Source of the DNA: Planctomycetota bacterium
GTDB taxonomy: Bacteria > Planctomycetota > B15-G4
DNA: 64,000 nucleotides
Direction: 5' to 3'
NCBI GenBank assembly: GCA_038212275.1
Contig: JBBQUR010000017.1
Location: forward strand, 32,001 to 96,000
Positions 1 to 64,000 of this stretch are shown here, in pieces; the stretch's first letter is position 1, and each line of letters begins with the position of its first letter. The position numbers and the translations under genes are program-made. A model generated the notes under the pieces. The model did no database searches, was not told the DNA's origin, and saw only the letters and a list, made by a program, of their open reading frames with translations.

Positions 1-988
1 ACTCGCGCGCGGCCCAACGCTGCCAGAGAAGGCACGCGGTGTCGCACACCACGTCGGTGCGATCGGTCGGCTCCTCGAGCGTCATCGAGCGAGTCACCGT
101 CTTGAACGCACCGTAGCGGATCTTGAGCGTGACGGTGCGCGCGAGCAGCGCGTGCCGGCGCAGCCGCACGACGACGCGCTCGGCCTGGCCGCGCAGCACA
201 CTGCGCACCACGTCCGGATCTTCGAGGTCGCGCTCGAAGGTCTGCTCCGCTCCGAGGCTGCGCGCTGCGGAATCCGGCGTCACCGGCCGATCGTCCTCGC
301 CGCGCGCAAGGCGCCACAGGTGTTCGCCTTCGGAGCCGAGGCGCGCGATGGCCCGGGCCTCCGTGAGTGTCGCGAGGTCCCCGAACGTGGCCAGGCCAAG
401 CCGGCGCAGGCGCTCCTCCTGCACGGGGCCGACTCCCCACAGCCGGCCGATGGGCAGCGCAGCCACACGCGTGCCGATGTCGGCCGCCGTCAGTACGGTG
501 AGCCCATCGGGCTTCTCCCAGTCGCTGGCGAGCTTGGCGAGAAACTTGTTGGGTGCGATGCCGACCGATGCCGTCAGCCCGGTGACCTCCCGCACGCGCC
601 GCTTGAGTGCGGCGCCGATCTCCCGCGGCGTGCCGAAGAGGCGCTCGGTGCCGGTCACGTCCAGAAAGGCCTCGTCGATCGAGAGCGGCTCGACCAATGG
701 CGTGACTTCTTCGAAGAGCGCGAACACGCGTTCGGAGAGTTCCCGGTAGCGTTCGCCGCGCGGCGGCACGATGACCGCGTGCGGGCAGCGGCGTTTCGCG
801 ACCGCGACGGGCTGAGCCGAATGGCAGCCGAAGACGCGCGCCTCGTAGCTGGCCGCCGCGACGACGCCGCGCGGCCCGTCGTGCCCGACGAGCACCGGAC
901 GGCCGGCGAGGCGCGGGTCATCGAGCTGCTCGACGGACGCGAAGAAGGCGTCCATGTCCACGTGCAGGATCGCCCGCTCGCCGCTCAC
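1..988 (-). CDS. dinB: DNA polymerase IV (Y-family), 3' end runs off the window
   Basis: Not in the ORF track. Manual minus-strand translation from GTG at 988 (GTGA overlap with the upstream stop) gives ILHVDMDAFFASVEQ...GVVAAASYEAR...VEPLSIDEAFLDVTG, the canonical DinB motifs. Confidence 0.93.
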   Translation of the reverse strand, partial: MSGERAILHVDMDAFFASVEQLDDPRLAGRPVLVGHDGPRGVVAAASYEARVFGCHSAQPVAVAKRRCPHAVIVPPRGERYRELSERVFALFEEVTPLVEPLSIDEAFLDVTGTERLFGTPREIGAALKRRVREVTGLTASVGIAPNKFLAKLASDWEKPDGLTVLTAADIGTRVAALPIGRLWGVGPVQEERLRRLGLATFGDLATLTEARAIARLGSEGEHLWRLARGEDDRPVTPDSAARSLGAEQTFERDLEDPDVVRSVLRGQAERVVVRLRRHALLARTVTLKIRYGAFKTVTRSMTLEEPTDRTDVVCDTACLLWQRWAARE

Positions 989-1974
989 GAGGGCAGCAGT
1001 TCGCGTTCGCGCGCGACGCACTCGCGGAACAGCGACGCGAGGCGCCGCGTGAGCGGTCCCGGGGAGTCCGCCGGCCAGGCGCCCTTTCGGCCGTCCGGCC
1101 CGTCTCCGGGCGGAGAGATGCGGCGGCCGTCGATCGCCGCCACGTGAGCCAGCTCACCCATCGTGCCCGTCGTGAAAACTTCGTCCGCGACGTGGAATTC
1201 GGCCAGCGCAACGCGCCGCTCCTCGACGGGAATGTGCGCGGCGCGCGCGAGCTCCAGCACCACGCCGCGCGTGATGCCAGGGAGGCAGTGTTCGCCGAGC
1301 GGCGTGACCAGCGTGCCGCCGGCGACGAGAAACAGGTTGGTCGCGTTGGTCTCCGCCACGAAGCCTTCGACGTCGAGCATGATCGCGTCGTCGGCGCCCA
1401 CCGCGTTGGCCTCCAGCTTGGCGAGGATGTTGTTGAGCAGGTTGGCGTGATGGATGCGGCTGGGCAGGCACTGCGGCGCATGGCGCCTCACCGACGACGT
1501 GACGAGGTGCAACCCGCGCGATCCGTACACGGGCGGCTTCCATTCCGCGAGCACGATGAGGCAGCTGCCTTCGGTATTCCACGCCGGGCTCATGCCGGAA
1601 GTGAGCTTGCGACCGCGCGTCAGCGTGAGCCGGATGTGCGCGCCGTCGCGCATGCCGTTGGCAGCCAGCGTGGCGGCGATCGCGGCGCGGATCTCCGCGG
1701 CCGTCGGCACATGAGCGAAGGACAGCGCACGCGCGGACGCCGAGAGCCGTGCGAGGTGCGCGTCGAGGCGGAAGATCCCGCCGTCGTACACGCGCAGTCC
1801 TTCCCACACGGCATCGCCGCCCTGCACCGAGCTGTCGAAGACGGAGACGGTGGCCTCCGCACGCGGCCGCAGCGCTCCGTCCACCCAGACGAAGATGTCC
1901 GCGTTGCGCGGATCGGGCAGGGCCGTGCGCGGCGGCACGATCGAGTGCGCGTCGGGGCGACCGTCAGAGGGCAT
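985..1974 (-). CDS. Class IV (fold type IV) aminotransferase-like protein, BCAT/DAAT family
   Basis: Motifs VSVFDSSVQGGDAVWEGLR, HLARL, NNILAK, GFVAETNATNLF, LPGITR, ADEVFTTGT. The expected Schiff-base Lys position appears to be His (see findings). Confidence 0.88.
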   Translation of the reverse strand: MPSDGRPDAHSIVPPRTALPDPRNADIFVWVDGALRPRAEATVSVFDSSVQGGDAVWEGLRVYDGGIFRLDAHLARLSASARALSFAHVPTAAEIRAAIAATLAANGMRDGAHIRLTLTRGRKLTSGMSPAWNTEGSCLIVLAEWKPPVYGSRGLHLVTSSVRRHAPQCLPSRIHHANLLNNILAKLEANAVGADDAIMLDVEGFVAETNATNLFLVAGGTLVTPLGEHCLPGITRGVVLELARAAHIPVEERRVALAEFHVADEVFTTGTMGELAHVAAIDGRRISPPGDGPDGRKGAWPADSPGPLTRRLASLFRECVARERELLPS

Positions 1975-2692
1975 GCGCCGACAACTCCTCGTAATGGGTG
2001 CGACAGGTGGCGAGCAGCGGCAGCAGCGCGGGGCGCAGGCGGCTCTCCGCGGGCCGGGCCGGAGCCACCCACGGCGAGAACCCCGTGGATCGGTGCACCG
2101 CGGCGTACCAGTGCGGCGCCCAGCAGCCGTCTTCCGGACGCGGCCCCGCTTCCCACGACAGCATCGAGTCCTCGAAGGGGAGGCCGAGCCGCGCGCAGAG
2201 CTTCGACAGCACGGCCTGCGGATCCTGCAGCAGGCGCCGGCTGTCGAGCACCGGCGGGTCCTGCCCCAGGGCGACCAGCCGCGCGAACAGCTGAGACTGC
2301 GCGGCGAGTCCCGTGTCGCGCAGCGTCGGAGTCTCCAGCACCGACGACAGCGAGGCCAGCATGTCGGCCGGTTCGCGCACGAGGAACACGTGGGCCGTGT
2401 GTGCGAGGAATACCCCGTCGAGTTCCACGAAGTGGTGCGCCATCTGCTTGCAGAACAGGACGGGCCGCGAGCAGGGGCCGAGGATCACGTCGCGGACGAC
2501 CCGCTCGCCATCCGGGTCCTGCGACGAGAGCACGGCCTCGCGCCCCGGATGCTCGGCGCCCGACACGCGCAGGTAGTGCGCGTACAGCGGCTCGTCCACC
2601 ACGGTGGTGTCCGAGCGCTGGGCAAACGAGTACATGAGCGCCGTCGAAACGTTGCGCGGTCCGGACCAGAGGGAAATGCGCAGCTTGGCCAT
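1964..2692 (-). CDS. Sulfotransferase-like P-loop domain protein (type found next to or fused with class IV aminotransferases)
   Basis: LWSGPRNVSTALMYSFAQR, DEPLYAHYL, KQMAHH, WAPHWYAAVHRSTGF; overlaps the aminotransferase start. Confidence 0.8.
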   Translation of the reverse strand: MAKLRISLWSGPRNVSTALMYSFAQRSDTTVVDEPLYAHYLRVSGAEHPGREAVLSSQDPDGERVVRDVILGPCSRPVLFCKQMAHHFVELDGVFLAHTAHVFLVREPADMLASLSSVLETPTLRDTGLAAQSQLFARLVALGQDPPVLDSRRLLQDPQAVLSKLCARLGLPFEDSMLSWEAGPRPEDGCWAPHWYAAVHRSTGFSPWVAPARPAESRLRPALLPLLATCRTHYEELSAHAL

Positions 2693-2768
2693 GATGCGTT
2701 CGACAGTGTAACCAGTCGCGCGCGGCCTCGGACGCCGGCGTGCGGCCGGCCTGTCGGCCTCCAGGCCT

Positions 2769-3125
2769 TCAGGTCGCGGGGCTGCTCTCGTGTTTCTGCG
2801 TGGCGTAGCCGACGATCATGCCCATGAGCGAACCGGGCAGCATGATCTCCCAGAAGTAAACCTGCCCGTTCTCGTTCGGCATGAGCGCGATGGGCGCCGC
2901 CAGCGCGGCGCCGATGGCAAGCCCCGCCACGAGCCCCAGCGGCAGCGAGCGGAACCTGCGCGCGAAGAAGCCCGTGGCCAGACCCGCCACCAGCCCCTTG
3001 AACGTGGAGCCGACGACGATCGTCGCGATCTGGTCCTTGACCTCGGGCGCCGAGAGCAGCGCACTGAGGCCATCGAAAATTCCGAGGACGCCTCCGAGCA
3101 GCAATCCGAACACGGGCTTGTTCAT
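2769..3125 (-). CDS. Small hypothetical membrane protein (~4 TM)
   Basis: MNKPVFGLLLGGVLG... with four Gly-rich hydrophobic segments; start placed at ATG 3125, with GGAG upstream. Confidence 0.7.
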   Translation of the reverse strand: MNKPVFGLLLGGVLGIFDGLSALLSAPEVKDQIATIVVGSTFKGLVAGLATGFFARRFRSLPLGLVAGLAIGAALAAPIALMPNENGQVYFWEIMLPGSLMGMIVGYATQKHESSPAT

Positions 3126-3237
3126 GCGGGTTCTCCATTCTCCGGGGAAACGCCAGCGTCGAAGCTGGTCGTGGATGCGCGGCGGAGGCCGTCCTTCGGC
3201 TCCGCCGGGATCCTGTTCAACATCCGCGAGCGATCCT

Positions 3238-4320
3238 TCACCGAACCGGGAAGAAAAGAAGCGCCGCCCGGACGGCGAGGTATGCGAGCACCAGCAGCAG
3301 GGCCGTGCGGTGGCGACGCGCCAGTCGCAGAGCCCGCTCCCACGTCGCCTCGCGATAGGCCGACACCTGGCGGCCCGACAGGAAGTTGCGGAGATCGGCG
3401 CCCATCTCGCGGGCATCGGCGTAGCGCGACGCCTGCTCCGAAGCGAGCGCTTTGCGGCAGATGGCCGCGAGCGGCCGCGGCACCCCGGTGGCGCGCCAGG
3501 CCTCGGCGGAGGCGGGCACGGATCCCGTCAGCATCACGACCAGAAGCGCGCCCAGCGCATGGACGTCCGTGCGGCAGTCCATGCGATCGATCGCGCCGAC
3601 GGCCTGTTCGGGCGCCATGAAGCCCGGCGTTCCCAGCACGGTGCCGTGATCGGTGAGCGTGTCGTCATCCTCGGTGACGGCCCGAGCGAAGTCCCCTGCG
3701 CCGACGCGTGCGGTGTGCGTCGCCGCCGGCCACGTCACGGGACTTCCCGGAACCCCGGCAGAGTCGACAGCCTCGGCAGCGTCGTCGTGTTCGGCGGTAC
3801 GCGTGAGGCGCTTGGCCACGCCCCAATCCAGCACGAGCACCTCGCCGAATGCGCCCACCATGACGTTCGCGGGCTTCAGGTCGCGATGGATCACGCCGTG
3901 AGCATGGGCGAAGGCGAGCGTGTCGCAGAGTCTCTCCATGAGCGCGAGGCGTTCGCGCAACGGCGGCATCGTGCGCAGATGGTCGTCGAGCCGGCGGCCA
4001 CGCACGAGTTTCATCACGTAGTAAACACGCCCGTCTGGCAATTTCCCCACGTCGTAGACGGGCACGATGCCCGGGTGCTCCAGCCGCGCGATGATGCGTG
4101 CCTCGCGCACGAGCCGTTCGGCCAGGTCGGGAGCGAGCACCGCGTCATCGAGCAGCTTGAGCGCCACCTCGCGCCGAAGCTCCGTGTCCAGGACGCGATA
4201 GACGCGCGCCATGCCCCCGCGTCCCGCCAGGCCGAGCAGCTCATAGCGCGTGCCGCTCAGATCCGGCTCCGCGAGCAGGTCCCGGAGATGGTGCAGCGTG
4301 CGATCGGGCAGGAACGTCAT
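3238..4320 (-). CDS. Hanks-type Ser/Thr protein kinase with C-terminal TM segment
   Basis: GRGGMARVY, VALK, HRDLKPANVM, DWG, GTPGFMAPEQ; ATG at 4320 overlaps the sigma factor stop (ATGA). Confidence 0.92.
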   Translation of the reverse strand: MTFLPDRTLHHLRDLLAEPDLSGTRYELLGLAGRGGMARVYRVLDTELRREVALKLLDDAVLAPDLAERLVREARIIARLEHPGIVPVYDVGKLPDGRVYYVMKLVRGRRLDDHLRTMPPLRERLALMERLCDTLAFAHAHGVIHRDLKPANVMVGAFGEVLVLDWGVAKRLTRTAEHDDAAEAVDSAGVPGSPVTWPAATHTARVGAGDFARAVTEDDDTLTDHGTVLGTPGFMAPEQAVGAIDRMDCRTDVHALGALLVVMLTGSVPASAEAWRATGVPRPLAAICRKALASEQASRYADAREMGADLRNFLSGRQVSAYREATWERALRLARRHRTALLLVLAYLAVRAALLFFPVR

Positions 4321-5093
4321 GTCGGCACGATGCCGAGCAGTTGCCTGGCCTCGTCGCGGAACTCCTCGTCGCTGCCGGTGATGTCGCGCAGCACGGCCAG
4401 CACCTGCACGCGAAACTCGCGTCGCGCCCAGCCGAGCTGGTGCGTGACCTGGGTGACGGGCTGGCCCGCCTCGACCGCCAGTTCCGCGTAGCTTGGCACC
4501 GCAGCGCCGTCCTCGACGAGGTCGTGTCGGAGGAAGAGAGTCAGGCTCGCGTCGCGCCCCGCTTCGCCGCAGCGTCGGCGCAAGCGCTCCAGCGCAAGCT
4601 CGAACAGGCTGCGGGTCCACTCGCGGTCGAAGACATCGCCAGGCGCTGTCCCGGCTGCCGGTTCGACGCCGGCACCGCCGGCGCGCGTGAGTTCGTCCTC
4701 CGCCGCGGCGAAGTCCAGCGACAACAACGCGAGGCCACCTCCGCGCTTCTGGCGCCCCGCTGCCTTGCGCTCGTTGCTCACGAAGCCGTCGAGGCACAGG
4801 CGCAGCCAGGTGCGGAAGCGCGCCCTGGCGGGATCGAAGGCCTGCAGCACGTCGCGCGCCAGCGCATGCGCGAAGAAGCCCTGCACCAGATCCTGAGCTT
4901 CCTCATGGTCCGCATGCCAGGTCAAGCGCACGTGCTTGTAGGCCGGCTTCCAGTAGCTCTCGATGAGTGCGCCCAGCGCCCGCTGTCGCTCTCCCGCGTC
5001 GAGGCTGCGGCTCCTGCCGATCGCCGAATGCCGCGTGGGCGGAAACGGGCCGCCGGCACCGTGGAGGCCGTCCGTGTCGATCGTTCCGCTCAT
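4317..5093 (-). CDS. ECF-type sigma-70 factor, kinase-associated type
   Basis: FPPTRHS...ALGALIESYWKPAY...AQDLVQGFF...RFRTWL...KRGG...FDREW...SYAELA; typical of ECF sigmas encoded next to Ser/Thr kinases. Confidence 0.85.
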   Translation of the reverse strand: MSGTIDTDGLHGAGGPFPPTRHSAIGRSRSLDAGERQRALGALIESYWKPAYKHVRLTWHADHEEAQDLVQGFFAHALARDVLQAFDPARARFRTWLRLCLDGFVSNERKAAGRQKRGGGLALLSLDFAAAEDELTRAGGAGVEPAAGTAPGDVFDREWTRSLFELALERLRRRCGEAGRDASLTLFLRHDLVEDGAAVPSYAELAVEAGQPVTQVTHQLGWARREFRVQVLAVLRDITGSDEEFRDEARQLLGIVPT

Positions 5094-5182
5094 GCGCCCG
5101 CCCTGCAGGGTGCCGCGGCGCGACGGAGCCGCGTGCACGGTCGCCAGAGACTAGCGGACGGCCGGTGGCCGTGCGACGAAGC

Positions 5183-6865
5183 TCAGGGCGTGACCACCTG
5201 GAGCGCGTTGCTCGCGGACATGCCGGACTCGACGCCGGGATCCTGGCTCCACCATTGCATCGTGAGCGTGAGGCCTCCCGGCACTCCGGCGGGCCAGACG
5301 CCTGCGATGCTCAGCTTGCCGGCCGCGTCGGTCGGGATCGCCATCGAGATGAAATCGGGACGCGGCACCATCGTCGCCCCCTTGAAGGGTGCATTGATCA
5401 CGGCCAGGCCGACAACCAGTGCCGAAGGTGCGAACGGTGCGGCGCCGGCGAGCGAGAGCGAGTAAGGCTGCTCCGGATGCAGGTTTCCCTTCGCGGTGAA
5501 GAACTCGCTGCCCTGGTCCCCGGGCCCGCCGGACGCGGGGAGGCCGAGGTTGAGCCACACCGTCGCCGAGTACACGCGCGCCTCGCCGGTTCCGAGGCCG
5601 TTGACCGTGTTCGCGAAGGGCAGGCCGACGATGATGTCGTCATTCCCGTCGCCGTCCACATCGTGGCCGCCGCCGACGGCGTAGCCGAGCTGTTCGTTCG
5701 GGCCGCCGTGATAGGTGTAGAGCGCCTCGCCGGTGGCCCCGCTGAAGACGGTCGCTCCGCCGCAGTTGCTGCCGTCGCAATGATCGTGCGGTGCGCCGAC
5801 GATCAACTCGGGTCGGCCATCGCCGTTCATGTCACCCGCCCCGAAGACCGCCGTCCCGAACAGATCGCCCGCGGCCACGCCGTGGAACTCGCGCAGCAGC
5901 GTTCCGTCGGCTCCCGAGAAGAGGTAGGCGCCGCCGGAGTTCACGGCGCCGACGTCATCGAGCCTCGCGCCCACCGCGATGTCGTCCGTGCCGTCGCCAT
6001 TCACGTCGCCGGCGGCCGCGACCGAGGAGCCGAAGTCGTCCTCGTTCCCCGCACCGTGCCAGGTGAAGAGCGTCTGGCCGTCGGCGCCCGAGACCAGCCT
6101 CACGCTGCCGACCGTGATACCCGCCAAGGTGTCGCCGGGGCATCCCACCAGCAGGTCGGCGTGACCGTCGTGATTCACGTCGCCCGCACCGGCCACGGAG
6201 GCGCCGCAGCGGTCGTAGGCGGAGTCGCCGGTGATCAGGAAGAGCGTCATGCCCGTGGCCCCCGAGACGACGCGCGCGCTGCCCGAACTCAGGCCGTGCG
6301 GGTCGTCCGACGGCGCGCCGATGATGAGGTCATCGTGCCCGTCTCCGTCGACGTCGCCGGCACCGGCCACCGCGCTGCCGAAGTAGTCATAGGCGGAATC
6401 GCCCGACAGCGCGAAAAGCACGGCGCCCGTCGCGCCGGAGAACAGGGTCGCCGTCCCGCTGCCCTGCCCCATCACGTCGGCCTGCGGAGCTCCGACGACG
6501 AAATCCGGGAAGCCGTCGGCATCCGCATCGCCTGCTCCCGCCACCGCACGGCCGAAGTCGTCGCCGAGGCTCGTGCCCGAGATCGTCTTCATCGTGGCGC
6601 CCGTTCGGCCCGAGATGAGCAACACCGCTCCCGTCGGCCCCACGAAGATCGTCTGGAAGGCCGGTGCGCCCACGATCACATCGGCATATCCGTCGGCGTC
6701 GACGTCGCCCACGAAGGCCGTCGACGTCCCCCGGCCTTCGTCGACGGCGAGGCCCACCGAATCGATCAGGACAGCCTGTGCGCTCAACCGCGAGGCGCAC
6801 ACCAGCACGAGGCTGAGGCCGAGGCTGAGGCTGAGGTCATGGAAAGGCCGGGTCACGAAGTGCAT
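5183..6865 (-). CDS. Secreted FG-GAP (integrin-alpha-like) repeat protein with shared C-terminal PFKG domain
   Basis: Signal-like N-terminus; about 7 repeats of FG.AVAGAGD..GDG..D.IVGAP; C-terminus ...PFKGATMVP...SNALQVVTP. Confidence 0.88.
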   Translation of the reverse strand: MHFVTRPFHDLSLSLGLSLVLVCASRLSAQAVLIDSVGLAVDEGRGTSTAFVGDVDADGYADVIVGAPAFQTIFVGPTGAVLLISGRTGATMKTISGTSLGDDFGRAVAGAGDADADGFPDFVVGAPQADVMGQGSGTATLFSGATGAVLFALSGDSAYDYFGSAVAGAGDVDGDGHDDLIIGAPSDDPHGLSSGSARVVSGATGMTLFLITGDSAYDRCGASVAGAGDVNHDGHADLLVGCPGDTLAGITVGSVRLVSGADGQTLFTWHGAGNEDDFGSSVAAAGDVNGDGTDDIAVGARLDDVGAVNSGGAYLFSGADGTLLREFHGVAAGDLFGTAVFGAGDMNGDGRPELIVGAPHDHCDGSNCGGATVFSGATGEALYTYHGGPNEQLGYAVGGGHDVDGDGNDDIIVGLPFANTVNGLGTGEARVYSATVWLNLGLPASGGPGDQGSEFFTAKGNLHPEQPYSLSLAGAAPFAPSALVVGLAVINAPFKGATMVPRPDFISMAIPTDAAGKLSIAGVWPAGVPGGLTLTMQWWSQDPGVESGMSASNALQVVTP

Positions 6866-7205
6866 GTGTCTCCCTCCGGCGAGGGCCGTTGCCCGCGCCA
6901 CACGTCTCGGCGGTTTCTTGCGAAAGACGCGCGCCCGCTTTCACGACGCGTCCTGACGGACTCCGGGAACGGCCTCGATGCTGCACCGAACGGACGCGCG
7001 GGGAGTGACTCGCCGGTGACCAGTGACCAACGAGAGCGTGTCCGGGTTTCGCAACGTCGCAGGTAGAAGCCGGGCTCGTCGGAGTGACCGAAGCGCGGTG
7101 ATTCGAGTGCGACTCATGCAGCGGGGCTGCGGCACCATCCCGATCCGTGTGCCGCACGAAACACGGGATGTCGCGCACCCGCATCTCCGTCAGGCCAGGT
7201 GCTGC

Positions 7206-7266
7206 GCCAGACTTTCGTCAATCCTCCTGCGCCGAATCTCAAGAGGACATCAAGAAAAAGTCTGGC
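7206..7266. other. Intergenic inverted repeat / hairpin (10-bp perfect arms)
   Basis: gccagacttt (7206-7215) and aaagtctggc (7257-7266), with inner tcctc/gagga pairing, in the divergent intergenic region. Confidence 0.5.
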
Positions 7267-7310
7267 ACCGATGAAGCGCAGATGGCCGGTGTCTCGGCTC
7301 CCGCTTCGTG

Positions 7311-7354
7311 GGGAATCGCCGCGAATCGTCGCGAACCGTCGCGAACCGTCGCGA
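7311..7354. repeat. Short 10-bp tandem repeat (gcgaaccgtc-like, ~4 copies)
   Basis: gggaatcgcc gcgaatcgtc gcgaaccgtc gcgaaccgtc gcga, read directly. Confidence 0.75.
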
Positions 7355-7469
7355 CGCGACTTCGCCGAGGCCACTTGCGACTCTGCAATTGCAATGGCCC
7401 GGAGTCCGGTGCAGAGTGCTCCTGCATGAGCATTCGCTGCACGCGCGGCCCGCGCCGGATACCGCCCGC

Positions 7470-7868
7470 ATGAACTTCGTCCAGGCGGCTGTCGTGCCCT
7501 ATCGCCGCCGCGCGGGGGCCATCCAGTTCGCGCTCATCACGACACCGGACCGTCGCCGCTGGATTCTCCCGAAAGGCTGGATCGACGACGGCGAGACGCC
7601 GGCCGAGTCCGCCGTGCGCGAGGCAGGGGAAGAAGCCGGGCTGCTCGGCGTGGTCATGGGCGAAGCGCTCGGGCATTACTGCTACAGCAAGGCGAAGGAG
7701 TCGCGCTCCGTGGCCGTCTTCATCATGCGCGTCACGCGTGAACTGGAGCGCTGGCCCGAAGACCATCGCCGGCGGCGCTGGCTGCACCTCGAGGACGCGC
7801 TCGACCACATGGAGCACGACGAGCTGCGGCGCATGCTGCGCCGGGCCGCGCGCCGCCTCGACGCCTGA
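7470..7868 (+). CDS. NUDIX hydrolase
   Basis: WILPKGWIDDGETPAESAVREAGEEAG Nudix box; WPE...RRRRW C-terminal motif. Confidence 0.9.
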   Translation: MNFVQAAVVPYRRRAGAIQFALITTPDRRRWILPKGWIDDGETPAESAVREAGEEAGLLGVVMGEALGHYCYSKAKESRSVAVFIMRVTRELERWPEDHRRRRWLHLEDALDHMEHDELRRMLRRAARRLDA

Positions 7869-8041
7869 GCCGGCCCGCGCCCTCCCGGCTTGCGCCGCAC
7901 CATGCGCCTCCCCAGAATGCCGGAGTCGCGCTGCGCCCGGCGCCTTCGGCCCGGCCTCTGCGCACCGACGCCTTCCCGGAGATTCCCATCCGCAAGCCGA
8001 GGTCGTCCGCCGCCGGAAGGATTTTCCGATTCGCGCCAGGC

Positions 8042-9694
8042 GTGGAAGCAGAGGCCTTCCTGGAGCGGCTCACGGCGGAGCGGCCATGCCGGCGATTCGC
8101 GGCGCGCAGGGAACGGCGCGTGCTGCTCGACACCTTCGACGGCCGGCTCGAGGGCAGCCGGTACACGCTGGCCGCGCAGCCCGAGGGCGACGGCACGCTG
8201 CTCAAGCTGGCGGGCACGGACGCATCGCGCGAACGCCGCGTGCTGGTCGGCGCCCCACCAGCCTTCGTGTCCGACCTTCCGCCGGCACTCGCCGACCTCC
8301 TCGCGCCGATCCTCGAAGATCGTCGCCTCTTCACCGTCGCGGAGGTCGAGAGTCGCGCGCGGCGGCTCACACTGCTCGACCGGCGTCGCGCGCCGCTTGC
8401 CCACCTGCTGGTGCTGGAGAGCGTGTCGCGCAAGCTGCCGATCCCGGGCTTCCCGTCGCCTGCGGATGGCCAGGCCGTGCTCCTGCCGGCGCTGCTCGCC
8501 GTGACTCCGGCGGCCGGCCGTGAGCGCGCGACGGCACCACTGATCCGCGGACTGGTCGAGGGGCGCCAGCTGCTGCCCACGGAGCACTCGCCGCGGGCGG
8601 TCTGGCGTCTTGCCTTCTGTGCGGCGGCCAGGGCGGGCCGCCCGGCCGGCGCCTCGACGCCCTCGGCCGAGCTGCACCATGACCTCGCGGCGGCCGAAGC
8701 GATGCGCCGCGTGCACCGCGTGCTGCTCGCCGCCATCCGTCTCAACGAGCGCGGCGTGCGACTCGACCTCGATGTCGAATTCCTGCACGAGCTGCGCGTG
8801 GCCGTCCGGCGCACCCGCTCGCTGCTCGGCCAGGTCAAGCGCGTCTTTCAGTCAGCCCATGTCGAGCACTGGCGCGAGGAGCTCTCCTGGCTCGGCCGGC
8901 TCACGGGTCCCGTGCGCGACCTCGACGTGTTCCTGGGACGGCTCGCGGATCCGTTGCTCGTGCCGCCCGAGGAGGCGGCGGCGCTCGCACCGCTCATCGA
9001 CAGGCTTCGGCAGCGCCGCCAGGCGGAACTCGGTCGCCTCCTGGCGCAGCTGGACACGCTGCGTTTCACGACATTGCTCGCGGGCTGGGAGGACTTCCTC
9101 ACGCGCGACGATCCGGCGACCGGCCGCGGCAAGCCGGCGCACCGCGCCGAGGCCCCCATCGCCTTCGTCGCTGGCCGGCGCATCGACCGCCTGCACGCGC
9201 GCTTCGTCAAACGCGGGCGCGCCCTGCGTGCCGACTCCCCGCCCGAAGATCTGCACGCCCTGCGCATCGAGGCCAAGAAGCTCCGCTACGTGCTCGACAG
9301 CACGAAGGCCGTCTTCGATCCCGTGACGGTCTTCGCGCTGCTGCCTCCGCTGAAGCTCGTGCAGGCTGCGCTGGGAGACGCGCAGGACTGCCACGTGCAG
9401 CGCGAGCTGGTGCAGCACACCGCGCTGGAGCTCGCTGCCGCCGGAATGATCTCGACCGAGACGCTCACGCTGGTGGCGAGGCTCGACGCGCGCCTCGCCG
9501 CGATGGCCGAGAGCGCCCGCATCCGCTTCGCGCAGCACCTGCCAGCGCTGCTCGCGGATGGCTTGCGGGCTGCCGTGCGCGAGATCTGGCGCGCACCCGC
9601 CGCACCGGCAACGAAGCACGGCCAGGCCGTCAGTGATCCGATGCTGCCCGTCGACCGGTCGGCATCAGCTGCCGCTCGAGTTGCCGGGCAATGA
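8042..9694 (+). CDS. CHAD domain protein (putative polyphosphate binding) with N-terminal CYTH-like region
   Basis: CHAD motifs LHELRVAVRRTRS, GPVRDLDV, LHALRIEAKKLRY, QAALGDAQD. Confidence 0.85.
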   Translation: MEAEAFLERLTAERPCRRFAARRERRVLLDTFDGRLEGSRYTLAAQPEGDGTLLKLAGTDASRERRVLVGAPPAFVSDLPPALADLLAPILEDRRLFTVAEVESRARRLTLLDRRRAPLAHLLVLESVSRKLPIPGFPSPADGQAVLLPALLAVTPAAGRERATAPLIRGLVEGRQLLPTEHSPRAVWRLAFCAAARAGRPAGASTPSAELHHDLAAAEAMRRVHRVLLAAIRLNERGVRLDLDVEFLHELRVAVRRTRSLLGQVKRVFQSAHVEHWREELSWLGRLTGPVRDLDVFLGRLADPLLVPPEEAAALAPLIDRLRQRRQAELGRLLAQLDTLRFTTLLAGWEDFLTRDDPATGRGKPAHRAEAPIAFVAGRRIDRLHARFVKRGRALRADSPPEDLHALRIEAKKLRYVLDSTKAVFDPVTVFALLPPLKLVQAALGDAQDCHVQRELVQHTALELAAAGMISTETLTLVARLDARLAAMAESARIRFAQHLPALLADGLRAAVREIWRAPAAPATKHGQAVSDPMLPVDRSASAAARVAGQ

Positions 9695-10901
9695 GCGTGG
9701 CGGCCAGCGCGTTGCCCGCCACGGACCAGTGCGTGTCGTCCGCGGAGTAGAGCGGCAGGTGCGCCTCGGCACCGCCGCCGTCCTCACTCTCGCCCCCGGA
9801 CTCGGCACGCATCGGCTGCAACAGATCGAGGCACGGAACGCCGTTCCGGGCGAGGAGCGCGTCCAGCCAGCGCTGCGGCGCGTCCCAGTCGAAGTCCGCA
9901 TCGGGGCGACCCAGCGCCGCGAGCACCGCCAGGCGCTCGCTTGAATTCACCTGGATGCGATCGGGCACGATGACGACGAGCAGTTGCGCGCCGCTGCCGA
10001 CGACCTCCGCCACGAAGGGCAGCAGCGTCTTCTCCAGCTTGGCGCACATGCCGTCGAATGCGGCGCGCTGTGAGAGGTCGCAGAGGCGCATGTCGCGCAT
10101 CTCGATATTCAGCAGCTGCGCGCGGGTGTAGAGCGGCCGTCGTGCCAGAAAAATGCGCCGGTAGTCCTCGACCTCGTAGCCACCCTGCGGCAGTTCCGCG
10201 CTCTTGTGGAACTCGGCGAAGGAGAGGGCGCCGGGAACGTGCCCCTCGCTGCCGGCCACGCGCCCGGCCCACGCGTTGCGCAGCACGGCCAGGACGTCGC
10301 TGTGGCGGCCGTAGCGCGAGAAGAAGCCGTCGTCGGGCACCCATGCCTCGTCGCGGAAATCATTGCCCACGTAGAACTCGAGCACCACGACATCCGGCCG
10401 CAACGCAGCGCCCTGCAGCTGCCACATGCGGCGCTCGAAGGACGGGCCGACCATGGGCATGCCGAGGTTGATGACTTCCACCGGCTGACGCAGGCCCTCG
10501 TGGAGCAGTTGCTGCAGCTTCGTGGTCCACAGGTCCGACCACGGCACGCCGCCGCTCGCGAACGTGAACGAATCGCCGAGCGCCACGACACGCAGCACAC
10601 CGGGTTCCCCGGCCATCTGAAACACCGGCGTGCGCAGGCCGCGCGAGTTGGTGACGAAGCCGCCGACGTCGCGGCACGGTCGGTACCCCAGGGCGGTCAT
10701 GTCGAGCAGGTCGGGAAGCGAGTCCGCCGACGCGAAGTCGTGACTGTCCTGCGGGACGACCGTCCACGAGCGCACGGACTGCGACCAGGGCGAGACCAGC
10801 CGCAACACGACTTCGAACAGGAGCAGCCCGACGACGAGCTGGAGTCCGAGCAGTCTGGCGAAGTCCACCAGCCGCCTGCGATGTCTGCGCGACTCGGCCA
10901 C
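9630..10901 (-). CDS. SGNH/GDSL hydrolase-like protein (AlgX/AlgJ-like), N-terminal membrane anchor
   Basis: VALGDSFTF, VINLGMP, FYVGNDF, DTHWSVAGN blocks. Confidence 0.8.
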   Translation of the reverse strand: MAESRRHRRRLVDFARLLGLQLVVGLLLFEVVLRLVSPWSQSVRSWTVVPQDSHDFASADSLPDLLDMTALGYRPCRDVGGFVTNSRGLRTPVFQMAGEPGVLRVVALGDSFTFASGGVPWSDLWTTKLQQLLHEGLRQPVEVINLGMPMVGPSFERRMWQLQGAALRPDVVVLEFYVGNDFRDEAWVPDDGFFSRYGRHSDVLAVLRNAWAGRVAGSEGHVPGALSFAEFHKSAELPQGGYEVEDYRRIFLARRPLYTRAQLLNIEMRDMRLCDLSQRAAFDGMCAKLEKTLLPFVAEVVGSGAQLLVVIVPDRIQVNSSERLAVLAALGRPDADFDWDAPQRWLDALLARNGVPCLDLLQPMRAESGGESEDGGGAEAHLPLYSADDTHWSVAGNALAATLIARQLERQLMPTGRRAASDH

Positions 10902-11167
10902 CCCGGCCCTCCAGCGGCGGACCGGCGCCCGTGCCTCCGATCGCCTCGGGGGCGCACGGAACGCCGGAGGCGCCTGTTCCCGCGCCAGAAGTATGCCTTC
11001 CTGGGATCGTCGTCACCGCAGCGGCCGGCGCGACACGTCGCGCCGGGAGTCATCCCGCCGCGCGACGCGCGCGCCAGCCCCTGCAATGGCCTCTGCCGCG
11101 GCTCCCGCGATCCGTGCCTCAGTGAGAGCCACTGCTGGCCATGACGCCGCAGACCGCGGAGTCGCCG

Positions 11168-13681
11168 CTACGGCAGCAAAGTCACCTGCAGCGCATTGGA
11201 GAAGCCGAGGCCCTGCGGCTGTCCGGCATCGATGAGGACGCACTGCAGAAAGAGGACCGCGGGGCCGTTGCCACCCGCGATGCCCGGGATGGAGATGTCG
11301 CCGTCCGCGTCCGTGGTCAACGGCACGATGACAGCCCACGGCTGCGGCACGAGCAGGCCGCCCTTGAGCGGTCCCGGCGCGTTCGTCGCACCCACGACGA
11401 GGAAGGCAGGTGCGAAGGCCGGCCCGCCCGTCAGCTGGAGAGCCGCGCTGCCGCCGGTAGACAGGTCGTCGCCACACAGGGACAGCGTCGAGGAGCCGGG
11501 GCCGCCGAAGCCGAGGTCCGGCTGGCACACGACGGTCGAGGTTCGCGGGAGATCGCGCGCGAGGATGGTGATCGTCGCCGTGTCCACCGCATGCATGCCG
11601 CTGCTGTCCTCGGCGGACACCTGCAGGACATGCGTGCCCACGCTGAGATCGGCCACCGAAGTGAGCCGTCCCGATCCGAGCGAGCCGTCCAGACTGGAAG
11701 ACCATTGCAGGCTCTGTCCCTCCAGAGCGTGATCCTCGAGATCCCAGCCCGAGCTGTGCAGGATCACCGTGGCGCCTTGCCGGAAGACGCTGCCATCGTC
11801 GGGAGTGACGATCTGCACCCATGGTGCGTTGCCGCCGCCGAGCTGCGCCGACGAGAGATTGAGCGGCTGCGTACGCGTGACGGTCGTGTTGAGGCCGTCG
11901 CTGGCGAGCAGCTCGAAGAAGGCCTTGCCGGCGACGGGCGCGGGCAGCGCGTTCAGATCGACGTCCACGCTGGTGAGGTCGAGGCCCGAAGCGAGCGGCA
12001 CGAAGCGCTTGCCGCCGTCGGGGCTGTAGCGCAGATAGCAGTGAAGTGCGTCACCGTCCGCGTCCGAACCGGTCCACGAAACGACGAGCTTGCCCGCGTT
12101 CACGACTCCGTTGATGGGTGACGTGAAGCCGACGTGCGGAGCCCAGGACGTGCGCTGCCGTTCGAGCGGCAGCGCATGGGCCCCGCCCGCTGCGGCAACG
12201 ACGACTCGATCGATCGAATCGACGCCCTCGGCATTCAGCGGCAGGATCGCCGTGAAGGGCACGACGGGATCGGCCGGGCCCGCGGAGTCCGCATCGCCGC
12301 CACCGCACTCGGGGCACTCGTCCGCGGAGCTTCGCGCCAGCAGCGGAAGTTCGGTGACCAGCGTGGATCCGGCGAAGGCACGCACCACGAGATTCGCCTC
12401 GTGCGGCGAGGCAGGCACCGATGCCACGGCTGCGGGCAGGGTCAGCATGTCGGTCAGCCGGATTTCGCCCGACTGCCTGTTCCACAGGCCCGCGAGCAGC
12501 AGTCCAGGCGGCGCGTTCGTCGATGCCGCGGTCAGTGCGGGCGCATCGAACAGCGGGAGATTGCAGAAGTAGTTGAAGGTGCTCGGCGCGACCCAGGCCT
12601 CCTGCGTGAGGAGCCCGGCGAACATGATGTCCTTCAGCGTGGCCGCCTTGATCTGCGGCAGGTTCTGCGTGAGGTGGAGGTGGTGCTCCACATCCACGCC
12701 GATGACGCCGGTCGTCAGGCTGTTGTGCTGCAGGCCCACGTTGTGACCAAGCTCATGAGCGAGCGTCCGCTGGTAGCGGATGAGTTCCGTGTTCCCCATC
12801 GACACGTTGCCGTTGATGTAGGACTGGCCGTTGTAGGACAGGCCGCCCGGCACGAAGCCGTAGAGGAAGTCGGGCTTGGGCTGCATGAGGTTGATGTCCA
12901 CCTGCAGCGCATTGAGCAGGTCGACGCCGGTGCCCGCGAGCGACGATGTCCACAACTTGCTGGGGGCGTCGGTCCGGTGGTAGCGCCAGTCGGGCGCCGG
13001 GTAGATGCCCTGCACGAAATTGTCACCCATGCCGGGCTCGATCCGCGCTGCATCCGGAAGATTGGGAATGCTGCCGCCACCCGGCCTGTAGTCGATCGGC
13101 ACGTAGGCCAGCTCGGGCGCGCGGAAGTACGCGAACGAGAGCGGGACGCTCGAGAAGGTATTGTTGGATGTGTTCGCCTCGGCCACGAAATTGGGACCGG
13201 CCGGATTCACTTCTGCGGTGAGCACGACCTGGGCGGATTCGGGAGCCAGGAAAATGAAATTCAGCGAGCCGTCTTCGACGGTGAAATCGATGGGAAGCTT
13301 TGCCGGGAAAGGCCCGTTGTCGGAGTAGATGGGCGAGTCGGCCGCCTCGACGCCGTTCACGTAGATGCGCAGCAGGCCATCCACGAGGGGAGTCGCGGGC
13401 AGCGGGTTGGTGACGCGTACGGAAACTCGAGCAAAGGTCGTGCGCCCGGCGACCAGCGGCGTGGTGCCTGTCTGCACGGCCTGATTCACCTCGATCTTGG
13501 AGATTGAGTAGTCGAGAACCTGAGCCGCCACCGCGGGGACGGCCACCGCGAGCACGAGACCGCCTCGCGCGAGGCTCTTCAGGATGCCGGCAGAACGCGA
13601 GGGATCACGGGAACAAGCTTGATTTCGAGACAAGGGAGAACTCCATGGTGCCACGACGTACGCCGACGAAAGCAGGCGCAT
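11168..13681 (-). CDS. Large secreted protein with metzincin-type zinc motif and shared C-terminal PLKGG domain
   Basis: IEVNQAVQ N-terminal domain; HELGHNVGLQH (HExxHxxGxxH); Ig/PKD-like segments (WSSSLDG.LG.G); C-terminus PLKGGLLVP...SNALQVTLLP. Start codon uncertain. Confidence 0.75.
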   Translation of the reverse strand: MRLLSSAYVVAPWSSPLSRNQACSRDPSRSAGILKSLARGGLVLAVAVPAVAAQVLDYSISKIEVNQAVQTGTTPLVAGRTTFARVSVRVTNPLPATPLVDGLLRIYVNGVEAADSPIYSDNGPFPAKLPIDFTVEDGSLNFIFLAPESAQVVLTAEVNPAGPNFVAEANTSNNTFSSVPLSFAYFRAPELAYVPIDYRPGGGSIPNLPDAARIEPGMGDNFVQGIYPAPDWRYHRTDAPSKLWTSSLAGTGVDLLNALQVDINLMQPKPDFLYGFVPGGLSYNGQSYINGNVSMGNTELIRYQRTLAHELGHNVGLQHNSLTTGVIGVDVEHHLHLTQNLPQIKAATLKDIMFAGLLTQEAWVAPSTFNYFCNLPLFDAPALTAASTNAPPGLLLAGLWNRQSGEIRLTDMLTLPAAVASVPASPHEANLVVRAFAGSTLVTELPLLARSSADECPECGGGDADSAGPADPVVPFTAILPLNAEGVDSIDRVVVAAAGGAHALPLERQRTSWAPHVGFTSPINGVVNAGKLVVSWTGSDADGDALHCYLRYSPDGGKRFVPLASGLDLTSVDVDLNALPAPVAGKAFFELLASDGLNTTVTRTQPLNLSSAQLGGGNAPWVQIVTPDDGSVFRQGATVILHSSGWDLEDHALEGQSLQWSSSLDGSLGSGRLTSVADLSVGTHVLQVSAEDSSGMHAVDTATITILARDLPRTSTVVCQPDLGFGGPGSSTLSLCGDDLSTGGSAALQLTGGPAFAPAFLVVGATNAPGPLKGGLLVPQPWAVIVPLTTDADGDISIPGIAGGNGPAVLFLQCVLIDAGQPQGLGFSNALQVTLLP

Positions 13682-13939
13682 GGCGTGCTCGGGGGAACAC
13701 GCGGCCGGGATGCTACCTCAGGCTCCCGGAAGCAGACAGTCGCAGAATCGTCATGCCTTCCATGCACGGGGTCCGATTCACACAGCCCTCGATGTCACGC
13801 ACGGGCCTGTGGGAACGCTTTCCGGAGAGCGAACGAGGCGATTCATGCAGAGTCCGCAGCCGATCTCACAATCTCCTTGTTGATTTGGCACGGCCCCTGG
13901 TTTCTAATGCACCCTCCCCCCCATTGAGTGAGGTCTCTC

Positions 13940-14413
13940 ATGGCTCTCAAATCCATGTCCACGCGTGAGCTCCGTCGCGAATTGGAGCGTCGCGAGGCGG
14001 GCGCCAGCAAGTTGAAGGCGCAGCACGCGGACCTCGCCAAGCGGCTGGCAGCGGTCGAGTCCGAACTCGCCGACCTCGGCGTGGAGAGCGTCCCGGCTCG
14101 CAAGGGCCGCAAGCCCGGCCGTCCGGCGGGCGCAGGCAAGGCCAAGGGCAAGGCCGGTCGTCCCAAGGGAAGCAGGAACAAGGCAAAGGGCAAGGGAAGC
14201 AAGCGCGCGAAGAACGAGATGACGCTTCCCGAGGCCATCATCTCCGGCGTGAAGGTCGGCGCCACCGTCTCGCCCGCGGAGGCTGCCGTGACCGCCAGGA
14301 AGGCCGGATACAGGAGTTCGAGCTCCAACTTCGGCATGATCGTCGCCAATGCGCTGGCCAAGGACAGCCGCTTCAAGAAGCTGGGACGCGGCCAGTACCA
14401 GCGCTCGAAGTGA
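13940..14413 (+). CDS. Basic putative nucleoid-associated/DNA-binding protein, paralog 1 (coiled coil + AT-hook-like linker + wHTH-like C-terminus)
   Basis: MSTRELRRELERR heptads; GRKPGRP and GRPKGSRNK; C-terminus NEMTLPEAI...SPAEAA...GYRSSSSNF...ALAKDSRFKKLGRGQY; GAGG RBS. Confidence 0.75.
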   Translation: MALKSMSTRELRRELERREAGASKLKAQHADLAKRLAAVESELADLGVESVPARKGRKPGRPAGAGKAKGKAGRPKGSRNKAKGKGSKRAKNEMTLPEAIISGVKVGATVSPAEAAVTARKAGYRSSSSNFGMIVANALAKDSRFKKLGRGQYQRSK

Positions 14414-14619
14414 CCGATACTCAGGCTGACATGCGCATCGACCGGGACTTCCTGCGGGAGATTGATCCGCGCAAGAGTTACGACCGCGGCCCGATGTCAC
14501 TTCCCGCCGCAGGGCCTCCCGTGACAGTTGCTGTTCCGAACTCCGAGCATGTGTCGGGTTCCGACGCATCCCGGATCAGCGGACACCTTCCGTCCATCAC
14601 CACCTGGACCCGCCGCGAG

Positions 14620-15069
14620 ATGAGTGATTCCGTACAAGACCTTTCCTCGATGTCTCTCGATGACCTCCGTCGTGAATTGAGGCGGCGCGAGGACGCCGTG
14701 TCGCGCCTGCAGGAAAAGCGCGCCAGGGTGGCTGCCGAGCTCGCCATGGTCGAGGCCGAGCTCCGCAAGTGCGGCGGCGAGGCAGCTCTCTCCGGCGGCG
14801 AGCCGGGGGATGAGAAGGCTCCGTCGGTTCCGCGAGGTCCGTCGCGCTCCGGCACGCCTCGACCCAGGAACACGCTCAACCTCGCGGATGCGCTCACGGC
14901 TGCGGTTGACGCGGGCATGGTGGTCTCACCCACCGAAGCAGCCGACCTGGTCCGGAAGAGCGGTTATCTCACCAACTCGAAGACATTTACCCAGACCGTC
15001 ACCGTGGCGCTGTCCAATCACTCGGGCTTCCGGCGCGTGGAGCGCGGTCGCTACGAGTGCATCCGCTGA
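14620..15069 (+). CDS. Putative DNA-binding protein, paralog 2
   Basis: MSLDDLRRELRRR; RNTLNLADAL...SPTEAA...GYLTNSKTF...ALSNHSGFRRVERGRY. A longer upstream start (14410) is possible. Confidence 0.7.
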   Translation: MSDSVQDLSSMSLDDLRRELRRREDAVSRLQEKRARVAAELAMVEAELRKCGGEAALSGGEPGDEKAPSVPRGPSRSGTPRPRNTLNLADALTAAVDAGMVVSPTEAADLVRKSGYLTNSKTFTQTVTVALSNHSGFRRVERGRYECIR

Positions 15070-15121
15070 GCACGTCTCGGCCGACATCCACCATGTCCGA
15101 CTCCCGGGCCCGGAACTGAAC

Positions 15122-15937
15122 ATGTCCGCGACCACGTCCGCGCCGTTCGCCGACCCTGAGGGCCATGCAAGCGAGTTGCCGGTCGTGTCGCCGGTCGGCG
15201 CGCCGGTCGCCAACGCGGCTTCCGATACGGCGGCTGCGCCCGTCGCGACAGCGCCCTCCGCGCCTGCCGCCGAGACGCAGACCGCCCGGCCTGAAGCCGC
15301 AAAGCCGCTGCCGCGCCGCGAGCCGCGCGACGTCGGCACATCCCGGAGCCGGCGCCCGGATGCAGTGCCAGCCGTGATGTCGCTGCCGCCGCTCGAGTCG
15401 GGCTTTCCGTGGGAGCGCTCGCCACTCGCGGGCATCTCGAGCACGAAAATCCTGGCTGAGCTGCAGCGCCGACGGGAGCGATCTGCGCAACTCCTCGCGG
15501 AACGCGATCGCATCCTCGAACTCATGGACGCCATCGAGGAACGCCTGACGATGATCGGGCACGATGGCGCAAAGTTCGCCACCACCGAACGACCACGGCC
15601 GGCCCCAACCGGTCGCCGAGGTCAGCCCGGCAAAGCCGGCAAGCCCGGCCAGCTCGGCAAGCCCGGCAAAGCCGACAAGTCCGGCAAGCCTGGTCGCCGA
15701 GGCCAGCCCGGTCAGCGCAAGACTTCCAAGGCCCGGAACACCGTCAGCCTGCGTGAGGCCATCGCGCTGGCCGTCGAGCCGCGCGCCCTGGTCACGCCTG
15801 CAGAGGCCGCCGAACTCCTGAAGCGCAACGGCTACCGCTCCACGGCGGCCAATTTCGCGACGCTCGTCGGCAATGCGCTCGCCAGGGACGAGCGCTTCCG
15901 CAGGCTCGGCCGCGGATCCTACGAACGGATCGGCTGA
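15122..15937 (+). CDS. Putative DNA-binding protein, paralog 3, with Ala/Pro-rich N-terminus and Gly-X-Y linker
   Basis: ISSTKILAELQRRR; GQPGKAGKPGQLGKPG; RNTVSLREAI...TPAEAA...GYRSTAANF...ALARDERFRRLGRGSY. Confidence 0.7.
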   Translation: MSATTSAPFADPEGHASELPVVSPVGAPVANAASDTAAAPVATAPSAPAAETQTARPEAAKPLPRREPRDVGTSRSRRPDAVPAVMSLPPLESGFPWERSPLAGISSTKILAELQRRRERSAQLLAERDRILELMDAIEERLTMIGHDGAKFATTERPRPAPTGRRGQPGKAGKPGQLGKPGKADKSGKPGRRGQPGQRKTSKARNTVSLREAIALAVEPRALVTPAEAAELLKRNGYRSTAANFATLVGNALARDERFRRLGRGSYERIG

Positions 15938-15992
15938 CTCCTTCGCATCGCTCCGGCGCCGGTCGTGCCCGGCCCCATCCCGGACGGTACTC

Positions 15993-16721
15993 ATGAGCCT
16001 GGCCTACGAGGAACTCGACTTCGCGCAGACCCGTTTCGGCGAGTTGATCCTGCGGCGACGGCGCGCCCTGTCCGTGCAGGGAGTGGACATCTACGAGGTC
16101 AAGCTCGACGGTCAGTTCCTGATGTCCAGCCTCGTGAACGGCTCCGAGATCGCGCTGGCGGAACTCGGACTGGCGGAGGCGGGCAGCGGGGCACTGGACG
16201 TCGTGGTGGGCGGACTCGGATTGGGTTGCACGGCCGCGGCCGCGCTGGACCATGCCGCCGTCCGTTCGCTGATCGTCGTCGAATACCTTCCCGAGGTCAT
16301 CTCGTGGCACCGGCGCCACCTCGTTCCGCTGGGCTCCCGCCTCACGGGTGACTCGCGCTGCCGCCTGAGCCAGGGCGACTTCTTCGCGCTGGCTGCTTCC
16401 TCCGGCGGCGGCTTCGATGCCGAGGCGCCGGGCCGCCGCTTTCATGCGGTGCTGCTCGACATCGACCACTCGCCGCGCGGCCTGCTGCACGCGAGCCACG
16501 CCGGTTTCTATGGACCCGACGGCCTCGCTGCGCTCGCGGATCGCCTGCACCCCGGAGGCGTGTTCGCGCTCTGGTCGGCGGAGCCGCCTGACGAGGCCTT
16601 CACCCGACGCCTCGGCGAGGTGTTCGCCTCGGCGCGCGCCGAAGCGATCAGCGTCTTCAATCCGCTGCTCGACGAGGACGAGGTGAACACCATCTACCTC
16701 GCCGTGACGGCCACGCACTGA
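15993..16721 (+). CDS. Spermidine synthase-like class I SAM-dependent methyltransferase
   Basis: GELILRRR, FLMSS, VVGGLGLG, VVEYLPEV, AVLLDIDHSP, GGVFALWS. Confidence 0.82.
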   Translation: MSLAYEELDFAQTRFGELILRRRRALSVQGVDIYEVKLDGQFLMSSLVNGSEIALAELGLAEAGSGALDVVVGGLGLGCTAAAALDHAAVRSLIVVEYLPEVISWHRRHLVPLGSRLTGDSRCRLSQGDFFALAASSGGGFDAEAPGRRFHAVLLDIDHSPRGLLHASHAGFYGPDGLAALADRLHPGGVFALWSAEPPDEAFTRRLGEVFASARAEAISVFNPLLDEDEVNTIYLAVTATH

Positions 16722-16757
16722 GTCGCCTCGGGGGCGACGGCGCCGCACAGCGCCCGC

Positions 16758-17198
16758 TCAGTCGGCCGATTCGACGAGGCGCTTGAGTCGTTCGAGGTTG
16801 CCCGCCACCTGCTGCTGATTGGCGACGCGAATCATGGGCGCCATGAGCCGCAGCGTGAAGCTCTTCAGGTCGATGGACACGACGTGCGAGACGCGCGTGC
16901 CGTCGGGCAACGCGTCGAAGCGCAGCGCTACCGCCACGCCGAACATCTCGTCCGCGAACTCCATGCGCAGCTCGCGGCCAGGCGCCCATGCCGTGACACG
17001 GCCGGTCATGCGCACTTCGTGACCTCCCTGCTGGTGCACGTAGTGCAGCAGCGCCCCGTGCCCCCATCCCTCCGGCGACGCGAGCGACAGCGCCACGCAG
17101 CCCTGCAACCACTCCGGCGCGCGACTCACGTCGCACACGCATGCGAAGAGGACCGCGGCGGGGCGTCGGATGTCCAGACTGGCTTCGGCTTCGATCAT
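16758..17198 (-). CDS. SRPBCC (polyketide cyclase/dehydrase) family protein
   Basis: IRRPAAVLFACVCD..APEW and C-terminal NLERLKRLVES helix. Confidence 0.78.
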   Translation of the reverse strand: MIEAEASLDIRRPAAVLFACVCDVSRAPEWLQGCVALSLASPEGWGHGALLHYVHQQGGHEVRMTGRVTAWAPGRELRMEFADEMFGVAVALRFDALPDGTRVSHVVSIDLKSFTLRLMAPMIRVANQQQVAGNLERLKRLVESAD

Positions 17199-17211
17199 GT
17201 TGCGCCGGCGC

Positions 17212-18456
17212 TCATGAGCTGGCGCCAGAGCAGGCGAAGGCCTGGAAGGCGCCGGGCAGCGCGACCTCGAGCAGCTCGAAGTCCTCGCTACACGCGCCGA
17301 GGGCATGCGGAACATGCGCCGGGATCACGAAGGCATCGCCCGGGGCGATGCGCACGGCGCCGGTCGCCGCCGCGTCGTGACCAAGGTCCGTTCCGGCTGC
17401 GCTCACGGCGTCACCGGCCCCATGAGCGCGATCGAGGGTCGCGACACGCAGCATCGCGTGCCCGCTCAGCACGAAGGAGAACAGCAGCTCCGCGTCGTGG
17501 GACCGGATTTCCTCAGCCGATGAGGAACCCTTGCCTTGTGCGCCGCGGGCGCGCAGCACGCGCACGCCGGCCAGCCCGCAGGTGGCCTCCGAGATGCCCG
17601 TTTCGGCGGACTGCAGGCCGGGGCGCCAGGAGGCCGCCCACGTGGACTCGGCCGCGCGGTGGCAGACGAAACGCTGGCCGGCATGCGTGCGCTCGCGTTG
17701 CACCACGGAATCGGGAAGCGCCAGCGCGTGATCCGCGCAGGTCTCGTGCTCTGCCGGACACGTGACCTCGACGACCTCCAGGCCCGGGGAACACTCGAGC
17801 ACGCGGTGCCGGATGCGCGGCGGCTGCAGCAGGCAGTCGCCAGCCTGCAGGACGAGCGATGGTCCCTGGCCCTCGTAGGCCACGCGCACCCAGCCGCGCA
17901 CGAAGTGGATCACCTGGAAGTGGATCTTGTGAAAGTGCACGTAGTCGGGCACGGGGCCGCCGTCCCTGATGCGGATGTGCGACGCGATGTATCGGCCGCC
18001 CAGCCGGTCCGGGATCAGGTCGCGGTATTCCATCCCGGCGCGGCCGCGCTTCCATGCGTCGGGTGCACCGGCGCCGTCCTGCCGTGTCAGCACGAAAGCG
18101 GGACGCATCGGCGGCAGGACGAGCTCGGGATCCGCCTGTGCCAGCACGATGCGCGTGCCGTTGGGCGCGGTGAGTTCGAGCGCGCCGCCGGCGACCGCAG
18201 CCCGCTCCGCCGCATGCAGGCGAAGCGTGACGGCGCCCCCCGCGCCGAGCGCGCCCCCCGCGCCGGCACGCTGCCGCTCGAGGCGCAGCCTCAGGCCGGC
18301 GCCGGACAGGATGGCGACGAGCGGATCGTCCGCCGGGATGATCGACTCGATGCAAAAACCCAGTCGCTCGACGAAGAAGCGTGTCGTGGCATCGAGCTCG
18401 ACGCACGGCAGCACGACCTCGCCCTGCGTGCATGCCGGCGTGCGCGACGGATCCAT
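17212..18456 (-). CDS. Cupin domain protein with N-terminal VOC/glyoxalase-like region
   Basis: GRAGMEYRDLIP, YIASHIRI, VPDYVHFH, LQPPRIRHRVLE; a second cupin half at the C-terminus. Confidence 0.78.
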   Translation of the reverse strand: MDPSRTPACTQGEVVLPCVELDATTRFFVERLGFCIESIIPADDPLVAILSGAGLRLRLERQRAGAGGALGAGGAVTLRLHAAERAAVAGGALELTAPNGTRIVLAQADPELVLPPMRPAFVLTRQDGAGAPDAWKRGRAGMEYRDLIPDRLGGRYIASHIRIRDGGPVPDYVHFHKIHFQVIHFVRGWVRVAYEGQGPSLVLQAGDCLLQPPRIRHRVLECSPGLEVVEVTCPAEHETCADHALALPDSVVQRERTHAGQRFVCHRAAESTWAASWRPGLQSAETGISEATCGLAGVRVLRARGAQGKGSSSAEEIRSHDAELLFSFVLSGHAMLRVATLDRAHGAGDAVSAAGTDLGHDAAATGAVRIAPGDAFVIPAHVPHALGACSEDFELLEVALPGAFQAFACSGASS

Positions 18457-18531
18457 GCCGCGATGATCCCAGATCCTGTGCCGAGCGGCGAGTGCGTGCA
18501 GCCGAAGGGCGTCACGCCCCTTCCGTGAAGA

Positions 18532-19830
18532 CTACGGCTCGTTCACGTAGATGAGGTGATCCGTGGGACGAACGCTGCCCATGATCGGGGTCGGGAACGG
18601 ACCGGCCAGCGGCGCGGTGTAGTTGTCCACGAGATCGGTGAAGTTGGTCGGCGAACCTGGGATCGACAGGACGGTCCAGCCGTTGCGTGTCGATGCGCCG
18701 TACTTCTGCTCGAGGAAGCTGCCCGTGCATGCATCCTGGTGAACGAACAGGCCTTCGTCGACCCAGACGGATTCCGTGCTCGGATACATGTTGGGATTGG
18801 TCCACCGGCCGATGCTCGTGCTCACCATGTGAAGCCAGGGCAGCGTCGGGAAGTTGATGTTGAGAGAGGTCCAGGCGCCCGGAGTCCCGGCCGTGGTCGT
18901 GCACTGCGTCTGTCCCGTGAACTGCCGCAACGTCTGCTGTTTGGGGCTGATCGACAGCGTGCACACGCAGCCCGCGCCGAGCGGCGTCATCGAGCCGAAA
19001 GCGACGGGATCCTCGACGGTGCATGCAAAGGGCGGCAAGCCGCTGGTGGTCACGCTGCGCGTGGCTTCCGCGAAGACATTGCCGCCGGGAGCGACGACGT
19101 TGACCGGCACGAACGGCTGCAGCGCCGAGTGTGGTGCGACGATCGCGAAGGACGAACTCGCGTGAAAAACGCCTGGCCGGTCGGAGAGTCCCGGCGCGTG
19201 GATGAAGCGGTCACACGCATGGTAGAGCACGAGAACGTTCTCCCAGGTGCCCGCCGCAGTGCAGTTGGTGTAGTCCACGTAGCCGTAGAAGAAGGCGGTC
19301 GGGTGCGGGCCGACGGGCGCAATGCAGTTGGGGACAGGACAGGGAGGCCCGCCTGGCGCCGCCAGTGAAACGAGGTCGGCCTTTGCCGTGAAGCGCCAGA
19401 CCTGAGCCACCGTGCCTGTCGTCGTGATTTCGTCCCAGGTGCGCGTGTAGTCCAGCGTCAGCTGGCCGCCGAGCAGCGGCAGGCCGGAGCTGCCGTCGAA
19501 CACCGTGAGCGTCGTGGTGTATTCGGCGCAGAACGGCTGCGCGGGCGGGGTCCAAGCCACCTTGAGCGTGCGCTGGTTGTTGACGGTGCACTGTCCCCAG
19601 CAGATGCCGAGGCCCGGCAGCGACGCTCCGGGAAACACCGGCAGGTTGGGGAGCGTGGCCGCGCAGCACGGGCCGAGATCCAGGTTGTCGGGCCCGAAGC
19701 ATTGCGCCGAGACGACGGGCGCAGCGGGAAGGAGGAGCGCCCCCAGCATCGCGAGCATCGCGATCTTTGTGATCTTTGTGATCTTCGCGAGCCTTGCGAT
19801 CGTTGCCGGCACGGCGGGTCGACGGATCAT
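18532..19830 (-). CDS. Secreted Cys-rich hypothetical protein
   Basis: Signal peptide ending VSA|QCFGPDNL; many Cys; no recognisable family. Start codon uncertain. Confidence 0.65.
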   Translation of the reverse strand: MIRRPAVPATIARLAKITKITKIAMLAMLGALLLPAAPVVSAQCFGPDNLDLGPCCAATLPNLPVFPGASLPGLGICWGQCTVNNQRTLKVAWTPPAQPFCAEYTTTLTVFDGSSGLPLLGGQLTLDYTRTWDEITTTGTVAQVWRFTAKADLVSLAAPGGPPCPVPNCIAPVGPHPTAFFYGYVDYTNCTAAGTWENVLVLYHACDRFIHAPGLSDRPGVFHASSSFAIVAPHSALQPFVPVNVVAPGGNVFAEATRSVTTSGLPPFACTVEDPVAFGSMTPLGAGCVCTLSISPKQQTLRQFTGQTQCTTTAGTPGAWTSLNINFPTLPWLHMVSTSIGRWTNPNMYPSTESVWVDEGLFVHQDACTGSFLEQKYGASTRNGWTVLSIPGSPTNFTDLVDNYTAPLAGPFPTPIMGSVRPTDHLIYVNEP

Positions 19831-20125
19831 GCGCGAAACGTGCAGCACGCAGCACCTCCTTGGAATGAGCAGGCCCCTGCCGAAGTCCCGAAGTTGCAGC
19901 CGTGGTGTGGTGCGCGGAGCCCGGGCGCATGACCACCTGCGCCGCGGATGATATGGCACGACCCGAGATTCGAACAGGCGGCGGCGGGAGAGGAATCCTC
20001 CCGCGTGAGGCGCGCGGCCCGGGCCCGAGAAGACTCAGGATGCGAGCCTCGCCGGGCGCTGGCGGGCGCCACGCGGCGGACGCCACCGTCAGGCGCACCG
20101 CAGCGCAGCGCGGCGCGCGGACGGC

Positions 20126-21772
20126 TCAGGGCGTGGTGCCCTTCACGGCGTTGCTCGCGGCAAAGCCGGACGGCCCGGCCGCGTCCTGAACCCAGAACTG
20201 GTAGTACGTGGCGAGGGCCGACGGCACGCCGACCGGCCACAGTGTCGCGATCGCGACGGTGCCGCCCGCGGTCGTCGGAATCGCGAAGACGAAGTTCACG
20301 TCCGGCACCATGAGGCCGCCCTTGAAGGGTGCGCCGAGCGCCGAAAGGCCGAGCACGAACCACGCCGGGCTGTTGCCGAGCGCCTGCGCGAGCGACACGC
20401 CGAGAGCACTGCCGGCGCTGAGCGTGCCCGTGAGCTCCAGCGTCGGATCGCCCGACGTGCCGGCAAGGCTGCTGCCGAGGTCGAGCCACGCGGAGGGAAA
20501 TTCCCGGGCGCCGATGTCCACGACCGGCGCCGGGCCGATGCCGGTGTCGGCGACGGAGAGCACGTCCGCGAGGCGCGGCTGGTGCGCGTAGTCCAGCAGG
20601 GCGCCGGCCGGCACGGCCGAGGAATCGCCGGCATCGATGCCGGGCGAGGCGGAGGTCGGCGAGAAATCACCCCCGACGAGATCCAGCAGGCCGGGATCCG
20701 CGGACAGATTGCCCGTGCCGGCGAAGCCGCCCTGCACGATGGAGTGCGTGACGACGGTCGCCGCATTCACCTGGTTGCCCGCGGCCTGCGCGCCGCCGGG
20801 CCCGGTGTTGTCCCAGAAGATGCAGTTGACGACCGTGGCATTGGTGGCGGCCTGGTTGCGCAATCCGGCGACGGCGTTCACCGTGGACGTGTTGCCGATG
20901 ATCGTGCAGTTGCGGATGCGCGGATCGCCGCCCGTGCCCACCCAGATGGCCCCGCCGCCGCCCGAACCGGTGGCCGTGTTGCCGGTGAAGACGCAGTTGT
21001 TCACCAGCACGCCGTTGGTGGAGAAGACCTCCAGCGCGCCGGCGCGAGCGGCCGTGTTGCCCTTGAACAGGCAGCGCTCGTAGAGCACCGCCCCGCCGGA
21101 GGCGATGTCGAAGGCGCCGCCGAAGGACCCGCCGACGCCGTCCTCGAAGCTGCAATCGGTGAAGCTCGGCGCCGCGCTGCTGCTGATGTAGCCGGCCGCG
21201 CCGCCGAAGCTGCTGCGGTTGCCGACGAAGCGGCAGTTGCGCACGGTCGGGCTCGCGCCGCTCAGGCACAGGATGCCGCCGCCGCGGTCCTGATTGCCTC
21301 CGTTGACAGTCGCGGCGCCGCTCGAAATCACGAAGCCGTCGAGCACCGCGCTCGGGCCGGTGCCCGTCGTGGTGATGAGGTGGATGGAGTTGTCGCCGAA
21401 GGCCAGTGCGCCATCGTTGCCCGCAAGATCGCCGCTGAGCACGCTGGGCGCCGTGCCGAAGGGCGGGCGCTGGGCTGGCGACGTCTCCGTCCCGAGGAAG
21501 GACCCGTAGATCGCGACGTCATTCTTGAGCGCGAAGGCCACGGTGCGCGACAGCGTGGCTGTCGGGAGGCAGGTGCCTTGCGCCACGAAGATCTGGTCGC
21601 CCGCGATGGAGACGGCGAGAGCGGCCTGCAGGCCGTGCGGCCCCTGAAATGCGTCGGCCCAGCTCGAGCCGTCGTTGGCCCCCGTCGCGAGGTCGGCATT
21701 CACGTGGTGCGTGCCGGCCGCCACGGCAGGCGAGAGCGCGAGCAGGCACGACAGGGCAAGGGCGATGTGCAT
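20126..21772 (-). CDS. Secreted right-handed parallel beta-helix (pectin-lyase-like) protein with shared C-terminal PFKGG domain
   Basis: Signal peptide; GANDGSSWADAF; repeated NC.F.GN...GGA; ADPGL...SPGIDAG...VDIGARE; C-terminus PFKGGLMVP...SNAVKGTTP. Confidence 0.85.
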   Translation of the reverse strand: MHIALALSCLLALSPAVAAGTHHVNADLATGANDGSSWADAFQGPHGLQAALAVSIAGDQIFVAQGTCLPTATLSRTVAFALKNDVAIYGSFLGTETSPAQRPPFGTAPSVLSGDLAGNDGALAFGDNSIHLITTTGTGPSAVLDGFVISSGAATVNGGNQDRGGGILCLSGASPTVRNCRFVGNRSSFGGAAGYISSSAAPSFTDCSFEDGVGGSFGGAFDIASGGAVLYERCLFKGNTAARAGALEVFSTNGVLVNNCVFTGNTATGSGGGGAIWVGTGGDPRIRNCTIIGNTSTVNAVAGLRNQAATNATVVNCIFWDNTGPGGAQAAGNQVNAATVVTHSIVQGGFAGTGNLSADPGLLDLVGGDFSPTSASPGIDAGDSSAVPAGALLDYAHQPRLADVLSVADTGIGPAPVVDIGAREFPSAWLDLGSSLAGTSGDPTLELTGTLSAGSALGVSLAQALGNSPAWFVLGLSALGAPFKGGLMVPDVNFVFAIPTTAGGTVAIATLWPVGVPSALATYYQFWVQDAAGPSGFAASNAVKGTTP

Positions 21773-21842
21773 CAGTTGTCTCAGGTGTCGGGCACGGGTG
21801 AGGAAGCGGGGGATGTTAACACCCTCCGCGCCGCAGAGGGCG

Positions 21843-22814
21843 TCAGCTCTCCATCTCGCGCCCGAGAAAGAAGCCGTCGTCGCCCTGGCTCTGGTAGAGA
21901 GGAAAGACGAGCCAACCGTCCTCGTCCGCCCGCACTTCGCCGTGCCGATCGCGCGCGAGCAGCGTGCCGGCGCGGACGCGCTGCAGGTTCGCGAAGCCGG
22001 GCTCCATGCGGAAGTCGTCGTCCTTCCGGAGCGCGTGCCGGTGATGAACCTGAATCACGCGTGGCAGTCCGCGGCTCGCGCCCTGCAGCCGCGCGGCGTG
22101 CTGCGCGAGGTCCGGCAGCGCCGTGCCTTCCACCAGACCGGTGAAGGCAAGCGCCAGCATCAACACCGAGTGCAGCTGGTCGACCGAGCCAGGATCGTCG
22201 TTCTGCCCGCCCTCCACCACGAGCGAGACGCAGCCGCGACGAGTCAGGTATCCGGCGAGGATGCCGTGGACTCTTTCGAGCATTCCGCGGAGGGCGGGCA
22301 GGCCCACGGCCAGCGCGAAGCCGCTGCTGTCCGCCGTGCCGGCCACGATCGAGAAGGCGAAACCCGCGGCGGACGAGGTGTGCAGGTCGAGCACGAAGAC
22401 GCGCCGCCCGTCGTGCAGGAAGGGTTCGATGGCCGCGAGCAAGTCGAGCTGCTCGCGGTCCTCGGTCTCGGGCGCGGCGCCCGCTGGCGACCCGTTGCCG
22501 TTCCCGTGGCTGCCCGTCGCCGAGCGGAGATGCGCGAGGCTCTCCTCGGTCCAGCCGCGATTGAGGTCGCGCGTGAGGAAGCGTCGCTGCTGCTGCAGTG
22601 CACCGCGATTGCCGAGCAGCACGAGCAGCTCGCCGTGCATCGGCACGTGCTCCTCGCGGAGTCTCGCGAGCACGCGCCGGGCCGCCGCGATGCCGGCGGG
22701 CTCGTTGCCGTGAATGCCCGCGATGACGAGGAGCAGCGGGCCTCCCTGGGTGCCGCGCAGGTGGCCGAGCACACGGCCGTCGGCCGCGTTGCTGCCGGCG
22801 GCCCCCGCCGTCAC
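21843..22814 (-). CDS. Succinylglutamate desuccinylase/aspartoacylase (AstE/AspA, M14-type zinc) family protein
   Basis: AGIHGNEPAG, RRFLTRDLNRGW, VLDLHTSS, VVEGGQ; GTG at 22814 overlaps the upstream stop. Confidence 0.88.
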   Translation of the reverse strand: MTAGAAGSNAADGRVLGHLRGTQGGPLLLVIAGIHGNEPAGIAAARRVLARLREEHVPMHGELLVLLGNRGALQQQRRFLTRDLNRGWTEESLAHLRSATGSHGNGNGSPAGAAPETEDREQLDLLAAIEPFLHDGRRVFVLDLHTSSAAGFAFSIVAGTADSSGFALAVGLPALRGMLERVHGILAGYLTRRGCVSLVVEGGQNDDPGSVDQLHSVLMLALAFTGLVEGTALPDLAQHAARLQGASRGLPRVIQVHHRHALRKDDDFRMEPGFANLQRVRAGTLLARDRHGEVRADEDGWLVFPLYQSQGDDGFFLGREMES

Positions 22815-24721
22815 TCGGCGAGCTTCTGCTTGAGAAGCTGGCTGGCGATGTCGGCGAAGTCGCCGGGCGTGATCATGCCCACGAGACGTCCGCGGTGGAC
22901 GACGGGCAGGCACCCGACCTTGTGCGTGTTCATGAGCTCGATCGCGCGCATGGTGGTCGTGCCCGGTGCGACCGTGAACGGATCGCGGTGCATCACTTCC
23001 GAGACGGGGATCGCGTCGGCGCCGCGCGCGGCGTCCTGCGCCGTCAGCAGCCGCAGCAGCGAGCGATAGGAGACCAGGCCCACCAGCCGGTGCTCCTGAT
23101 CTTCCACCGGAACGTGGCGGATGCCGTGCCACTGCATGAGGTTGGCGGCCAGCTCCACCGGATCGTCTTCCTGCACGGTGTACAGGTCGGTGGACATGTA
23201 CTGCTCGATGTGCACGTAGTTGTGCTTCCAGCCGCCGGCCTCGACGCGCTGCGCGGGCTCCCACGACTCCACCGTGGCGCCGCTCTGCTGTCGCGCGGCC
23301 GTGGCGGAGGTCAGCGCGGTCAGTCGTTCGGCGGCCGTGCCGTGCCCCTTCATCTGGGCCAGCGAGAAGAGCAGCCAGCGCGCGCCGGTGCGGCCGGTGC
23401 GCACGCGGCGCTCGATGACGCCGAGATAGCGCTCGCGATCCGCATCGTCGACGCCGCCGCTGCGCAGGCCGGCCTCGGCGAGCGGCAGCAGGTGGTCCAG
23501 CACCAGGTGCGGCGCCGACATCTCCTCGCCGTCCAACCAGATCATGGGTGCGCCGAGTCCGTAGCGCGCGCCGGTGGTGAAGTTGGCCCGCGCGTGCTCG
23601 AACTCCATGACCTTCGTGATGTCCTCGTGCTTTGCCGCGAGGCCGAGCATGCAGCCGTACCAGAAGGCGCCGTTGGCGACTTCGTCAGTGACACTTGGAC
23701 CCGACGGCAGCACGCGGTTCTCGATGCGGAGGTGCGGCTTGCCGTCGGTCACGCCGTAGCAGGCGCGGTTCCAGCGGTAGACGGTGCCGTTGTGCAGGCG
23801 CAGGCTGCGCAGTTCGGGCACGCCGCCGCGCTCGAGAATCGCCATCGGATCCTCGCCGCTCTCGCCGCCGACCAGCGTGCGGAAGCGCGCGACGTCCTCG
23901 CGGTAGATCTCCACCACCGAGCGCCGCAGCCAGCGATCGCCGAAGGACACGCGCGCCTGAACGTCGCGCTCGTGATTCGGGCTGCGCGTGTCCACGGCCT
24001 GCTCGAAGAGCGCGATGCGCGTCTCGGTCCACAGCCTGCGGCCGAAGAGCAGCGGCGAATTGCTGCAGCAGGAGAGCAGCGGCCCGGCCAGGGCCTGCGC
24101 GATGTTGTAGAGATTGGGGAACTCCGCCGCTCCCGACTGCAGGTGCACCTGGAAGCTCGTGTTGCAGGCCTCCACCATCACCGAGTCGTGCTTGAGGCGC
24201 AGTTCGTCGGCGCCTTCGATGGCGATCTCGTAGTCCTGCCCGCGCAGCGCGGTCATCGCGCGGTTGAGCATCTGGTAGCGCGGGTTGGGAACCATGTTCT
24301 CCAGCCCGAGATCGGAGCGGCGCAGCGACGGCAGGATGCCCGTGAGCACGATCTCCAGCCCGGCAGGCCCGATCGCGCGACGCAGCTGCCCGAGCAGACC
24401 GGAGAGCTGGTGCTCCATGCGCCGGAAGCAGTCGCCGCCGAAGAGCTGAGGATCGAGGTTGCACTCGAGCTGGAACAGCCCCAGCTCCGTGGTGAAGTGC
24501 GGGTCATTCACCAGCTCGAGGGCCTTGAGCGATGCCGGCGCCGGGTGCCAGTGCCGATCCACGAGGAAGACTTCCTGCTCGGCGCCCACGCGGCGCACGC
24601 CTTCCTCGATCAGCCCGTTGGACAGCATGGCCTCGAGCGCCTGAAGGTCACGCAGGATCGCGCGCATGAAGCGCCGCCGGTCCGGGCCCGCGAACTCGGC
24701 ATCGACTTTCTGCTCACCCAT
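22811..24721 (-). CDS. Glutamate-cysteine ligase family 2 (GCS2-like) protein fused to tandem CBS domains
   Basis: GAEQE, TTELGLFQLECN, NTSFQVHLQ, NSP, ETRI.LFEQ, HNGTVYRWNR, HLRIENR; C-terminal CBS pair (IRHVPV...LVGL; VGCLPV...LVGMIT). Confidence 0.88.
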   Translation of the reverse strand: MGEQKVDAEFAGPDRRRFMRAILRDLQALEAMLSNGLIEEGVRRVGAEQEVFLVDRHWHPAPASLKALELVNDPHFTTELGLFQLECNLDPQLFGGDCFRRMEHQLSGLLGQLRRAIGPAGLEIVLTGILPSLRRSDLGLENMVPNPRYQMLNRAMTALRGQDYEIAIEGADELRLKHDSVMVEACNTSFQVHLQSGAAEFPNLYNIAQALAGPLLSCCSNSPLLFGRRLWTETRIALFEQAVDTRSPNHERDVQARVSFGDRWLRRSVVEIYREDVARFRTLVGGESGEDPMAILERGGVPELRSLRLHNGTVYRWNRACYGVTDGKPHLRIENRVLPSGPSVTDEVANGAFWYGCMLGLAAKHEDITKVMEFEHARANFTTGARYGLGAPMIWLDGEEMSAPHLVLDHLLPLAEAGLRSGGVDDADRERYLGVIERRVRTGRTGARWLLFSLAQMKGHGTAAERLTALTSATAARQQSGATVESWEPAQRVEAGGWKHNYVHIEQYMSTDLYTVQEDDPVELAANLMQWHGIRHVPVEDQEHRLVGLVSYRSLLRLLTAQDAARGADAIPVSEVMHRDPFTVAPGTTTMRAIELMNTHKVGCLPVVHRGRLVGMITPGDFADIASQLLKQKLAE

Positions 24722-24727
24722 GTGCTT

Positions 24728-25453
24728 TCAGACGAACTCGTTCAGGTACAGCGGCAGCATCGTGCGCCACGTAGGCCAGTCATGGTGCCACTCGGCTCCC
24801 CACGGGTCCACTCGGTTGGGGATGCCCCGGCTGCCGAGCACGTCCGCCATGCGCCAGCTTTCGCCGATGTCCTCGGCGCGCCCCTGCCCGGAGGCGAGCA
24901 GGATGAAGCGCTTGCGGATCGCCTCGAGCGCCTCGCCCTGAAGCTGCGGAAGGAAGTGGATCGGGGACGCGTAGTGGAAGTCCTCGCCGCCGTCGCCCTT
25001 GAGGAAACGGGAGACGTCGTAGGTGCCGCTCATGCACAAGGCGTGCGAGAAGACCTCCGGGTAGCGGCAGACCATGGCCAGCGAGTGGAAGGCGCCGATG
25101 GACGCGCCGGTGGCCACCACCTCGACCGACTGCTGCCCGCAGTCGGCGGCGATGGCGGGCACCAGCTCGTGGCGCACGAACTCGTGGAAGCGATTCTGCA
25201 TGCGGCCGCGGTAACGGCTGCTGCCCTCGCCCGCCACCATGACCTGACCGGCCACGCTGTCGCAGGAGTAGACCTTGATGCGGCCCGCGTCGATGAGGGG
25301 CTGCACCGCGCCGATCATGTGAAAGCGCTCGACCTCCTCGGCGTCCCCGCCGGCGGTCGGGAAGAGCAGCACCGGCTTGCCGTAATGGCCCCAGCGCACG
25401 ACCGAGACGTCCTGGGCGACGCGCGTGGAATACCAGCGTGTGGCGTGCTTCAT
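24728..25453 (-). CDS. Alpha/beta-hydrolase esterase family protein
   Basis: WGHYGKPVLLFPT, nucleophile elbow GASIG, MSGTYD, HHDWPTW; ATGA overlap with the upstream gene. Confidence 0.85.
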   Translation of the reverse strand: MKHATRWYSTRVAQDVSVVRWGHYGKPVLLFPTAGGDAEEVERFHMIGAVQPLIDAGRIKVYSCDSVAGQVMVAGEGSSRYRGRMQNRFHEFVRHELVPAIAADCGQQSVEVVATGASIGAFHSLAMVCRYPEVFSHALCMSGTYDVSRFLKGDGGEDFHYASPIHFLPQLQGEALEAIRKRFILLASGQGRAEDIGESWRMADVLGSRGIPNRVDPWGAEWHHDWPTWRTMLPLYLNEFV

Positions 25454-26703
25454 TTCAGCCCCGCCGCTGCGCCGGACTCGTGCTCGCGCCAGAGCTGGAT
25501 GCGCGACCAGAACAGCTCCGTGAACTGGTCCACTTCGCGCGCGGGGAAAAGCGCCGCCACCTTGATGCGCACGGCGTGCTTCGCCGTGTCGGTGGCGAAG
25601 AACTCCCACGCGGTCTCGTCCAGGTGCGGCAGGTGCCGGGCGCAGAATTCCTCGAAGCGCGCGGCATCGAAGCGCTTGCGGGCCAGTGCGGCGCACGCGG
25701 TCAGCCGCTTGTTCGCGTCCGGCTCGTCGTTCGCGATCTCGAAAAACGGATTCCAGTCGAGGTTCTGGCGCATCGGGCGCTTCGTCGCCGCGCAGAAGAT
25801 CGACCAGCGCAGGTTCGCCTTGAGCAGCCACGGGAAGTGATAGTGCAACGAGGTCACCTGGCTGTCCGGGCAGGCATTGGCGAAGTCGATCGGGTGCCAC
25901 GTGCCGTCGCGGCGCAGCGCCTCGCAGGAATTGAAGTCCCAGCCGAAGAAGGCGTTGATCGTGAGGGTCATGTCGCGCAGCACCTGCGCCTGGTCGGGCG
26001 GCGCGACGTCGCGGTCCATCGTGTAGCGGTCGTGCAGCGGCGCCGAGGCGTCGTAGCGGATGAGCCGCGTCTGCGGCCCGAAGCCGATGCAGCGCACGAA
26101 GCTGTCGTGCGGGTCCACCGCCTTCTGCAGGTGCATGACGTTCGTGCCGCTCTTCTCGTAGGCGGCGCGCAGCGCGGCCTCGTCCTTGATCTGCGACACG
26201 CCCGCCCAGCCGCCGCCATCGTAGGGCTTCATGAATGACGGGTAGCCCAGCGCCTTGCCCACCTGCCCGATGTCGAAGAGCTTCGCGTAGCGTTCGAGCG
26301 TGCTCTGCAGGTCGTCCCTCGGGGCATACTCCTTGGGCGGCAGCAGCCAGGTGTCCGGCACCGGCAGGCCCAGCTTCATCATCGCGCAGTAGGTCGTGTG
26401 CTTCTCGTTGGCCTGGATGGACCACGGATTGTTGAAGACATAGAGCCCGTCCATGACGACGCACTTCTTGATCCACTCGCGGCTCGGCATGTACCAGTGC
26501 GTGAGCCGGTCGATGACCAGGTCGTAGCGGCAGGGCTGGCGCAGGTCGAAGGGCTCGATGCTGACGCGCTCGACCTCGAAGCGCACCGTGTCGCGCCCGA
26601 TGCGCAGCGACAGCTTGAGGCGCGCCATCAACTCCTCGTAGCAGAGCGGCCAGCACAGGTCCGCGCCCAGCGACAAGCCGATCTTTCGAACGATCTCAAC
26701 CAT
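25450..26703 (-). CDS. ATP-grasp ligase (RimK-like)
   Basis: IDRLTHW, NNP, EKH, FMKPYDGGGWAGV, LQKAV, FNSCE, IDFANACPD. Confidence 0.8.
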   Translation of the reverse strand: MVEIVRKIGLSLGADLCWPLCYEELMARLKLSLRIGRDTVRFEVERVSIEPFDLRQPCRYDLVIDRLTHWYMPSREWIKKCVVMDGLYVFNNPWSIQANEKHTTYCAMMKLGLPVPDTWLLPPKEYAPRDDLQSTLERYAKLFDIGQVGKALGYPSFMKPYDGGGWAGVSQIKDEAALRAAYEKSGTNVMHLQKAVDPHDSFVRCIGFGPQTRLIRYDASAPLHDRYTMDRDVAPPDQAQVLRDMTLTINAFFGWDFNSCEALRRDGTWHPIDFANACPDSQVTSLHYHFPWLLKANLRWSIFCAATKRPMRQNLDWNPFFEIANDEPDANKRLTACAALARKRFDAARFEEFCARHLPHLDETAWEFFATDTAKHAVRIKVAALFPAREVDQFTELFWSRIQLWREHESGAAAGLK

Positions 26704-26742
26704 CGTGAACTCCGTGAACCTCTCTGCCCGTGCGGGGTGCCA

Positions 26743-27909
26743 TCACTCGTAGACCATCCAGAGCTGGCCGGGGAAGAGCCAGGTGAGGCCGTCGCGCAGG
26801 CGATCGCGCCAGTTTTCCCAATTGTGACCGTCGCGCGCCTCCGTGTAGCGCACCTCCATGCCGGTCTCGATCAGCAGCGGGATCAGCGAACGGTTCTCGT
26901 AGATGAGCGGCTCGTAGATGCCGCAGCTCACGAAGACCTGCTCGGCGACGCGGATCGGCTTCTCGCGGAAGGTGTTCACGAAGTCCACCACCGGATCGTA
27001 CGCCGGCCCGCGCCGGTTCGGGCCGATGTCCGTGAAGCCGAAGGAGCCGGAGAGCAGCGCCAGCCTGCCGAAGGACTCCGGCCGGCTCGCGGCCGTCGCC
27101 AGCGAGGCCACAGCCCCGAAGCTCGCTCCCATGAGTCCACGCGCGGCGGGCTCGTCCAGCAGCGACTCCCTGGCCTGCAACCAGGGCAGCAGCTCCCCGG
27201 CGATGAACTGCGCGTGCCGCGGGTCCGCGGCATACTCGTGCAGGCGCTGCACGGGATGCGTGAAGGCCACCACCATCTCGGCCAGCTCGAGCCGGTGCGT
27301 GAGGTTGTCCAGCACCGTCTTCATGCTCGAATAGTTCAGGAAGTCGCCGCCGTCGTGGACGATGAGCAGCGGGTAGCGGCGCTCGCGGCGGTAGCGCGCG
27401 GGGCGATAGAGCGTGATGCGGGCGTCGCGACCCAGCGCGCGGCTCGGCAGCACCAGATCCTCCAGCGTGCCCGGGCGCGTCTCGGGATGCGGGAGCGTCC
27501 ACTCGGGGGTCTCGTAGCCGACGCCGTGCACGACCGAGGTCGTGCCGAAGGGATCGCGTGCGTGACGCCGGTTGAAGGCATCCTCGACCAGCGTCGTCGT
27601 GTCGCCCACTCGCACCTCGAATTTGTATTCGATGCGCGAGGCCTCCGGCAGGTCGAAGGCGAGGTGCCAGAACGGGCCGGGCGCCGCGCGGTTCAGCGGC
27701 AGCCTCGAGGTCAGGCCGGCGATGCGGTGCTGAAGGTGCACGGCGTCGGCCTCGCCTCGATAGAGGAACAGGCAGCGTCGGCCATCCACGATCGGGCAGC
27801 CGTGCGCGTCGACGAAGCGCTGCAGAGCCTCGGTCGACGGCGGATCCGCCGACAGCAGCGCGATGAGCTGGCGCAGGTCCTGCGATGCGTGACTGACGAT
27901 GGCCGTCAT
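26743..27909 (-). CDS. Fes-like esterase with N-terminal CBM48/E-set-like domain
   Basis: N-terminal W...LP...RIEYKF.V...EDAFN; YPLLIVHDG; GASFG elbow; GHNWENWRD. Confidence 0.82.
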   Translation of the reverse strand: MTAIVSHASQDLRQLIALLSADPPSTEALQRFVDAHGCPIVDGRRCLFLYRGEADAVHLQHRIAGLTSRLPLNRAAPGPFWHLAFDLPEASRIEYKFEVRVGDTTTLVEDAFNRRHARDPFGTTSVVHGVGYETPEWTLPHPETRPGTLEDLVLPSRALGRDARITLYRPARYRRERRYPLLIVHDGGDFLNYSSMKTVLDNLTHRLELAEMVVAFTHPVQRLHEYAADPRHAQFIAGELLPWLQARESLLDEPAARGLMGASFGAVASLATAASRPESFGRLALLSGSFGFTDIGPNRRGPAYDPVVDFVNTFREKPIRVAEQVFVSCGIYEPLIYENRSLIPLLIETGMEVRYTEARDGHNWENWRDRLRDGLTWLFPGQLWMVYE

Positions 27910-28853
27910 GCGCCGGTCCAGACGTGGACCGAACCGTCGGCCCCCATGCGGCGCGTGCCCGCCGGGAAGCTCCACGCGCCGTCGAGCAGGTCCACGCGCT
28001 CGCCGTCGTCGAGCGGCACGCAGAGGGCGGGCGCAAAGCGTCGCGCCGTGAGCAGCACGCGGTGCACGTCGTCGAATCGCAGTCGATGGCGCGCGTGCGG
28101 AAAGGGCAGCAGCGCAGGAGCCAGCGCCAGCCCTGCGCCGAACACTTCCGTGTGACCGGGTCCGTGCGGCGGCGTGTTGTGGAACAGGACGACGCGCTCG
28201 GCAAGCGCCATCGCGCCCGCCGACCACGCGAGCACGGTGGCGCCCTTCAGCAGCGAGGCGATGTCGAACAGTCGCAGGCGATTGAGCAGCACAGCCACCT
28301 GTCCGCCGGCGATCGCGACCGCGCCGGCGTCGCGCACCAGCGCCTCGATCTGCCGGCGCTCGTGGGCCACGGCCGGCCGCTGGACGGGCTGCCAGCGCGC
28401 GTCGAACTGCTCGTGCACGTCGGCCACGCGCCGCAGATGCTCCTCATCGAGGACTCGCAGGGCCTCGATGGAGGCGGCGCGCTCGTGCCGCAGCGGGACC
28501 TCATTGCCGGCTCGGTGCAGCAGCTGCATGCAGGCGGCCATGGCATGCGCGAGCCGGAGGCGGTAGAGCGCCTGCAATTCGCGCAGCAGCAGGAGCCGGT
28601 CCTTGAGGGCCTGCTCCAGCTCGGGGTCGCGCCTGAGAACCGTCTCCGAGCGGGACCAGAGATCCAGGTTCACGGTGCGGCCGCCGAAGTGCTCGTCCAG
28701 CTCGCGGTCCTCGCGTTCACGCTCCATCCAGCCGGCGGTGATCGTCGCGATCTTCGCGCCCTCGTCCACGCCCAGCACGCGCGCTGCCTCGACGAGCGAC
28801 GGCTTGTGCCGCTGCGGTCCGAGCAGACAGGCGCACCGCATGGCGCTGCTCAT
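27906..28853 (-). CDS. Peptidase S51-like (peptidase E/cyanophycinase, class I GAT fold) protein
   Basis: ITAGW.ERE, AIAGGQ, AWSAGAMAL, FPHA; ATGA overlaps at both ends. Confidence 0.75.
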   Translation of the reverse strand: MSSAMRCACLLGPQRHKPSLVEAARVLGVDEGAKIATITAGWMEREREDRELDEHFGGRTVNLDLWSRSETVLRRDPELEQALKDRLLLLRELQALYRLRLAHAMAACMQLLHRAGNEVPLRHERAASIEALRVLDEEHLRRVADVHEQFDARWQPVQRPAVAHERRQIEALVRDAGAVAIAGGQVAVLLNRLRLFDIASLLKGATVLAWSAGAMALAERVVLFHNTPPHGPGHTEVFGAGLALAPALLPFPHARHRLRFDDVHRVLLTARRFAPALCVPLDDGERVDLLDGAWSFPAGTRRMGADGSVHVWTGA

Positions 28854-30073
28854 GAAGCGTGCACCTTGAGCGTGCGGCCGACGTGATCGAGCATCTCGCG
28901 AAGCGTGTCGTAGTCCGGGTGCTTGAGGCGCAACCACGCGTTGGCCATGTAGCCGGCCTCGACGGGCTGCGTGGGCGTGCCGGCCGGCGGCAGGTGAGCG
29001 TCGATGATCCAGCGCTCGAACATCGAGCGGATCTCCTCCACGCCCGAGTAGCCGCGGATGGTGCCGTCGCAGTCGGGGCGCAGCGCGATGATGCCGGCCG
29101 AGAAGGCGCGCGAGGCCCGCTGCGACGGGCGGCCGTGCACGATCGCCATGGCCCATTCGCGATAGATGTCCATGTCGTTGGCCGCGGCGTAGAGGTCCCA
29201 CGCGCGCACGCCCGGCGGCCGGCAGCCGATCTCCGAGAACTTCAGCCCCTTGGGCCCGGCGAACCACTCCATGTGCGTGGCCGACGTGCCGATGCCCAGC
29301 ACGGGCAGCACGCGTCGACCGAGCGCCTTCACCTCCGCATAGCCCGGCTCGCTGTCGACGCGGTTCGTGGCGATGAACTGCGGCGAGATCCAGCGCGTGC
29401 GCATGGCCTCGAGAACGTTCGGGTAGTAGTGGCACACGAACTCGTGCGCGACTTCGCCGCCGATGGAGATGGTGTCGTAGAAGCCCTCGTGTCCCTCGAT
29501 GAACTCCTCGACGGCGATCGATCCACCGCGGTCGAAGGGCACGCCGGCCAGTACGGCCTCCAACGCCTGGCGGTCGTCGACGCGGTGCGTGCCCGAGGCG
29601 CCCGCGCCGTCGCGCGGCTTGAGGATGAGCGGATAGCCGACGCGCTCCGCGAAGGCGCGCACCGCGTCCGCGGACTCGCCGCCCAGCGAGGCCGCCGTCG
29701 GGACGCCTGCCTCGCGCAGCACGTCCTTCATCGTCGGCTTGTCGCGGCAGAGCCAGGCCGTGCGCGTGGAGGTGCCCGGAATGCCGCAGGCCTCGCGCAC
29801 GCGGGCCGCCGCACTGATGTGCGCCTCGACCGTGGCCTCCAGCCGCTCCACTCTGACCTTGCTCTGCACGAAACGCACGGCCTTCAGCAGTGCGTCCTCG
29901 TCCACGACGGAACGCACCTGCTCGTAGTGCGAGAGCCATTGCTTCAGTTCAGGATCGAGCGACTCCTTCGGCCGCTCGCCGATGCCGATGGTGGTCGCGC
30001 CCACCGCGTGCAGCGCGCGCGCGAACTCGCGCTGGTTGGCCGGAAAGCACGGCTCGACGAGGATCACGTTCAT
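28850..30073 (-). CDS. ATP-grasp ligase
   Basis: RDKPTMKDVL, LILKPRDGAGASGT, VEEFIEGHE, THMEWF, EIGCRPPG; ATG 30073 overlaps the glgA stop. Confidence 0.88.
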   Translation of the reverse strand: MNVILVEPCFPANQREFARALHAVGATTIGIGERPKESLDPELKQWLSHYEQVRSVVDEDALLKAVRFVQSKVRVERLEATVEAHISAAARVREACGIPGTSTRTAWLCRDKPTMKDVLREAGVPTAASLGGESADAVRAFAERVGYPLILKPRDGAGASGTHRVDDRQALEAVLAGVPFDRGGSIAVEEFIEGHEGFYDTISIGGEVAHEFVCHYYPNVLEAMRTRWISPQFIATNRVDSEPGYAEVKALGRRVLPVLGIGTSATHMEWFAGPKGLKFSEIGCRPPGVRAWDLYAAANDMDIYREWAMAIVHGRPSQRASRAFSAGIIALRPDCDGTIRGYSGVEEIRSMFERWIIDAHLPPAGTPTQPVEAGYMANAWLRLKHPDYDTLREMLDHVGRTLKVHAS

Positions 30074-31704
30074 GGCACTGCTTTCCCCGTGGTGGGCTTC
30101 GATGAGGACCTGGATGCCGGCGCCGACCGCGCGATCGGCACGTCTGGCGCGGCGGGCGCGGCCGGCGCGGCCGACCGTCCGTGCAGCCGCTCGTACAGCT
30201 CGATGTAGCGCCGGCACTGCGTGCGCCACGAGAAGTCGCGGAGCATGCCGTTGGTCTGCAGCCGCCGCCAGGCCTTGCGATCCTCGAAGACGGACAGCGC
30301 GCGTCCCAGCGCCCAGCGCAGCCCCTCGGCGGTGAAGTGGTCGAAGAGAAAGCCGGTGCCCTCGCTCGTGGCGGAGCTCCAGGGATCCACCGTGTCGGCG
30401 AGCCCGCCGGTGCGGCGCACCACCGGAACCGTGCCGTAGCGCAGGCTGTACATCTGGTTGAGGCCGCACGGTTCGTACAGCGACGGCATGAGGAAGAGGT
30501 CGCTGCCCGCCTCGATGCAGTGCGCGAGTTCCTCGCTGAAGCCGCGGAAGAAACAGACGCGCCCGGGGAAGCTCAGCTGGAGCCGCGCCAGCGCCGCCTC
30601 GTAGCTCGGCTCTCCGCTGCCCAGCGCGGCGAAGCGCAGAGTCGTCCGCTGCAGCAGCCCCGGCAGCACGGCCAGCAGCAGCTCCACGCCCTTCTGTGCC
30701 GACAGCCTCGAGACGAAGCCCGCCAGCGGCGCCTCCTTGTCGGCCGACAATCCCAGGCGCGCGAGCAGGTCCGACTTGTTCTTCGCCTTGCGCGCAAGGC
30801 TCTTCACGGAATAGTGCGTGGCGATGTGCGGGTCGGTGAGCGGATTCCAGATCTCGTCGTCGATGCCGTTCAGGATGCCGACCAGCGCGCCGGCGCTCGC
30901 GCGCGCGGCCAGCAGCGCATGCAGGCCCACGCCATGCGCCTCGGTCCGGATTTCCTCCGCATAGCCGGGACTCACCGTCGTGAGCACGTCGGCGTAGAGC
31001 AGACCGTGCTTGAGAAAGCCGATGCGGCCCGCGCGCAGGTCGTCCTGGTGGAGCATGGGCGCCGCGTCGCCCAGCGACAGGTCGGGCAGGATGTCGGCGC
31101 CGAAGCCGCCCTGGTAGCCGAGGTTGTGGATGGTGAGCACCGTGCGCGTGTTCGCGAAGAGCTTGTCCCACGCGTAGATCGAGCGCAGGTAGAGCGGCAC
31201 CAGCGCGGTCTGCCAGTCGTTGCAGTGCAGGATGTCCGGGCCCCACTGCGCGCGCTGCAGGCACTCGATCGTCGCGCGCGAAAGCAGCAGGAAGCGCAGG
31301 TGCTCGTCGGCGTCCTGCGTGTAGATGCCGGGGCGCTCGAACAGCGGCGGGCAGTCGATGAAGTAAACGTCCAGCTCGCTGCCGGGCAGCCGCGCCGTGC
31401 GCAGGGTGACCGGGTAGCGGCGCGAGCCCAGGGTCAGCAGGAAGGGCGGGATTCCGGGCACCGGCCGGAGCTCGACGCCCTGCTCGCGCACCCGCGCATA
31501 GAGCGGCATGAACACGCGCACGTCGTGACCGGCGCGCTGCAATTCGCGCGGCAGCGCCGCCGACACGTCCGCGAGGCCGCCCGTCTTCGCGAAAGACGCC
31601 ATTTCGGAGGTGACGAACGCGATGCGCAACGGATCTCTCGCTGGCTGGCCTGGCGGCCCGGGCGGGAGCGGAGTGTGGCGCGGGGCCCGAACGCGGCGCG
31701 GCAT
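30070..31704 (-). CDS. glgA: Glycogen synthase (GT5)
   Basis: KTGGLADV, HCNDWQT, TIHNLGYQG, GILNGID, SRLSAQKG, MPSLYEPCGLNQ, TGGLADTV. Confidence 0.95.
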   Translation of the reverse strand: MPRRVRAPRHTPLPPGPPGQPARDPLRIAFVTSEMASFAKTGGLADVSAALPRELQRAGHDVRVFMPLYARVREQGVELRPVPGIPPFLLTLGSRRYPVTLRTARLPGSELDVYFIDCPPLFERPGIYTQDADEHLRFLLLSRATIECLQRAQWGPDILHCNDWQTALVPLYLRSIYAWDKLFANTRTVLTIHNLGYQGGFGADILPDLSLGDAAPMLHQDDLRAGRIGFLKHGLLYADVLTTVSPGYAEEIRTEAHGVGLHALLAARASAGALVGILNGIDDEIWNPLTDPHIATHYSVKSLARKAKNKSDLLARLGLSADKEAPLAGFVSRLSAQKGVELLLAVLPGLLQRTTLRFAALGSGEPSYEAALARLQLSFPGRVCFFRGFSEELAHCIEAGSDLFLMPSLYEPCGLNQMYSLRYGTVPVVRRTGGLADTVDPWSSATSEGTGFLFDHFTAEGLRWALGRALSVFEDRKAWRRLQTNGMLRDFSWRTQCRRYIELYERLHGRSAAPAAPAAPDVPIARSAPASRSSSKPTTGKAVP

Positions 31705-31857
31705 GGGGGCGACACTCTATCAACTCGGATCCGCGCCGCCGAGACATGCCGCCGAGACATGTGTCGGAGCAGTCGGAGCAACGGGCGCTGCAGATCTCGC
31801 TGCGGAGATACGCCGCTGTTGTCCCCTGCTCCCGCCGCCAGTAGATTGCTGCGGCCC

Positions 31858-33090
31858 ATGACCACGGTTGCGTTCGTAGCCCCGTATTCGCTCGAGACGA
31901 CGATGCGCTTCGTGCAAGCGGTCGCCGAGCTCCCGGGCGTTCGCTTCGCGCTCGTGACCCACGAGGCCGAGGAGCGGGTGCCCGAGGCGATCCGCGCGCG
32001 GCTTGCGCAGCACTGGCGCGTGACGAACTGCCTCGACCCCGACCAGCTTGCGGCCGCGGTCGAGGGCATCGGCCGCCGCATCGGCCGCGTCGAGCAGCTC
32101 ATCGGCACGCTGGAGGAGCTGCAGGTGCCGCTGGCGCAGGTGCGCGCGCGGTTCGGCATTCCGGGTCTCGGCGTGGAGGCGGCGCGCAACTTCCGCGACA
32201 AGACGCGCATGAAGAGCGTGCTGCAGGCGGCAGGCCTGCCGTGTGCGCGACACCGGGAGGTCGAGAGCGCGGAGGCGGCCGTGGCCTTCGCGCGAGACGC
32301 GGGCTTTCCGCTCGTCGCCAAGCCGCCCGCGGGTGCCGGTGCGCGCAACACCTTCCGCATCGAGGATGCCGCGCAGCTCCGGCAGTGGCTGGACAGCTCG
32401 CCCCCCACCCCCGGCGCGCCCGTGCTGCTCGAGGAGTTCATCACCGGCGCCGAACATTCCTTCGACAGCGTGATGGTCGGCGGCCGGCTGGTGTGGCACT
32501 CCATCAGCCGCTACTTCCCCACGCCGCTGGATGTCCTGAGCAACCCGTGGATCCAGTGGTGCGTCATGCTGCCGCGGGAGATCCATCACGCGGCGTACGA
32601 CGACATCCGCGCGGCGGCAGAAGCCAGCCTGCGCGTGCTCGGCATGGAGACCGGGCTCACGCACATGGAGTGGTTCCGCCGGCCCGATGCACGGCACGGC
32701 TCGAGCCTCGCCATCTCGGAAGTGGCCGCGCGTCCGCCCGGCGCACAGTTCACGACGCTGCTCTCGTACGCGCACGACCTCGATCTGTACAAGGCCTGGG
32801 CACGTCTCGCGGTGACTGGCGCCTTCGAGGCGCCCGAGCGGCGCTGGGCCGTCGGCGCGGCATACCTGCGCGGCCAGGGGCACGGCAAGGTGGTGGCCGT
32901 GCACGGCCTCGATGTCGTCGCCGAGGAACTCGGCCCGCTCATCGTGGAGTCGCGCCTGCCTCGCAAGGGGCAGCAGCCGACGGGCAGTTACGAAGGCGAG
33001 GGCTACGTGATCCTGCGGCACCGGGACACCGAGGTCGTCGAGCGCGCGCTGGCGCGACTCGTGAGCGTGGTGCGCGTGGAGCTGGCATGA
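31858..33090 (+). CDS. ATP-grasp ligase
   Basis: RDKTRMKSVL, VAKPPAGAGARNT, LEEFITGAE, THMEWF, EVAARPPG. Confidence 0.88.
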   Translation: MTTVAFVAPYSLETTMRFVQAVAELPGVRFALVTHEAEERVPEAIRARLAQHWRVTNCLDPDQLAAAVEGIGRRIGRVEQLIGTLEELQVPLAQVRARFGIPGLGVEAARNFRDKTRMKSVLQAAGLPCARHREVESAEAAVAFARDAGFPLVAKPPAGAGARNTFRIEDAAQLRQWLDSSPPTPGAPVLLEEFITGAEHSFDSVMVGGRLVWHSISRYFPTPLDVLSNPWIQWCVMLPREIHHAAYDDIRAAAEASLRVLGMETGLTHMEWFRRPDARHGSSLAISEVAARPPGAQFTTLLSYAHDLDLYKAWARLAVTGAFEAPERRWAVGAAYLRGQGHGKVVAVHGLDVVAEELGPLIVESRLPRKGQQPTGSYEGEGYVILRHRDTEVVERALARLVSVVRVELA

Positions 33091-34304
33091 ACGTCCTGAT
33101 GCTTTCGCCGGGCTACCCGCCCGAGATGCCGCAATTCGCGCGCGGACTCGCGGCCGTCGGTGCGCGCGTGATCGGCCTCGGCGACCAGCCGGAGTCGGCC
33201 CTGCCGGCACCCGCTCGCGCGGCGCTCTCGGCCTACGTGCGCGGACCGGGCTGGGGCGACGAGGACGCGGTGATCGTGGAGGTCGAGCGCCTCGCGCGGC
33301 GCGTGTCCATCGATCGCGTCGAGAGCCTCTGGGAACCGCTCATGGTGCTGGCGGCCCGCATCCGCGAGCGGCTCGGCCTGCCGGGCATGACGGTGGAGCA
33401 GACGCTCCCGTTCCGCGACAAGGAACTCATGAAGCAGGTGCTCGACGCGGCCGGCATCCGCACGCCTCACCATGCACGCGCACACGATGTGAATGAGGTG
33501 ATGCAGGCCATCGAACGCGTGGGTTATCCGGCGATCCTCAAGCCGATCGCCGGCGCGGGTTCCAAGGACACCTTCCGCGTGAACGACGCGGCGGAGCTGG
33601 CCGCCGTGCTGCCGCGCCTGCGCCACGTGGCCGAAGTGAGCGTCGAGGAGTTCGTCGACGGCGAGGAATTCACCTTCGACACCGTGTGCGCCGACGGCCG
33701 CATCCTCTATCACAACATCAGCATGTACCGGCCACGGCCGCTGCTCGCACGCCAGCTCGAGTGGGTTTCTCCGCAGACGATTGCCCTGCGCGAACCGGAA
33801 GCGCCGGCGCTGCAAGGCGGCCGCAAGCTGGGCGAAGCCGTGCTGCGCGCGATGAACTTCCGCGAAGGCTTCACGCACATGGAGTGGTTTCGCAAGGCCG
33901 ACGGCGAGGTCGTCTTCGGCGAGATCGGCGCGCGCCCGCCCGGTGCGTACAGCGTGGACATCATGAACTACGCCTCGGACATCGACCTCTTCACCGGCTG
34001 GGCGGAAGCCGTCTGTCACGGCCGCTTCAGCCAGCCGCTCGAGCGCCGCTACAACTGCGCGTCCATCTTCAAGCGCGCGCGCGGCCAGGGCCGCATCCAG
34101 CGCATCGAGGGCCTCGGTCCGCTGCTGGCCGAGTTCGGCCCGCAGATCGTGCTCGTGGATCTGCTGCCGCCGGGAACTCCCCGCCGCGACTGGCTCAACA
34201 CGCTCATCTCCGACGGCATGGTCATCGTGCGTCACCCGGACTTCTCGATCACCTGCGACATCGCCGACCGCATCGGCACCGACCTGCAGATGGTCGCCGG
34301 GTGA
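33087..34304 (+). CDS. ATP-grasp ligase
   Basis: RDKELMKQVL, ILKPIAGAGSKDT, VEEFVDGEE, THMEWF, EIGARPPG; ATGA overlap with the previous gene. Confidence 0.88.
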   Translation: MNVLMLSPGYPPEMPQFARGLAAVGARVIGLGDQPESALPAPARAALSAYVRGPGWGDEDAVIVEVERLARRVSIDRVESLWEPLMVLAARIRERLGLPGMTVEQTLPFRDKELMKQVLDAAGIRTPHHARAHDVNEVMQAIERVGYPAILKPIAGAGSKDTFRVNDAAELAAVLPRLRHVAEVSVEEFVDGEEFTFDTVCADGRILYHNISMYRPRPLLARQLEWVSPQTIALREPEAPALQGGRKLGEAVLRAMNFREGFTHMEWFRKADGEVVFGEIGARPPGAYSVDIMNYASDIDLFTGWAEAVCHGRFSQPLERRYNCASIFKRARGQGRIQRIEGLGPLLAEFGPQIVLVDLLPPGTPRRDWLNTLISDGMVIVRHPDFSITCDIADRIGTDLQMVAG

Positions 34305-36670
34305 GCCGCGCGCGGCCGCCCGCGCCGGGATCTGCGCCGGCGCCGGCGCCGTGGCCCGGCGCCGCCAGCGTCGCAGACATCGAGCGCCTCGTGCGCGGCG
34401 AGCACGGCAGCCCCTTCGACGTGCTCGGCCCGCACGCGCCAGGCGAGGCACCGGCTGAGTCGCGCGAGGCGTCTGCTGCGCCGCGCGAGGCGCCAGCTGC
34501 GCCGTCGGCGCGGACTGCGCCTGGCGGACAGGCCGTGACTCTGCGGGTCTGGATTCCAGGCGCTCGCGAGGTGCAGGCCGTGCTCGGCCGGCGTCGTGTG
34601 CCGCTCGAGCGCCGCCATCGCGACGGCTTCTTCGAGACGCGCCTCGAGACGCCCGACGCTGCGGCGGACCTGCGCTACCGCCTCGCCGTCACTGACAGCG
34701 AAGGTGTCACCACACTTCGCGATGATCCCTACCGCTTTCCGCCGCTGCTCGGCGACTTCGACCTGCACCTCTTCGGCGAGGGCACGCACGACCGCATCCA
34801 CGAAGTGCTCGGTGCGCACCTCCTGCAGCGGGACGACGTGCGCGGCGTGAACTTCGCCGTGTGGGCGCCGAATGCGCTGCGCGTGTCGGTGATCGGACCG
34901 TTCAACCGCTGGAACGAGCGTGCGCACCCGATGCGACTGCGCCCGCAGAGCGGCGTGTGGGAACTCTTCGTGCCGGGCCTGACCGCGGGCGAGCTCTACA
35001 AATTCCACATCCGCACGCGGCTGGCCGGCCGCGGCACGGTGAAAGCCGATCCGCTCGGATTCGCCATGGAGCGGCGTCCGCAGACGGCGTCCGTGGTGAG
35101 TGACCTGGAAGCCTTCCGCTGGCGCGACGGCACGTGGGTGGCGGGACGCGCGGCGAAGCAGGCGGCGGACCGCCCGATCCTCATCTACGAAGTGCACGCC
35201 GGCTCGTGGCGTCGCGTCGCGGGCGAGCAGAACCGCTGGCTCGACTGGCGCGAGCTGGCGCGGCAGCTCGTGCCCTACGCAAAGCGCATGGGCTACACGC
35301 ACCTGGAACTGATGCCCGTGTCGGAGCACCCCTACGACGCCTCGTGGGGCTACCAGCCGACCGGCCTGTTCGCGCCCACGTCGCGCTTCGGCACGCCCGA
35401 CGACTTCCGCGCCTTCGTCGATGCCGCGCACCGCGCCGGCCTCGGCGTGATCATCGACTGGGTGCCGGCGCACTTCCCCAAGGACGCGCACGGCCTCGGC
35501 TTCTTCGACGGCACGCACCTCTACGAGCACGCCGACCCGCGCAAGGGCGAGCACAAGGACTGGGGCACCTACATCTACAACTTCGGCCGGCCGCAGGTGG
35601 TCAGCTTCCTGATTGCGAGCGCGCTGTTCTGGCTGGAGCACTATCACATCGACGGCCTGCGCGTGGACGCGGTGGCCTCGATGCTGTACCTGGACTACTC
35701 GCGCAAGGAAGGCGAGTGGGAACCCAATCGCCACGGCGGGCGCGAGAACCTCGAGGCGGTGGAGTTCCTGAAGCGCTTCAATCATCTCGTGCACGCGCGC
35801 TTCCCGGGCGTGCTCACCATCGCGGAGGAATCCACCGCCTGGCCCGGCGTCACCGCGCCCGTGGAGCACGGCGGGCTCGGCTTCGACCTCAAGTGGAACA
35901 TGGGCTGGATGCACGACATGCTCGAATACATGAGCGCGGACCCGCTGGGCCGTTCGCACATGCAGGGGAAGCTCACGTTCTCGCTCTACTACGCCTTCAG
36001 CGAGCGATTCCTGCTGCCGCTCTCGCACGACGAGGTCGTGCACGGCAAGCGCTCGCTGCTGTTCAAGATGCCCGGCGACCGCTGGAACAAGTTCGCCAAC
36101 CTGCGCGCGCTCTACGCCTACATGGCGGCGCACCCGGGCAAGAAGCTGCTCTTCATGGGCGGCGAGCTCGGCCAGCGCCGCGAGTGGAACCACGACGACC
36201 AGCTCGACTGGGCGCTGCTGGAGCCCGACGAGAAGCACAGTCACGACGGCCACCGAAAGCTGCACCGCTTCGTGCGTGACCTGAACAGGCTGGTCCAGTC
36301 CGTGCCTGCGCTGCACGTCGAGGACTACGGCCCGCAAGGTTTCCAGTGGATCGACTTCCAGGACGAGGCGAGCAGCGTGGTGTCCTTCGTGCGCCGCGGC
36401 CGGCTGCCCGACGAGCTGCTGCTCGTCGTCGCGAACTTCACGCCGGTGCCGCGCACTCTCTATCGCATCGGAGTGCCCGTCGGCGGTGCGTGGGCTCAGC
36501 GACTGAACAGCGACGACACCCGCTACGGCGGCAGCGGCCTGGGTCAGCCTGCGGGCGTGAACGCCGAGGCCGAGCCGTGGCATGGCCACCCGCAGTCGAT
36601 CGTGCTCACGCTGCCGCCGCTGGCCGTGCTCTTCCTGGAGCCGCGGACCGTCCGGCAAGCCGAGGGCTGA
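34301..36670 (+). CDS. glgB: 1,4-alpha-glucan branching enzyme (GH13)
   Basis: FAVWAPNA, IYEVHAGSW, SWGYQ, DWVPAHFP, DGLRVDAVASM, IAEEST, LSHDEVVHGK; GTGA overlap with the upstream stop. Confidence 0.96.
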   Translation: MSRARPPAPGSAPAPAPWPGAASVADIERLVRGEHGSPFDVLGPHAPGEAPAESREASAAPREAPAAPSARTAPGGQAVTLRVWIPGAREVQAVLGRRRVPLERRHRDGFFETRLETPDAAADLRYRLAVTDSEGVTTLRDDPYRFPPLLGDFDLHLFGEGTHDRIHEVLGAHLLQRDDVRGVNFAVWAPNALRVSVIGPFNRWNERAHPMRLRPQSGVWELFVPGLTAGELYKFHIRTRLAGRGTVKADPLGFAMERRPQTASVVSDLEAFRWRDGTWVAGRAAKQAADRPILIYEVHAGSWRRVAGEQNRWLDWRELARQLVPYAKRMGYTHLELMPVSEHPYDASWGYQPTGLFAPTSRFGTPDDFRAFVDAAHRAGLGVIIDWVPAHFPKDAHGLGFFDGTHLYEHADPRKGEHKDWGTYIYNFGRPQVVSFLIASALFWLEHYHIDGLRVDAVASMLYLDYSRKEGEWEPNRHGGRENLEAVEFLKRFNHLVHARFPGVLTIAEESTAWPGVTAPVEHGGLGFDLKWNMGWMHDMLEYMSADPLGRSHMQGKLTFSLYYAFSERFLLPLSHDEVVHGKRSLLFKMPGDRWNKFANLRALYAYMAAHPGKKLLFMGGELGQRREWNHDDQLDWALLEPDEKHSHDGHRKLHRFVRDLNRLVQSVPALHVEDYGPQGFQWIDFQDEASSVVSFVRRGRLPDELLLVVANFTPVPRTLYRIGVPVGGAWAQRLNSDDTRYGGSGLGQPAGVNAEAEPWHGHPQSIVLTLPPLAVLFLEPRTVRQAEG

Positions 36671-36946
36671 AGCGGGCCGGGGCTTGCGCACAGCGCGAGA
36701 GTGACCTCGGCATCCGTCGGTGCGAGCACGTCACTCTTTCGTCGCACCGCGTGACCACGCGTGATCGCGCATGCCGACGGATCCGGAACTGCCGTCCGGC
36801 TTCGGCGAGTCGCGTGACGCGAGCATGAATCCGACAGAGGACTTCGGCTCCTTCGCCTACCGTGCCGGATTGACGCGCTCTGTGAACCGTGTTGCATTTC
36901 ACATGGCGGCCACTACAGGGCGAACCCACTACCCAGGAATCCACTC

Positions 36947-38320
36947 ATGAAGTTCCCGATCCGCCTGATGTCGACGTGCCTCGCCGGTCTGCTGTCCGCC
37001 GATGCTGGCTTCGCCCAGTCGGCTCCAAGCGCCCCCGTTGCTCCCAATCCGAGAACCTGGTCGCGCACGTACGGCGGCCCCGTTTCGGAACAGGGCCTCT
37101 ACGACGTGCGCCAGCTGCCCGGCGGGCAACTGGCCGTCGCCGGCTTCACCGGATCGTTCGGCGGTCCGACCGATGCCGACTGGTTCATGAGGCTCGACCT
37201 CGGCACCGGGGATGTGCAGGTGGAGAAGGCGAGCACCAGCAGCTTCGGAGGGTTTACCGACGGCGCGGCCATCGCGGCGGACGGCGGAGTGCTCTTCCTC
37301 GGCCGCAATGTGCAGGACATCTTCGTCAAGCACGACGCATGGCTCGTGCGCGTGGACGATGCCGGCAACGTCGTCTGGTCGCAGGGATTCACGCGCCCGG
37401 GCCCGGGGCGCTTCTTCCTCCTCGACGCCGCGGAACTGGACGACGGCTCCTGGATCGCCGTCGGAACAGCCGGCATTCTCGACCAGCCGCCGCAGGCCGC
37501 GTGGATCGTGCGCCTCACGGCCGCGGGCGTTCCGATCTGGCAATACCAGTACGGCGGCGGTCTCGTGGAAACGGCACGCTCCGTCACGCCCACCTCCGAC
37601 GGCGGCTTTGCCGTGGCCGGATGGAGCAGTTCCTCGGGCGCAGGCGGCGACGACGTCTGGGTCATGAAGATCGACGCCGATGGCGCCATCCAATGGCAAA
37701 AGACCTTCGGCGGCATGGACATCGATCAGGCCGAGGACATCGTCGAGCTCGACGACGGCGGCTTCGTCGTGGCCGCGTCCAGCAACAGCCTCACTCCCTC
37801 GGGTCACGCCCCGTGGATCCTCCGCCTCGATGACACCGGCGCGCTGCTCTGGCACCGCGTGGTGGCCGACGACGTGTGGGGCGACCTCGGCGCCGTCACG
37901 AAGACCGACGACGGGCAGGTGGTCGTCGTCGGCCGCGTCGCGGAAACGGGCTTCCCGACGAACGATCTCTGGTGCGCCAAGTTCGACGTCACCCACGGGC
38001 GCATGCTCTGGCAGCGCGCCTACGAGGGCGACACCGGCGACTTCGGCTCGGCCGTGATCCCGCTCGCCAATGCCGGCTTCGTCGTCGGCGGCACCTGGGG
38101 CTGGGGCTTCGAAGGCGAGAGCATCTGGCTCCAGCGCACCGATCGCACGGGCGACATCCCCGGCTGCAACCTCGTGCGCACGACGTCGTTCTCGCTGGTC
38201 AGGCCGCCCATCACGGTGCAGGACGGCATCACCGAGCAGGCTCCGGGAGGCGCACAGACCTTCCTCGTCGGCACGAAGGTTTCGGCGAGCGCGGCCAAGG
38301 TGATCGAGCGCTGCCGCTGA
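36947..38320 (+). CDS. Secreted beta-propeller repeat protein
   Basis: Signal peptide; repeated W...YGG / DGG.VVAG / D.W..K.D..G...W units. Confidence 0.75.
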   Translation: MKFPIRLMSTCLAGLLSADAGFAQSAPSAPVAPNPRTWSRTYGGPVSEQGLYDVRQLPGGQLAVAGFTGSFGGPTDADWFMRLDLGTGDVQVEKASTSSFGGFTDGAAIAADGGVLFLGRNVQDIFVKHDAWLVRVDDAGNVVWSQGFTRPGPGRFFLLDAAELDDGSWIAVGTAGILDQPPQAAWIVRLTAAGVPIWQYQYGGGLVETARSVTPTSDGGFAVAGWSSSSGAGGDDVWVMKIDADGAIQWQKTFGGMDIDQAEDIVELDDGGFVVAASSNSLTPSGHAPWILRLDDTGALLWHRVVADDVWGDLGAVTKTDDGQVVVVGRVAETGFPTNDLWCAKFDVTHGRMLWQRAYEGDTGDFGSAVIPLANAGFVVGGTWGWGFEGESIWLQRTDRTGDIPGCNLVRTTSFSLVRPPITVQDGITEQAPGGAQTFLVGTKVSASAAKVIERCR

Positions 38321-38376
38321 CCCGACCTTCACGGCGAACGCCGGGGAGCGCGGTGCAGTCGCGGTGAGTCGCGCCG

Positions 38377-39954
38377 TCAGCGCACCGCGTGGATGCGCGC
38401 GCTCCCCGCCGAGCGTCGCGCCAGCTGCCGTTGCGCCGCCGCCACCATGCGGGCATCGCCCTCCGCGTGCACCTCGCGCAAGGCCTCCAGCTCGGGATCG
38501 AGCAGGTCCTCCACGCCCGACTCGATGAGGTCCAGGGCCTGCTCCGTGACCGAGATCATCAGCTCGTTCGACTCCGCGATGAGCGCGCGCGATGCGTCGA
38601 CGATGTCTTCGTCGCGCGGATGCCCGGGCAGGTCGAGGTGCGCCTCGTAGGAGAGCAGCCGCAGCAGATTCCAGGTGCCGTGCACCGAGCCCGCGTTGCG
38701 CGAGCCGAGACCGTGCAGCGTCCAGTCGTAGAAGCGGTCGAGTCGCGGGTCGAGGAAGCGGTAGTCCACGTCGAAGCCGCGCTCGATGAGCCGACCCTCG
38801 GCGGCCACCCTGGCGGCCGCCGGCGTGCCCGCATACGGCAGCATGCGGCAGAAGCCCGCGGCCGATGCCCCATCGCCCACGAACTCGCGCAGGAAGGCCA
38901 GGTTGGCGCGCACGGAAGCGACGTCCGACCACGGATTGAGCAGCATGAAGCCGAAGTCGAAGGAGAGCTCGAGGTTGCGCAGCACGTCGCCGGCGCGCAG
39001 GTGCACGTCGGAGCGCAGCAGCTTGTTGAGGCGCTTGAGGTCGTCGTCGCTGCCGGCCTCGACGCCGAGGTAGACGTGCGTGAGGCCGGCGTCGACGAGC
39101 GGCGCCAGCACCGACTCCTTGACCTCGTCCGAACGGCAGCTGATCTTCCAGCGCATCGCGCGCGAGAGTCCGCGCCGTTGCAGTTCGCGCGCGATGTCGT
39201 GAGCCCAGCGCGTGGCAGCCGGGCCGCCGGCGAGGAAGTCGTCGTCCTGCCAGAGCAGGATCTCCACGCCGCGTTCGCGGTGCAGGAACTCGATCTCGTC
39301 CACCACGCGCTGCGGATCACGGCGACGCCGCCCCCGCGTGCCGTTGCCCTCGTAGAAGGTGATGATCGAGCAGAAGGAGCAGCGCCACGGACAGCCGCGG
39401 CTGCCCAGCATCGAGGCCATCGGCAGAGCCTTGGAGGCGTAGTCGATGTCGTCGCGTTCCGGCCACGGCAGCGTGTCGAGGTCTTCTCGAGCAGGCGCCG
39501 CTCCGGTTTCCACCAGCGTGCCGTCGTCGGCGAGACAGGCCAGGCCGGGGAGGTCGCGCCACTCGCGGCCGGCCACGACGCGTTCGGCAAGCGCCACCAG
39601 GCTGTCCTCGCCCTCGAAGCGCACGACCGAGTCGAGCCCCGGCATGCCGGCCAGCACGCGCCCGGGTTCGAAGGACGCGAAGTGCCCGCCCACACACAGA
39701 TGCGCGGACAAGCCGGACGCGCGCAGCGCCGCCACGACCTCCGCGAAGCGCGGCGCATAGAACTGGAAGATCAGCGAGAGGCCGACGACGTCCGGGCGGA
39801 AGGCCCGGGCGGCATCGACCACTGCCGCCGGGCCCTCCCGGAATCCCGTCAGGCGCGGCTCGTGTCCTGCCTCGCGCAAGCGGCTCGCGAGGTAGCGCAG
39901 GCCGAGATTGTCCTGGTCCTCGTAGCCGACGAGCAGGACACGAGCCGGGCGCAT
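38377..39954 (-). CDS. Cobalamin-binding radical SAM protein
   Basis: N-terminal B12-binding domain (NLGLRYLAS, PDVVGLS, GGHFAS, FEGE); SRGCPWRCSFC; DDDF; VYLGVEAG. Confidence 0.9.
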   Translation of the reverse strand: MRPARVLLVGYEDQDNLGLRYLASRLREAGHEPRLTGFREGPAAVVDAARAFRPDVVGLSLIFQFYAPRFAEVVAALRASGLSAHLCVGGHFASFEPGRVLAGMPGLDSVVRFEGEDSLVALAERVVAGREWRDLPGLACLADDGTLVETGAAPAREDLDTLPWPERDDIDYASKALPMASMLGSRGCPWRCSFCSIITFYEGNGTRGRRRRDPQRVVDEIEFLHRERGVEILLWQDDDFLAGGPAATRWAHDIARELQRRGLSRAMRWKISCRSDEVKESVLAPLVDAGLTHVYLGVEAGSDDDLKRLNKLLRSDVHLRAGDVLRNLELSFDFGFMLLNPWSDVASVRANLAFLREFVGDGASAAGFCRMLPYAGTPAAARVAAEGRLIERGFDVDYRFLDPRLDRFYDWTLHGLGSRNAGSVHGTWNLLRLLSYEAHLDLPGHPRDEDIVDASRALIAESNELMISVTEQALDLIESGVEDLLDPELEALREVHAEGDARMVAAAQRQLARRSAGSARIHAVR

Positions 39955-39955
39955 G

Positions 39956-40819
39956 TCACTGGCCCTTCGTGGAGCCGCTGATCTTCTTCGAGAGCGCCTG
40001 CTCCTCCGCCTGCAGGCGCTTGATCTCGGACTTCACCCGAGCCAGCGACTGCCGCGCATCGGCCGTGCCGCCGGCGACGACCGACGCCCCGGCGACGACA
40101 GGCGCCCCGGCGAGCTTCGCCTGGAGTTGGGCCGCCACGAGCGCGAGCCGGAACAGGTCCTCGGGACCCGGATCGACCGGCGAGACGTCCAGGATTCCGA
40201 CCTCGGCGAGGTCGAAGAGATGCTTGAGGATGCCGACATCGATTCCCGGCGACTTGGGCTTCTTGTAGAAGGCCACGTAGAAGCCGCCCTGCTTGGCGGG
40301 AATGATCACGTCATCGCTGCTGAGTGAGCCTGCGCCGAAGACGAGCCACTTCACGAAGTCGCGCGCGCCGATCGAATCCTTCGCGTCGATCGTGACGGAG
40401 CCGGAGGAGGCCGGCGTCACGCTGCTGCTTCCCGTCGTCCACAGACTGGACGGGACCACCGAGCCGATGGGCGACGTGCCGGACAGCTCGACATTGGCGT
40501 CCACGTCGAAAGCGTAGGTCGTGATCGAGGTGCCGTCGCCACCCGGCGAGCATCCGTGCGAATACCAACCCGTGACGACCGTCGTGCCCTTCACCGTCAC
40601 GCTCACCGACTGTGAGGTCGAGATGGCTCCGGCCGCATTCCAGAAGAGACGGCTGTAGATGCAGTAGTCGTATTCCGTGTTGGCCGGCGGCGTTTCGTAA
40701 TACGGGCCATTGTCCTGGATCGACACGACCGTGCCGTCGGCGACGTTGTTGATCGTCTCGGTCGGCTTGAACGTCGCGCCCGTGGGGAAGACTCGATACT
40801 CCTTGACCAGTGAACCCAT
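39956..40819 (-). CDS. Hypothetical protein (Ser/Thr/Val-rich beta region + C-terminal coiled coil)
   Basis: AAGGAG RBS before ATG 40819; stop lies 1 nt before the radical SAM ATG. Confidence 0.7.
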   Translation of the reverse strand: MGSLVKEYRVFPTGATFKPTETINNVADGTVVSIQDNGPYYETPPANTEYDYCIYSRLFWNAAGAISTSQSVSVTVKGTTVVTGWYSHGCSPGGDGTSITTYAFDVDANVELSGTSPIGSVVPSSLWTTGSSSVTPASSGSVTIDAKDSIGARDFVKWLVFGAGSLSSDDVIIPAKQGGFYVAFYKKPKSPGIDVGILKHLFDLAEVGILDVSPVDPGPEDLFRLALVAAQLQAKLAGAPVVAGASVVAGGTADARQSLARVKSEIKRLQAEEQALSKKISGSTKGQ

Positions 40820-41156
40820 GTGCCGCTCCTTGTCCGGCATCGCGCGGTCGAACGACCGGCGCGCGCCTGTCCCGTCATTGCCTCGAACCCAGTGGCGGCA
40901 TTGAACCGCGATCCCGCACTTCGTGTTTCGGATTCCGTGCCTTCGCGTGGGCCGGATCGCATGCGTGGCGCCGCCGAGACCCTCGAGTCGCACATCGAAT
41001 CGGCTCCATCGGAGCAGTCCTCGCACGGACTTACGGCATGGGGCTGGCCATCGTGCGGGCACTGGACCGACATGTTGCAACCAACAGGCCCCCTCGATAC
41101 CGTCGTCGCCGCCCGCTCGGGAAACAGTCACGTCGCATCCATCGAGAATCTGGAGC

Positions 41157-42239
41157 ATGCGCTACATGCGCTTTCCGTTCGGCCGGACGCTCGTGATCAT
41201 CGCCGCCCTCTCGGCCGGCAGCAGTTGCACGACACTGGGCCCGTCGTCCATCGCATCGGGCCGCGCGGCCTACACGGACGTCATCACGCGCACGAATGAC
41301 GAGCAGCTGCTCAACACGCTCGTGCGCATGCGCTACGCCGAGACGACGACCATGCTCGTGGTCAGTTCCGTGACCACGCAGAGCGAGGTGAGCCTTGGCA
41401 CCGGCATCCAGACAGGCACGGGTTCCGCAAAGGATGCCTACTCGGGAAACCTCGTGCCCTTCGAGCTCAGCGGAGGCTACCGCGACACGCCCACGATCAG
41501 CTACACGCCGTTGAGCGGCGAGCACTACCTGAAGCAGCTCGTCACCCCCATTTCGCTCGATCTCTACGGGCTGCTCATCGACAGTTCGCGCGATGCCGAG
41601 GCGATGCTCCGCCTGCTCACGCGCGGCATCGCGGACATGGAATCGCCGGTGCAGTACGAATCCGCGCGCGCCGCAGACCTTGCGCAGACCCTCACGCTGA
41701 TGGGTCGGCTGCGACGGGCCGGGCTGCTGAGCTTCGCGTACGACGCAGGCGCCGACGACAGGATCACCGGCGTCGCTCTGGTGCTGCAGCGCCCTGCCGG
41801 CCGAACGTCGGATGACACCGCAGCGCTCATGGCGCTCCTCGGCAAACCGGTGCCGGAGCAAGCGGGTGCACAGGTGCGGCTCCCGCTGCGCATGGGTCCG
41901 GTGACGACAGCACAGGATTCGCTGCAATTGCAGACCCGCAGCACGCTGGAGATGCTGCAGCTCGCGTCCCGCGGAGTCGACGTTCCGCAGTCGCAGCTGG
42001 AGTCGGGCATCGCGCCGCCCGACGAGGCGGCCTCGGCGCAGCCCTTTCTGAAGGTGCACAGCGGGACCAGCGCACCGGACGACCCGTTCGTCGCGGTGCA
42101 GTATCGCGGTCACTGGTTCTGGGTGGATTCCAGCGACATCCCCAGCAAGCGCGGTTTCGTGGCCATGCAGACGCTGCTGATGTCCTGCCTGAACGAGAAG
42201 GAAGCCTCGCGACCGCAACTCTCTCTGCCCATCAACTGA
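41157..42239 (+). CDS. Hypothetical lipoprotein
   Basis: Signal with Cys (ALSAGSSC-TTLGP); EQLLNTLVRMRY, PTISYTPL.G, VQYRGHWFWVD..D..SKR. Confidence 0.7.
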   Translation: MRYMRFPFGRTLVIIAALSAGSSCTTLGPSSIASGRAAYTDVITRTNDEQLLNTLVRMRYAETTTMLVVSSVTTQSEVSLGTGIQTGTGSAKDAYSGNLVPFELSGGYRDTPTISYTPLSGEHYLKQLVTPISLDLYGLLIDSSRDAEAMLRLLTRGIADMESPVQYESARAADLAQTLTLMGRLRRAGLLSFAYDAGADDRITGVALVLQRPAGRTSDDTAALMALLGKPVPEQAGAQVRLPLRMGPVTTAQDSLQLQTRSTLEMLQLASRGVDVPQSQLESGIAPPDEAASAQPFLKVHSGTSAPDDPFVAVQYRGHWFWVDSSDIPSKRGFVAMQTLLMSCLNEKEASRPQLSLPIN

Positions 42240-42241
42240 GC

Positions 42242-42266
42242 CGAGGCGTGCGGCGCCTCGCTTCTC
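42242..42266 (+). terminator. Possible intrinsic terminator hairpin
   Basis: cgaggcg-tgcgg-cgcctcg 7-bp stem right after the stop at 42239, between convergent genes; weak U-tract. Confidence 0.3.
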
Positions 42267-42403
42267 GACCGACCGGATGACGCGGTGCGCCGCTCGACGA
42301 CGTCCTCAAGCTCTGCGCCGAGCGCGACGGCGAGTCGATGGACGGCCTCACGCAGGTCGCCACGGTCCCCGACGCCCGAGGCGCGCGAGGCAGGCGGTCA
42401 CCG

Positions 42404-43483
42404 TCACTGCGGAAGTGCGGGCGTCGCGGGAGTGCGGGTCGTGGAGAGCACCTCGAATTGCACGCTGCGCCCGAGCTTTGACGGCGTCCCGTCGGGAGCC
42501 GGCAGCGTGTCCACCGGCTTGCCGTCGAGCTCCGCCCAGCCGCCGAACATGACGTTGATCGCGCCGGCCGCAGCGGGCGGCGTGAGCTGGAAGTTGCGGC
42601 CTTCCCAGAGGCTCACGCGCGTCGAGCTGAGCGATGCCCACGTGTGGGCGTCGGGCGTGGCGCAGCCGTCGCTGGCGACGATGTCGTTGGGCACCCAGCC
42701 CAGGCCTGGCACGAAGACCTCGATCCAGCAGCGGTAGCCGGGGTCGTAGGGTGCGCCGGCCTTCGCATCGAGCAGCCGGTAGCCGAACTGGATGCGCGCA
42801 GGGATGCCGCGGGCGCGCGCCAGCGCGATGAAAAGCGAGTGCAGGTCCGTGCAGCAGCCGCCGCCCTGCATGAGGCAGTTGTCCGCGGAGCCGATGCCGC
42901 ACTTGGGTTTGCTGGAGTCCTTGCTGTAGTGGTCGGCGCTGGCGGCGACGTATTGCATGAGGAGCAGCGCCTGGCGGCCGACATCGCGCTCATCGCCGCA
43001 GGCCTTGTCCGCGAGCGCGCGCATGCCGGCGTCCGCCTCCATGAGCGTCTCGTTCTGGTCGAGCGCCTCCGCGAAGAGTTCGGGCTGGATGGCATTCGCC
43101 GAGGTCGCGCCATCGAGTTCGAAGTGGACGCCCTGCCGCTCCACCGTGCACTCGAAGACGACGGAAGCGGAACCTGGAGCCGGATTGCGCACCTCGGTGT
43201 ACACGAACGCGCCGCGGCCTTCGGCCTGCTCGATCACACGGGCGTTGCCCGGTGCGGACACCAGCTTCGCGTCGATCACGCGCTGCCACGGCCCGTCGGA
43301 CGGCACGGGCACCCAGAGGCGGAGTTGCGCGCAGCCCTCCGGGATGTCGGCAAGCGTCACGGTCTGCGTGAGCTTCACCGTACGGGTCTCGACGACCTGC
43401 GGAGCAACTGCCCACGCACTGTCAGGGAACACGGAGGCAAGGAGGAGCACGGCCAGCGAACGCGCGAGTCGAGTGTGATGCAT
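42404..43483 (-). CDS. Secreted transglutaminase-like domain protein
   Basis: LWVPVP, GCCTDLHSLFIALARARGIPAR, GYRCWIEVF, GWVPND. Confidence 0.85.
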   Translation of the reverse strand: MHHTRLARSLAVLLLASVFPDSAWAVAPQVVETRTVKLTQTVTLADIPEGCAQLRLWVPVPSDGPWQRVIDAKLVSAPGNARVIEQAEGRGAFVYTEVRNPAPGSASVVFECTVERQGVHFELDGATSANAIQPELFAEALDQNETLMEADAGMRALADKACGDERDVGRQALLLMQYVAASADHYSKDSSKPKCGIGSADNCLMQGGGCCTDLHSLFIALARARGIPARIQFGYRLLDAKAGAPYDPGYRCWIEVFVPGLGWVPNDIVASDGCATPDAHTWASLSSTRVSLWEGRNFQLTPPAAAGAINVMFGGWAELDGKPVDTLPAPDGTPSKLGRSVQFEVLSTTRTPATPALPQ

Positions 43484-43584
43484 GCCACACACTTGATCCC
43501 CGAAGCCTGCGACTGTCAAGGAGTGACGATGCAGACCTCGCATTCCGCTTGGCACGCGCAGCGTGCACGAGGGATCCTGTGGCG

Positions 43585-44412
43585 ATGCCCACTCTGCGCT
43601 TCGGAACGTGCTCCTGGTCGGAGAAGTCGTGGGTCGGGCCGTTCTATCCGGCCGGGACAAAATCCGGCGACTACCTCGCCCACTACGGGACACAGTTCGA
43701 CTCGGTCGAGGCGGACAGCACCTATTATGCGTGCCCGCCCGCCGATCGGGTGCGCAACTGGCACGCGGTCACGCCGGGCGCCTTCATGATGTCCACCAAG
43801 CTGCCGCGCACCGCCTTCCTCGGCAACGACGCGCGCGAGCTGGACGCGGGACGCGTCCTGCGCGCCGAGGAGTTCGGCGCCGAGATCGCGCGCTACTACG
43901 ACGTCCTCGCGGGGCTCGAGGAGAAGGCCGGCCCCGTCGTGCTTCAGCTCCCGTGGCTGCCGAAGACGATCTTCCGCGATCCCGGGGAGTTTCTGGAGCG
44001 GCTCGACACCTTCCTTGCGGCGCTTCCCTCCACCGGGCGGCTCGGCGTCGAGGTGCGGAACCGCGAGTTTCTGCACGACGAGTTGCTCGCCGTCCTGCGG
44101 AAGCACCGCACCGCGCTCGTGCTTTCCGAGATCCGTGGCATGCCGCATCCGGCGGACGTCGCCGAGCGCCTCGACGTGATGACGACCGACTTCTTCTACG
44201 CGCGGCTCATCGGCGACCGCGCAGTCGTCGAGCGCAGGACGAAGAGCTTCGACAAGGTGGTCGTCGACAAGTCGGCGAGCCTGCAGCGCTGGGCGCACCT
44301 GGTGCGCGTCCTCGGCACGAGCGCCGACGGCTTCATCTACGTGAACAATCACTACGCGGGCCATGGGCCGGAGGGCGCCCGGGAGTTGAAGCGACTCGTC
44401 GCGGACCGCTGA
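43585..44412 (+). CDS. DUF72 family protein
   Basis: GTCSWS..W.GPFYP, FDSVEADSTYY, VLQLP, VEVRN, YARLIG, YVNNHYAG. Confidence 0.9.
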   Translation: MPTLRFGTCSWSEKSWVGPFYPAGTKSGDYLAHYGTQFDSVEADSTYYACPPADRVRNWHAVTPGAFMMSTKLPRTAFLGNDARELDAGRVLRAEEFGAEIARYYDVLAGLEEKAGPVVLQLPWLPKTIFRDPGEFLERLDTFLAALPSTGRLGVEVRNREFLHDELLAVLRKHRTALVLSEIRGMPHPADVAERLDVMTTDFFYARLIGDRAVVERRTKSFDKVVVDKSASLQRWAHLVRVLGTSADGFIYVNNHYAGHGPEGARELKRLVADR

Positions 44413-44488
44413 GCCACGGGCGGAGGTTGCGGCTGGCTCACCGCCAAAGGCGCATGACGGGCGGCAGTCGTCAGGACGGCGAGTTGCC

Positions 44489-45403
44489 TCAGTGTGTGCG
44501 CCGATCGCGGTGCAGCTCCGGCGCGAGCAGATCGCGCGCGCGTCCCGGCGAGAGCCCGAACTCGCGGCGGAATGCGGACGTGAAGTGGCTGTGACTGCCG
44601 AAGCCGACGTCCAGCGCGACCGTCGTGAGGTCGGGCGCGCCCCGGGCCAGGGCGCGCAGCGCGTGCCGCAGCCGGATGCGCACGAGGCGGGCATGCACCG
44701 TCGAGCCGGTGGCCTGCCGGAACTGCTTGGCCACGTGCCAGACCGAGCGCCCGGCCTCACGCGCCACCTCGTCCAGGTGAATGGGCCGCGCAAACGACTC
44801 GTTCAGGACTTCGAGCACGACCCGCGCCGTGCGGCGCGCGGCCTCGGATGCTGGCTCGCGGTCGTCGTCCGCAACGTCGAGCGCGACGGCGTCCAGGACA
44901 AGCTGCAGCACGCGCTCCTCGCAGTCGAGCGGGTCGAGGTCGGCCGCGTGCGCCGCGAGCACGTTGAGCGCGAACACGAGCGACGCGGGGCACGGCAGGG
45001 CGGCGTGGGCGAACCCGTTGCGTGCACCCGTCGCGCGCCGTCGCGCAGCGCACATGGCGTCCCAGGCGCGAGCGTCGATGCGAATCGTCGTGCCCTCGTT
45101 CGCGTCCCCGATCGGGTGCCGGATCTCGAACGACTCCCCGGGGTTGAAGAGCACCAGCGTGCCGACGTCCGCGAGCATGCGCTCGCGACCACGCCGTCTC
45201 TCGAAGGTGCCCGAGCCCATGACCTCGATCGCTGCGTAATCGAGACAGTCGCTGGCGCGCTCGGGGTGCACGTGCCGGTTCCAGCGAGTCGAGAGCAGCG
45301 CGAGGCCCGATCTGCGGAAGAGATCGCATGCCGCGAGTCGCGCCTCGAGTCGCAACTGTGGTGCGTCGGCGGCGCCAAGATCGTGATAGCGGCCCGGGTC
45401 CAT
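44489..45403 (-). CDS. AraC family transcriptional regulator
   Basis: C-terminal LDEVAREAG.S.WH.AKQFRQATG...VALDVGFGSHSHFTSAFRREFG.SP. Confidence 0.92.
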   Translation of the reverse strand: MDPGRYHDLGAADAPQLRLEARLAACDLFRRSGLALLSTRWNRHVHPERASDCLDYAAIEVMGSGTFERRRGRERMLADVGTLVLFNPGESFEIRHPIGDANEGTTIRIDARAWDAMCAARRRATGARNGFAHAALPCPASLVFALNVLAAHAADLDPLDCEERVLQLVLDAVALDVADDDREPASEAARRTARVVLEVLNESFARPIHLDEVAREAGRSVWHVAKQFRQATGSTVHARLVRIRLRHALRALARGAPDLTTVALDVGFGSHSHFTSAFRREFGLSPGRARDLLAPELHRDRRTH

Positions 45404-45477
45404 GGCGACCGATGGTATCGCCCGGCGGCGGCCCGCGGCGGGTCGCACGCCGCCCGACACCCGCGAGCCACGCTTCC

Positions 45478-47190
45478 ATGATGCACGAACCATCCGCGCC
45501 ACGACTCATTCTCCTGAGGGCTGCCGCGCTCGCGTCCGTCCTGATGCCGGGACTGCCCGCGATGGGCGACGTCGAAGTCCCCTCCCCCACTGCATTCGTG
45601 CACGTGAACGTGCTGCCGATGGACGTCGATGGCGTGCTGCGCGACCAGACGGTTCTTGTCCGCGACGGACTCATCGCGCGCGTCGGCCCGGCGTCCGACG
45701 TCGTCGTGCCCGAGGACGCGCAGCGCATCGACGGACGCGGCGAGCTCTTCCTCATGCCGGGGCTGTGCGACAGCCATGTGCACGTGATCGACCCGGACGA
45801 GTTCGTGCTCTACCTCGCGAACGGCGTGACCACCGTGCGAAACATGAGCGGCGAGCCCTTCCACCTGACCTGGCGCCGCGAACTCGCCGAAGGGACGCGG
45901 CTCGGTCCGACGCTCGTGACCACGGGTCCGACGCTGGAGAGCCGGCCATCCGACGCGAGCAACGTGCGCGTGGTCACGACGCGCGCCGAAGGCGAACGCG
46001 CGGTCGAGGACATCGTTGCGCAGGGCTATGACCTCATCAAGGTGTACAGCGGCCTCGAGGCCGAGCCTTATGCGGGCATTCTCGACGCGGCGCATCGTCT
46101 CGGCATGAAGGTGGTCGGACACATCCCGCTCTCGGTCGGACTCGAGGGAGTGCTGGCCGCCAGGCAGGCGTCCATCGATCACGCCGAGGAGTACCTCTAC
46201 ACCTTCTTCGATCATGCCGGCCCTGAAGCCATCCCCGAGGCCGTGCGACTCACCCGCGAGGCGGGCGCGTGGCTCACGCCGACCCTCGTGACCTACGCCA
46301 CCATCGGCCGCCAGGTCGAGGACGCGGCGGCGCTCGCGCGACGTCCCGAGATGCGCTTCGTCGACCCGGATGTGCTGGCGCGCTGGCAGACGCAGGAGAA
46401 CGGTTACCTGCGCCGGTTCTCGTCCGCCGACGTGCCGGCCTTCCGCGCGCGCCTGGCGTTCCTGCAGGAACTCGTGCGCCGGATGCATGAGGCCGGCGTG
46501 CCATTGCTCGCGGGCACGGACGCAGGGATCGCGTTCGGCGTGTCGTTCGTGCTGCCGGGCTGGTCGTTGCACGAAGAGCTCGCGCAACTCGTCACGTGCG
46601 GATTGTCGCCGCAGGCCGCATTGCGCGCCGCGACATCCGACGCAGCCGCCTTCCTGAATCGCGCGGGAGAGTTCGGCGTGGTGCGGGAGGGTGCGCGTGC
46701 GGATCTTCTGCTGCTGCGCGCCGATCCGAGTGTCGACGTGGCGAACGCGGCGACTCGCGAGGGCGTGATGTTGCGGGGGCGCTGGATGCCGTCGGCCGAG
46801 TTGGAAGCGTTGCTCGAGACCATCCCGAGGCTGTACCGCGACGAACGGGCTTTCATGGACCTGCTGGAGACCGAAGGCATCGAGCCTGCCTTGGCCCACT
46901 TCCACGAGATGCGACGCCTCGACCGGAGCGCGCGTCTCTTTCGCGAGGCGACGCTCAGCTCGTTCGGCTACCGGCTGCTGAACTCGGGAGACGCGTCGTC
47001 CGCAGTGGCCGTGCTCGAGATCGTCGCGGAAGCGTATCCCGCGTCGGCGGACGCCCAGGACAGTCTCGGCGAGGCCTGCGCTGCCGCCGGCGACCGGAAG
47101 CGCGCGATCGACTGCTACGAGCGATCGCTGACACTCGATCCGTCCAACGCGAACGCGACGGCCAGGCTCGCGGAGCTGAGCTCCGAGTGA
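45478..47190 (+). CDS. Secreted amidohydrolase with C-terminal TPR
   Basis: MPGLCDSHVH, NGVTTVR, IKVY, GH, SIDH, AGTD, ADLLLL; TPR (DSLGEA...AIDCYERSL.LDP.N). Confidence 0.88.
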   Translation: MMHEPSAPRLILLRAAALASVLMPGLPAMGDVEVPSPTAFVHVNVLPMDVDGVLRDQTVLVRDGLIARVGPASDVVVPEDAQRIDGRGELFLMPGLCDSHVHVIDPDEFVLYLANGVTTVRNMSGEPFHLTWRRELAEGTRLGPTLVTTGPTLESRPSDASNVRVVTTRAEGERAVEDIVAQGYDLIKVYSGLEAEPYAGILDAAHRLGMKVVGHIPLSVGLEGVLAARQASIDHAEEYLYTFFDHAGPEAIPEAVRLTREAGAWLTPTLVTYATIGRQVEDAAALARRPEMRFVDPDVLARWQTQENGYLRRFSSADVPAFRARLAFLQELVRRMHEAGVPLLAGTDAGIAFGVSFVLPGWSLHEELAQLVTCGLSPQAALRAATSDAAAFLNRAGEFGVVREGARADLLLLRADPSVDVANAATREGVMLRGRWMPSAELEALLETIPRLYRDERAFMDLLETEGIEPALAHFHEMRRLDRSARLFREATLSSFGYRLLNSGDASSAVAVLEIVAEAYPASADAQDSLGEACAAAGDRKRAIDCYERSLTLDPSNANATARLAELSSE

Positions 47191-47292
47191 GAGCCAGAAC
47201 GTCTCCCGCGCCGGCCGACGGATCGCAGGAAAAGCCACATGTGCTCCATCGGAGGACAGTGCCCGAGTGAGAATGCAGGGCCTTCTCTGCCG

Positions 47293-48576
47293 CTACGGGG
47301 TCAGCGCCTTCAGCGCGTTGCTCAGTGACACGCCCTTCGGCGCGGCTGCGTCCTGGATCGCGTACTGGAAGTAAAGCGATGTTGCCGAGGGCAGGCCGCT
47401 CGGCCACGTGAACGGGAGCAGCAGCGTGCCACTGCCGAACGTGACCAGCGACAGGTTCAGGGTGACGGGGTTCGCGACGAGCACTCCGCCCTTGAACGGC
47501 GCCGGCACGCTGGCCAGCGCCACGAAGAGCACGGCGGGCTTGGAGGCAGCGGCCGACGTCAGAGACAGACTGCACGAAGAGCCGGGTGCGAGCGTGCCCA
47601 TCCCCACCAAGTGGGGAATGCCGCTGATGCCGGCAAGGCCCGACCCGAGGTCGGAGAATACGGACGCGCCACTCGAGCGAATCGCGATGATGTTCGCGCC
47701 GCTGGCGACGAAAAGGGTCTGTCCGTCCGGCGCGAACGTGATGTCGCCGTCGAAGCCCGTGGTTCCGAAGACGAAGCCGCTCGCAAACGTCGTCACGCTC
47801 GCATTGGGCGCAACGCGCCGCACGGAGTTCGTCAGAGTGTCCGTGACATACGCAAAGTCACCGAACGGTCCAAATGGATCGGGGCTGAAGCGCATGTCGA
47901 GCGATTGGCCCGTGCCCGTCGCGAACACCGATCCGCTGCCCGCCGCGTTCACTCGCACAATCTCGCCGGTCAGGAAGACGCTCGTGAACAGATCGCCGCC
48001 AAACGCGCTTCCGGCGGCAGGAAAATCGACGCCGAGCGGAGCGTTGGCGAAGTTGCTCGCAGCAGAAAACAACGCGGTCCCGCCCCCGGACGTGGCGCTG
48101 GTGATCGTGCCCGAACCGGGATTTCCATTGGAGACGAACAACTTCGCGCCGAAGGCGCTGCCGACCGGCGCCATCGCCAGGCCATTGCAGCTGAAAAGCG
48201 AGCCGCCGGAAGCGAACAGCGAGACCACGCCGCTGGACGTGATCTTCATGACCGTCGAATTGTTCTGCGCGACGTACAGCAGGCCCGTGCCGAACGTGCC
48301 CTCGTCGAAGGCAAGCCCGGACGGCCTGTCGAAGCCAGTGGCCAGGCCGCTTGCGAAGGGAGTGACACTGCCGGTCACCACGTCGACGCGTCTCACCTCG
48401 CCGCTGGTACTGGCGTAGAGGTCCACGCCGAAGGCGCCGCCGTTGGCGACGGCCATCCCCGTGACTTCGGCGCCGAACGGAATCGATGTGGCAGTGAAGC
48501 CGGATGGAACGACGACCTGGCCCAGGCCTCCTCCAATCAACGACGCGGCGAGAAGGCAGAGCGAAAGGGTCAACAT
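47293..48576 (-). CDS. Secreted beta-propeller (NHL/SMP-30-like) protein with shared C-terminal PFKGG domain
   Basis: Signal MLTLSLCLLAAS; repeated FG..L[YF]V / FA[ST]G units; C-terminus PFKGGVLVANP...SNALKALTP. Confidence 0.8.
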   Translation of the reverse strand: MLTLSLCLLAASLIGGGLGQVVVPSGFTATSIPFGAEVTGMAVANGGAFGVDLYASTSGEVRRVDVVTGSVTPFASGLATGFDRPSGLAFDEGTFGTGLLYVAQNNSTVMKITSSGVVSLFASGGSLFSCNGLAMAPVGSAFGAKLFVSNGNPGSGTITSATSGGGTALFSAASNFANAPLGVDFPAAGSAFGGDLFTSVFLTGEIVRVNAAGSGSVFATGTGQSLDMRFSPDPFGPFGDFAYVTDTLTNSVRRVAPNASVTTFASGFVFGTTGFDGDITFAPDGQTLFVASGANIIAIRSSGASVFSDLGSGLAGISGIPHLVGMGTLAPGSSCSLSLTSAAASKPAVLFVALASVPAPFKGGVLVANPVTLNLSLVTFGSGTLLLPFTWPSGLPSATSLYFQYAIQDAAAPKGVSLSNALKALTP

Positions 48577-48819
48577 GTCACACTCCCCGAAACTGCACTG
48601 GCCCCTCCACCAGGTGATGGTGAAGTGGGTGCGATGGTGATGAAAGGCGATGGTGTCGTGCGCCCGAGCGACTTTCGGCCATGCTAGCCACAGGCTTGCA
48701 GGCCGTCTACGAAGGATCATCGGAGACGCTTCGAGAGTGTGACACGCCACCACCGGCGCCCAGCCGGCAATACCGACGCCCAGCCGATGACACCGGCGCG
48801 CGACGACGCCCGACACTTC

Positions 48820-49313
48820 AGAACACCAGGTTTGGCCCGAAGTCCGTCAGCCCTCCTGCGCAGCCCGCGCGGAGCAATTGTTCAGGTCGTCGTCAGCCGG
48901 CATCGAGCAGACGTTCGCACGCCGAATCAAGGTCTCCCTGCCGGAGGGCAAGCAGGCCGAGCGATCGGTCGTCGGCCATGGAGAGGCACGCTCCAGGCCC
49001 GGCATTCGCTGCTTCGTCGCCTGCCGGACGAACCATGACCCGCAGCCGCTCCCGGTCGGCGGCGTCCAGCCCCGGCAGGCCTGCGATGACGGCCGCTCGT
49101 GACTCGGGTCGCTCGGCCAGCACGTGCTGAGGCAGCCGTCTCGTCGATCGTCAGCCCCGAGAAGACTCGCAGCTCGACAACTTGCGCCGCTCGAGGACTC
49201 ACTCGGCCGAGAACCTCCACCGCATCGTCAGGGTCGATCACGTCGGCCTTCCACGCCGTATCCATCGAGGCCTGCAATGCCTCGGGAATTCCAGGATCCG
49301 GTGCGTTCGCCAC
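48820..49313 (-). pseudogene. Decayed ECF sigma factor C-terminus plus Ser/Thr kinase fragments
   Basis: SPRAAQVVELRVFSGLTIDETAA (ECF region 4). In other frames, ERPESRAA and a broken DL..N..LL...LTDFG kinase-like stretch. No intact ORF. Confidence 0.55.
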
Positions 49314-49473
49314 CGAGTCGCCAGCCTTGCAGCGGGCGCGCGGGCCTCCGGAGTTGTTCCGAGAGGTGTGAGGCGTGACGCGCGAGGTGAGTTGCCGACG
49401 CGCGCGGCAGGATCCGGGTCTTGTGTGGCGTATCCTCCCGGGCAGCTATCATCCGCCTCGAGAGGCATCGACA

Positions 49474-51567
49474 ATGAATCTCAATCGACGCGAGTTCGTT
49501 CAATTGGCCGCGGGAATGGGGGCGGCGCTGGCGTGGGGCAGCTCCGCTCGAGCGTCAAGCACCGGCTGGCGTGAGCGGCGCGAGCTCTATCCGGAAGGCG
49601 TCGCGTCCGGCGATCCCGATCCGACGAGCGTGATCCTCTGGACTCGGCGGCCGTTCGAATCCGGCGACCGGCACGTGCTCACGCTCGAAGTCGCCGAGGA
49701 CGATGCATTCCTGAGCGTCGTCGCAAAGGCGTCCGCGCCGGTCTCAGCGGAATCGGATTGGACGTCGCGCGTGTTGGTCGGTCACCTCAAACCTGCGCGC
49801 GTCTACTGGTACCGCTTCACCGATGGAGAGGGAAACGGGAGCCGCGTCGGTCGCACGATCACCGCCCCGCTCGCGGACGATCCACGACCGGTCAACTTCG
49901 CCTTCGTCAGCTGCCAGAGTCTTAACGAAGGCAAGCTCAACGGCTATCGCCGGATGATCTTCGAAGATGAGCGCGCGGCGCCCCCTGGACCGGGCGACAA
50001 CCCAGGCGTTGTCGGCGATACCCAACTTGGTTTCGTTCTCCACCTCGGTGATTTCATTTACGAGGTCGTCGAATATCCCGACGAGGTGAAGACGCGGTAC
50101 GACCGCACGATTTACGACGTCGGCCGGATTCCCGATGGCGGCAAAACCAGCAACTTCCATTACCCGCTCACGGTCGAAGGCTATCGCGTCGTCTACAAGG
50201 GCTACCTGGCTGATCCCGATCTGCAAGACGCACGAGCGCGCTGGCCGTTCGTCGCCATCTGGGACAACCACGAATTCTCATGGCAGGGCCGGCAGAGCAT
50301 CGTGCAGGCGGGAGGCCCGCCGCAGCCTGGACAAACGGTGAAGGTCGCCGCAAACCAGGCCTGGTTCGAATACATTCCCGCGCGCGTGAAGGCGCCGAGC
50401 GGATCGCTCGACACGTTCGGCACGGTGCCGGTGAACAATGTGCCGATCGAAAACTGGAGCGACAGCGGCCTCGACATCGAACCGAACAATCAGACGGCCA
50501 TCAACAGCCTGATCGCCTATCGGTCGTTGCGCTACGGCCGGCACCGCGATCTCATTCTCACCGACCAGCACAGCTTCCGCGGCGATGACGCGACCGATGC
50601 GGAGGGCGTCGGCGAGATTTACGACCCGTCGTTCAACGGGATGTTCTCCGAACCGGCGATGATCGCGCTCGATGCCGGCCGCACGTGCAACGACGGAAAA
50701 CCGCCCGCCGAACTGAGCTTTGGCGAAACAGGAATTCCGAATCCGCGGAAAGAGTCACCGCCGCGCACGATCCTCGGAACCCATCAGAAGAAGTGGTTCA
50801 TGGACCAGCTGCGTCAGTCGGCGGCCACCTGGAAGATCTGGGGCAATTCGCAGGGTGCTCTCGATCAGCGGGTCGACCCGCAGAACCTGCCGGATGGCCT
50901 GACCGAGAACACGTGGCCGGCCGATACCTTCGCCCAGATCGGCAGCGGCGATTGGGGCAGCGCCTACCACGAGCGCGGAGAAATCTATGACCTCGTCCGC
51001 GATGCGAAGATCACAGGATTCGCGATCGTGTCGGGCGACCGTCACAGTTTCTGGGCCGGCTATGCCGCTTCCCTCTTGCCACCCGCCAAGTTCGAGCCGG
51101 TCGGCATCAGTTTCGTCGGCGCGTCGCTCGTCAGCCCGGGCACGATGGAGGCCTACGAGCACAGTCTCCGCAAAGATCATCCGCTGCGTGCGCTGTTCCT
51201 GGCTGATCGGCCAGACGGCAAGCCCGAATGGACGTACAACATGCTCCTCAAGCACGGAGTCCGCTCGTGCCTCGAATACGCCAAAAGCTTCGACCTGAAG
51301 CGGGCTCACGCTCTTTCCAATCCGCAGCTTGCTCCGCACCTCGAATTCGTGGATCTGGGCGGTCACGGCTACGCGACGGTGCGGCTCACCAGCCGTGAAA
51401 TGCGAACCGAGTTCGTCTGCATTCCGCGCCCCATCACTCGCAGCGATCGTCCGGATGGCGGTCCGCTTCGCTACCGCGTCGTCCACACGGCATCGCTCTG
51501 GGAACCGGGCGAGCGACCGCTGCTGCGCCAGCAAGTCATTGAAGGCGATCCCGGACTGTCCATCTGA
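49474..51567 (+). CDS. phoD: Alkaline phosphatase D family protein with Tat signal
   Basis: MNLNRREF twin-Arg signal; GVASGDP, ILWTR, FVSCQ, HLGDFIYE, WDNHE, SGDRH. Confidence 0.92.
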   Translation: MNLNRREFVQLAAGMGAALAWGSSARASSTGWRERRELYPEGVASGDPDPTSVILWTRRPFESGDRHVLTLEVAEDDAFLSVVAKASAPVSAESDWTSRVLVGHLKPARVYWYRFTDGEGNGSRVGRTITAPLADDPRPVNFAFVSCQSLNEGKLNGYRRMIFEDERAAPPGPGDNPGVVGDTQLGFVLHLGDFIYEVVEYPDEVKTRYDRTIYDVGRIPDGGKTSNFHYPLTVEGYRVVYKGYLADPDLQDARARWPFVAIWDNHEFSWQGRQSIVQAGGPPQPGQTVKVAANQAWFEYIPARVKAPSGSLDTFGTVPVNNVPIENWSDSGLDIEPNNQTAINSLIAYRSLRYGRHRDLILTDQHSFRGDDATDAEGVGEIYDPSFNGMFSEPAMIALDAGRTCNDGKPPAELSFGETGIPNPRKESPPRTILGTHQKKWFMDQLRQSAATWKIWGNSQGALDQRVDPQNLPDGLTENTWPADTFAQIGSGDWGSAYHERGEIYDLVRDAKITGFAIVSGDRHSFWAGYAASLLPPAKFEPVGISFVGASLVSPGTMEAYEHSLRKDHPLRALFLADRPDGKPEWTYNMLLKHGVRSCLEYAKSFDLKRAHALSNPQLAPHLEFVDLGGHGYATVRLTSREMRTEFVCIPRPITRSDRPDGGPLRYRVVHTASLWEPGERPLLRQQVIEGDPGLSI

Positions 51568-51948
51568 GCGGCAATGGTTCACCACCCTTGCGTCGATACG
51601 AGCTTCTCTCGAGTTCGTATAAGCTCAAGGGTGGACCACCGGTCCACGCGCGATACGAGCTGTGCTGATCACGACGAAATCCACTTCGCATCCTCTGCCG
51701 CACCCGGAACCGAGGTCCATTCGGCCAGCGGACGACTCTTAGTGAACCACACATCTGTACACCGCTCAAGGCCACAGAAACGGCCGATCCTCGCCCGGAA
51801 AGATCGCTGGGCCAGCACACCGCTCTCCTGCAGCTCCGGATCCTTCCCGAGCTGCTCGTGATCGATCACGCGCGCAATCCGCCATCAAGCGCACCTCAAC
51901 TCGTCGCGGCATGAGCGGGCACGAAATCGGCACTTATTCCCCGGGCTG

Positions 51949-52353
51949 CTAGACGTCTGACTCTCGGTTCCGCCTCCACAACGAGGCGACGATAAGTGCT
52001 CCACAAATAATGACGCCTATCAACGCATATGGGTTGCCCCACATCAACCCGAGCAAGCACAACGCCATCCCGAACGCGGAGATGACTATCACGAAGTACC
52101 GCGACAGCTTGTCGCCCCACACCGCACAATCTGCATCGAACTTTGTGGAATGGGACTCCTGCAAGAGCGTACGCGCCTGATCCAAGAGGTGATCGGGGAC
52201 CATGAGCTGCTCGCGACGAGCAGCACTGCCCACCCACGGGAAACCTCGGAGCTTGGTTTGCTTTACGTGATGCGAAAGCCCGCTTCGGCTGAGCAGCTCC
52301 GCACTGGCGTGCACCTTCGCAGGACTCGACGTGAGCACCGCTACGTCGGTCAT
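51949..52353 (-). CDS. Hypothetical membrane protein (2 C-terminal TM)
   Basis: 134-aa ORF with two hydrophobic helices. Confidence 0.5.
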   Translation of the reverse strand: MTDVAVLTSSPAKVHASAELLSRSGLSHHVKQTKLRGFPWVGSAARREQLMVPDHLLDQARTLLQESHSTKFDADCAVWGDKLSRYFVIVISAFGMALCLLGLMWGNPYALIGVIICGALIVASLWRRNRESDV

Positions 52354-52497
52354 GGCGGTGCCCGTGCGCTAGCAGCCGCTCCACTCGACGCGACCTCACT
52401 TCCCGGCTGGTACACGCTCTTGCGTTGGGAACACTTGCATGACAAGACTTGGACCTCGCGGCCGGCGTGGTGCATCAGCATCAAGCCGAGCCTGCCG

Positions 52498-53559
52498 CTA
52501 TCGCCGGCCACTCGGACCTTGCGAAGGGCTATCCAGGGATGCTAGCGAGTCGATCAGTGACCTCCGAATTCCTTCATTGGATGTCTTCACGAGTGCATCG
52601 GTGATCGCAGCCGCAAGTTCCGGATTGGGTCCCAAAACTCCGTCAGCACCTGCAACTCGTACTCTGCTTCCCATGACTGCAACGGAGGCAACCATGCTTG
52701 CCTTCACAAGCTCATCGTTCCCAGAACGGATGCAATCGAGAACATAGCCTTCCACACGACCTTGTCCTGCCGGTGTTATGGGATTTCCGCCAAACGATAG
52801 TTTCGCGGCATCTCCCTTTTCGGCAAGAGTGACGATGACGGCACGCTTACCGTGAACATCGGTCGCCATGTCAAGCAGCGAGAGGAACGACGCCTCGCTC
52901 CCGGCCTCATGCGCCAAGACCCGGCTTCCGGCCCGCCTGATTCCGTAGGAAGCATCAGACGACTCGACGAAGCCACGGCAAAGGCTTTCGAACTCCCCGC
53001 TCGACCCACCAAGGCGCAGCCGAGTCTCAATCGAATCCGCCACGACTTGGTTTTCCACTGCGTCTGAATAGTGATTCGCCAGCGCAAGATTTGCGTATCG
53101 CACGAGCACATCTTCGACCGCCTTGCGAGCCGCCACTGCATCGTGCCCCTCCATCTGCGCCACGACCGGAAGAACTGCCCTTACTCCGACGGGATCCTGA
53201 AGCCCCTCCAGAAGGAGATCCGGTGCAATCGAAGGACGCTGGCTCGCAAGAGTAGCGACCACTCCGTACGCTTGCCCACGCACGCGATCGGCGACTGGAG
53301 GAGATGCATGGAACACACGGCTACGCAGCGCCTCGACCACACCGGAAGCAGGAAGTCGGACGAGCTTGTTCATGCCCTCGATCTCGGTTCGATAGGCCAG
53401 GAATAAATCTATGGCCCGGTCAACCTCTTCCTGGAGGACGGTGTCAGCTACGGCTAGAGCTTCGTCATGCGTCGAGGAGCCGGGTTGAGTTTGACCGATG
53501 GTCACCGGCGAAAGCGCCGCTACGCCTATGGTCAACATTAGACTTCTGTGCATTTTCAT
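52498..53559 (-). CDS. Secreted helical (HEAT-like) hypothetical protein
   Basis: Signal MKMHRSLMLTIGVAALS; helical-looking sequence; lower GC. Confidence 0.6.
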   Translation of the reverse strand: MKMHRSLMLTIGVAALSPVTIGQTQPGSSTHDEALAVADTVLQEEVDRAIDLFLAYRTEIEGMNKLVRLPASGVVEALRSRVFHASPPVADRVRGQAYGVVATLASQRPSIAPDLLLEGLQDPVGVRAVLPVVAQMEGHDAVAARKAVEDVLVRYANLALANHYSDAVENQVVADSIETRLRLGGSSGEFESLCRGFVESSDASYGIRRAGSRVLAHEAGSEASFLSLLDMATDVHGKRAVIVTLAEKGDAAKLSFGGNPITPAGQGRVEGYVLDCIRSGNDELVKASMVASVAVMGSRVRVAGADGVLGPNPELAAAITDALVKTSNEGIRRSLIDSLASLDSPSQGPSGRR

Positions 53560-53647
53560 AAATCCCTGAGATAATGCAGTGGAATTCGTGTCTTTCGTTC
53601 GGACCGCACAACAGTGCGGCCCGCTGATGAGGGTGGTAGCGTCGTGA

Positions 53648-55918
53648 TCATGGTAGCCCGGGAACCGCAGACCACTGATACAGGTACGGAACGGGATCGT
53701 CGACCAGACTCCACATCGTGGTCTCCGTGTCACATGGGTTGCACACGTGCGGCAACAGCTCGGATCCGTTCAAGTAGACTTCATGCCATGGAAACTTGTC
53801 GTGGTTCATCAGGAGCGTGAATTCGATCGGTCCAAGTTGCCCAGTCAGTGGATCGTGCACCTGACGAAGCAACATCCCGCCATTGGCGTCAACATCGGGT
53901 GCGAATGAAAGGCCAAACAGTCCGGAGCACCCCGGCCCGACCGCAAAGCCAAATGGCAGCACTGCTGCCTGATGCTCCCCTGAGGATGCGGGCAACTCGT
54001 CATACGTTGGCGGCACGAATGTGTGCACGGGGCCCTCTTCTGGACCGCAGATCACCATTGATAAGTACTCCCACACCACGTGGCAGAATTTTTGACACCA
54101 AGTTCCCTCGCTGTTCTCCGGAAGGCAATTGTCAACTATGCTGGACAACGCATGGCTGGTGACATATGTCTGCGGGGTGATTCCGCTCCATGAGAGCTTG
54201 AATGTCATCATTCCGCGACTTGCCGAGTTCTGGTAACCATACGTCCTGGCATCTCCCGTTGTGAAAATGACCGGCAATACGAGAGGCATGTATTCGCACT
54301 GCAGAAATGCTCGGTAGGAAACTTCGATGTCCGGAAGTTCTGATACGGCAACAACGTGTCCGGCCGTAAATTGATCGCCGCCCGGTGCAGTGTACAGCAA
54401 CGAAACGGTGATGGATTGCGAATCGAACGACTGCCACGTCACCAAGTGCGTAGTAGTCCCACTGATGGAATTTACAACGTGTCCTTGTGCATCCACCAAC
54501 GCCCCTGACGAAGCCCCTTCCGCGAGAGTCCACTCGTACGATCCATTTTCGGCACCGCCCACCTTCGTCAGGTCCGTCGAATGGCCAGCCACGAGCCGAC
54601 TGGCCCCGTCGATCGCGACTGGCGGCGCCCCGATATACACATCCTTCGACTTGCTCTTGTTGTTGTTTAGGCTTTGCTCGGTGCCCGCATTCACAAACCG
54701 AAGCCGGAACGCTCGCTTCTTTCCGTAGTTTTCCGGACCCGTGAGACTTCCACCCAGCACGATGATCTGAATCGGCGACGTCTTTACTCCTGACTGACAC
54801 GGGATGGCGCCGATGGGAATGAGGACGCCGGGCAGTGCTTGCCAGCTCCCGTTCTTCGCCTTCATCTCAACGAGCACTGCAGTATTGTCGCTTGTGGTCG
54901 ACGTTCCATTGTTCTGGTACTGGAACTGGAACTTCAGGACGCCGCCGCTGGACACAGTCGGCACGGTCGCAGGAGAGATCGGCTGAGGAGCCAGCCATAT
55001 CCAAGGATTGTTCGTGAAGGAGACATCTGCCTTGAGACTGATGGCGTCGCGCTCGCCCCATGGCGTATGGTAGAAGGGCACGCCAGCGGTTTCGCGTGCT
55101 TTCAACGCGAAGTAGCGCTTGCCGGCATAGTTCGGGAAAGTGAACGTCCGCGTGAATTCACTGATGGGCCATCCACCGTGGATCTGTCCCAGCGAGAAGG
55201 ATGCGACCCATTGCGGGTCGCCCGACATGTCCGACGTGGCTGCCGAATAGAGGTCCATGATAGCATCGGGCACCGCGAGCTCGCCCCCATTTATCAGCCG
55301 AAAGGTGGCAGTGGCCGGCGCGCCGCCGCAGATATGCTTCTCGTCTAGGATATCCAGCCAGCCCGCATGAATATCGGCGACATCGGGTCGCGTCAGGAAG
55401 AACTCCTGGGAAGGTGAGTGAGACGTGTCCAAGAACCCATTTATGTACGTCGTCAGGTTAAAACGCAGGTAGTGGAACCCCACCTTGAACTCTGTCGAGG
55501 GCAGAGTCGTCCAGAGGTTGTTCGGTGTAGGAGCGATTTCATCGCAGCCGAGACATGGCGGGATAGGAAGCGATGCATCCCAACTGGAAAATGTCGAGGT
55601 CGGCTTTTCGGAAATGGTTGGGTAGCCGTAGGATCCAATGCAAATTGGTGCTCCGTTCGAGTAGTTGCAGGGAGTGTGAGGAGCCTGCCTCGTGAATCGC
55701 ACCCAAACTTTTTCGTCACCGACCGTCATCGGTACATTGAACGAATTGGTATTCAAGTTTACTTGGGCTGGCGTTTTCCGATACCAAGTTACGTCGAGTG
55801 CGGTCCACGTCGATTGTGCCGACGCCGTGCCCACGCATCCCAAGACAATTAGGATCGCAGCCACGCGAGAGTTGAGGTGGAGCAACATGCCTGAAACTGA
55901 ACGATTTCCTTGTGGCAT
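53648..55918 (-). CDS. Large secreted hypothetical protein (CARDB/Ig-like domains, DUF3238-like C-terminus)
   Basis: Signal ...GTASA|Q; N.G...E...NNN CARDB-like motifs; C-terminal RAF...GD.R...SR and HDKFPWHEVY. Confidence 0.65.
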   Translation of the reverse strand: MPQGNRSVSGMLLHLNSRVAAILIVLGCVGTASAQSTWTALDVTWYRKTPAQVNLNTNSFNVPMTVGDEKVWVRFTRQAPHTPCNYSNGAPICIGSYGYPTISEKPTSTFSSWDASLPIPPCLGCDEIAPTPNNLWTTLPSTEFKVGFHYLRFNLTTYINGFLDTSHSPSQEFFLTRPDVADIHAGWLDILDEKHICGGAPATATFRLINGGELAVPDAIMDLYSAATSDMSGDPQWVASFSLGQIHGGWPISEFTRTFTFPNYAGKRYFALKARETAGVPFYHTPWGERDAISLKADVSFTNNPWIWLAPQPISPATVPTVSSGGVLKFQFQYQNNGTSTTSDNTAVLVEMKAKNGSWQALPGVLIPIGAIPCQSGVKTSPIQIIVLGGSLTGPENYGKKRAFRLRFVNAGTEQSLNNNKSKSKDVYIGAPPVAIDGASRLVAGHSTDLTKVGGAENGSYEWTLAEGASSGALVDAQGHVVNSISGTTTHLVTWQSFDSQSITVSLLYTAPGGDQFTAGHVVAVSELPDIEVSYRAFLQCEYMPLVLPVIFTTGDARTYGYQNSASRGMMTFKLSWSGITPQTYVTSHALSSIVDNCLPENSEGTWCQKFCHVVWEYLSMVICGPEEGPVHTFVPPTYDELPASSGEHQAAVLPFGFAVGPGCSGLFGLSFAPDVDANGGMLLRQVHDPLTGQLGPIEFTLLMNHDKFPWHEVYLNGSELLPHVCNPCDTETTMWSLVDDPVPYLYQWSAVPGLP

Positions 55919-55929
55919 CGTGAGGCGAT

Positions 55930-56232
55930 TCAGTAGTCGATTACTGTGTCGATCAGGATCGACGAGTTCGTCAGAAGCCTACTCTCATCCGGACCCTCGA
56001 GTTCAATATCGTCGTCCTGGCGGACGCCGGGATCCGCCTCGAAGTCCGCATTGATGGTATCTGGGTCCGGGATGCCTGCGGCGCCATCACCATCGGGGGG
56101 GTCGTCAACGGGGGCTGGAACATGAAGGTTTGCTGCTTCGAGACGAGACGGCGTCATTGTCACAACCGCTCCGACAACCAGCGTCACCGAAGCTGCTAAG
56201 ACAAATGCCGAGGAACGGATGCCTTTCGCCAT
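55930..56232 (-). CDS. Small secreted acidic protein
   Basis: AGGAG RBS; signal peptide; Asp/Pro-rich mature part. Confidence 0.6.
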   Translation of the reverse strand: MAKGIRSSAFVLAASVTLVVGAVVTMTPSRLEAANLHVPAPVDDPPDGDGAAGIPDPDTINADFEADPGVRQDDDIELEGPDESRLLTNSSILIDTVIDY

Positions 56233-56720
56233 GGATTCACTCCTGTTCGAGATCACCGTGTCATCCCCGGTGCGGCACAGCGCCGAACGCCTGATCAACC
56301 CAAACTCAGCCTCTGTAGCCGTATCCGGTTATAGACCTTTCCGCACCGGAGATGGTCCCACGCATGCGGCAGTCGGTCAAGCGCTGCGAGCACCAATCCG
56401 CGGAGCATGCCGTGCGGTGGTTCGCCAATGAGGCCGCAAAGTGCATTTCTGGCACTTCCGGCTTTCGTGTGGGTAGCTGGGACGCCATCACCCACCGTTT
56501 CGACCTGCGTCGGTAGCTGTTCACGACGCATCCCGCCCCTGGCCCGAGGGCCCCAGGCCGGACTTGCCCTTTCCGCCCTAACCTTGATGTGTCGAGTAGA
56601 TCAGATGGGATGAGAAGGCCAGCCTCCTTCGCGGGATACCTGTGGGGTTCCCATCGTCATCACGAGCTCGAGGGCTCACAGACAGAAGGAGGCTGATCCT
56701 TGGAAAAGGCTACCACGACC

Positions 56721-57782
56721 ATGTCCACCCTGACCATCGGCATCGACCTTGGCGACCGGCACAGCCACCTGTGCCTGCTCGACGACGGCGGCAAGGTCAT
56801 CGAGGAATCCCGACTGGCGACCACGCCGGAAGCGTTCCGAGGCCGCTTCGCCGGACTTTCGAAGACTCGCGTCGCGATCGAGGTCGGGACGCATTCACCT
56901 TGGATCTCTGCGCTGCTGGCGGAGCTGGGCCATGAAGTGCTCGTCGCCAACCCGCGCAAGCTGCGCATGATCTACCGCAACGACAGCAAGAATGACCGCT
57001 GCGATGCCGAGCAACTTGCGCGAGTGGCGCGCATGGATCCGAGCCTGTTGTATCCGATCGAGCACCGCGGCCGGCAGGCGGCCGTCGACCTTGCCGTGCT
57101 GCGCTCGCGAGACACGCTGGTCGCGGCGCGCACACGCCTCGTCAACCATGTGCGCGGCACGCTGAAGGCCCTTGGCCTGCGCGCGAAAAAGTGCTCCACG
57201 CCGTCGTTCGACAAGCAGGTGCCCGAAGCGATCCCCGAGGAGCTGCAGCCGGCGCTGGCTCCCATCCTCACCGCGATCGGCGAGCTGACGACGGCAATCA
57301 AGGGCTACGACAAGGTCATCGCCACACTGTGTCGCGACTCGTATCAGGAGACCGAGCTGTTACGTGCTGTCCCCGGTGTTGGTCCCGTGACCGCGCTGAG
57401 TTTCGTGCTGACTCTGGAGGATCCAATCCGGTTCAAGAAGAGCCGCGCTGTCGGAGCCTTCTTAGGATTGCGGCCGAAGCAGCGGCAGTCCGGCAGCAGC
57501 GATCCCGAGCTGCGCATCACGAAAGCCGGTGACCGGGATCTGCGACGCCTGCTGGTGCAGAGTGCGCAGTACACCTTGGGGCCCTTCGGCAAGGACTCCG
57601 ACCTGCGGCGCTGGGGTCTCGCACTGGCGGCGCGCGGCGGAAAAGCCGCCAAGAAACGCGCGGTCGTCGCCGTGGCGCGCAAACTGGCGGTGCTGCTGCA
57701 CCGCCTGTGGGTGACCGCTGAGGTCTACGAGCCGCTGCGCCAAGCCGGGAAAGTCGACAGCCGCAAAGCAATACCTGCGTAA
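56721..57782 (+). CDS. IS110 family transposase/recombinase
   Basis: TIGIDLG, AIEVG, KNDRCDA (DEDD), VPGVGP, GL.P.QRQSG, ITKAG, VAVARKL. Confidence 0.96.
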   Translation: MSTLTIGIDLGDRHSHLCLLDDGGKVIEESRLATTPEAFRGRFAGLSKTRVAIEVGTHSPWISALLAELGHEVLVANPRKLRMIYRNDSKNDRCDAEQLARVARMDPSLLYPIEHRGRQAAVDLAVLRSRDTLVAARTRLVNHVRGTLKALGLRAKKCSTPSFDKQVPEAIPEELQPALAPILTAIGELTTAIKGYDKVIATLCRDSYQETELLRAVPGVGPVTALSFVLTLEDPIRFKKSRAVGAFLGLRPKQRQSGSSDPELRITKAGDRDLRRLLVQSAQYTLGPFGKDSDLRRWGLALAARGGKAAKKRAVVAVARKLAVLLHRLWVTAEVYEPLRQAGKVDSRKAIPA

Positions 57783-57840
57783 TTATCCAACACCTGAATC
57801 TCTGGAGAACGAAAGCCGGCGCACCGCGAGCGAGTCTCGG

Positions 57841-58064
57841 GTGATTCCTGGAACACAATCGAACTGCATTCAACCGCCCAGTCCGGGTGACTGCGACGAA
57901 TGGCTAGGCCAGACGTGCACTCACGTGCCCCGAAGGTCGCAGATCAGATGGCAGCATCCGCACTGGACGGACCCCAACAAGCACCGAGCCGCAACCACGC
58001 TGGGCTCATCAAGAGTGCGCATGGAAGCACGGCGGACGATGCGCTTCGATCCACCAGGAATCAC
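57841..58064 (+). ncRNA. Putative bridge RNA / seekRNA of the IS1111-type element
   Basis: Nested stems gtgattcctgg/ccaggaatcac, atcgaa/ttcgat, ccgcc/ggcgg, ctgcgac/gtcgcag; internal segments match the element's junction sequences. Confidence 0.7.
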
Positions 58065-58358
58065 TTGACGCGTAGGGCCTTCTCATGGAAGCCATTCGGC
58101 TTCACCCGCACAGATCGGGACTGCCGCTTTCCCGCATTCGGCTCTTCCGGGAGGTGTCCTGAATCCAGCTACGTCGGATCGCTAAGGTGCACGGAGACGG
58201 AGTCTGGAGAGAGGGTAGCGCGCGAGCAGGGCATTAAACCGTCATGGGGGCAGGCCGTGATTCCCACCTTGCCGGCTCCGGCTGACGTGGAGCGCGAGGG
58301 CAGAGACGCACGTTGGCCGAAGTAAGGCCTCAGCCGATCGTGGGCGGACTTCGCTGCT

Positions 58359-59363
58359 TCACGAGGTAGTGCCCTTCAGTGCGTTGCTAGCCGAAAAGCC
58401 AAAGCTCGCCGTGGGATCGGAGACCCACACTTGGAAAAAGATCTCTGTGCCAGGCGGTAGGCCGGACGGCAAGGTGAACGCGAAAGCAGCCGATCCAAGC
58501 CCGTCCGTGCCAAGGGGAAGGAAGAGCACCGGATTGGGAACCATGACACCGCCTTTGAACGGGGCATCTAGTTCCGAAACGCCGACGACCAGCGTGGCCG
58601 CCGAGAAAGGTCGCGCCTTGCTCAGATTCAGGTGGTTCACCGAGCCAGCGTAGAGAAATCCATCGGCGGTCAGCCACGGCACGCCCTGCGATCCGCTCTT
58701 TCCGTGGTCGAGATCCGTCCAGGTCTGCGGCCCATCCACCCGAAACGCGATCTCGTTGGCGATCGTTCCGAAGCCGTTGCCATAGTTGGTGAGCGTGCAT
58801 TCGATGTATTGAGCGGTGACAGGAAGAAACGGCAGGATGATCGCATCCGCATTCGGTGTGGGAAGGTTGAAATAGCTGCCTACGTTGATGGCACCGCTAG
58901 AAAAGTCGCCATCTAGGTCAGCCCGCACCACCATAGTGCTGATCGCCTGGCTGTGGAAATTGCTGCCTTGCCACAGGGCGATGGCAGAGACCTGATAGGC
59001 AGCGCCAAGATCAAAGACCATCACTCCCGACGACACGAATGCTGCCGAGTTCCACGACCCCAGACCGTGGTGAGGCGTCGCCGGGACAAACACGTCGAAG
59101 TTCGTGATGCCACTCGCATACGGCGCGTCCAATCCCGATTGATCGACGAGATGCACGGCCTCGAGCCCTGGCTGCTCCCCCATCGAGTTCGATGCGATCG
59201 TTGGCTGAACAATGAACTGCGCGGCAGCACTTCCTACGGATGCCAAGACCCCGAGCAGCGCACTGATGCCCAAAGCAACGCTGCTAGGGCGGCCCGATCC
59301 GACGATCTGGCCTCTGCCGAGATTCGGCCACATTGCCTGACGTTGATACAGTCTGTCATTCAT
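58359..59363 (-). CDS. Secreted protein (discoidin-like N-terminal domain) with shared C-terminal PFKGG domain
   Basis: Signal ...GSAAA|Q; DQSGL..Y.SG.T.FD, FDLG..Y.V..IALW, EIAF; C-terminus PFKGGVMVP...SNALKGTTS. Confidence 0.75.
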   Translation of the reverse strand: MNDRLYQRQAMWPNLGRGQIVGSGRPSSVALGISALLGVLASVGSAAAQFIVQPTIASNSMGEQPGLEAVHLVDQSGLDAPYASGITNFDVFVPATPHHGLGSWNSAAFVSSGVMVFDLGAAYQVSAIALWQGSNFHSQAISTMVVRADLDGDFSSGAINVGSYFNLPTPNADAIILPFLPVTAQYIECTLTNYGNGFGTIANEIAFRVDGPQTWTDLDHGKSGSQGVPWLTADGFLYAGSVNHLNLSKARPFSAATLVVGVSELDAPFKGGVMVPNPVLFLPLGTDGLGSAAFAFTLPSGLPPGTEIFFQVWVSDPTASFGFSASNALKGTTS

Positions 59364-59462
59364 GGCGCGTCATCCTTGGTGGAGGGGCACTCGTCGCAAT
59401 CGCTCACCGAGAGACAGGGGATCGCCGGAGTAAAACGAAGGTGTTTCCTTACGCCCTACAGA

Positions 59463-62054
59463 CTACGGAGTGACGGCCGACAGGCCATTTGTCGCCGAGA
59501 ACCCGACCGGACCTCCTGCATCGGCAATCCAGGCCTGCATCACGATCTCTGTCCCGACCGGGAGACCCGACGGCCATGGAAACGTGAGGTCGAAGCCCCC
59601 CGTTGCCGGCACGACGAACTCAATAATGAGAACAGGTTCTGGGATCAGCGTGCCACCCTTCAGCGGCAACGCGACTTGGCTCAGCCCGACAACCAGAAAG
59701 GCGGGCGCGTTGGCCACCGCATGATTCAGCGCCAGTGACGTCACACCGCCCGCCACCAGATCGCCGCTACCAATGAAGTGTGGCTCGATGCCGCCCCTGC
59801 TTGCCAAGCCGTGTCCGAGGTCCGTCCACGGCGCACAGTTGAACTTGAGCACGAAGCCCATGTTGGCATCCCCCGTACCGAAGTCGGGCATGAAGGAGCC
59901 TGGTGTCGTCGGAAAGTCCGGGGCATGCGTGTACCCGGCCACAATGGCATCTCCAAGCTCATCCACCGCCACCACCAGCGGAAACTCGTAGAGCGTCGAA
60001 CCTCCGAAGTAAGTGCAGTAAAGGAGACTCGATCCATCGGCCGAGAGTTCGGCGAAGTACGCGCCGTCGTTTCCGCTGAGCGCAGGATCAAAGGCATCTG
60101 GAGTGACGGGCAGATTGGTGCTGAATGTTCGGCCCGCAATGAAGAGGCGCTGCTGGGCATCGACCGCGATCGAGAAGCTCTGGTCCGTCCCCGAGCCACC
60201 AAAGAACGTGCCATAATCGAGTGCTCTGCCGTCCGGTGACAGCTTCGCGATGAACGCATCGTGGTCGCCGTTGAAAGTGACGTCGAAGGCTCCCGGTGTC
60301 GTGGGAAACGTGGATCCGTCCGTATCCCCCGTGACGTAAGCAGACCCACTGGAGTCCACGGCGATGCCGTACACGATCTCGATCCCGGCACTTCCGAACG
60401 TGGACGAGTAAACGAGTGCATTCCCGTCGAAGTCGAACTTGTAAACAAACACGTGTTCGCTTGAGGTATGAAAAGCCCCTGGCGTCTTGATGTACCCGGA
60501 GCCGGCATGGCCCGTCACATAAGCGTGACCCACTGCGTCCAGCGCGAGGCCCTTCGTGGTGCTGGCACCCGGTACGAACGTGGAATACTCGAGAGTTGAG
60601 CCGTCCGCACTCAGTCTGCCCAAGCTGCCGGCAACCCCTATCGGCGGCATGATTGACACGAACGCGTTGGGAGTCACCGGATAGTCCGAGGACCACGTCT
60701 TGCCGGCGAAGCATGCTCGCCCCTCGTCGTCTACGCCCATGCCAAGAATGGCGTCTTGCTTACTGCCGCCAATCATCGTTGAGAAGACAAGATCGGAGCC
60801 GTCGGCAGCAAGTCTGACTATGTATCCGTCAGTCAGGCCGCTAAGCACCGAATCAAAGGCGCCTTGGGTGGTCGGAAAGTTCGTCGAACCCGTCGAACCC
60901 GCGACCGTCACTTCACCGTCATTAACTACGGAAATCTGCGACGGCGCGTCCTGAGTATCGTTCCCCCCAATATAGGTCGCATAGACTATCGAATCCCCTG
61001 CCGCGGACATCTTCGCTACGAATCCATCCGGCTTGAACGATCCGATTGTCGTAGAGAAGGCTCCCGGAGTCACCGGGAAGTCGGTCCCGGACGAGGTGCC
61101 GCCGCCTAGGTAAATGTATCCGAAGGCGTCCACAGCCGTGCAGTTGACCTCGTCTGCGCTGCTCCCGCCGATGAATGTGCCGAAGATCAGTTCAGGGTCA
61201 ATCACGAGCGGGAGCGATGGCTCGCGTCCTTCCACCTCGAAGCCGAATCGCTGGGGGTCGATCAGTCGGTAGCGACACGCCACCCGGCGCTCAGCGCCGC
61301 GATTGTCCAGTTCCCACGTCGGGGGCGGGGCCTGGTGTATCGGGCCGCCCGCCGTGTCGATGCACAACGTGCCGTCGGACTGCAGGGAAAGCCCCTCGGC
61401 GCCGTCGACACGGATGACGAACGACGCAAGATCAGCCCCCGGAGCCAGGCTCACGTCATACTCCAAATGGCCCGACTCGCCGCTAAGTTCGACGCTGACC
61501 CCCGGATACAAGTCGTCCCACCGAAGGCGACTGTGACCGACGACGCCTTTGACCCACCGCGCCGGATCATTGCCCAGGAAGTAGCTGAATCGCGTGGCCG
61601 TGGGTTCCAAGGCACGGACGAAGGCACACGACGCGGCGTTCTCGAAAGTCAGGGCCACGTTGGCGGCCAGAACCGGACTCATGGCACCGGATTCTCCGGT
61701 CTCCTCGCCGACACCGTACTCACTCCGCGGCGTGGCAAGCCGTGGCGCGGACTTCGCCGTGGTCAGCACCAAGCCCGCGTTGGTAATCCAACTCATGGCG
61801 TGCGGCGCGCCCACGACGAAGCGCGCCGGCTCGGGAAACTGTCCCCGATTCTCGACGAACTGCACGGGTAGCACTCCGAAGGACTTTGCATGCGGCTGCA
61901 TGACGGGTTGGGTTGGTTCAACCCGAACCGTCCTCTGTTCTGCCGTGAGCGACGCTCGTTCGATACACTCGCGCTGCGTGCCGCCGTGGGCTGAAAGCAG
62001 TCGGAGCGTCAAGCACGCAGTGCCGACGACGACCGCGAACCACTTGATGTTCAT
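59463..62054 (-). CDS. Secreted SBBP (beta-propeller) repeat protein with shared C-terminal PLKGG domain
   Basis: FVENRGQ, SYFLGNDP, LYPGV, LEYD, LVIDP, then repeats of Y.T..GG...D...IAVD..G..Y..G.T....FPTTPGAFD; C-terminus PLKGGTLIP...TNGLSAVTP. Confidence 0.88.
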   Translation of the reverse strand: MNIKWFAVVVGTACLTLRLLSAHGGTQRECIERASLTAEQRTVRVEPTQPVMQPHAKSFGVLPVQFVENRGQFPEPARFVVGAPHAMSWITNAGLVLTTAKSAPRLATPRSEYGVGEETGESGAMSPVLAANVALTFENAASCAFVRALEPTATRFSYFLGNDPARWVKGVVGHSRLRWDDLYPGVSVELSGESGHLEYDVSLAPGADLASFVIRVDGAEGLSLQSDGTLCIDTAGGPIHQAPPPTWELDNRGAERRVACRYRLIDPQRFGFEVEGREPSLPLVIDPELIFGTFIGGSSADEVNCTAVDAFGYIYLGGGTSSGTDFPVTPGAFSTTIGSFKPDGFVAKMSAAGDSIVYATYIGGNDTQDAPSQISVVNDGEVTVAGSTGSTNFPTTQGAFDSVLSGLTDGYIVRLAADGSDLVFSTMIGGSKQDAILGMGVDDEGRACFAGKTWSSDYPVTPNAFVSIMPPIGVAGSLGRLSADGSTLEYSTFVPGASTTKGLALDAVGHAYVTGHAGSGYIKTPGAFHTSSEHVFVYKFDFDGNALVYSSTFGSAGIEIVYGIAVDSSGSAYVTGDTDGSTFPTTPGAFDVTFNGDHDAFIAKLSPDGRALDYGTFFGGSGTDQSFSIAVDAQQRLFIAGRTFSTNLPVTPDAFDPALSGNDGAYFAELSADGSSLLYCTYFGGSTLYEFPLVVAVDELGDAIVAGYTHAPDFPTTPGSFMPDFGTGDANMGFVLKFNCAPWTDLGHGLASRGGIEPHFIGSGDLVAGGVTSLALNHAVANAPAFLVVGLSQVALPLKGGTLIPEPVLIIEFVVPATGGFDLTFPWPSGLPVGTEIVMQAWIADAGGPVGFSATNGLSAVTP

Positions 62055-62161
62055 CAACAACCCTCTTGGTGCCCTGGCCGCCTCGACGTGCCACCCGCTA
62101 GTCTACACCAGGCTGCGAACGCTCTTCGTCTGCGATGCGAAGGGGGCCAAACCGGCCCCAA

Positions 62162-64000
62162 TCAAGGCGTTCCGGACAGCTGGAGCCGGTGTACCCCTCC
62201 ATTGCCGTCTGCAACGTAGAATGCAGGTCCGGACGTGTCAGATGGCGCAGGCGCGAGGGCCTGAGGCTGAAATGGCGTCGGTATTGTAAGCAACAGCGAC
62301 ATCGGGCTTGCTGCGGTGTCTAGCACTTCGATGGAGCCATTTAGAAATGCCACATAAAGATTGCTGTCTCCTGATGGGCCATGCATGACGCCGAGCACCG
62401 ACTGCCCGCTGTGTACATAGGTCTTGAGCAGCGATGGTGTCGCGCCGGGAGTGGCAGAGAACGTGGCGACTCCATTGCATCCGAATCCGGCAAACAAAGA
62501 TCCCGAGCGGTAGTGAATACGCCCAACAAGCGAGTCAGTATCGGTACTTATCTGAGCCTTTCCGAGATAGCTGCAGACAACCTCTGTTCCGGTCCATTCT
62601 GCATCAATCGCGACGACACCAATGCCTGGATACGTCGAGTCATCACTACCGTACGTCGCCCATACTGTGAAGTTATTGCTGCCATCGGGCTCTACCCACA
62701 AACCAACCAAGCTGCCGCGCTGGCCGTCGAAGGACGAATCGCAGCGCAGCGGGACCCACGCACCGATTTCCACAGCCAGTGACGGCAAGAGGTGATTACC
62801 ACCATTCTTTCCCAATCGGTAGATGCGGATCGCCCCGACGGCTTCCTTGCCTGGACACGCCCCCCTTGATGCCGCGCTGTCAGACCTGTTCAGCGCGAAG
62901 AGCCACGGGTATCCATCAGGTGTGGAGCCAGCAGGGATTGCTTGTGCTGAATAGACACGACCGTTCGTTGCTAGTGAGCCATAGCTAGTGAGCGATTGAA
63001 TTATGCCGCTGCTGAACGTCGGTTCAACGAAGATGACACCATCAAAATTGGTATCAAATATCATCGCGCGATACGTGCCATCCGGACCGGTTCCCGAGTC
63101 CATGGTCGAGAGCCACACTCCACCTGTGTGCACATAATCGGTTGGCTCCTCCAGCAGTGACGAACTTGACGTAGAGATTGAGCCATCAAATGTAGCAACG
63201 CCGGACTCGGTGCAAACAACGATGTTGTCCCCGAACACTGCAACGTCATCGGCATTTGAGATAGGAAGGTTGCCATCGGATTGGTCAAAACTTCCGACTT
63301 CCGTTAGATGCCATGACGATCCGCTTCGCGCCGCCTCGACTACGCGCAGCCCGCTCTGACGCGCGGCGACATCAATTCGAATTGTGTTGTCGTCAACAGC
63401 TCTCGCGGATACCTTCACGGGGATACCACCCAGCGGCCCCTCGCCTGATGCTGAAATGGTTGCCAAACGCGTCGCGGTGCCCGTCGCAGTATAGAGCCTA
63501 ACTGAGAGCTCAGCCGTCCCGCTGTCGTCTAATGACTGATCGTCGCAAGTGGATGGCATTGAGCATGCCCCCCACTCCTGGCGATCGGCAGGAAAGGAAG
63601 GGCCGAGCACAATCGCGAGCAAGTACTCCTGAGAAGTCGGCTCCGCCAATGCAAGGCCTTGGTAACGGCAAGCGGTGCCGCCACACAGAATCGGCCAGCC
63701 ATAGCCAACAGTCTCGTTCAAGTTTCCAATATTCAAGCGATGCACTCCTCGGGTGTTCGCTGCCACATAAGCAACGCCTCCCCCCGGATCGATGACAATG
63801 TCATGGATAAATGTCGGCACTGGCTGTGAGCTGACCTCAACACTCCATGTAGCTGCTGGGGATGATGGAATCGTCAATGGCGCGCCACTCGAAATGTCGA
63901 AGTCATACTCCTGAAGTGCATCACCACTCGACGAACCGCCCGCACAAGCGGTGCCGACAAGGACGATGAGCTTGCCATTCTCCGTGTCCAGGGTGGATGC
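62162..64000 (-). CDS. Hypothetical beta-propeller-like protein, 5' end outside the window
   Basis: The reading frame stays open from 63877 to the window edge; YVAA..RGV and YVADGNGGV (LVIVD-like) units; lower GC. Confidence 0.6.
   Translation of the reverse strand, partial: ASTLDTENGKLIVLVGTACAGGSSSGDALQEYDFDISSGAPLTIPSSPAATWSVEVSSQPVPTFIHDIVIDPGGGVAYVAANTRGVHRLNIGNLNETVGYGWPILCGGTACRYQGLALAEPTSQEYLLAIVLGPSFPADRQEWGACSMPSTCDDQSLDDSGTAELSVRLYTATGTATRLATISASGEGPLGGIPVKVSARAVDDNTIRIDVAARQSGLRVVEAARSGSSWHLTEVGSFDQSDGNLPISNADDVAVFGDNIVVCTESGVATFDGSISTSSSSLLEEPTDYVHTGGVWLSTMDSGTGPDGTYRAMIFDTNFDGVIFVEPTFSSGIIQSLTSYGSLATNGRVYSAQAIPAGSTPDGYPWLFALNRSDSAASRGACPGKEAVGAIRIYRLGKNGGNHLLPSLAVEIGAWVPLRCDSSFDGQRGSLVGLWVEPDGSNNFTVWATYGSDDSTYPGIGVVAIDAEWTGTEVVCSYLGKAQISTDTDSLVGRIHYRSGSLFAGFGCNGVATFSATPGATPSLLKTYVHSGQSVLGVMHGPSGDSNLYVAFLNGSIEVLDTAASPMSLLLTIPTPFQPQALAPAPSDTSGPAFYVADGNGGVHRLQLSGTP

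Follow-up and report, generated by a model that had tools for sequence, protein, structure and literature searches.

Does the non-coding region downstream of a transposase gene in an uncultured Planctomycetota genome encode an RNA that specifies the very site at which the element now resides? The original prediction, made from the letters of the window (the whole 64,000-nucleotide stretch of DNA analysed here), was that it does, in the form of an IS1111-type bridge RNA or seekRNA. This reading is supported by the protein, the element ends, the position of the non-coding region (NCR), the paralogous insertion sites and the covariation of the guides with their flanks across the family. We place at roughly 0.88 the probability that the locus is an IS1111-group insertion sequence (IS) encoding a DEDD/serine recombinase and, in its 3' NCR, a bridge RNA (seekRNA) that spells its own insertion site. 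As such it is a well-supported further example of the RNA-guided mechanism described in 2024, and no new kind of system.

The recombinase gene and the boundaries of the element

The transposase/recombinase gene (56700..57782, forward strand) has a TTG start, with AAGGAGG 7 nt upstream, and encodes 360 amino acids; an alternative ATG start at 56721 gives 353. At 353–360 aa the protein is slightly longer than the 330–350 aa quoted for IS1111 (PMC11187229). It matches Pfam DEDD_Tnp_IS110 (PF01548; E 3.3e-21, residues 6–150) and Transposase_20 (PF02371; E 1e-20, residues 212–284), and scores 218.1 bits, against a cut-off of 140, with NCBIfam NF033542, 'IS110 family RNA-guided transposase'. The open reading frame is full length and contains the motifs GIDLG, IEVG, NDRCDA and GLRPKQRQSG. 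The last of these starts at residue 256 of the 360-aa reading, in the C-terminal domain, and conforms to GL-P----S(T)G, described as the C-terminal motif of IS1111 (PMC11187229). Like that of IS621 (Durrant et al. 2024, PMC11208160; Hiraizumi et al. 2024, PMC11208158), the recombinase combines RuvC-like DEDD and Tnp (serine) domains. The nearest solved structures are IS110-group proteins and are distant (phmmer E 6.7e-9 to 8wt6, in the C-terminal domain only); judging by these distant PDB matches, IS1111-type systems are structurally less explored than IS621.

Uninterrupted paralogues of the insertion site and the ends of homologous elements together bound the IS body at 56605..58089 (+), a length of 1485 bp that becomes 1487 bp when one core copy is counted. 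Two such paralogues in the same genome read GTAGATC-GG-CCATTCGG and GTAGATC-A-CCATTCGG (in a longer reading, GTCGAGTAGATC-GG-CCATTCGGCTTC and GTCGAGTAGATC-A-CCATTCGGCTTC), GATC and CCATTCGG being separated by 2 nt (GG) in one and 1 nt (A) in the other where the window has the left copy of the AG core (56603..56604, +), at the target/IS boundary; the right copy is at 58090..58091 (+). The empty site that had been predicted, gtagatcAGccattcgg, is matched by both paralogues, which differ from it at the core alone (GG, or A with one base missing). A blastn-short search of the genome for target copies returned three paralogues only, and other short matches to the target were dismissed as lying in unrelated coding-like sequence.

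The element ends are conserved in homologues as AGATGG... and ...CTCATGGAAG, corroborating the boundaries. Among contigs from four metagenome DNA runs, the likeness of those with related elements stops directly before 56603, and for one contig of a related element it stops right after 58091. A perfect 11-bp subterminal inverted repeat, ATGAGAAGGCC at 56610..56620 (+) and GGCCTTCTCAT at 58076..58086 (+), is set in from the core copies by 5 nt and 3 nt; the left repeat is the exact reverse complement of 58076-58086 and is conserved in homologues, and its length is within the 7–17 bp by which the IS1111 group is defined (PMC11208160, PMC11187229). There is no long target-site duplication, and a short core is common to the target and both junctions, as in the IS110 family. 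The longer NCR is 3' of the transposase gene, from 57783 to 58089 (about 307–308 nt), the 5' NCR being 56605–56699 (about 95 nt). Protein, end structure and NCR position thus support assignment of 56605–58089 to the IS1111 group of the IS110 family. In the published descriptions, ISEc11, ISPa11, ISKpn4 and ISPst6 likewise have an NCR 3' of tnp, subterminal inverted repeats and a GLxPxxxxSG motif (Siddiquee et al. 2024, PMC11187229); the window element differs from them in its host lineage, an uncultured member of the Planctomycetota.

Guide segments and their covariation with insertion sites

The sequence matches from which the prediction was drawn are all exact. Positions 57897-57905 (CGAATGGCT, cgaatggct) are the reverse complement of the right junction at 58090-58098; 57941-57951 (AGATCAGATGG) are identical to the left junction at 56598-56608; and 58020-58028 (CATGGAAGC) are identical to the right end at 58084-58092. 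None of the three is extendable further. In the putative right target guide (RTG, 57897..57905, +), CGAAUGG would pair with the top strand of the right flank, CCATTCG, and CU with the core AG. The putative left target guide (LTG, 57940..57950, +) has CAGAUC in the same sense as the left flank TAGATC, followed by the core AG and then by AUG, as at the start of the IS left end; the guide has one mismatch to the left flank, at position -6. RTG plus core agrees with its flank at 9/9 positions and LTG plus core at 7/8. These NCR segments are complementary to both target strands, overlap at the insertion point and place the top-strand match first, which is how the IS1111 seekRNA elements are described, with the top-strand target match 5' of the bottom-strand match (PMC11187229).

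Such matches might have no guide function, having arisen by chance or as target leftovers copied into the NCR by an earlier rearrangement. We compared 5000 dinucleotide-preserving shuffles of 57783-58075 with 29-nt segments around each junction. The 9-nt direct match to the right junction recurred in 112 and the 9-nt reverse-complement match in 136, so that each alone is seen in about 2–3% of shuffles, and no Rfam family covers the region, both of which leave some room for this explanation. The 11-nt direct match to the left junction, by comparison, recurred in 6/5000, and all three matches at once in 0/5000; moreover, the segments sit in loops between conserved helices (see below). We consider an absence of guide function very improbable, and it is already contradicted by the family: across dozens of elements whose targets are unrelated, these same columns of the alignment change with the flanks.

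The family set consists of 80 homologous loci fetched out of at least 124 pattern hits, from metagenome-assembled genomes (MAGs) of several phyla. Two motifs used for collecting it are invariant by construction and therefore uninformative on covariation, and the set is biased toward one subfamily. Within it, what comes after GACTGCG varies with the right flank, as its reverse complement; what comes before AGATGG varies with the left flank, and the ATGGAAG segment varies with the right end. In 28 of 47 unique guide/flank pairs the RTG-equivalent 7 nt agreed at 7/7 positions with the right flank in reverse complement, in 11 at 6/7 and in 8 at five or fewer, making 39/47 complementary at 6/7 positions or better. 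RTG runs of at least 6 nt were found in 28/38 cognate pairs compared to 48/1406 non-cognate pairs, and LTG runs of at least 4 nt (bases directly 5' of AGATGG identical to the left flank) in 18/32 cognate compared to 10/992 non-cognate pairs. Guides and insertion sites therefore co-vary across orthologues, as expected of bridge RNAs that are reprogrammed in nature. Other copies with flanks unrelated to these segments had been named as grounds for abandoning the prediction; in homologues inserted at different sites, these NCR positions change with the flanks, and the prediction stands.

A related element in G045 has ...GGTGTC|AG in common at five left junctions and AG|ACACCTT at two right junctions. 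Of its two full copies aligned, one (contig C24) has AAAGGTGTCU and GUGUCAG at the homologous NCR positions, and the RTG of the other (contig C64) has two changes. The window's RTG recurs in two divergent metagenome elements (L211 and L212), both of which have the right flank CCATTCG (CCATTCGCC), and L212 has a different LTG (ACAGCG), matching its own left flank CCAGCG. The window offers a cleanly readable natural example of a predicted bridge RNA of IS1111 type from an uncultured lineage; its subfamily, with at least 124 pattern hits, is spread over MAGs from several phyla. Since dozens of its orthologues with different targets align well, the subfamily is a ready covariation data set that could serve to pin down where the guides of IS1111-type systems lie, their multi-loop donor site and their fourth guide, which is still uncertain.

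RNA structure, putative donor guides and predicted mechanism

The maximal predicted bridge RNA or seekRNA spans 57841..58064 (+) and is closed by the 11-bp stem of the original prediction, in which 57841-57851 (GTGATTCCTGG) are perfectly paired with 58054-58064, and by further helices. The nested stems proposed inside it are real in outline, as conserved helices at 57874-57878/58031-58035, 57885-57894/57951-57959 and 57981-57985/58013-58018, all of them intact in the window copy. In the RNAalifold consensus the 5' strand of helix P1 (57874..57882, +; CCGCC..GU) pairs with 58027-58028 and 58031-58035, with compensatory changes in 4/7 pairs. The 5' strand of the stem closing the target-binding loop (57885..57894, +; GGGUG-A-CUGC) pairs with 57951-57959 (GCAG-CAUCC); 100% of its cells are paired, a near-invariance that is partly by construction, the stem being part of the search pattern. 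The donor-side stem (57981..58018, +; GCACC / G-GUGC) has compensatory changes in 3/5 pairs and encloses a hairpin, GAGCC...GGCUC (57986-57990 / 58003-58007), whose stem is at least 4 bp long in 60/64 homologues, with 34 different arm pairs.

In the consensus structure 94.9% of cells are paired, compared to 24.6–46.8% with slid partners, and there are 7 compensatory pairs compared to 2.7 ± 1.0 in shuffles, a number reached in 0/500. The single-sequence fold is unexceptional (z = -1.29). The outer flanking helices of homologues are analogous, albeit unrelated in sequence, and their duplex energies average -33.0 kcal/mol for cognate and -27.2 kcal/mol for non-cognate partners, with 16/61 cognate pairs beyond the non-cognate 5% quantile. 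As in a bridge RNA, the guides lie in loops bounded by conserved helices, one of which is fixed by the search pattern. An Rfam search of positions 56300-58400 with E up to 1 returned nothing relevant (RF02886, at E 0.88 inside the transposase gene, is at chance level), and a scan at gathering level of 20 homologous loci (80,647 bases) gave no match, so that there appears to be no curated model for this RNA.

The putative left donor guide (LDG, 58020..58027, +) reads CAUGGA followed by AG, in the same sense as the right end CATGGA-AG. It is AUGGAAG in 38/38 homologues with a CATGGAA[G/A/C] right end, AUAGAAG in 14/15 with right end CATAGAAG or CATAGAGG, and AUGGCAG in 1/2 with right end CATGGCAG. 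These counts support the view that the LDG tracks right-end variants, but the evolutionary events behind them are few, as the CATAGAAG elements probably form a single clade. A fourth guide, which the original prediction called not clearly identifiable, now has a candidate, although its assignment is still tentative. This possible right donor guide (RDG), ACCCCAACA at 57971..57979 (+), lies in a three-way junction and would pair discontinuously with the top-strand left end G-ATGGG. The position reads GGATTTTAAC in the element whose left end is AGATAAAATG and CTC in 3/5 AGATGAG elements, whereas CCC is kept in the other 2/5 and in the one AGATAGG element; variant left ends are thus followed in 4/7 elements and not in 3/7. 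The base facing left-end position 7 varies freely.

Extensions of the handshake type were considered at two places. After the LDG such an extension is unproven, the base 3' of AUGGAAG being mostly C and paired in helix P1; this base equals the first flank base in L081, L099 and the window, and does not in L092 and L128. After the RTG it was rejected, as the right end would need UC at a place where AG stands in the window. Only 17/47 unique pairs have U as the second RTG base that pairs with the core.

It is possible, albeit unlikely in our view, that the functional seekRNA is the target stem-loop only (57885-57959, 75 nt), that the protein reads the ends via the inverted repeats, and that CATGGAAG and ACCCCAAC are conserved for RNA structure or processing. 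The 75-nt stem-loop with both matches falls inside the 70–100-nt range published for short seekRNAs, and by the same account a 70–100-nt ISEc11 seekRNA with target matches only sufficed for transposition and end recognition may, as its authors stress, differ in IS1111 (PMC11187229). The incomplete covariation of the RDG, and the pairing of the LDG core G in helix P1 in an RNA-alone model, would also fit, but this explanation is at odds with an LDG that changes with the right end in 14/15 CATAGA-type elements and in 1/2 with CATGGCAG.

We favour the longer RNA with target and donor guides, for which production of the RNA, a circle, a junction promoter and present-day activity would all be expected. 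Its closing helix would enclose two guide-bearing regions. The target-binding loop would be an 11 x 12-nt internal loop, with its 5' strand (CGAAUGG-CU) pairing with the top strand of the right half-site and its 3' strand (CAGAUC-AG) with the bottom strand of the left half-site. In the donor region, predicted to be a three-way junction, the 3' strand (CAUGGA-AG) would pair with the IS right end, on its bottom strand, and the 5' strand (ACCCCAAC) probably with the IS left end, on its top strand. The recombinase–RNA complex would have joined the circularised element (CATGGA-AG-ATGGG) with GTAGATC-AG-CCATTCG at the common AG, and the circle junction would assemble a promoter (TTGACG, 17 nt, GAAGAT) reading into the transposase gene and the RNA. 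The -35-like box TTGACG (58065..58070, +) would lie 17 nt before GAAG|AT at the circle junction and is a candidate for such a promoter, as expected from the description of IS1111 seekRNA elements (PMC11187229). Homologue right ends have a TTGA(C) box at equal distance, with T at position -27 in 41/44 unique right ends. No sigma-70-like promoter was found in the linear element, and the one terminator-like site found is at chance level.

In the order of its guides and in its multi-loop donor site, the predicted RNA agrees with published descriptions of IS1111 (PMC11187229, PMC11208160). Compared with IS621 as described (PMC11208160, PMC11208158), the window element would share the four-guide logic, a 2-nt core common to target and donor and, in each loop, one guide for the bottom strand and another for the top; the candidate RDG, too, would pair discontinuously. 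Unlike in IS621, the predicted RNA lies in the right end and not the left, and the guides within a loop would come in the opposite order (RTG then LTG; RDG then LDG). The donor site would be a three-way junction where IS621 has a simple internal loop, and the core is AG and not CT. In the window the partner-matching extension comes after the bottom-strand guide (LTG-AG-AUG); its IS621 counterpart comes after the guide for the top strand.

The insertion site and the state of this copy

By its sequence, the insertion site lies within a decayed group II intron, in its domain VI, and the intron is on the strand opposite to that of the element. Rfam RF00029 (Intron_gpII) is matched at 77/77 model positions by the uninterrupted paralogue L003:1488-1557(-), with 46.5 bits (gathering 40), and the match ends exactly at the element boundary. 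Group II intron domains V–VI, as identified by RF00029, replace two other interpretations of the target repeat, as a transposon end or as the 3' end of a gene. Left of the IS are the last 12 nt of the intron remnant (56591..56602, -; GATCTACTCGAC in intron sense), which form the left target half and hold the domain VI branch-point A region; they are identical to both paralogues, and the sequence upstream is unrelated. The rest of the decayed 3' fragment (58092..58276, -) comprises the domain VI loop, which is the right target half, a degenerate domain V and upstream sequence, and shows 81% identity over 187 nt to a paralogue on the same contig beyond the window. Rfam gave no match to the window copy of the fragment alone, and none of 20 relatives has an intron match at gathering level beside the IS; the left half-site of L212 has an ending unlike an intron 3' end. 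Open reading frames on the right flank and on the paralogue are apparently spurious.

The window holds the only full copy of the element in the assembly (4.65 Mb in 40 contigs, a draft 91% complete), and no second copy of the exact element was found there. In the four metagenome DNA runs, whose uncovered parts are uninformative, no contig joined 56604 to 58092 as an empty site and none contained the circle junction. A genuine IS1111-type IS with a bridge RNA might look like this if it were a fossil copy in which RNA, promoter or recombinase had been silently inactivated; the decay of the target intron remnant itself, the two other paralogues standing unoccupied, and the two RTG changes in contig C64 of G045, by which guides do decay in a relative, also point that way. 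We regard inactivation as a minority prospect, if a slightly stronger one than a seekRNA confined to the target stem-loop. It is opposed by the full-length open reading frame with all motifs present, the agreement of RTG plus core (9/9) and LTG plus core (7/8) with the flanks, the perfect inverted repeat and the conserved helices. The copy is apparently intact, and it is in the sense of what we infer that the terms 'intact' and 'programmable' of the original prediction are to be read.

The targets listed for IS1111 elements in one published account are REP sequences, attC sites and transposon inverted repeats (PMC11187229), in contrast to the group II intron domain VI remnant of the window. 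As in IS1111-type elements that target the conserved terminal part of another mobile element, position and orientation are fixed, but where others lie in the ends of DNA transposons, this one sits in a group II intron, antisense in domain VI. This is an added case of one mobile element homing into another, and leaves the known mechanism unchanged. A more speculative proposal, to which we give little weight, is that natural programming directs the lineage to domain VI of a group II intron, antisense and 5–7 nt from the branch-point adenosine, with the intron gene serving as a safe harbour, that copy being disabled; the proposal also takes in the mirrored guide order and the extension after the bottom-strand guide. 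If it is true, these last two features would imply that strand exchange by IS1111-type recombinases starts with the bottom strand, in the opposite order to IS621. One site is occupied and two are unoccupied, and both unoccupied paralogues differ only at the core.

The recombinase and the limits of the element

The recombinase reading frame (56700/56721-57782) contains two Pfam domains of IS110-family recombinases and matches the NCBI model 'IS110 family RNA-guided transposase' at 218.1 bits, with a cut-off of 140. The 360-residue reading from the TTG at 56700 is preferred because an AAGGAGG motif lies 7 nt upstream of it. The protein carries the motifs GIDLG, IEVG, NDRCDA and GLRPKQRQSG, the last of these corresponding to GL-P----S(T)G, which passages of Siddiquee et al. 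(PMC11187229) give as a motif of IS1111 transposases. A perfect 11-bp subterminal inverted repeat is present at the element ends (56610-56620 / 58076-58086), and the long non-coding region (NCR) lies 3' of the recombinase gene; subterminal inverted repeats and a long 3' NCR are the features by which the IS1111 group is defined in excerpts of PMC11208160 and PMC11187229. All of these features agree with the original prediction of an IS1111-type element and, as judged from its sequence, this is an apparently intact RNA-guided insertion sequence of that type, an additional example of a kind described in 2024. The solved relatives of the recombinase are distant IS110-group proteins only (ISCro4, 9t56, E 4.7e-10; IS621, 8wt6, E 6.7e-9). 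The assembly (4.65 Mb, 40 contigs, 91% complete) has one full copy of the element. A second, different IS110-family gene is present at C7:160870-160947 (locus L002), with 78% identity over 79 nt to the start of the transposase gene.

On the same contig, ∼800 nt past the right end of the window (minus strand, 1488-1557 of fetched locus L003), lies a paralogue of the right flank; contig C33 has a weaker one (474-546). Each is a short group II intron 3' fragment (domains V-VI). Both are uninterrupted, reading GTCGAGTAGATC-GG-CCATTCGGCTTC and GTCGAGTAGATC-A-CCATTCGGCTTC, respectively, and the occupied site reads GTCGAGTAGATC-AG-[IS]-AG-CCATTCGGCTTC. Because these paralogues set the limits, the element is placed at 56605-58089 with an AG at each side, boundaries that this analysis adds to the original prediction. 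The empty site that had been predicted is thus matched by two uninterrupted paralogues, but its core dinucleotide differs in both. Contigs of related elements from other metagenome runs stop resembling the window exactly before 56603 and after 58091, which is weak evidence in agreement with these boundaries.

Guides and their covariation with junctions

The three junction matches reported in the NCR are all exact. CGAATGGCT (57897-57905), the right target guide (RTG), is the reverse complement of 58090-58098; AGATCAGATGG (57941-57951) is identical to 56598-56608, and CATGGAAGC (58020-58028) to 58084-58092. None can be extended. In 5000 dinucleotide-preserving shuffles of the NCR the single matches recurred 6, 112 and 136 times, and all three jointly in none.

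A related element in genome G045 (∼71% DNA identity in the gene) is present in several copies, with ...GGTGTC/AG common to five left junctions and AG/ACACCTT to two right junctions. Two full copies were aligned. At the positions homologous to CGAATGGCT and AGATCAG, the copy on contig C24 (L067) has AAAGGTGTCT and GTGTCAG, both of which correspond to the flanks of that copy: the first is the reverse complement of the right one, and the second has the sense of the left one. The copy on C64 (L063), in the same kind of site, has two RTG changes (AATGGTGTAT versus AAAGGTGTCT), which suggests guide decay following insertion. An element in a further genome, G043, has ACGGAGCCT against the flank AG/GCTCCGT, and its left guide agrees in CC-AG only. 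The RTG of the window recurs in two divergent metagenome elements, each of which is flanked by CCATTCGCC; the left guide of one of these, L212, is different (ACAGCG) and matches the left flank of that element, CCAGCG.

We scanned one genome per species for two conserved motifs bracketing the loop, finding at least 124 places, and fetched 80 loci, from MAGs labelled Acidobacteriota, Planctomycetota, Myxococcota, Gemmatimonadota, Anaerolineales, Trueperaceae, Eremiobacterota and Desulfobacterales; the collection is biased, since both bracketing motifs were fixed by the search itself. Each distinct guide was counted once. Immediately upstream of AGATGG, 4 nt or more are identical to the left flank in 18/32 cognate versus 10/992 non-cognate pairs, and in the stretch following GACTGCG a run of 6 nt or more is shared with the right-flank reverse complement in 28/38 cognate versus 48/1406 non-cognate pairs. 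Over the 7 nt adjoining the core, the 47 unique guide/flank pairs are fully complementary in 28 cases, at 6/7 positions in 11 and at 5 or fewer in eight. The guide base facing the core G is C in nearly all pairs, and a U stands across from the core A in just 17 of the 47; the window has U at this position. Guide positions therefore follow their own flanks in the family counts and in individual elements; flanks unrelated to the guides, the outcome named beforehand as contrary to the prediction, are not what is seen. One Terriglobia MAG contig has two pairs of family members 1.2-1.6 kb apart (L143/L144 and L149/L150), one inverted and one tandem; that genome has many family copies with the common target ...CAG-AG-CCGCGACC.

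The left donor guide (LDG) segment CATGGAAG (58020-58027) lies within the conserved block GAGUGCG-N-AUGGAAGC and changes along with the right end across homologues: AUAGAAG is found in 14/15 of those ending CATAGAAG or CATAGAGG, AUGGAAG in 38/38 ending CATGGAA[G/A/C], and AUGGCAG in one of two ending CATGGCAG. The elements ending CATAGAAG are probably one clade, so that this covariation rests on few evolutionary events. The fourth guide segment had been described as not clearly identifiable. A candidate right donor guide (RDG) can now be proposed, ACCCCAACA at 57971-57979 (conserved as GGACCCCAAC), which we tentatively pair, discontinuously, with the top strand of the left end, G-ATGGG. In its favor, the sole element with the left end AGATAAAATG carries GGATTTTAAC, and CTC is present in three of five elements with the left end AGATGAG; however, CCC is retained in the other two and in the sole AGATAGG element, and the position facing left-end base 7 is freely variable, so that covariation is incomplete. 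Taken across the family, these sequence comparisons establish three guides and suggest a fourth.

Predicted RNA fold and circle junction

Consensus folding of 64 distinct homologous regions with RNAalifold gives three helices, a scheme new to this analysis: an outer helix (57874-57878/58031-58035 and 57881-57882/58027-58028), a loop-closing stem GGGUG-A-CUGC/GCAG-CAUCC (57885-57894/57951-57959) and a donor-side stem GCACC/G-GUGC (57981-57985/58013-58018). Over the 21 pairs counted, 94.9% of cells are paired, versus 24.6-46.8% with partners slid by 1-3 columns, and seven pairs show compensatory changes versus 2.7 ± 1.0 in shuffles (seven reached in 0/500). The hairpin enclosed by the donor-side stem keeps 4 bp or more in 60/64 sequences, with 34 different arm pairs. 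In the fold predicted for the window, 11 nt (ACGAAUGGCUA) and 12 nt (GCAGAUCAGAUG) form the two sides of the target-binding loop, an internal loop, and the donor guides sit in a three-way junction. The 11-bp stem noted previously pairs perfectly (57841-57851 with 58054-58064) and forms the outer end of a long closing rod; comparable closing helices, unrelated in sequence, occur in homologues. Closing duplexes average -33.0 kcal/mol for cognate versus -27.2 kcal/mol for non-cognate arms, with 16/61 cognate pairs beyond the non-cognate 5% quantile. The single-sequence fold is unexceptional (z = -1.29), and no Rfam model matched the predicted guide RNA in the element region or 20 homologous loci.

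If the element works as IS621 and the IS1111 seekRNA elements do, it would excise as a circle joined at CATGGA-AG-ATGGG, placing the conserved -35-like box of the right end (TTGACG, 58065-58070) 17-18 nt before GAAG/AT; the transcript would supply both recombinase and RNA, and the RNA would hold donor and target, with strand exchange at the shared AG. Among 44 unique right ends, a CTTGAC(A) box is conserved at -28 to -23 before the core, 17-18 nt before GAAG, and the T at -27 is kept in 41. This box, a further addition to the original prediction, has the arrangement expected of a promoter that only circle formation would complete; no sigma-70-like site was found in the linear element sequence, and a junction promoter is described for ISEc11 in passages of PMC11187229. 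The guide order is as published for IS1111 seekRNA elements in those same passages, whereas in IS621 it is reversed in both loops. A short 'handshake' extension follows the top-strand guide in IS621 (excerpts of PMC11208158), whereas here the partner-matching bases (AUG, the first left-end bases) follow the bottom-strand guide, and one may speculate that the order of strand exchange is reversed. AGATGG belongs to the search pattern and is for that reason constant among the loci collected.

The target site in a group II intron remnant

The identity of the target was not part of the original prediction. The uninterrupted paralogue on the same contig matches the whole of Rfam model RF00029 (group II intron domains V-VI) at 46.5 bits (gathering score 40), on the minus strand and ending exactly at the repeat boundary, and in related genomes the same domain V module adjoins a maturase-like ORF. 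In the intron sense the target reads ...GAAGCCGAAUGG-CU-GAUCUACUCGAC, so that the insertion lies 12-14 nt from the intron 3' end; it is antisense to the intron, with the bulged A of domain VI 5-7 nt downstream of it. Only short, decayed 3' portions of the intron remain in the window and in the two paralogues; likeness to the best paralogue stops after 187 nt, and domain V in the window no longer pairs.

Three identical group II intron 3' ends (C4:66-141, C12:813-888 and C25:66-141; RF00029, 58.1 bits each) are present at or near contig starts in the same genome, suggesting a multi-copy intron that breaks the assembly and is presumably active. This intron has a different domain VI loop, without the target. 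Among the matches listed in a full-text literature search, none reported an IS110/IS1111 element targeting group II introns, the term 'group II intron' occurring only in a paper on another subject. With one occupied site only, selection of specificity for introns cannot be claimed. Two adjacent predicted secreted proteins are encoded at 58359-59363 (-) and 59463-62060 (-), with a similar C-terminal stretch, ...LKGG.[LM][IV]P.PVL...LP.G...F.QAW[IV].D...GFSA[ST]N[GA]L...
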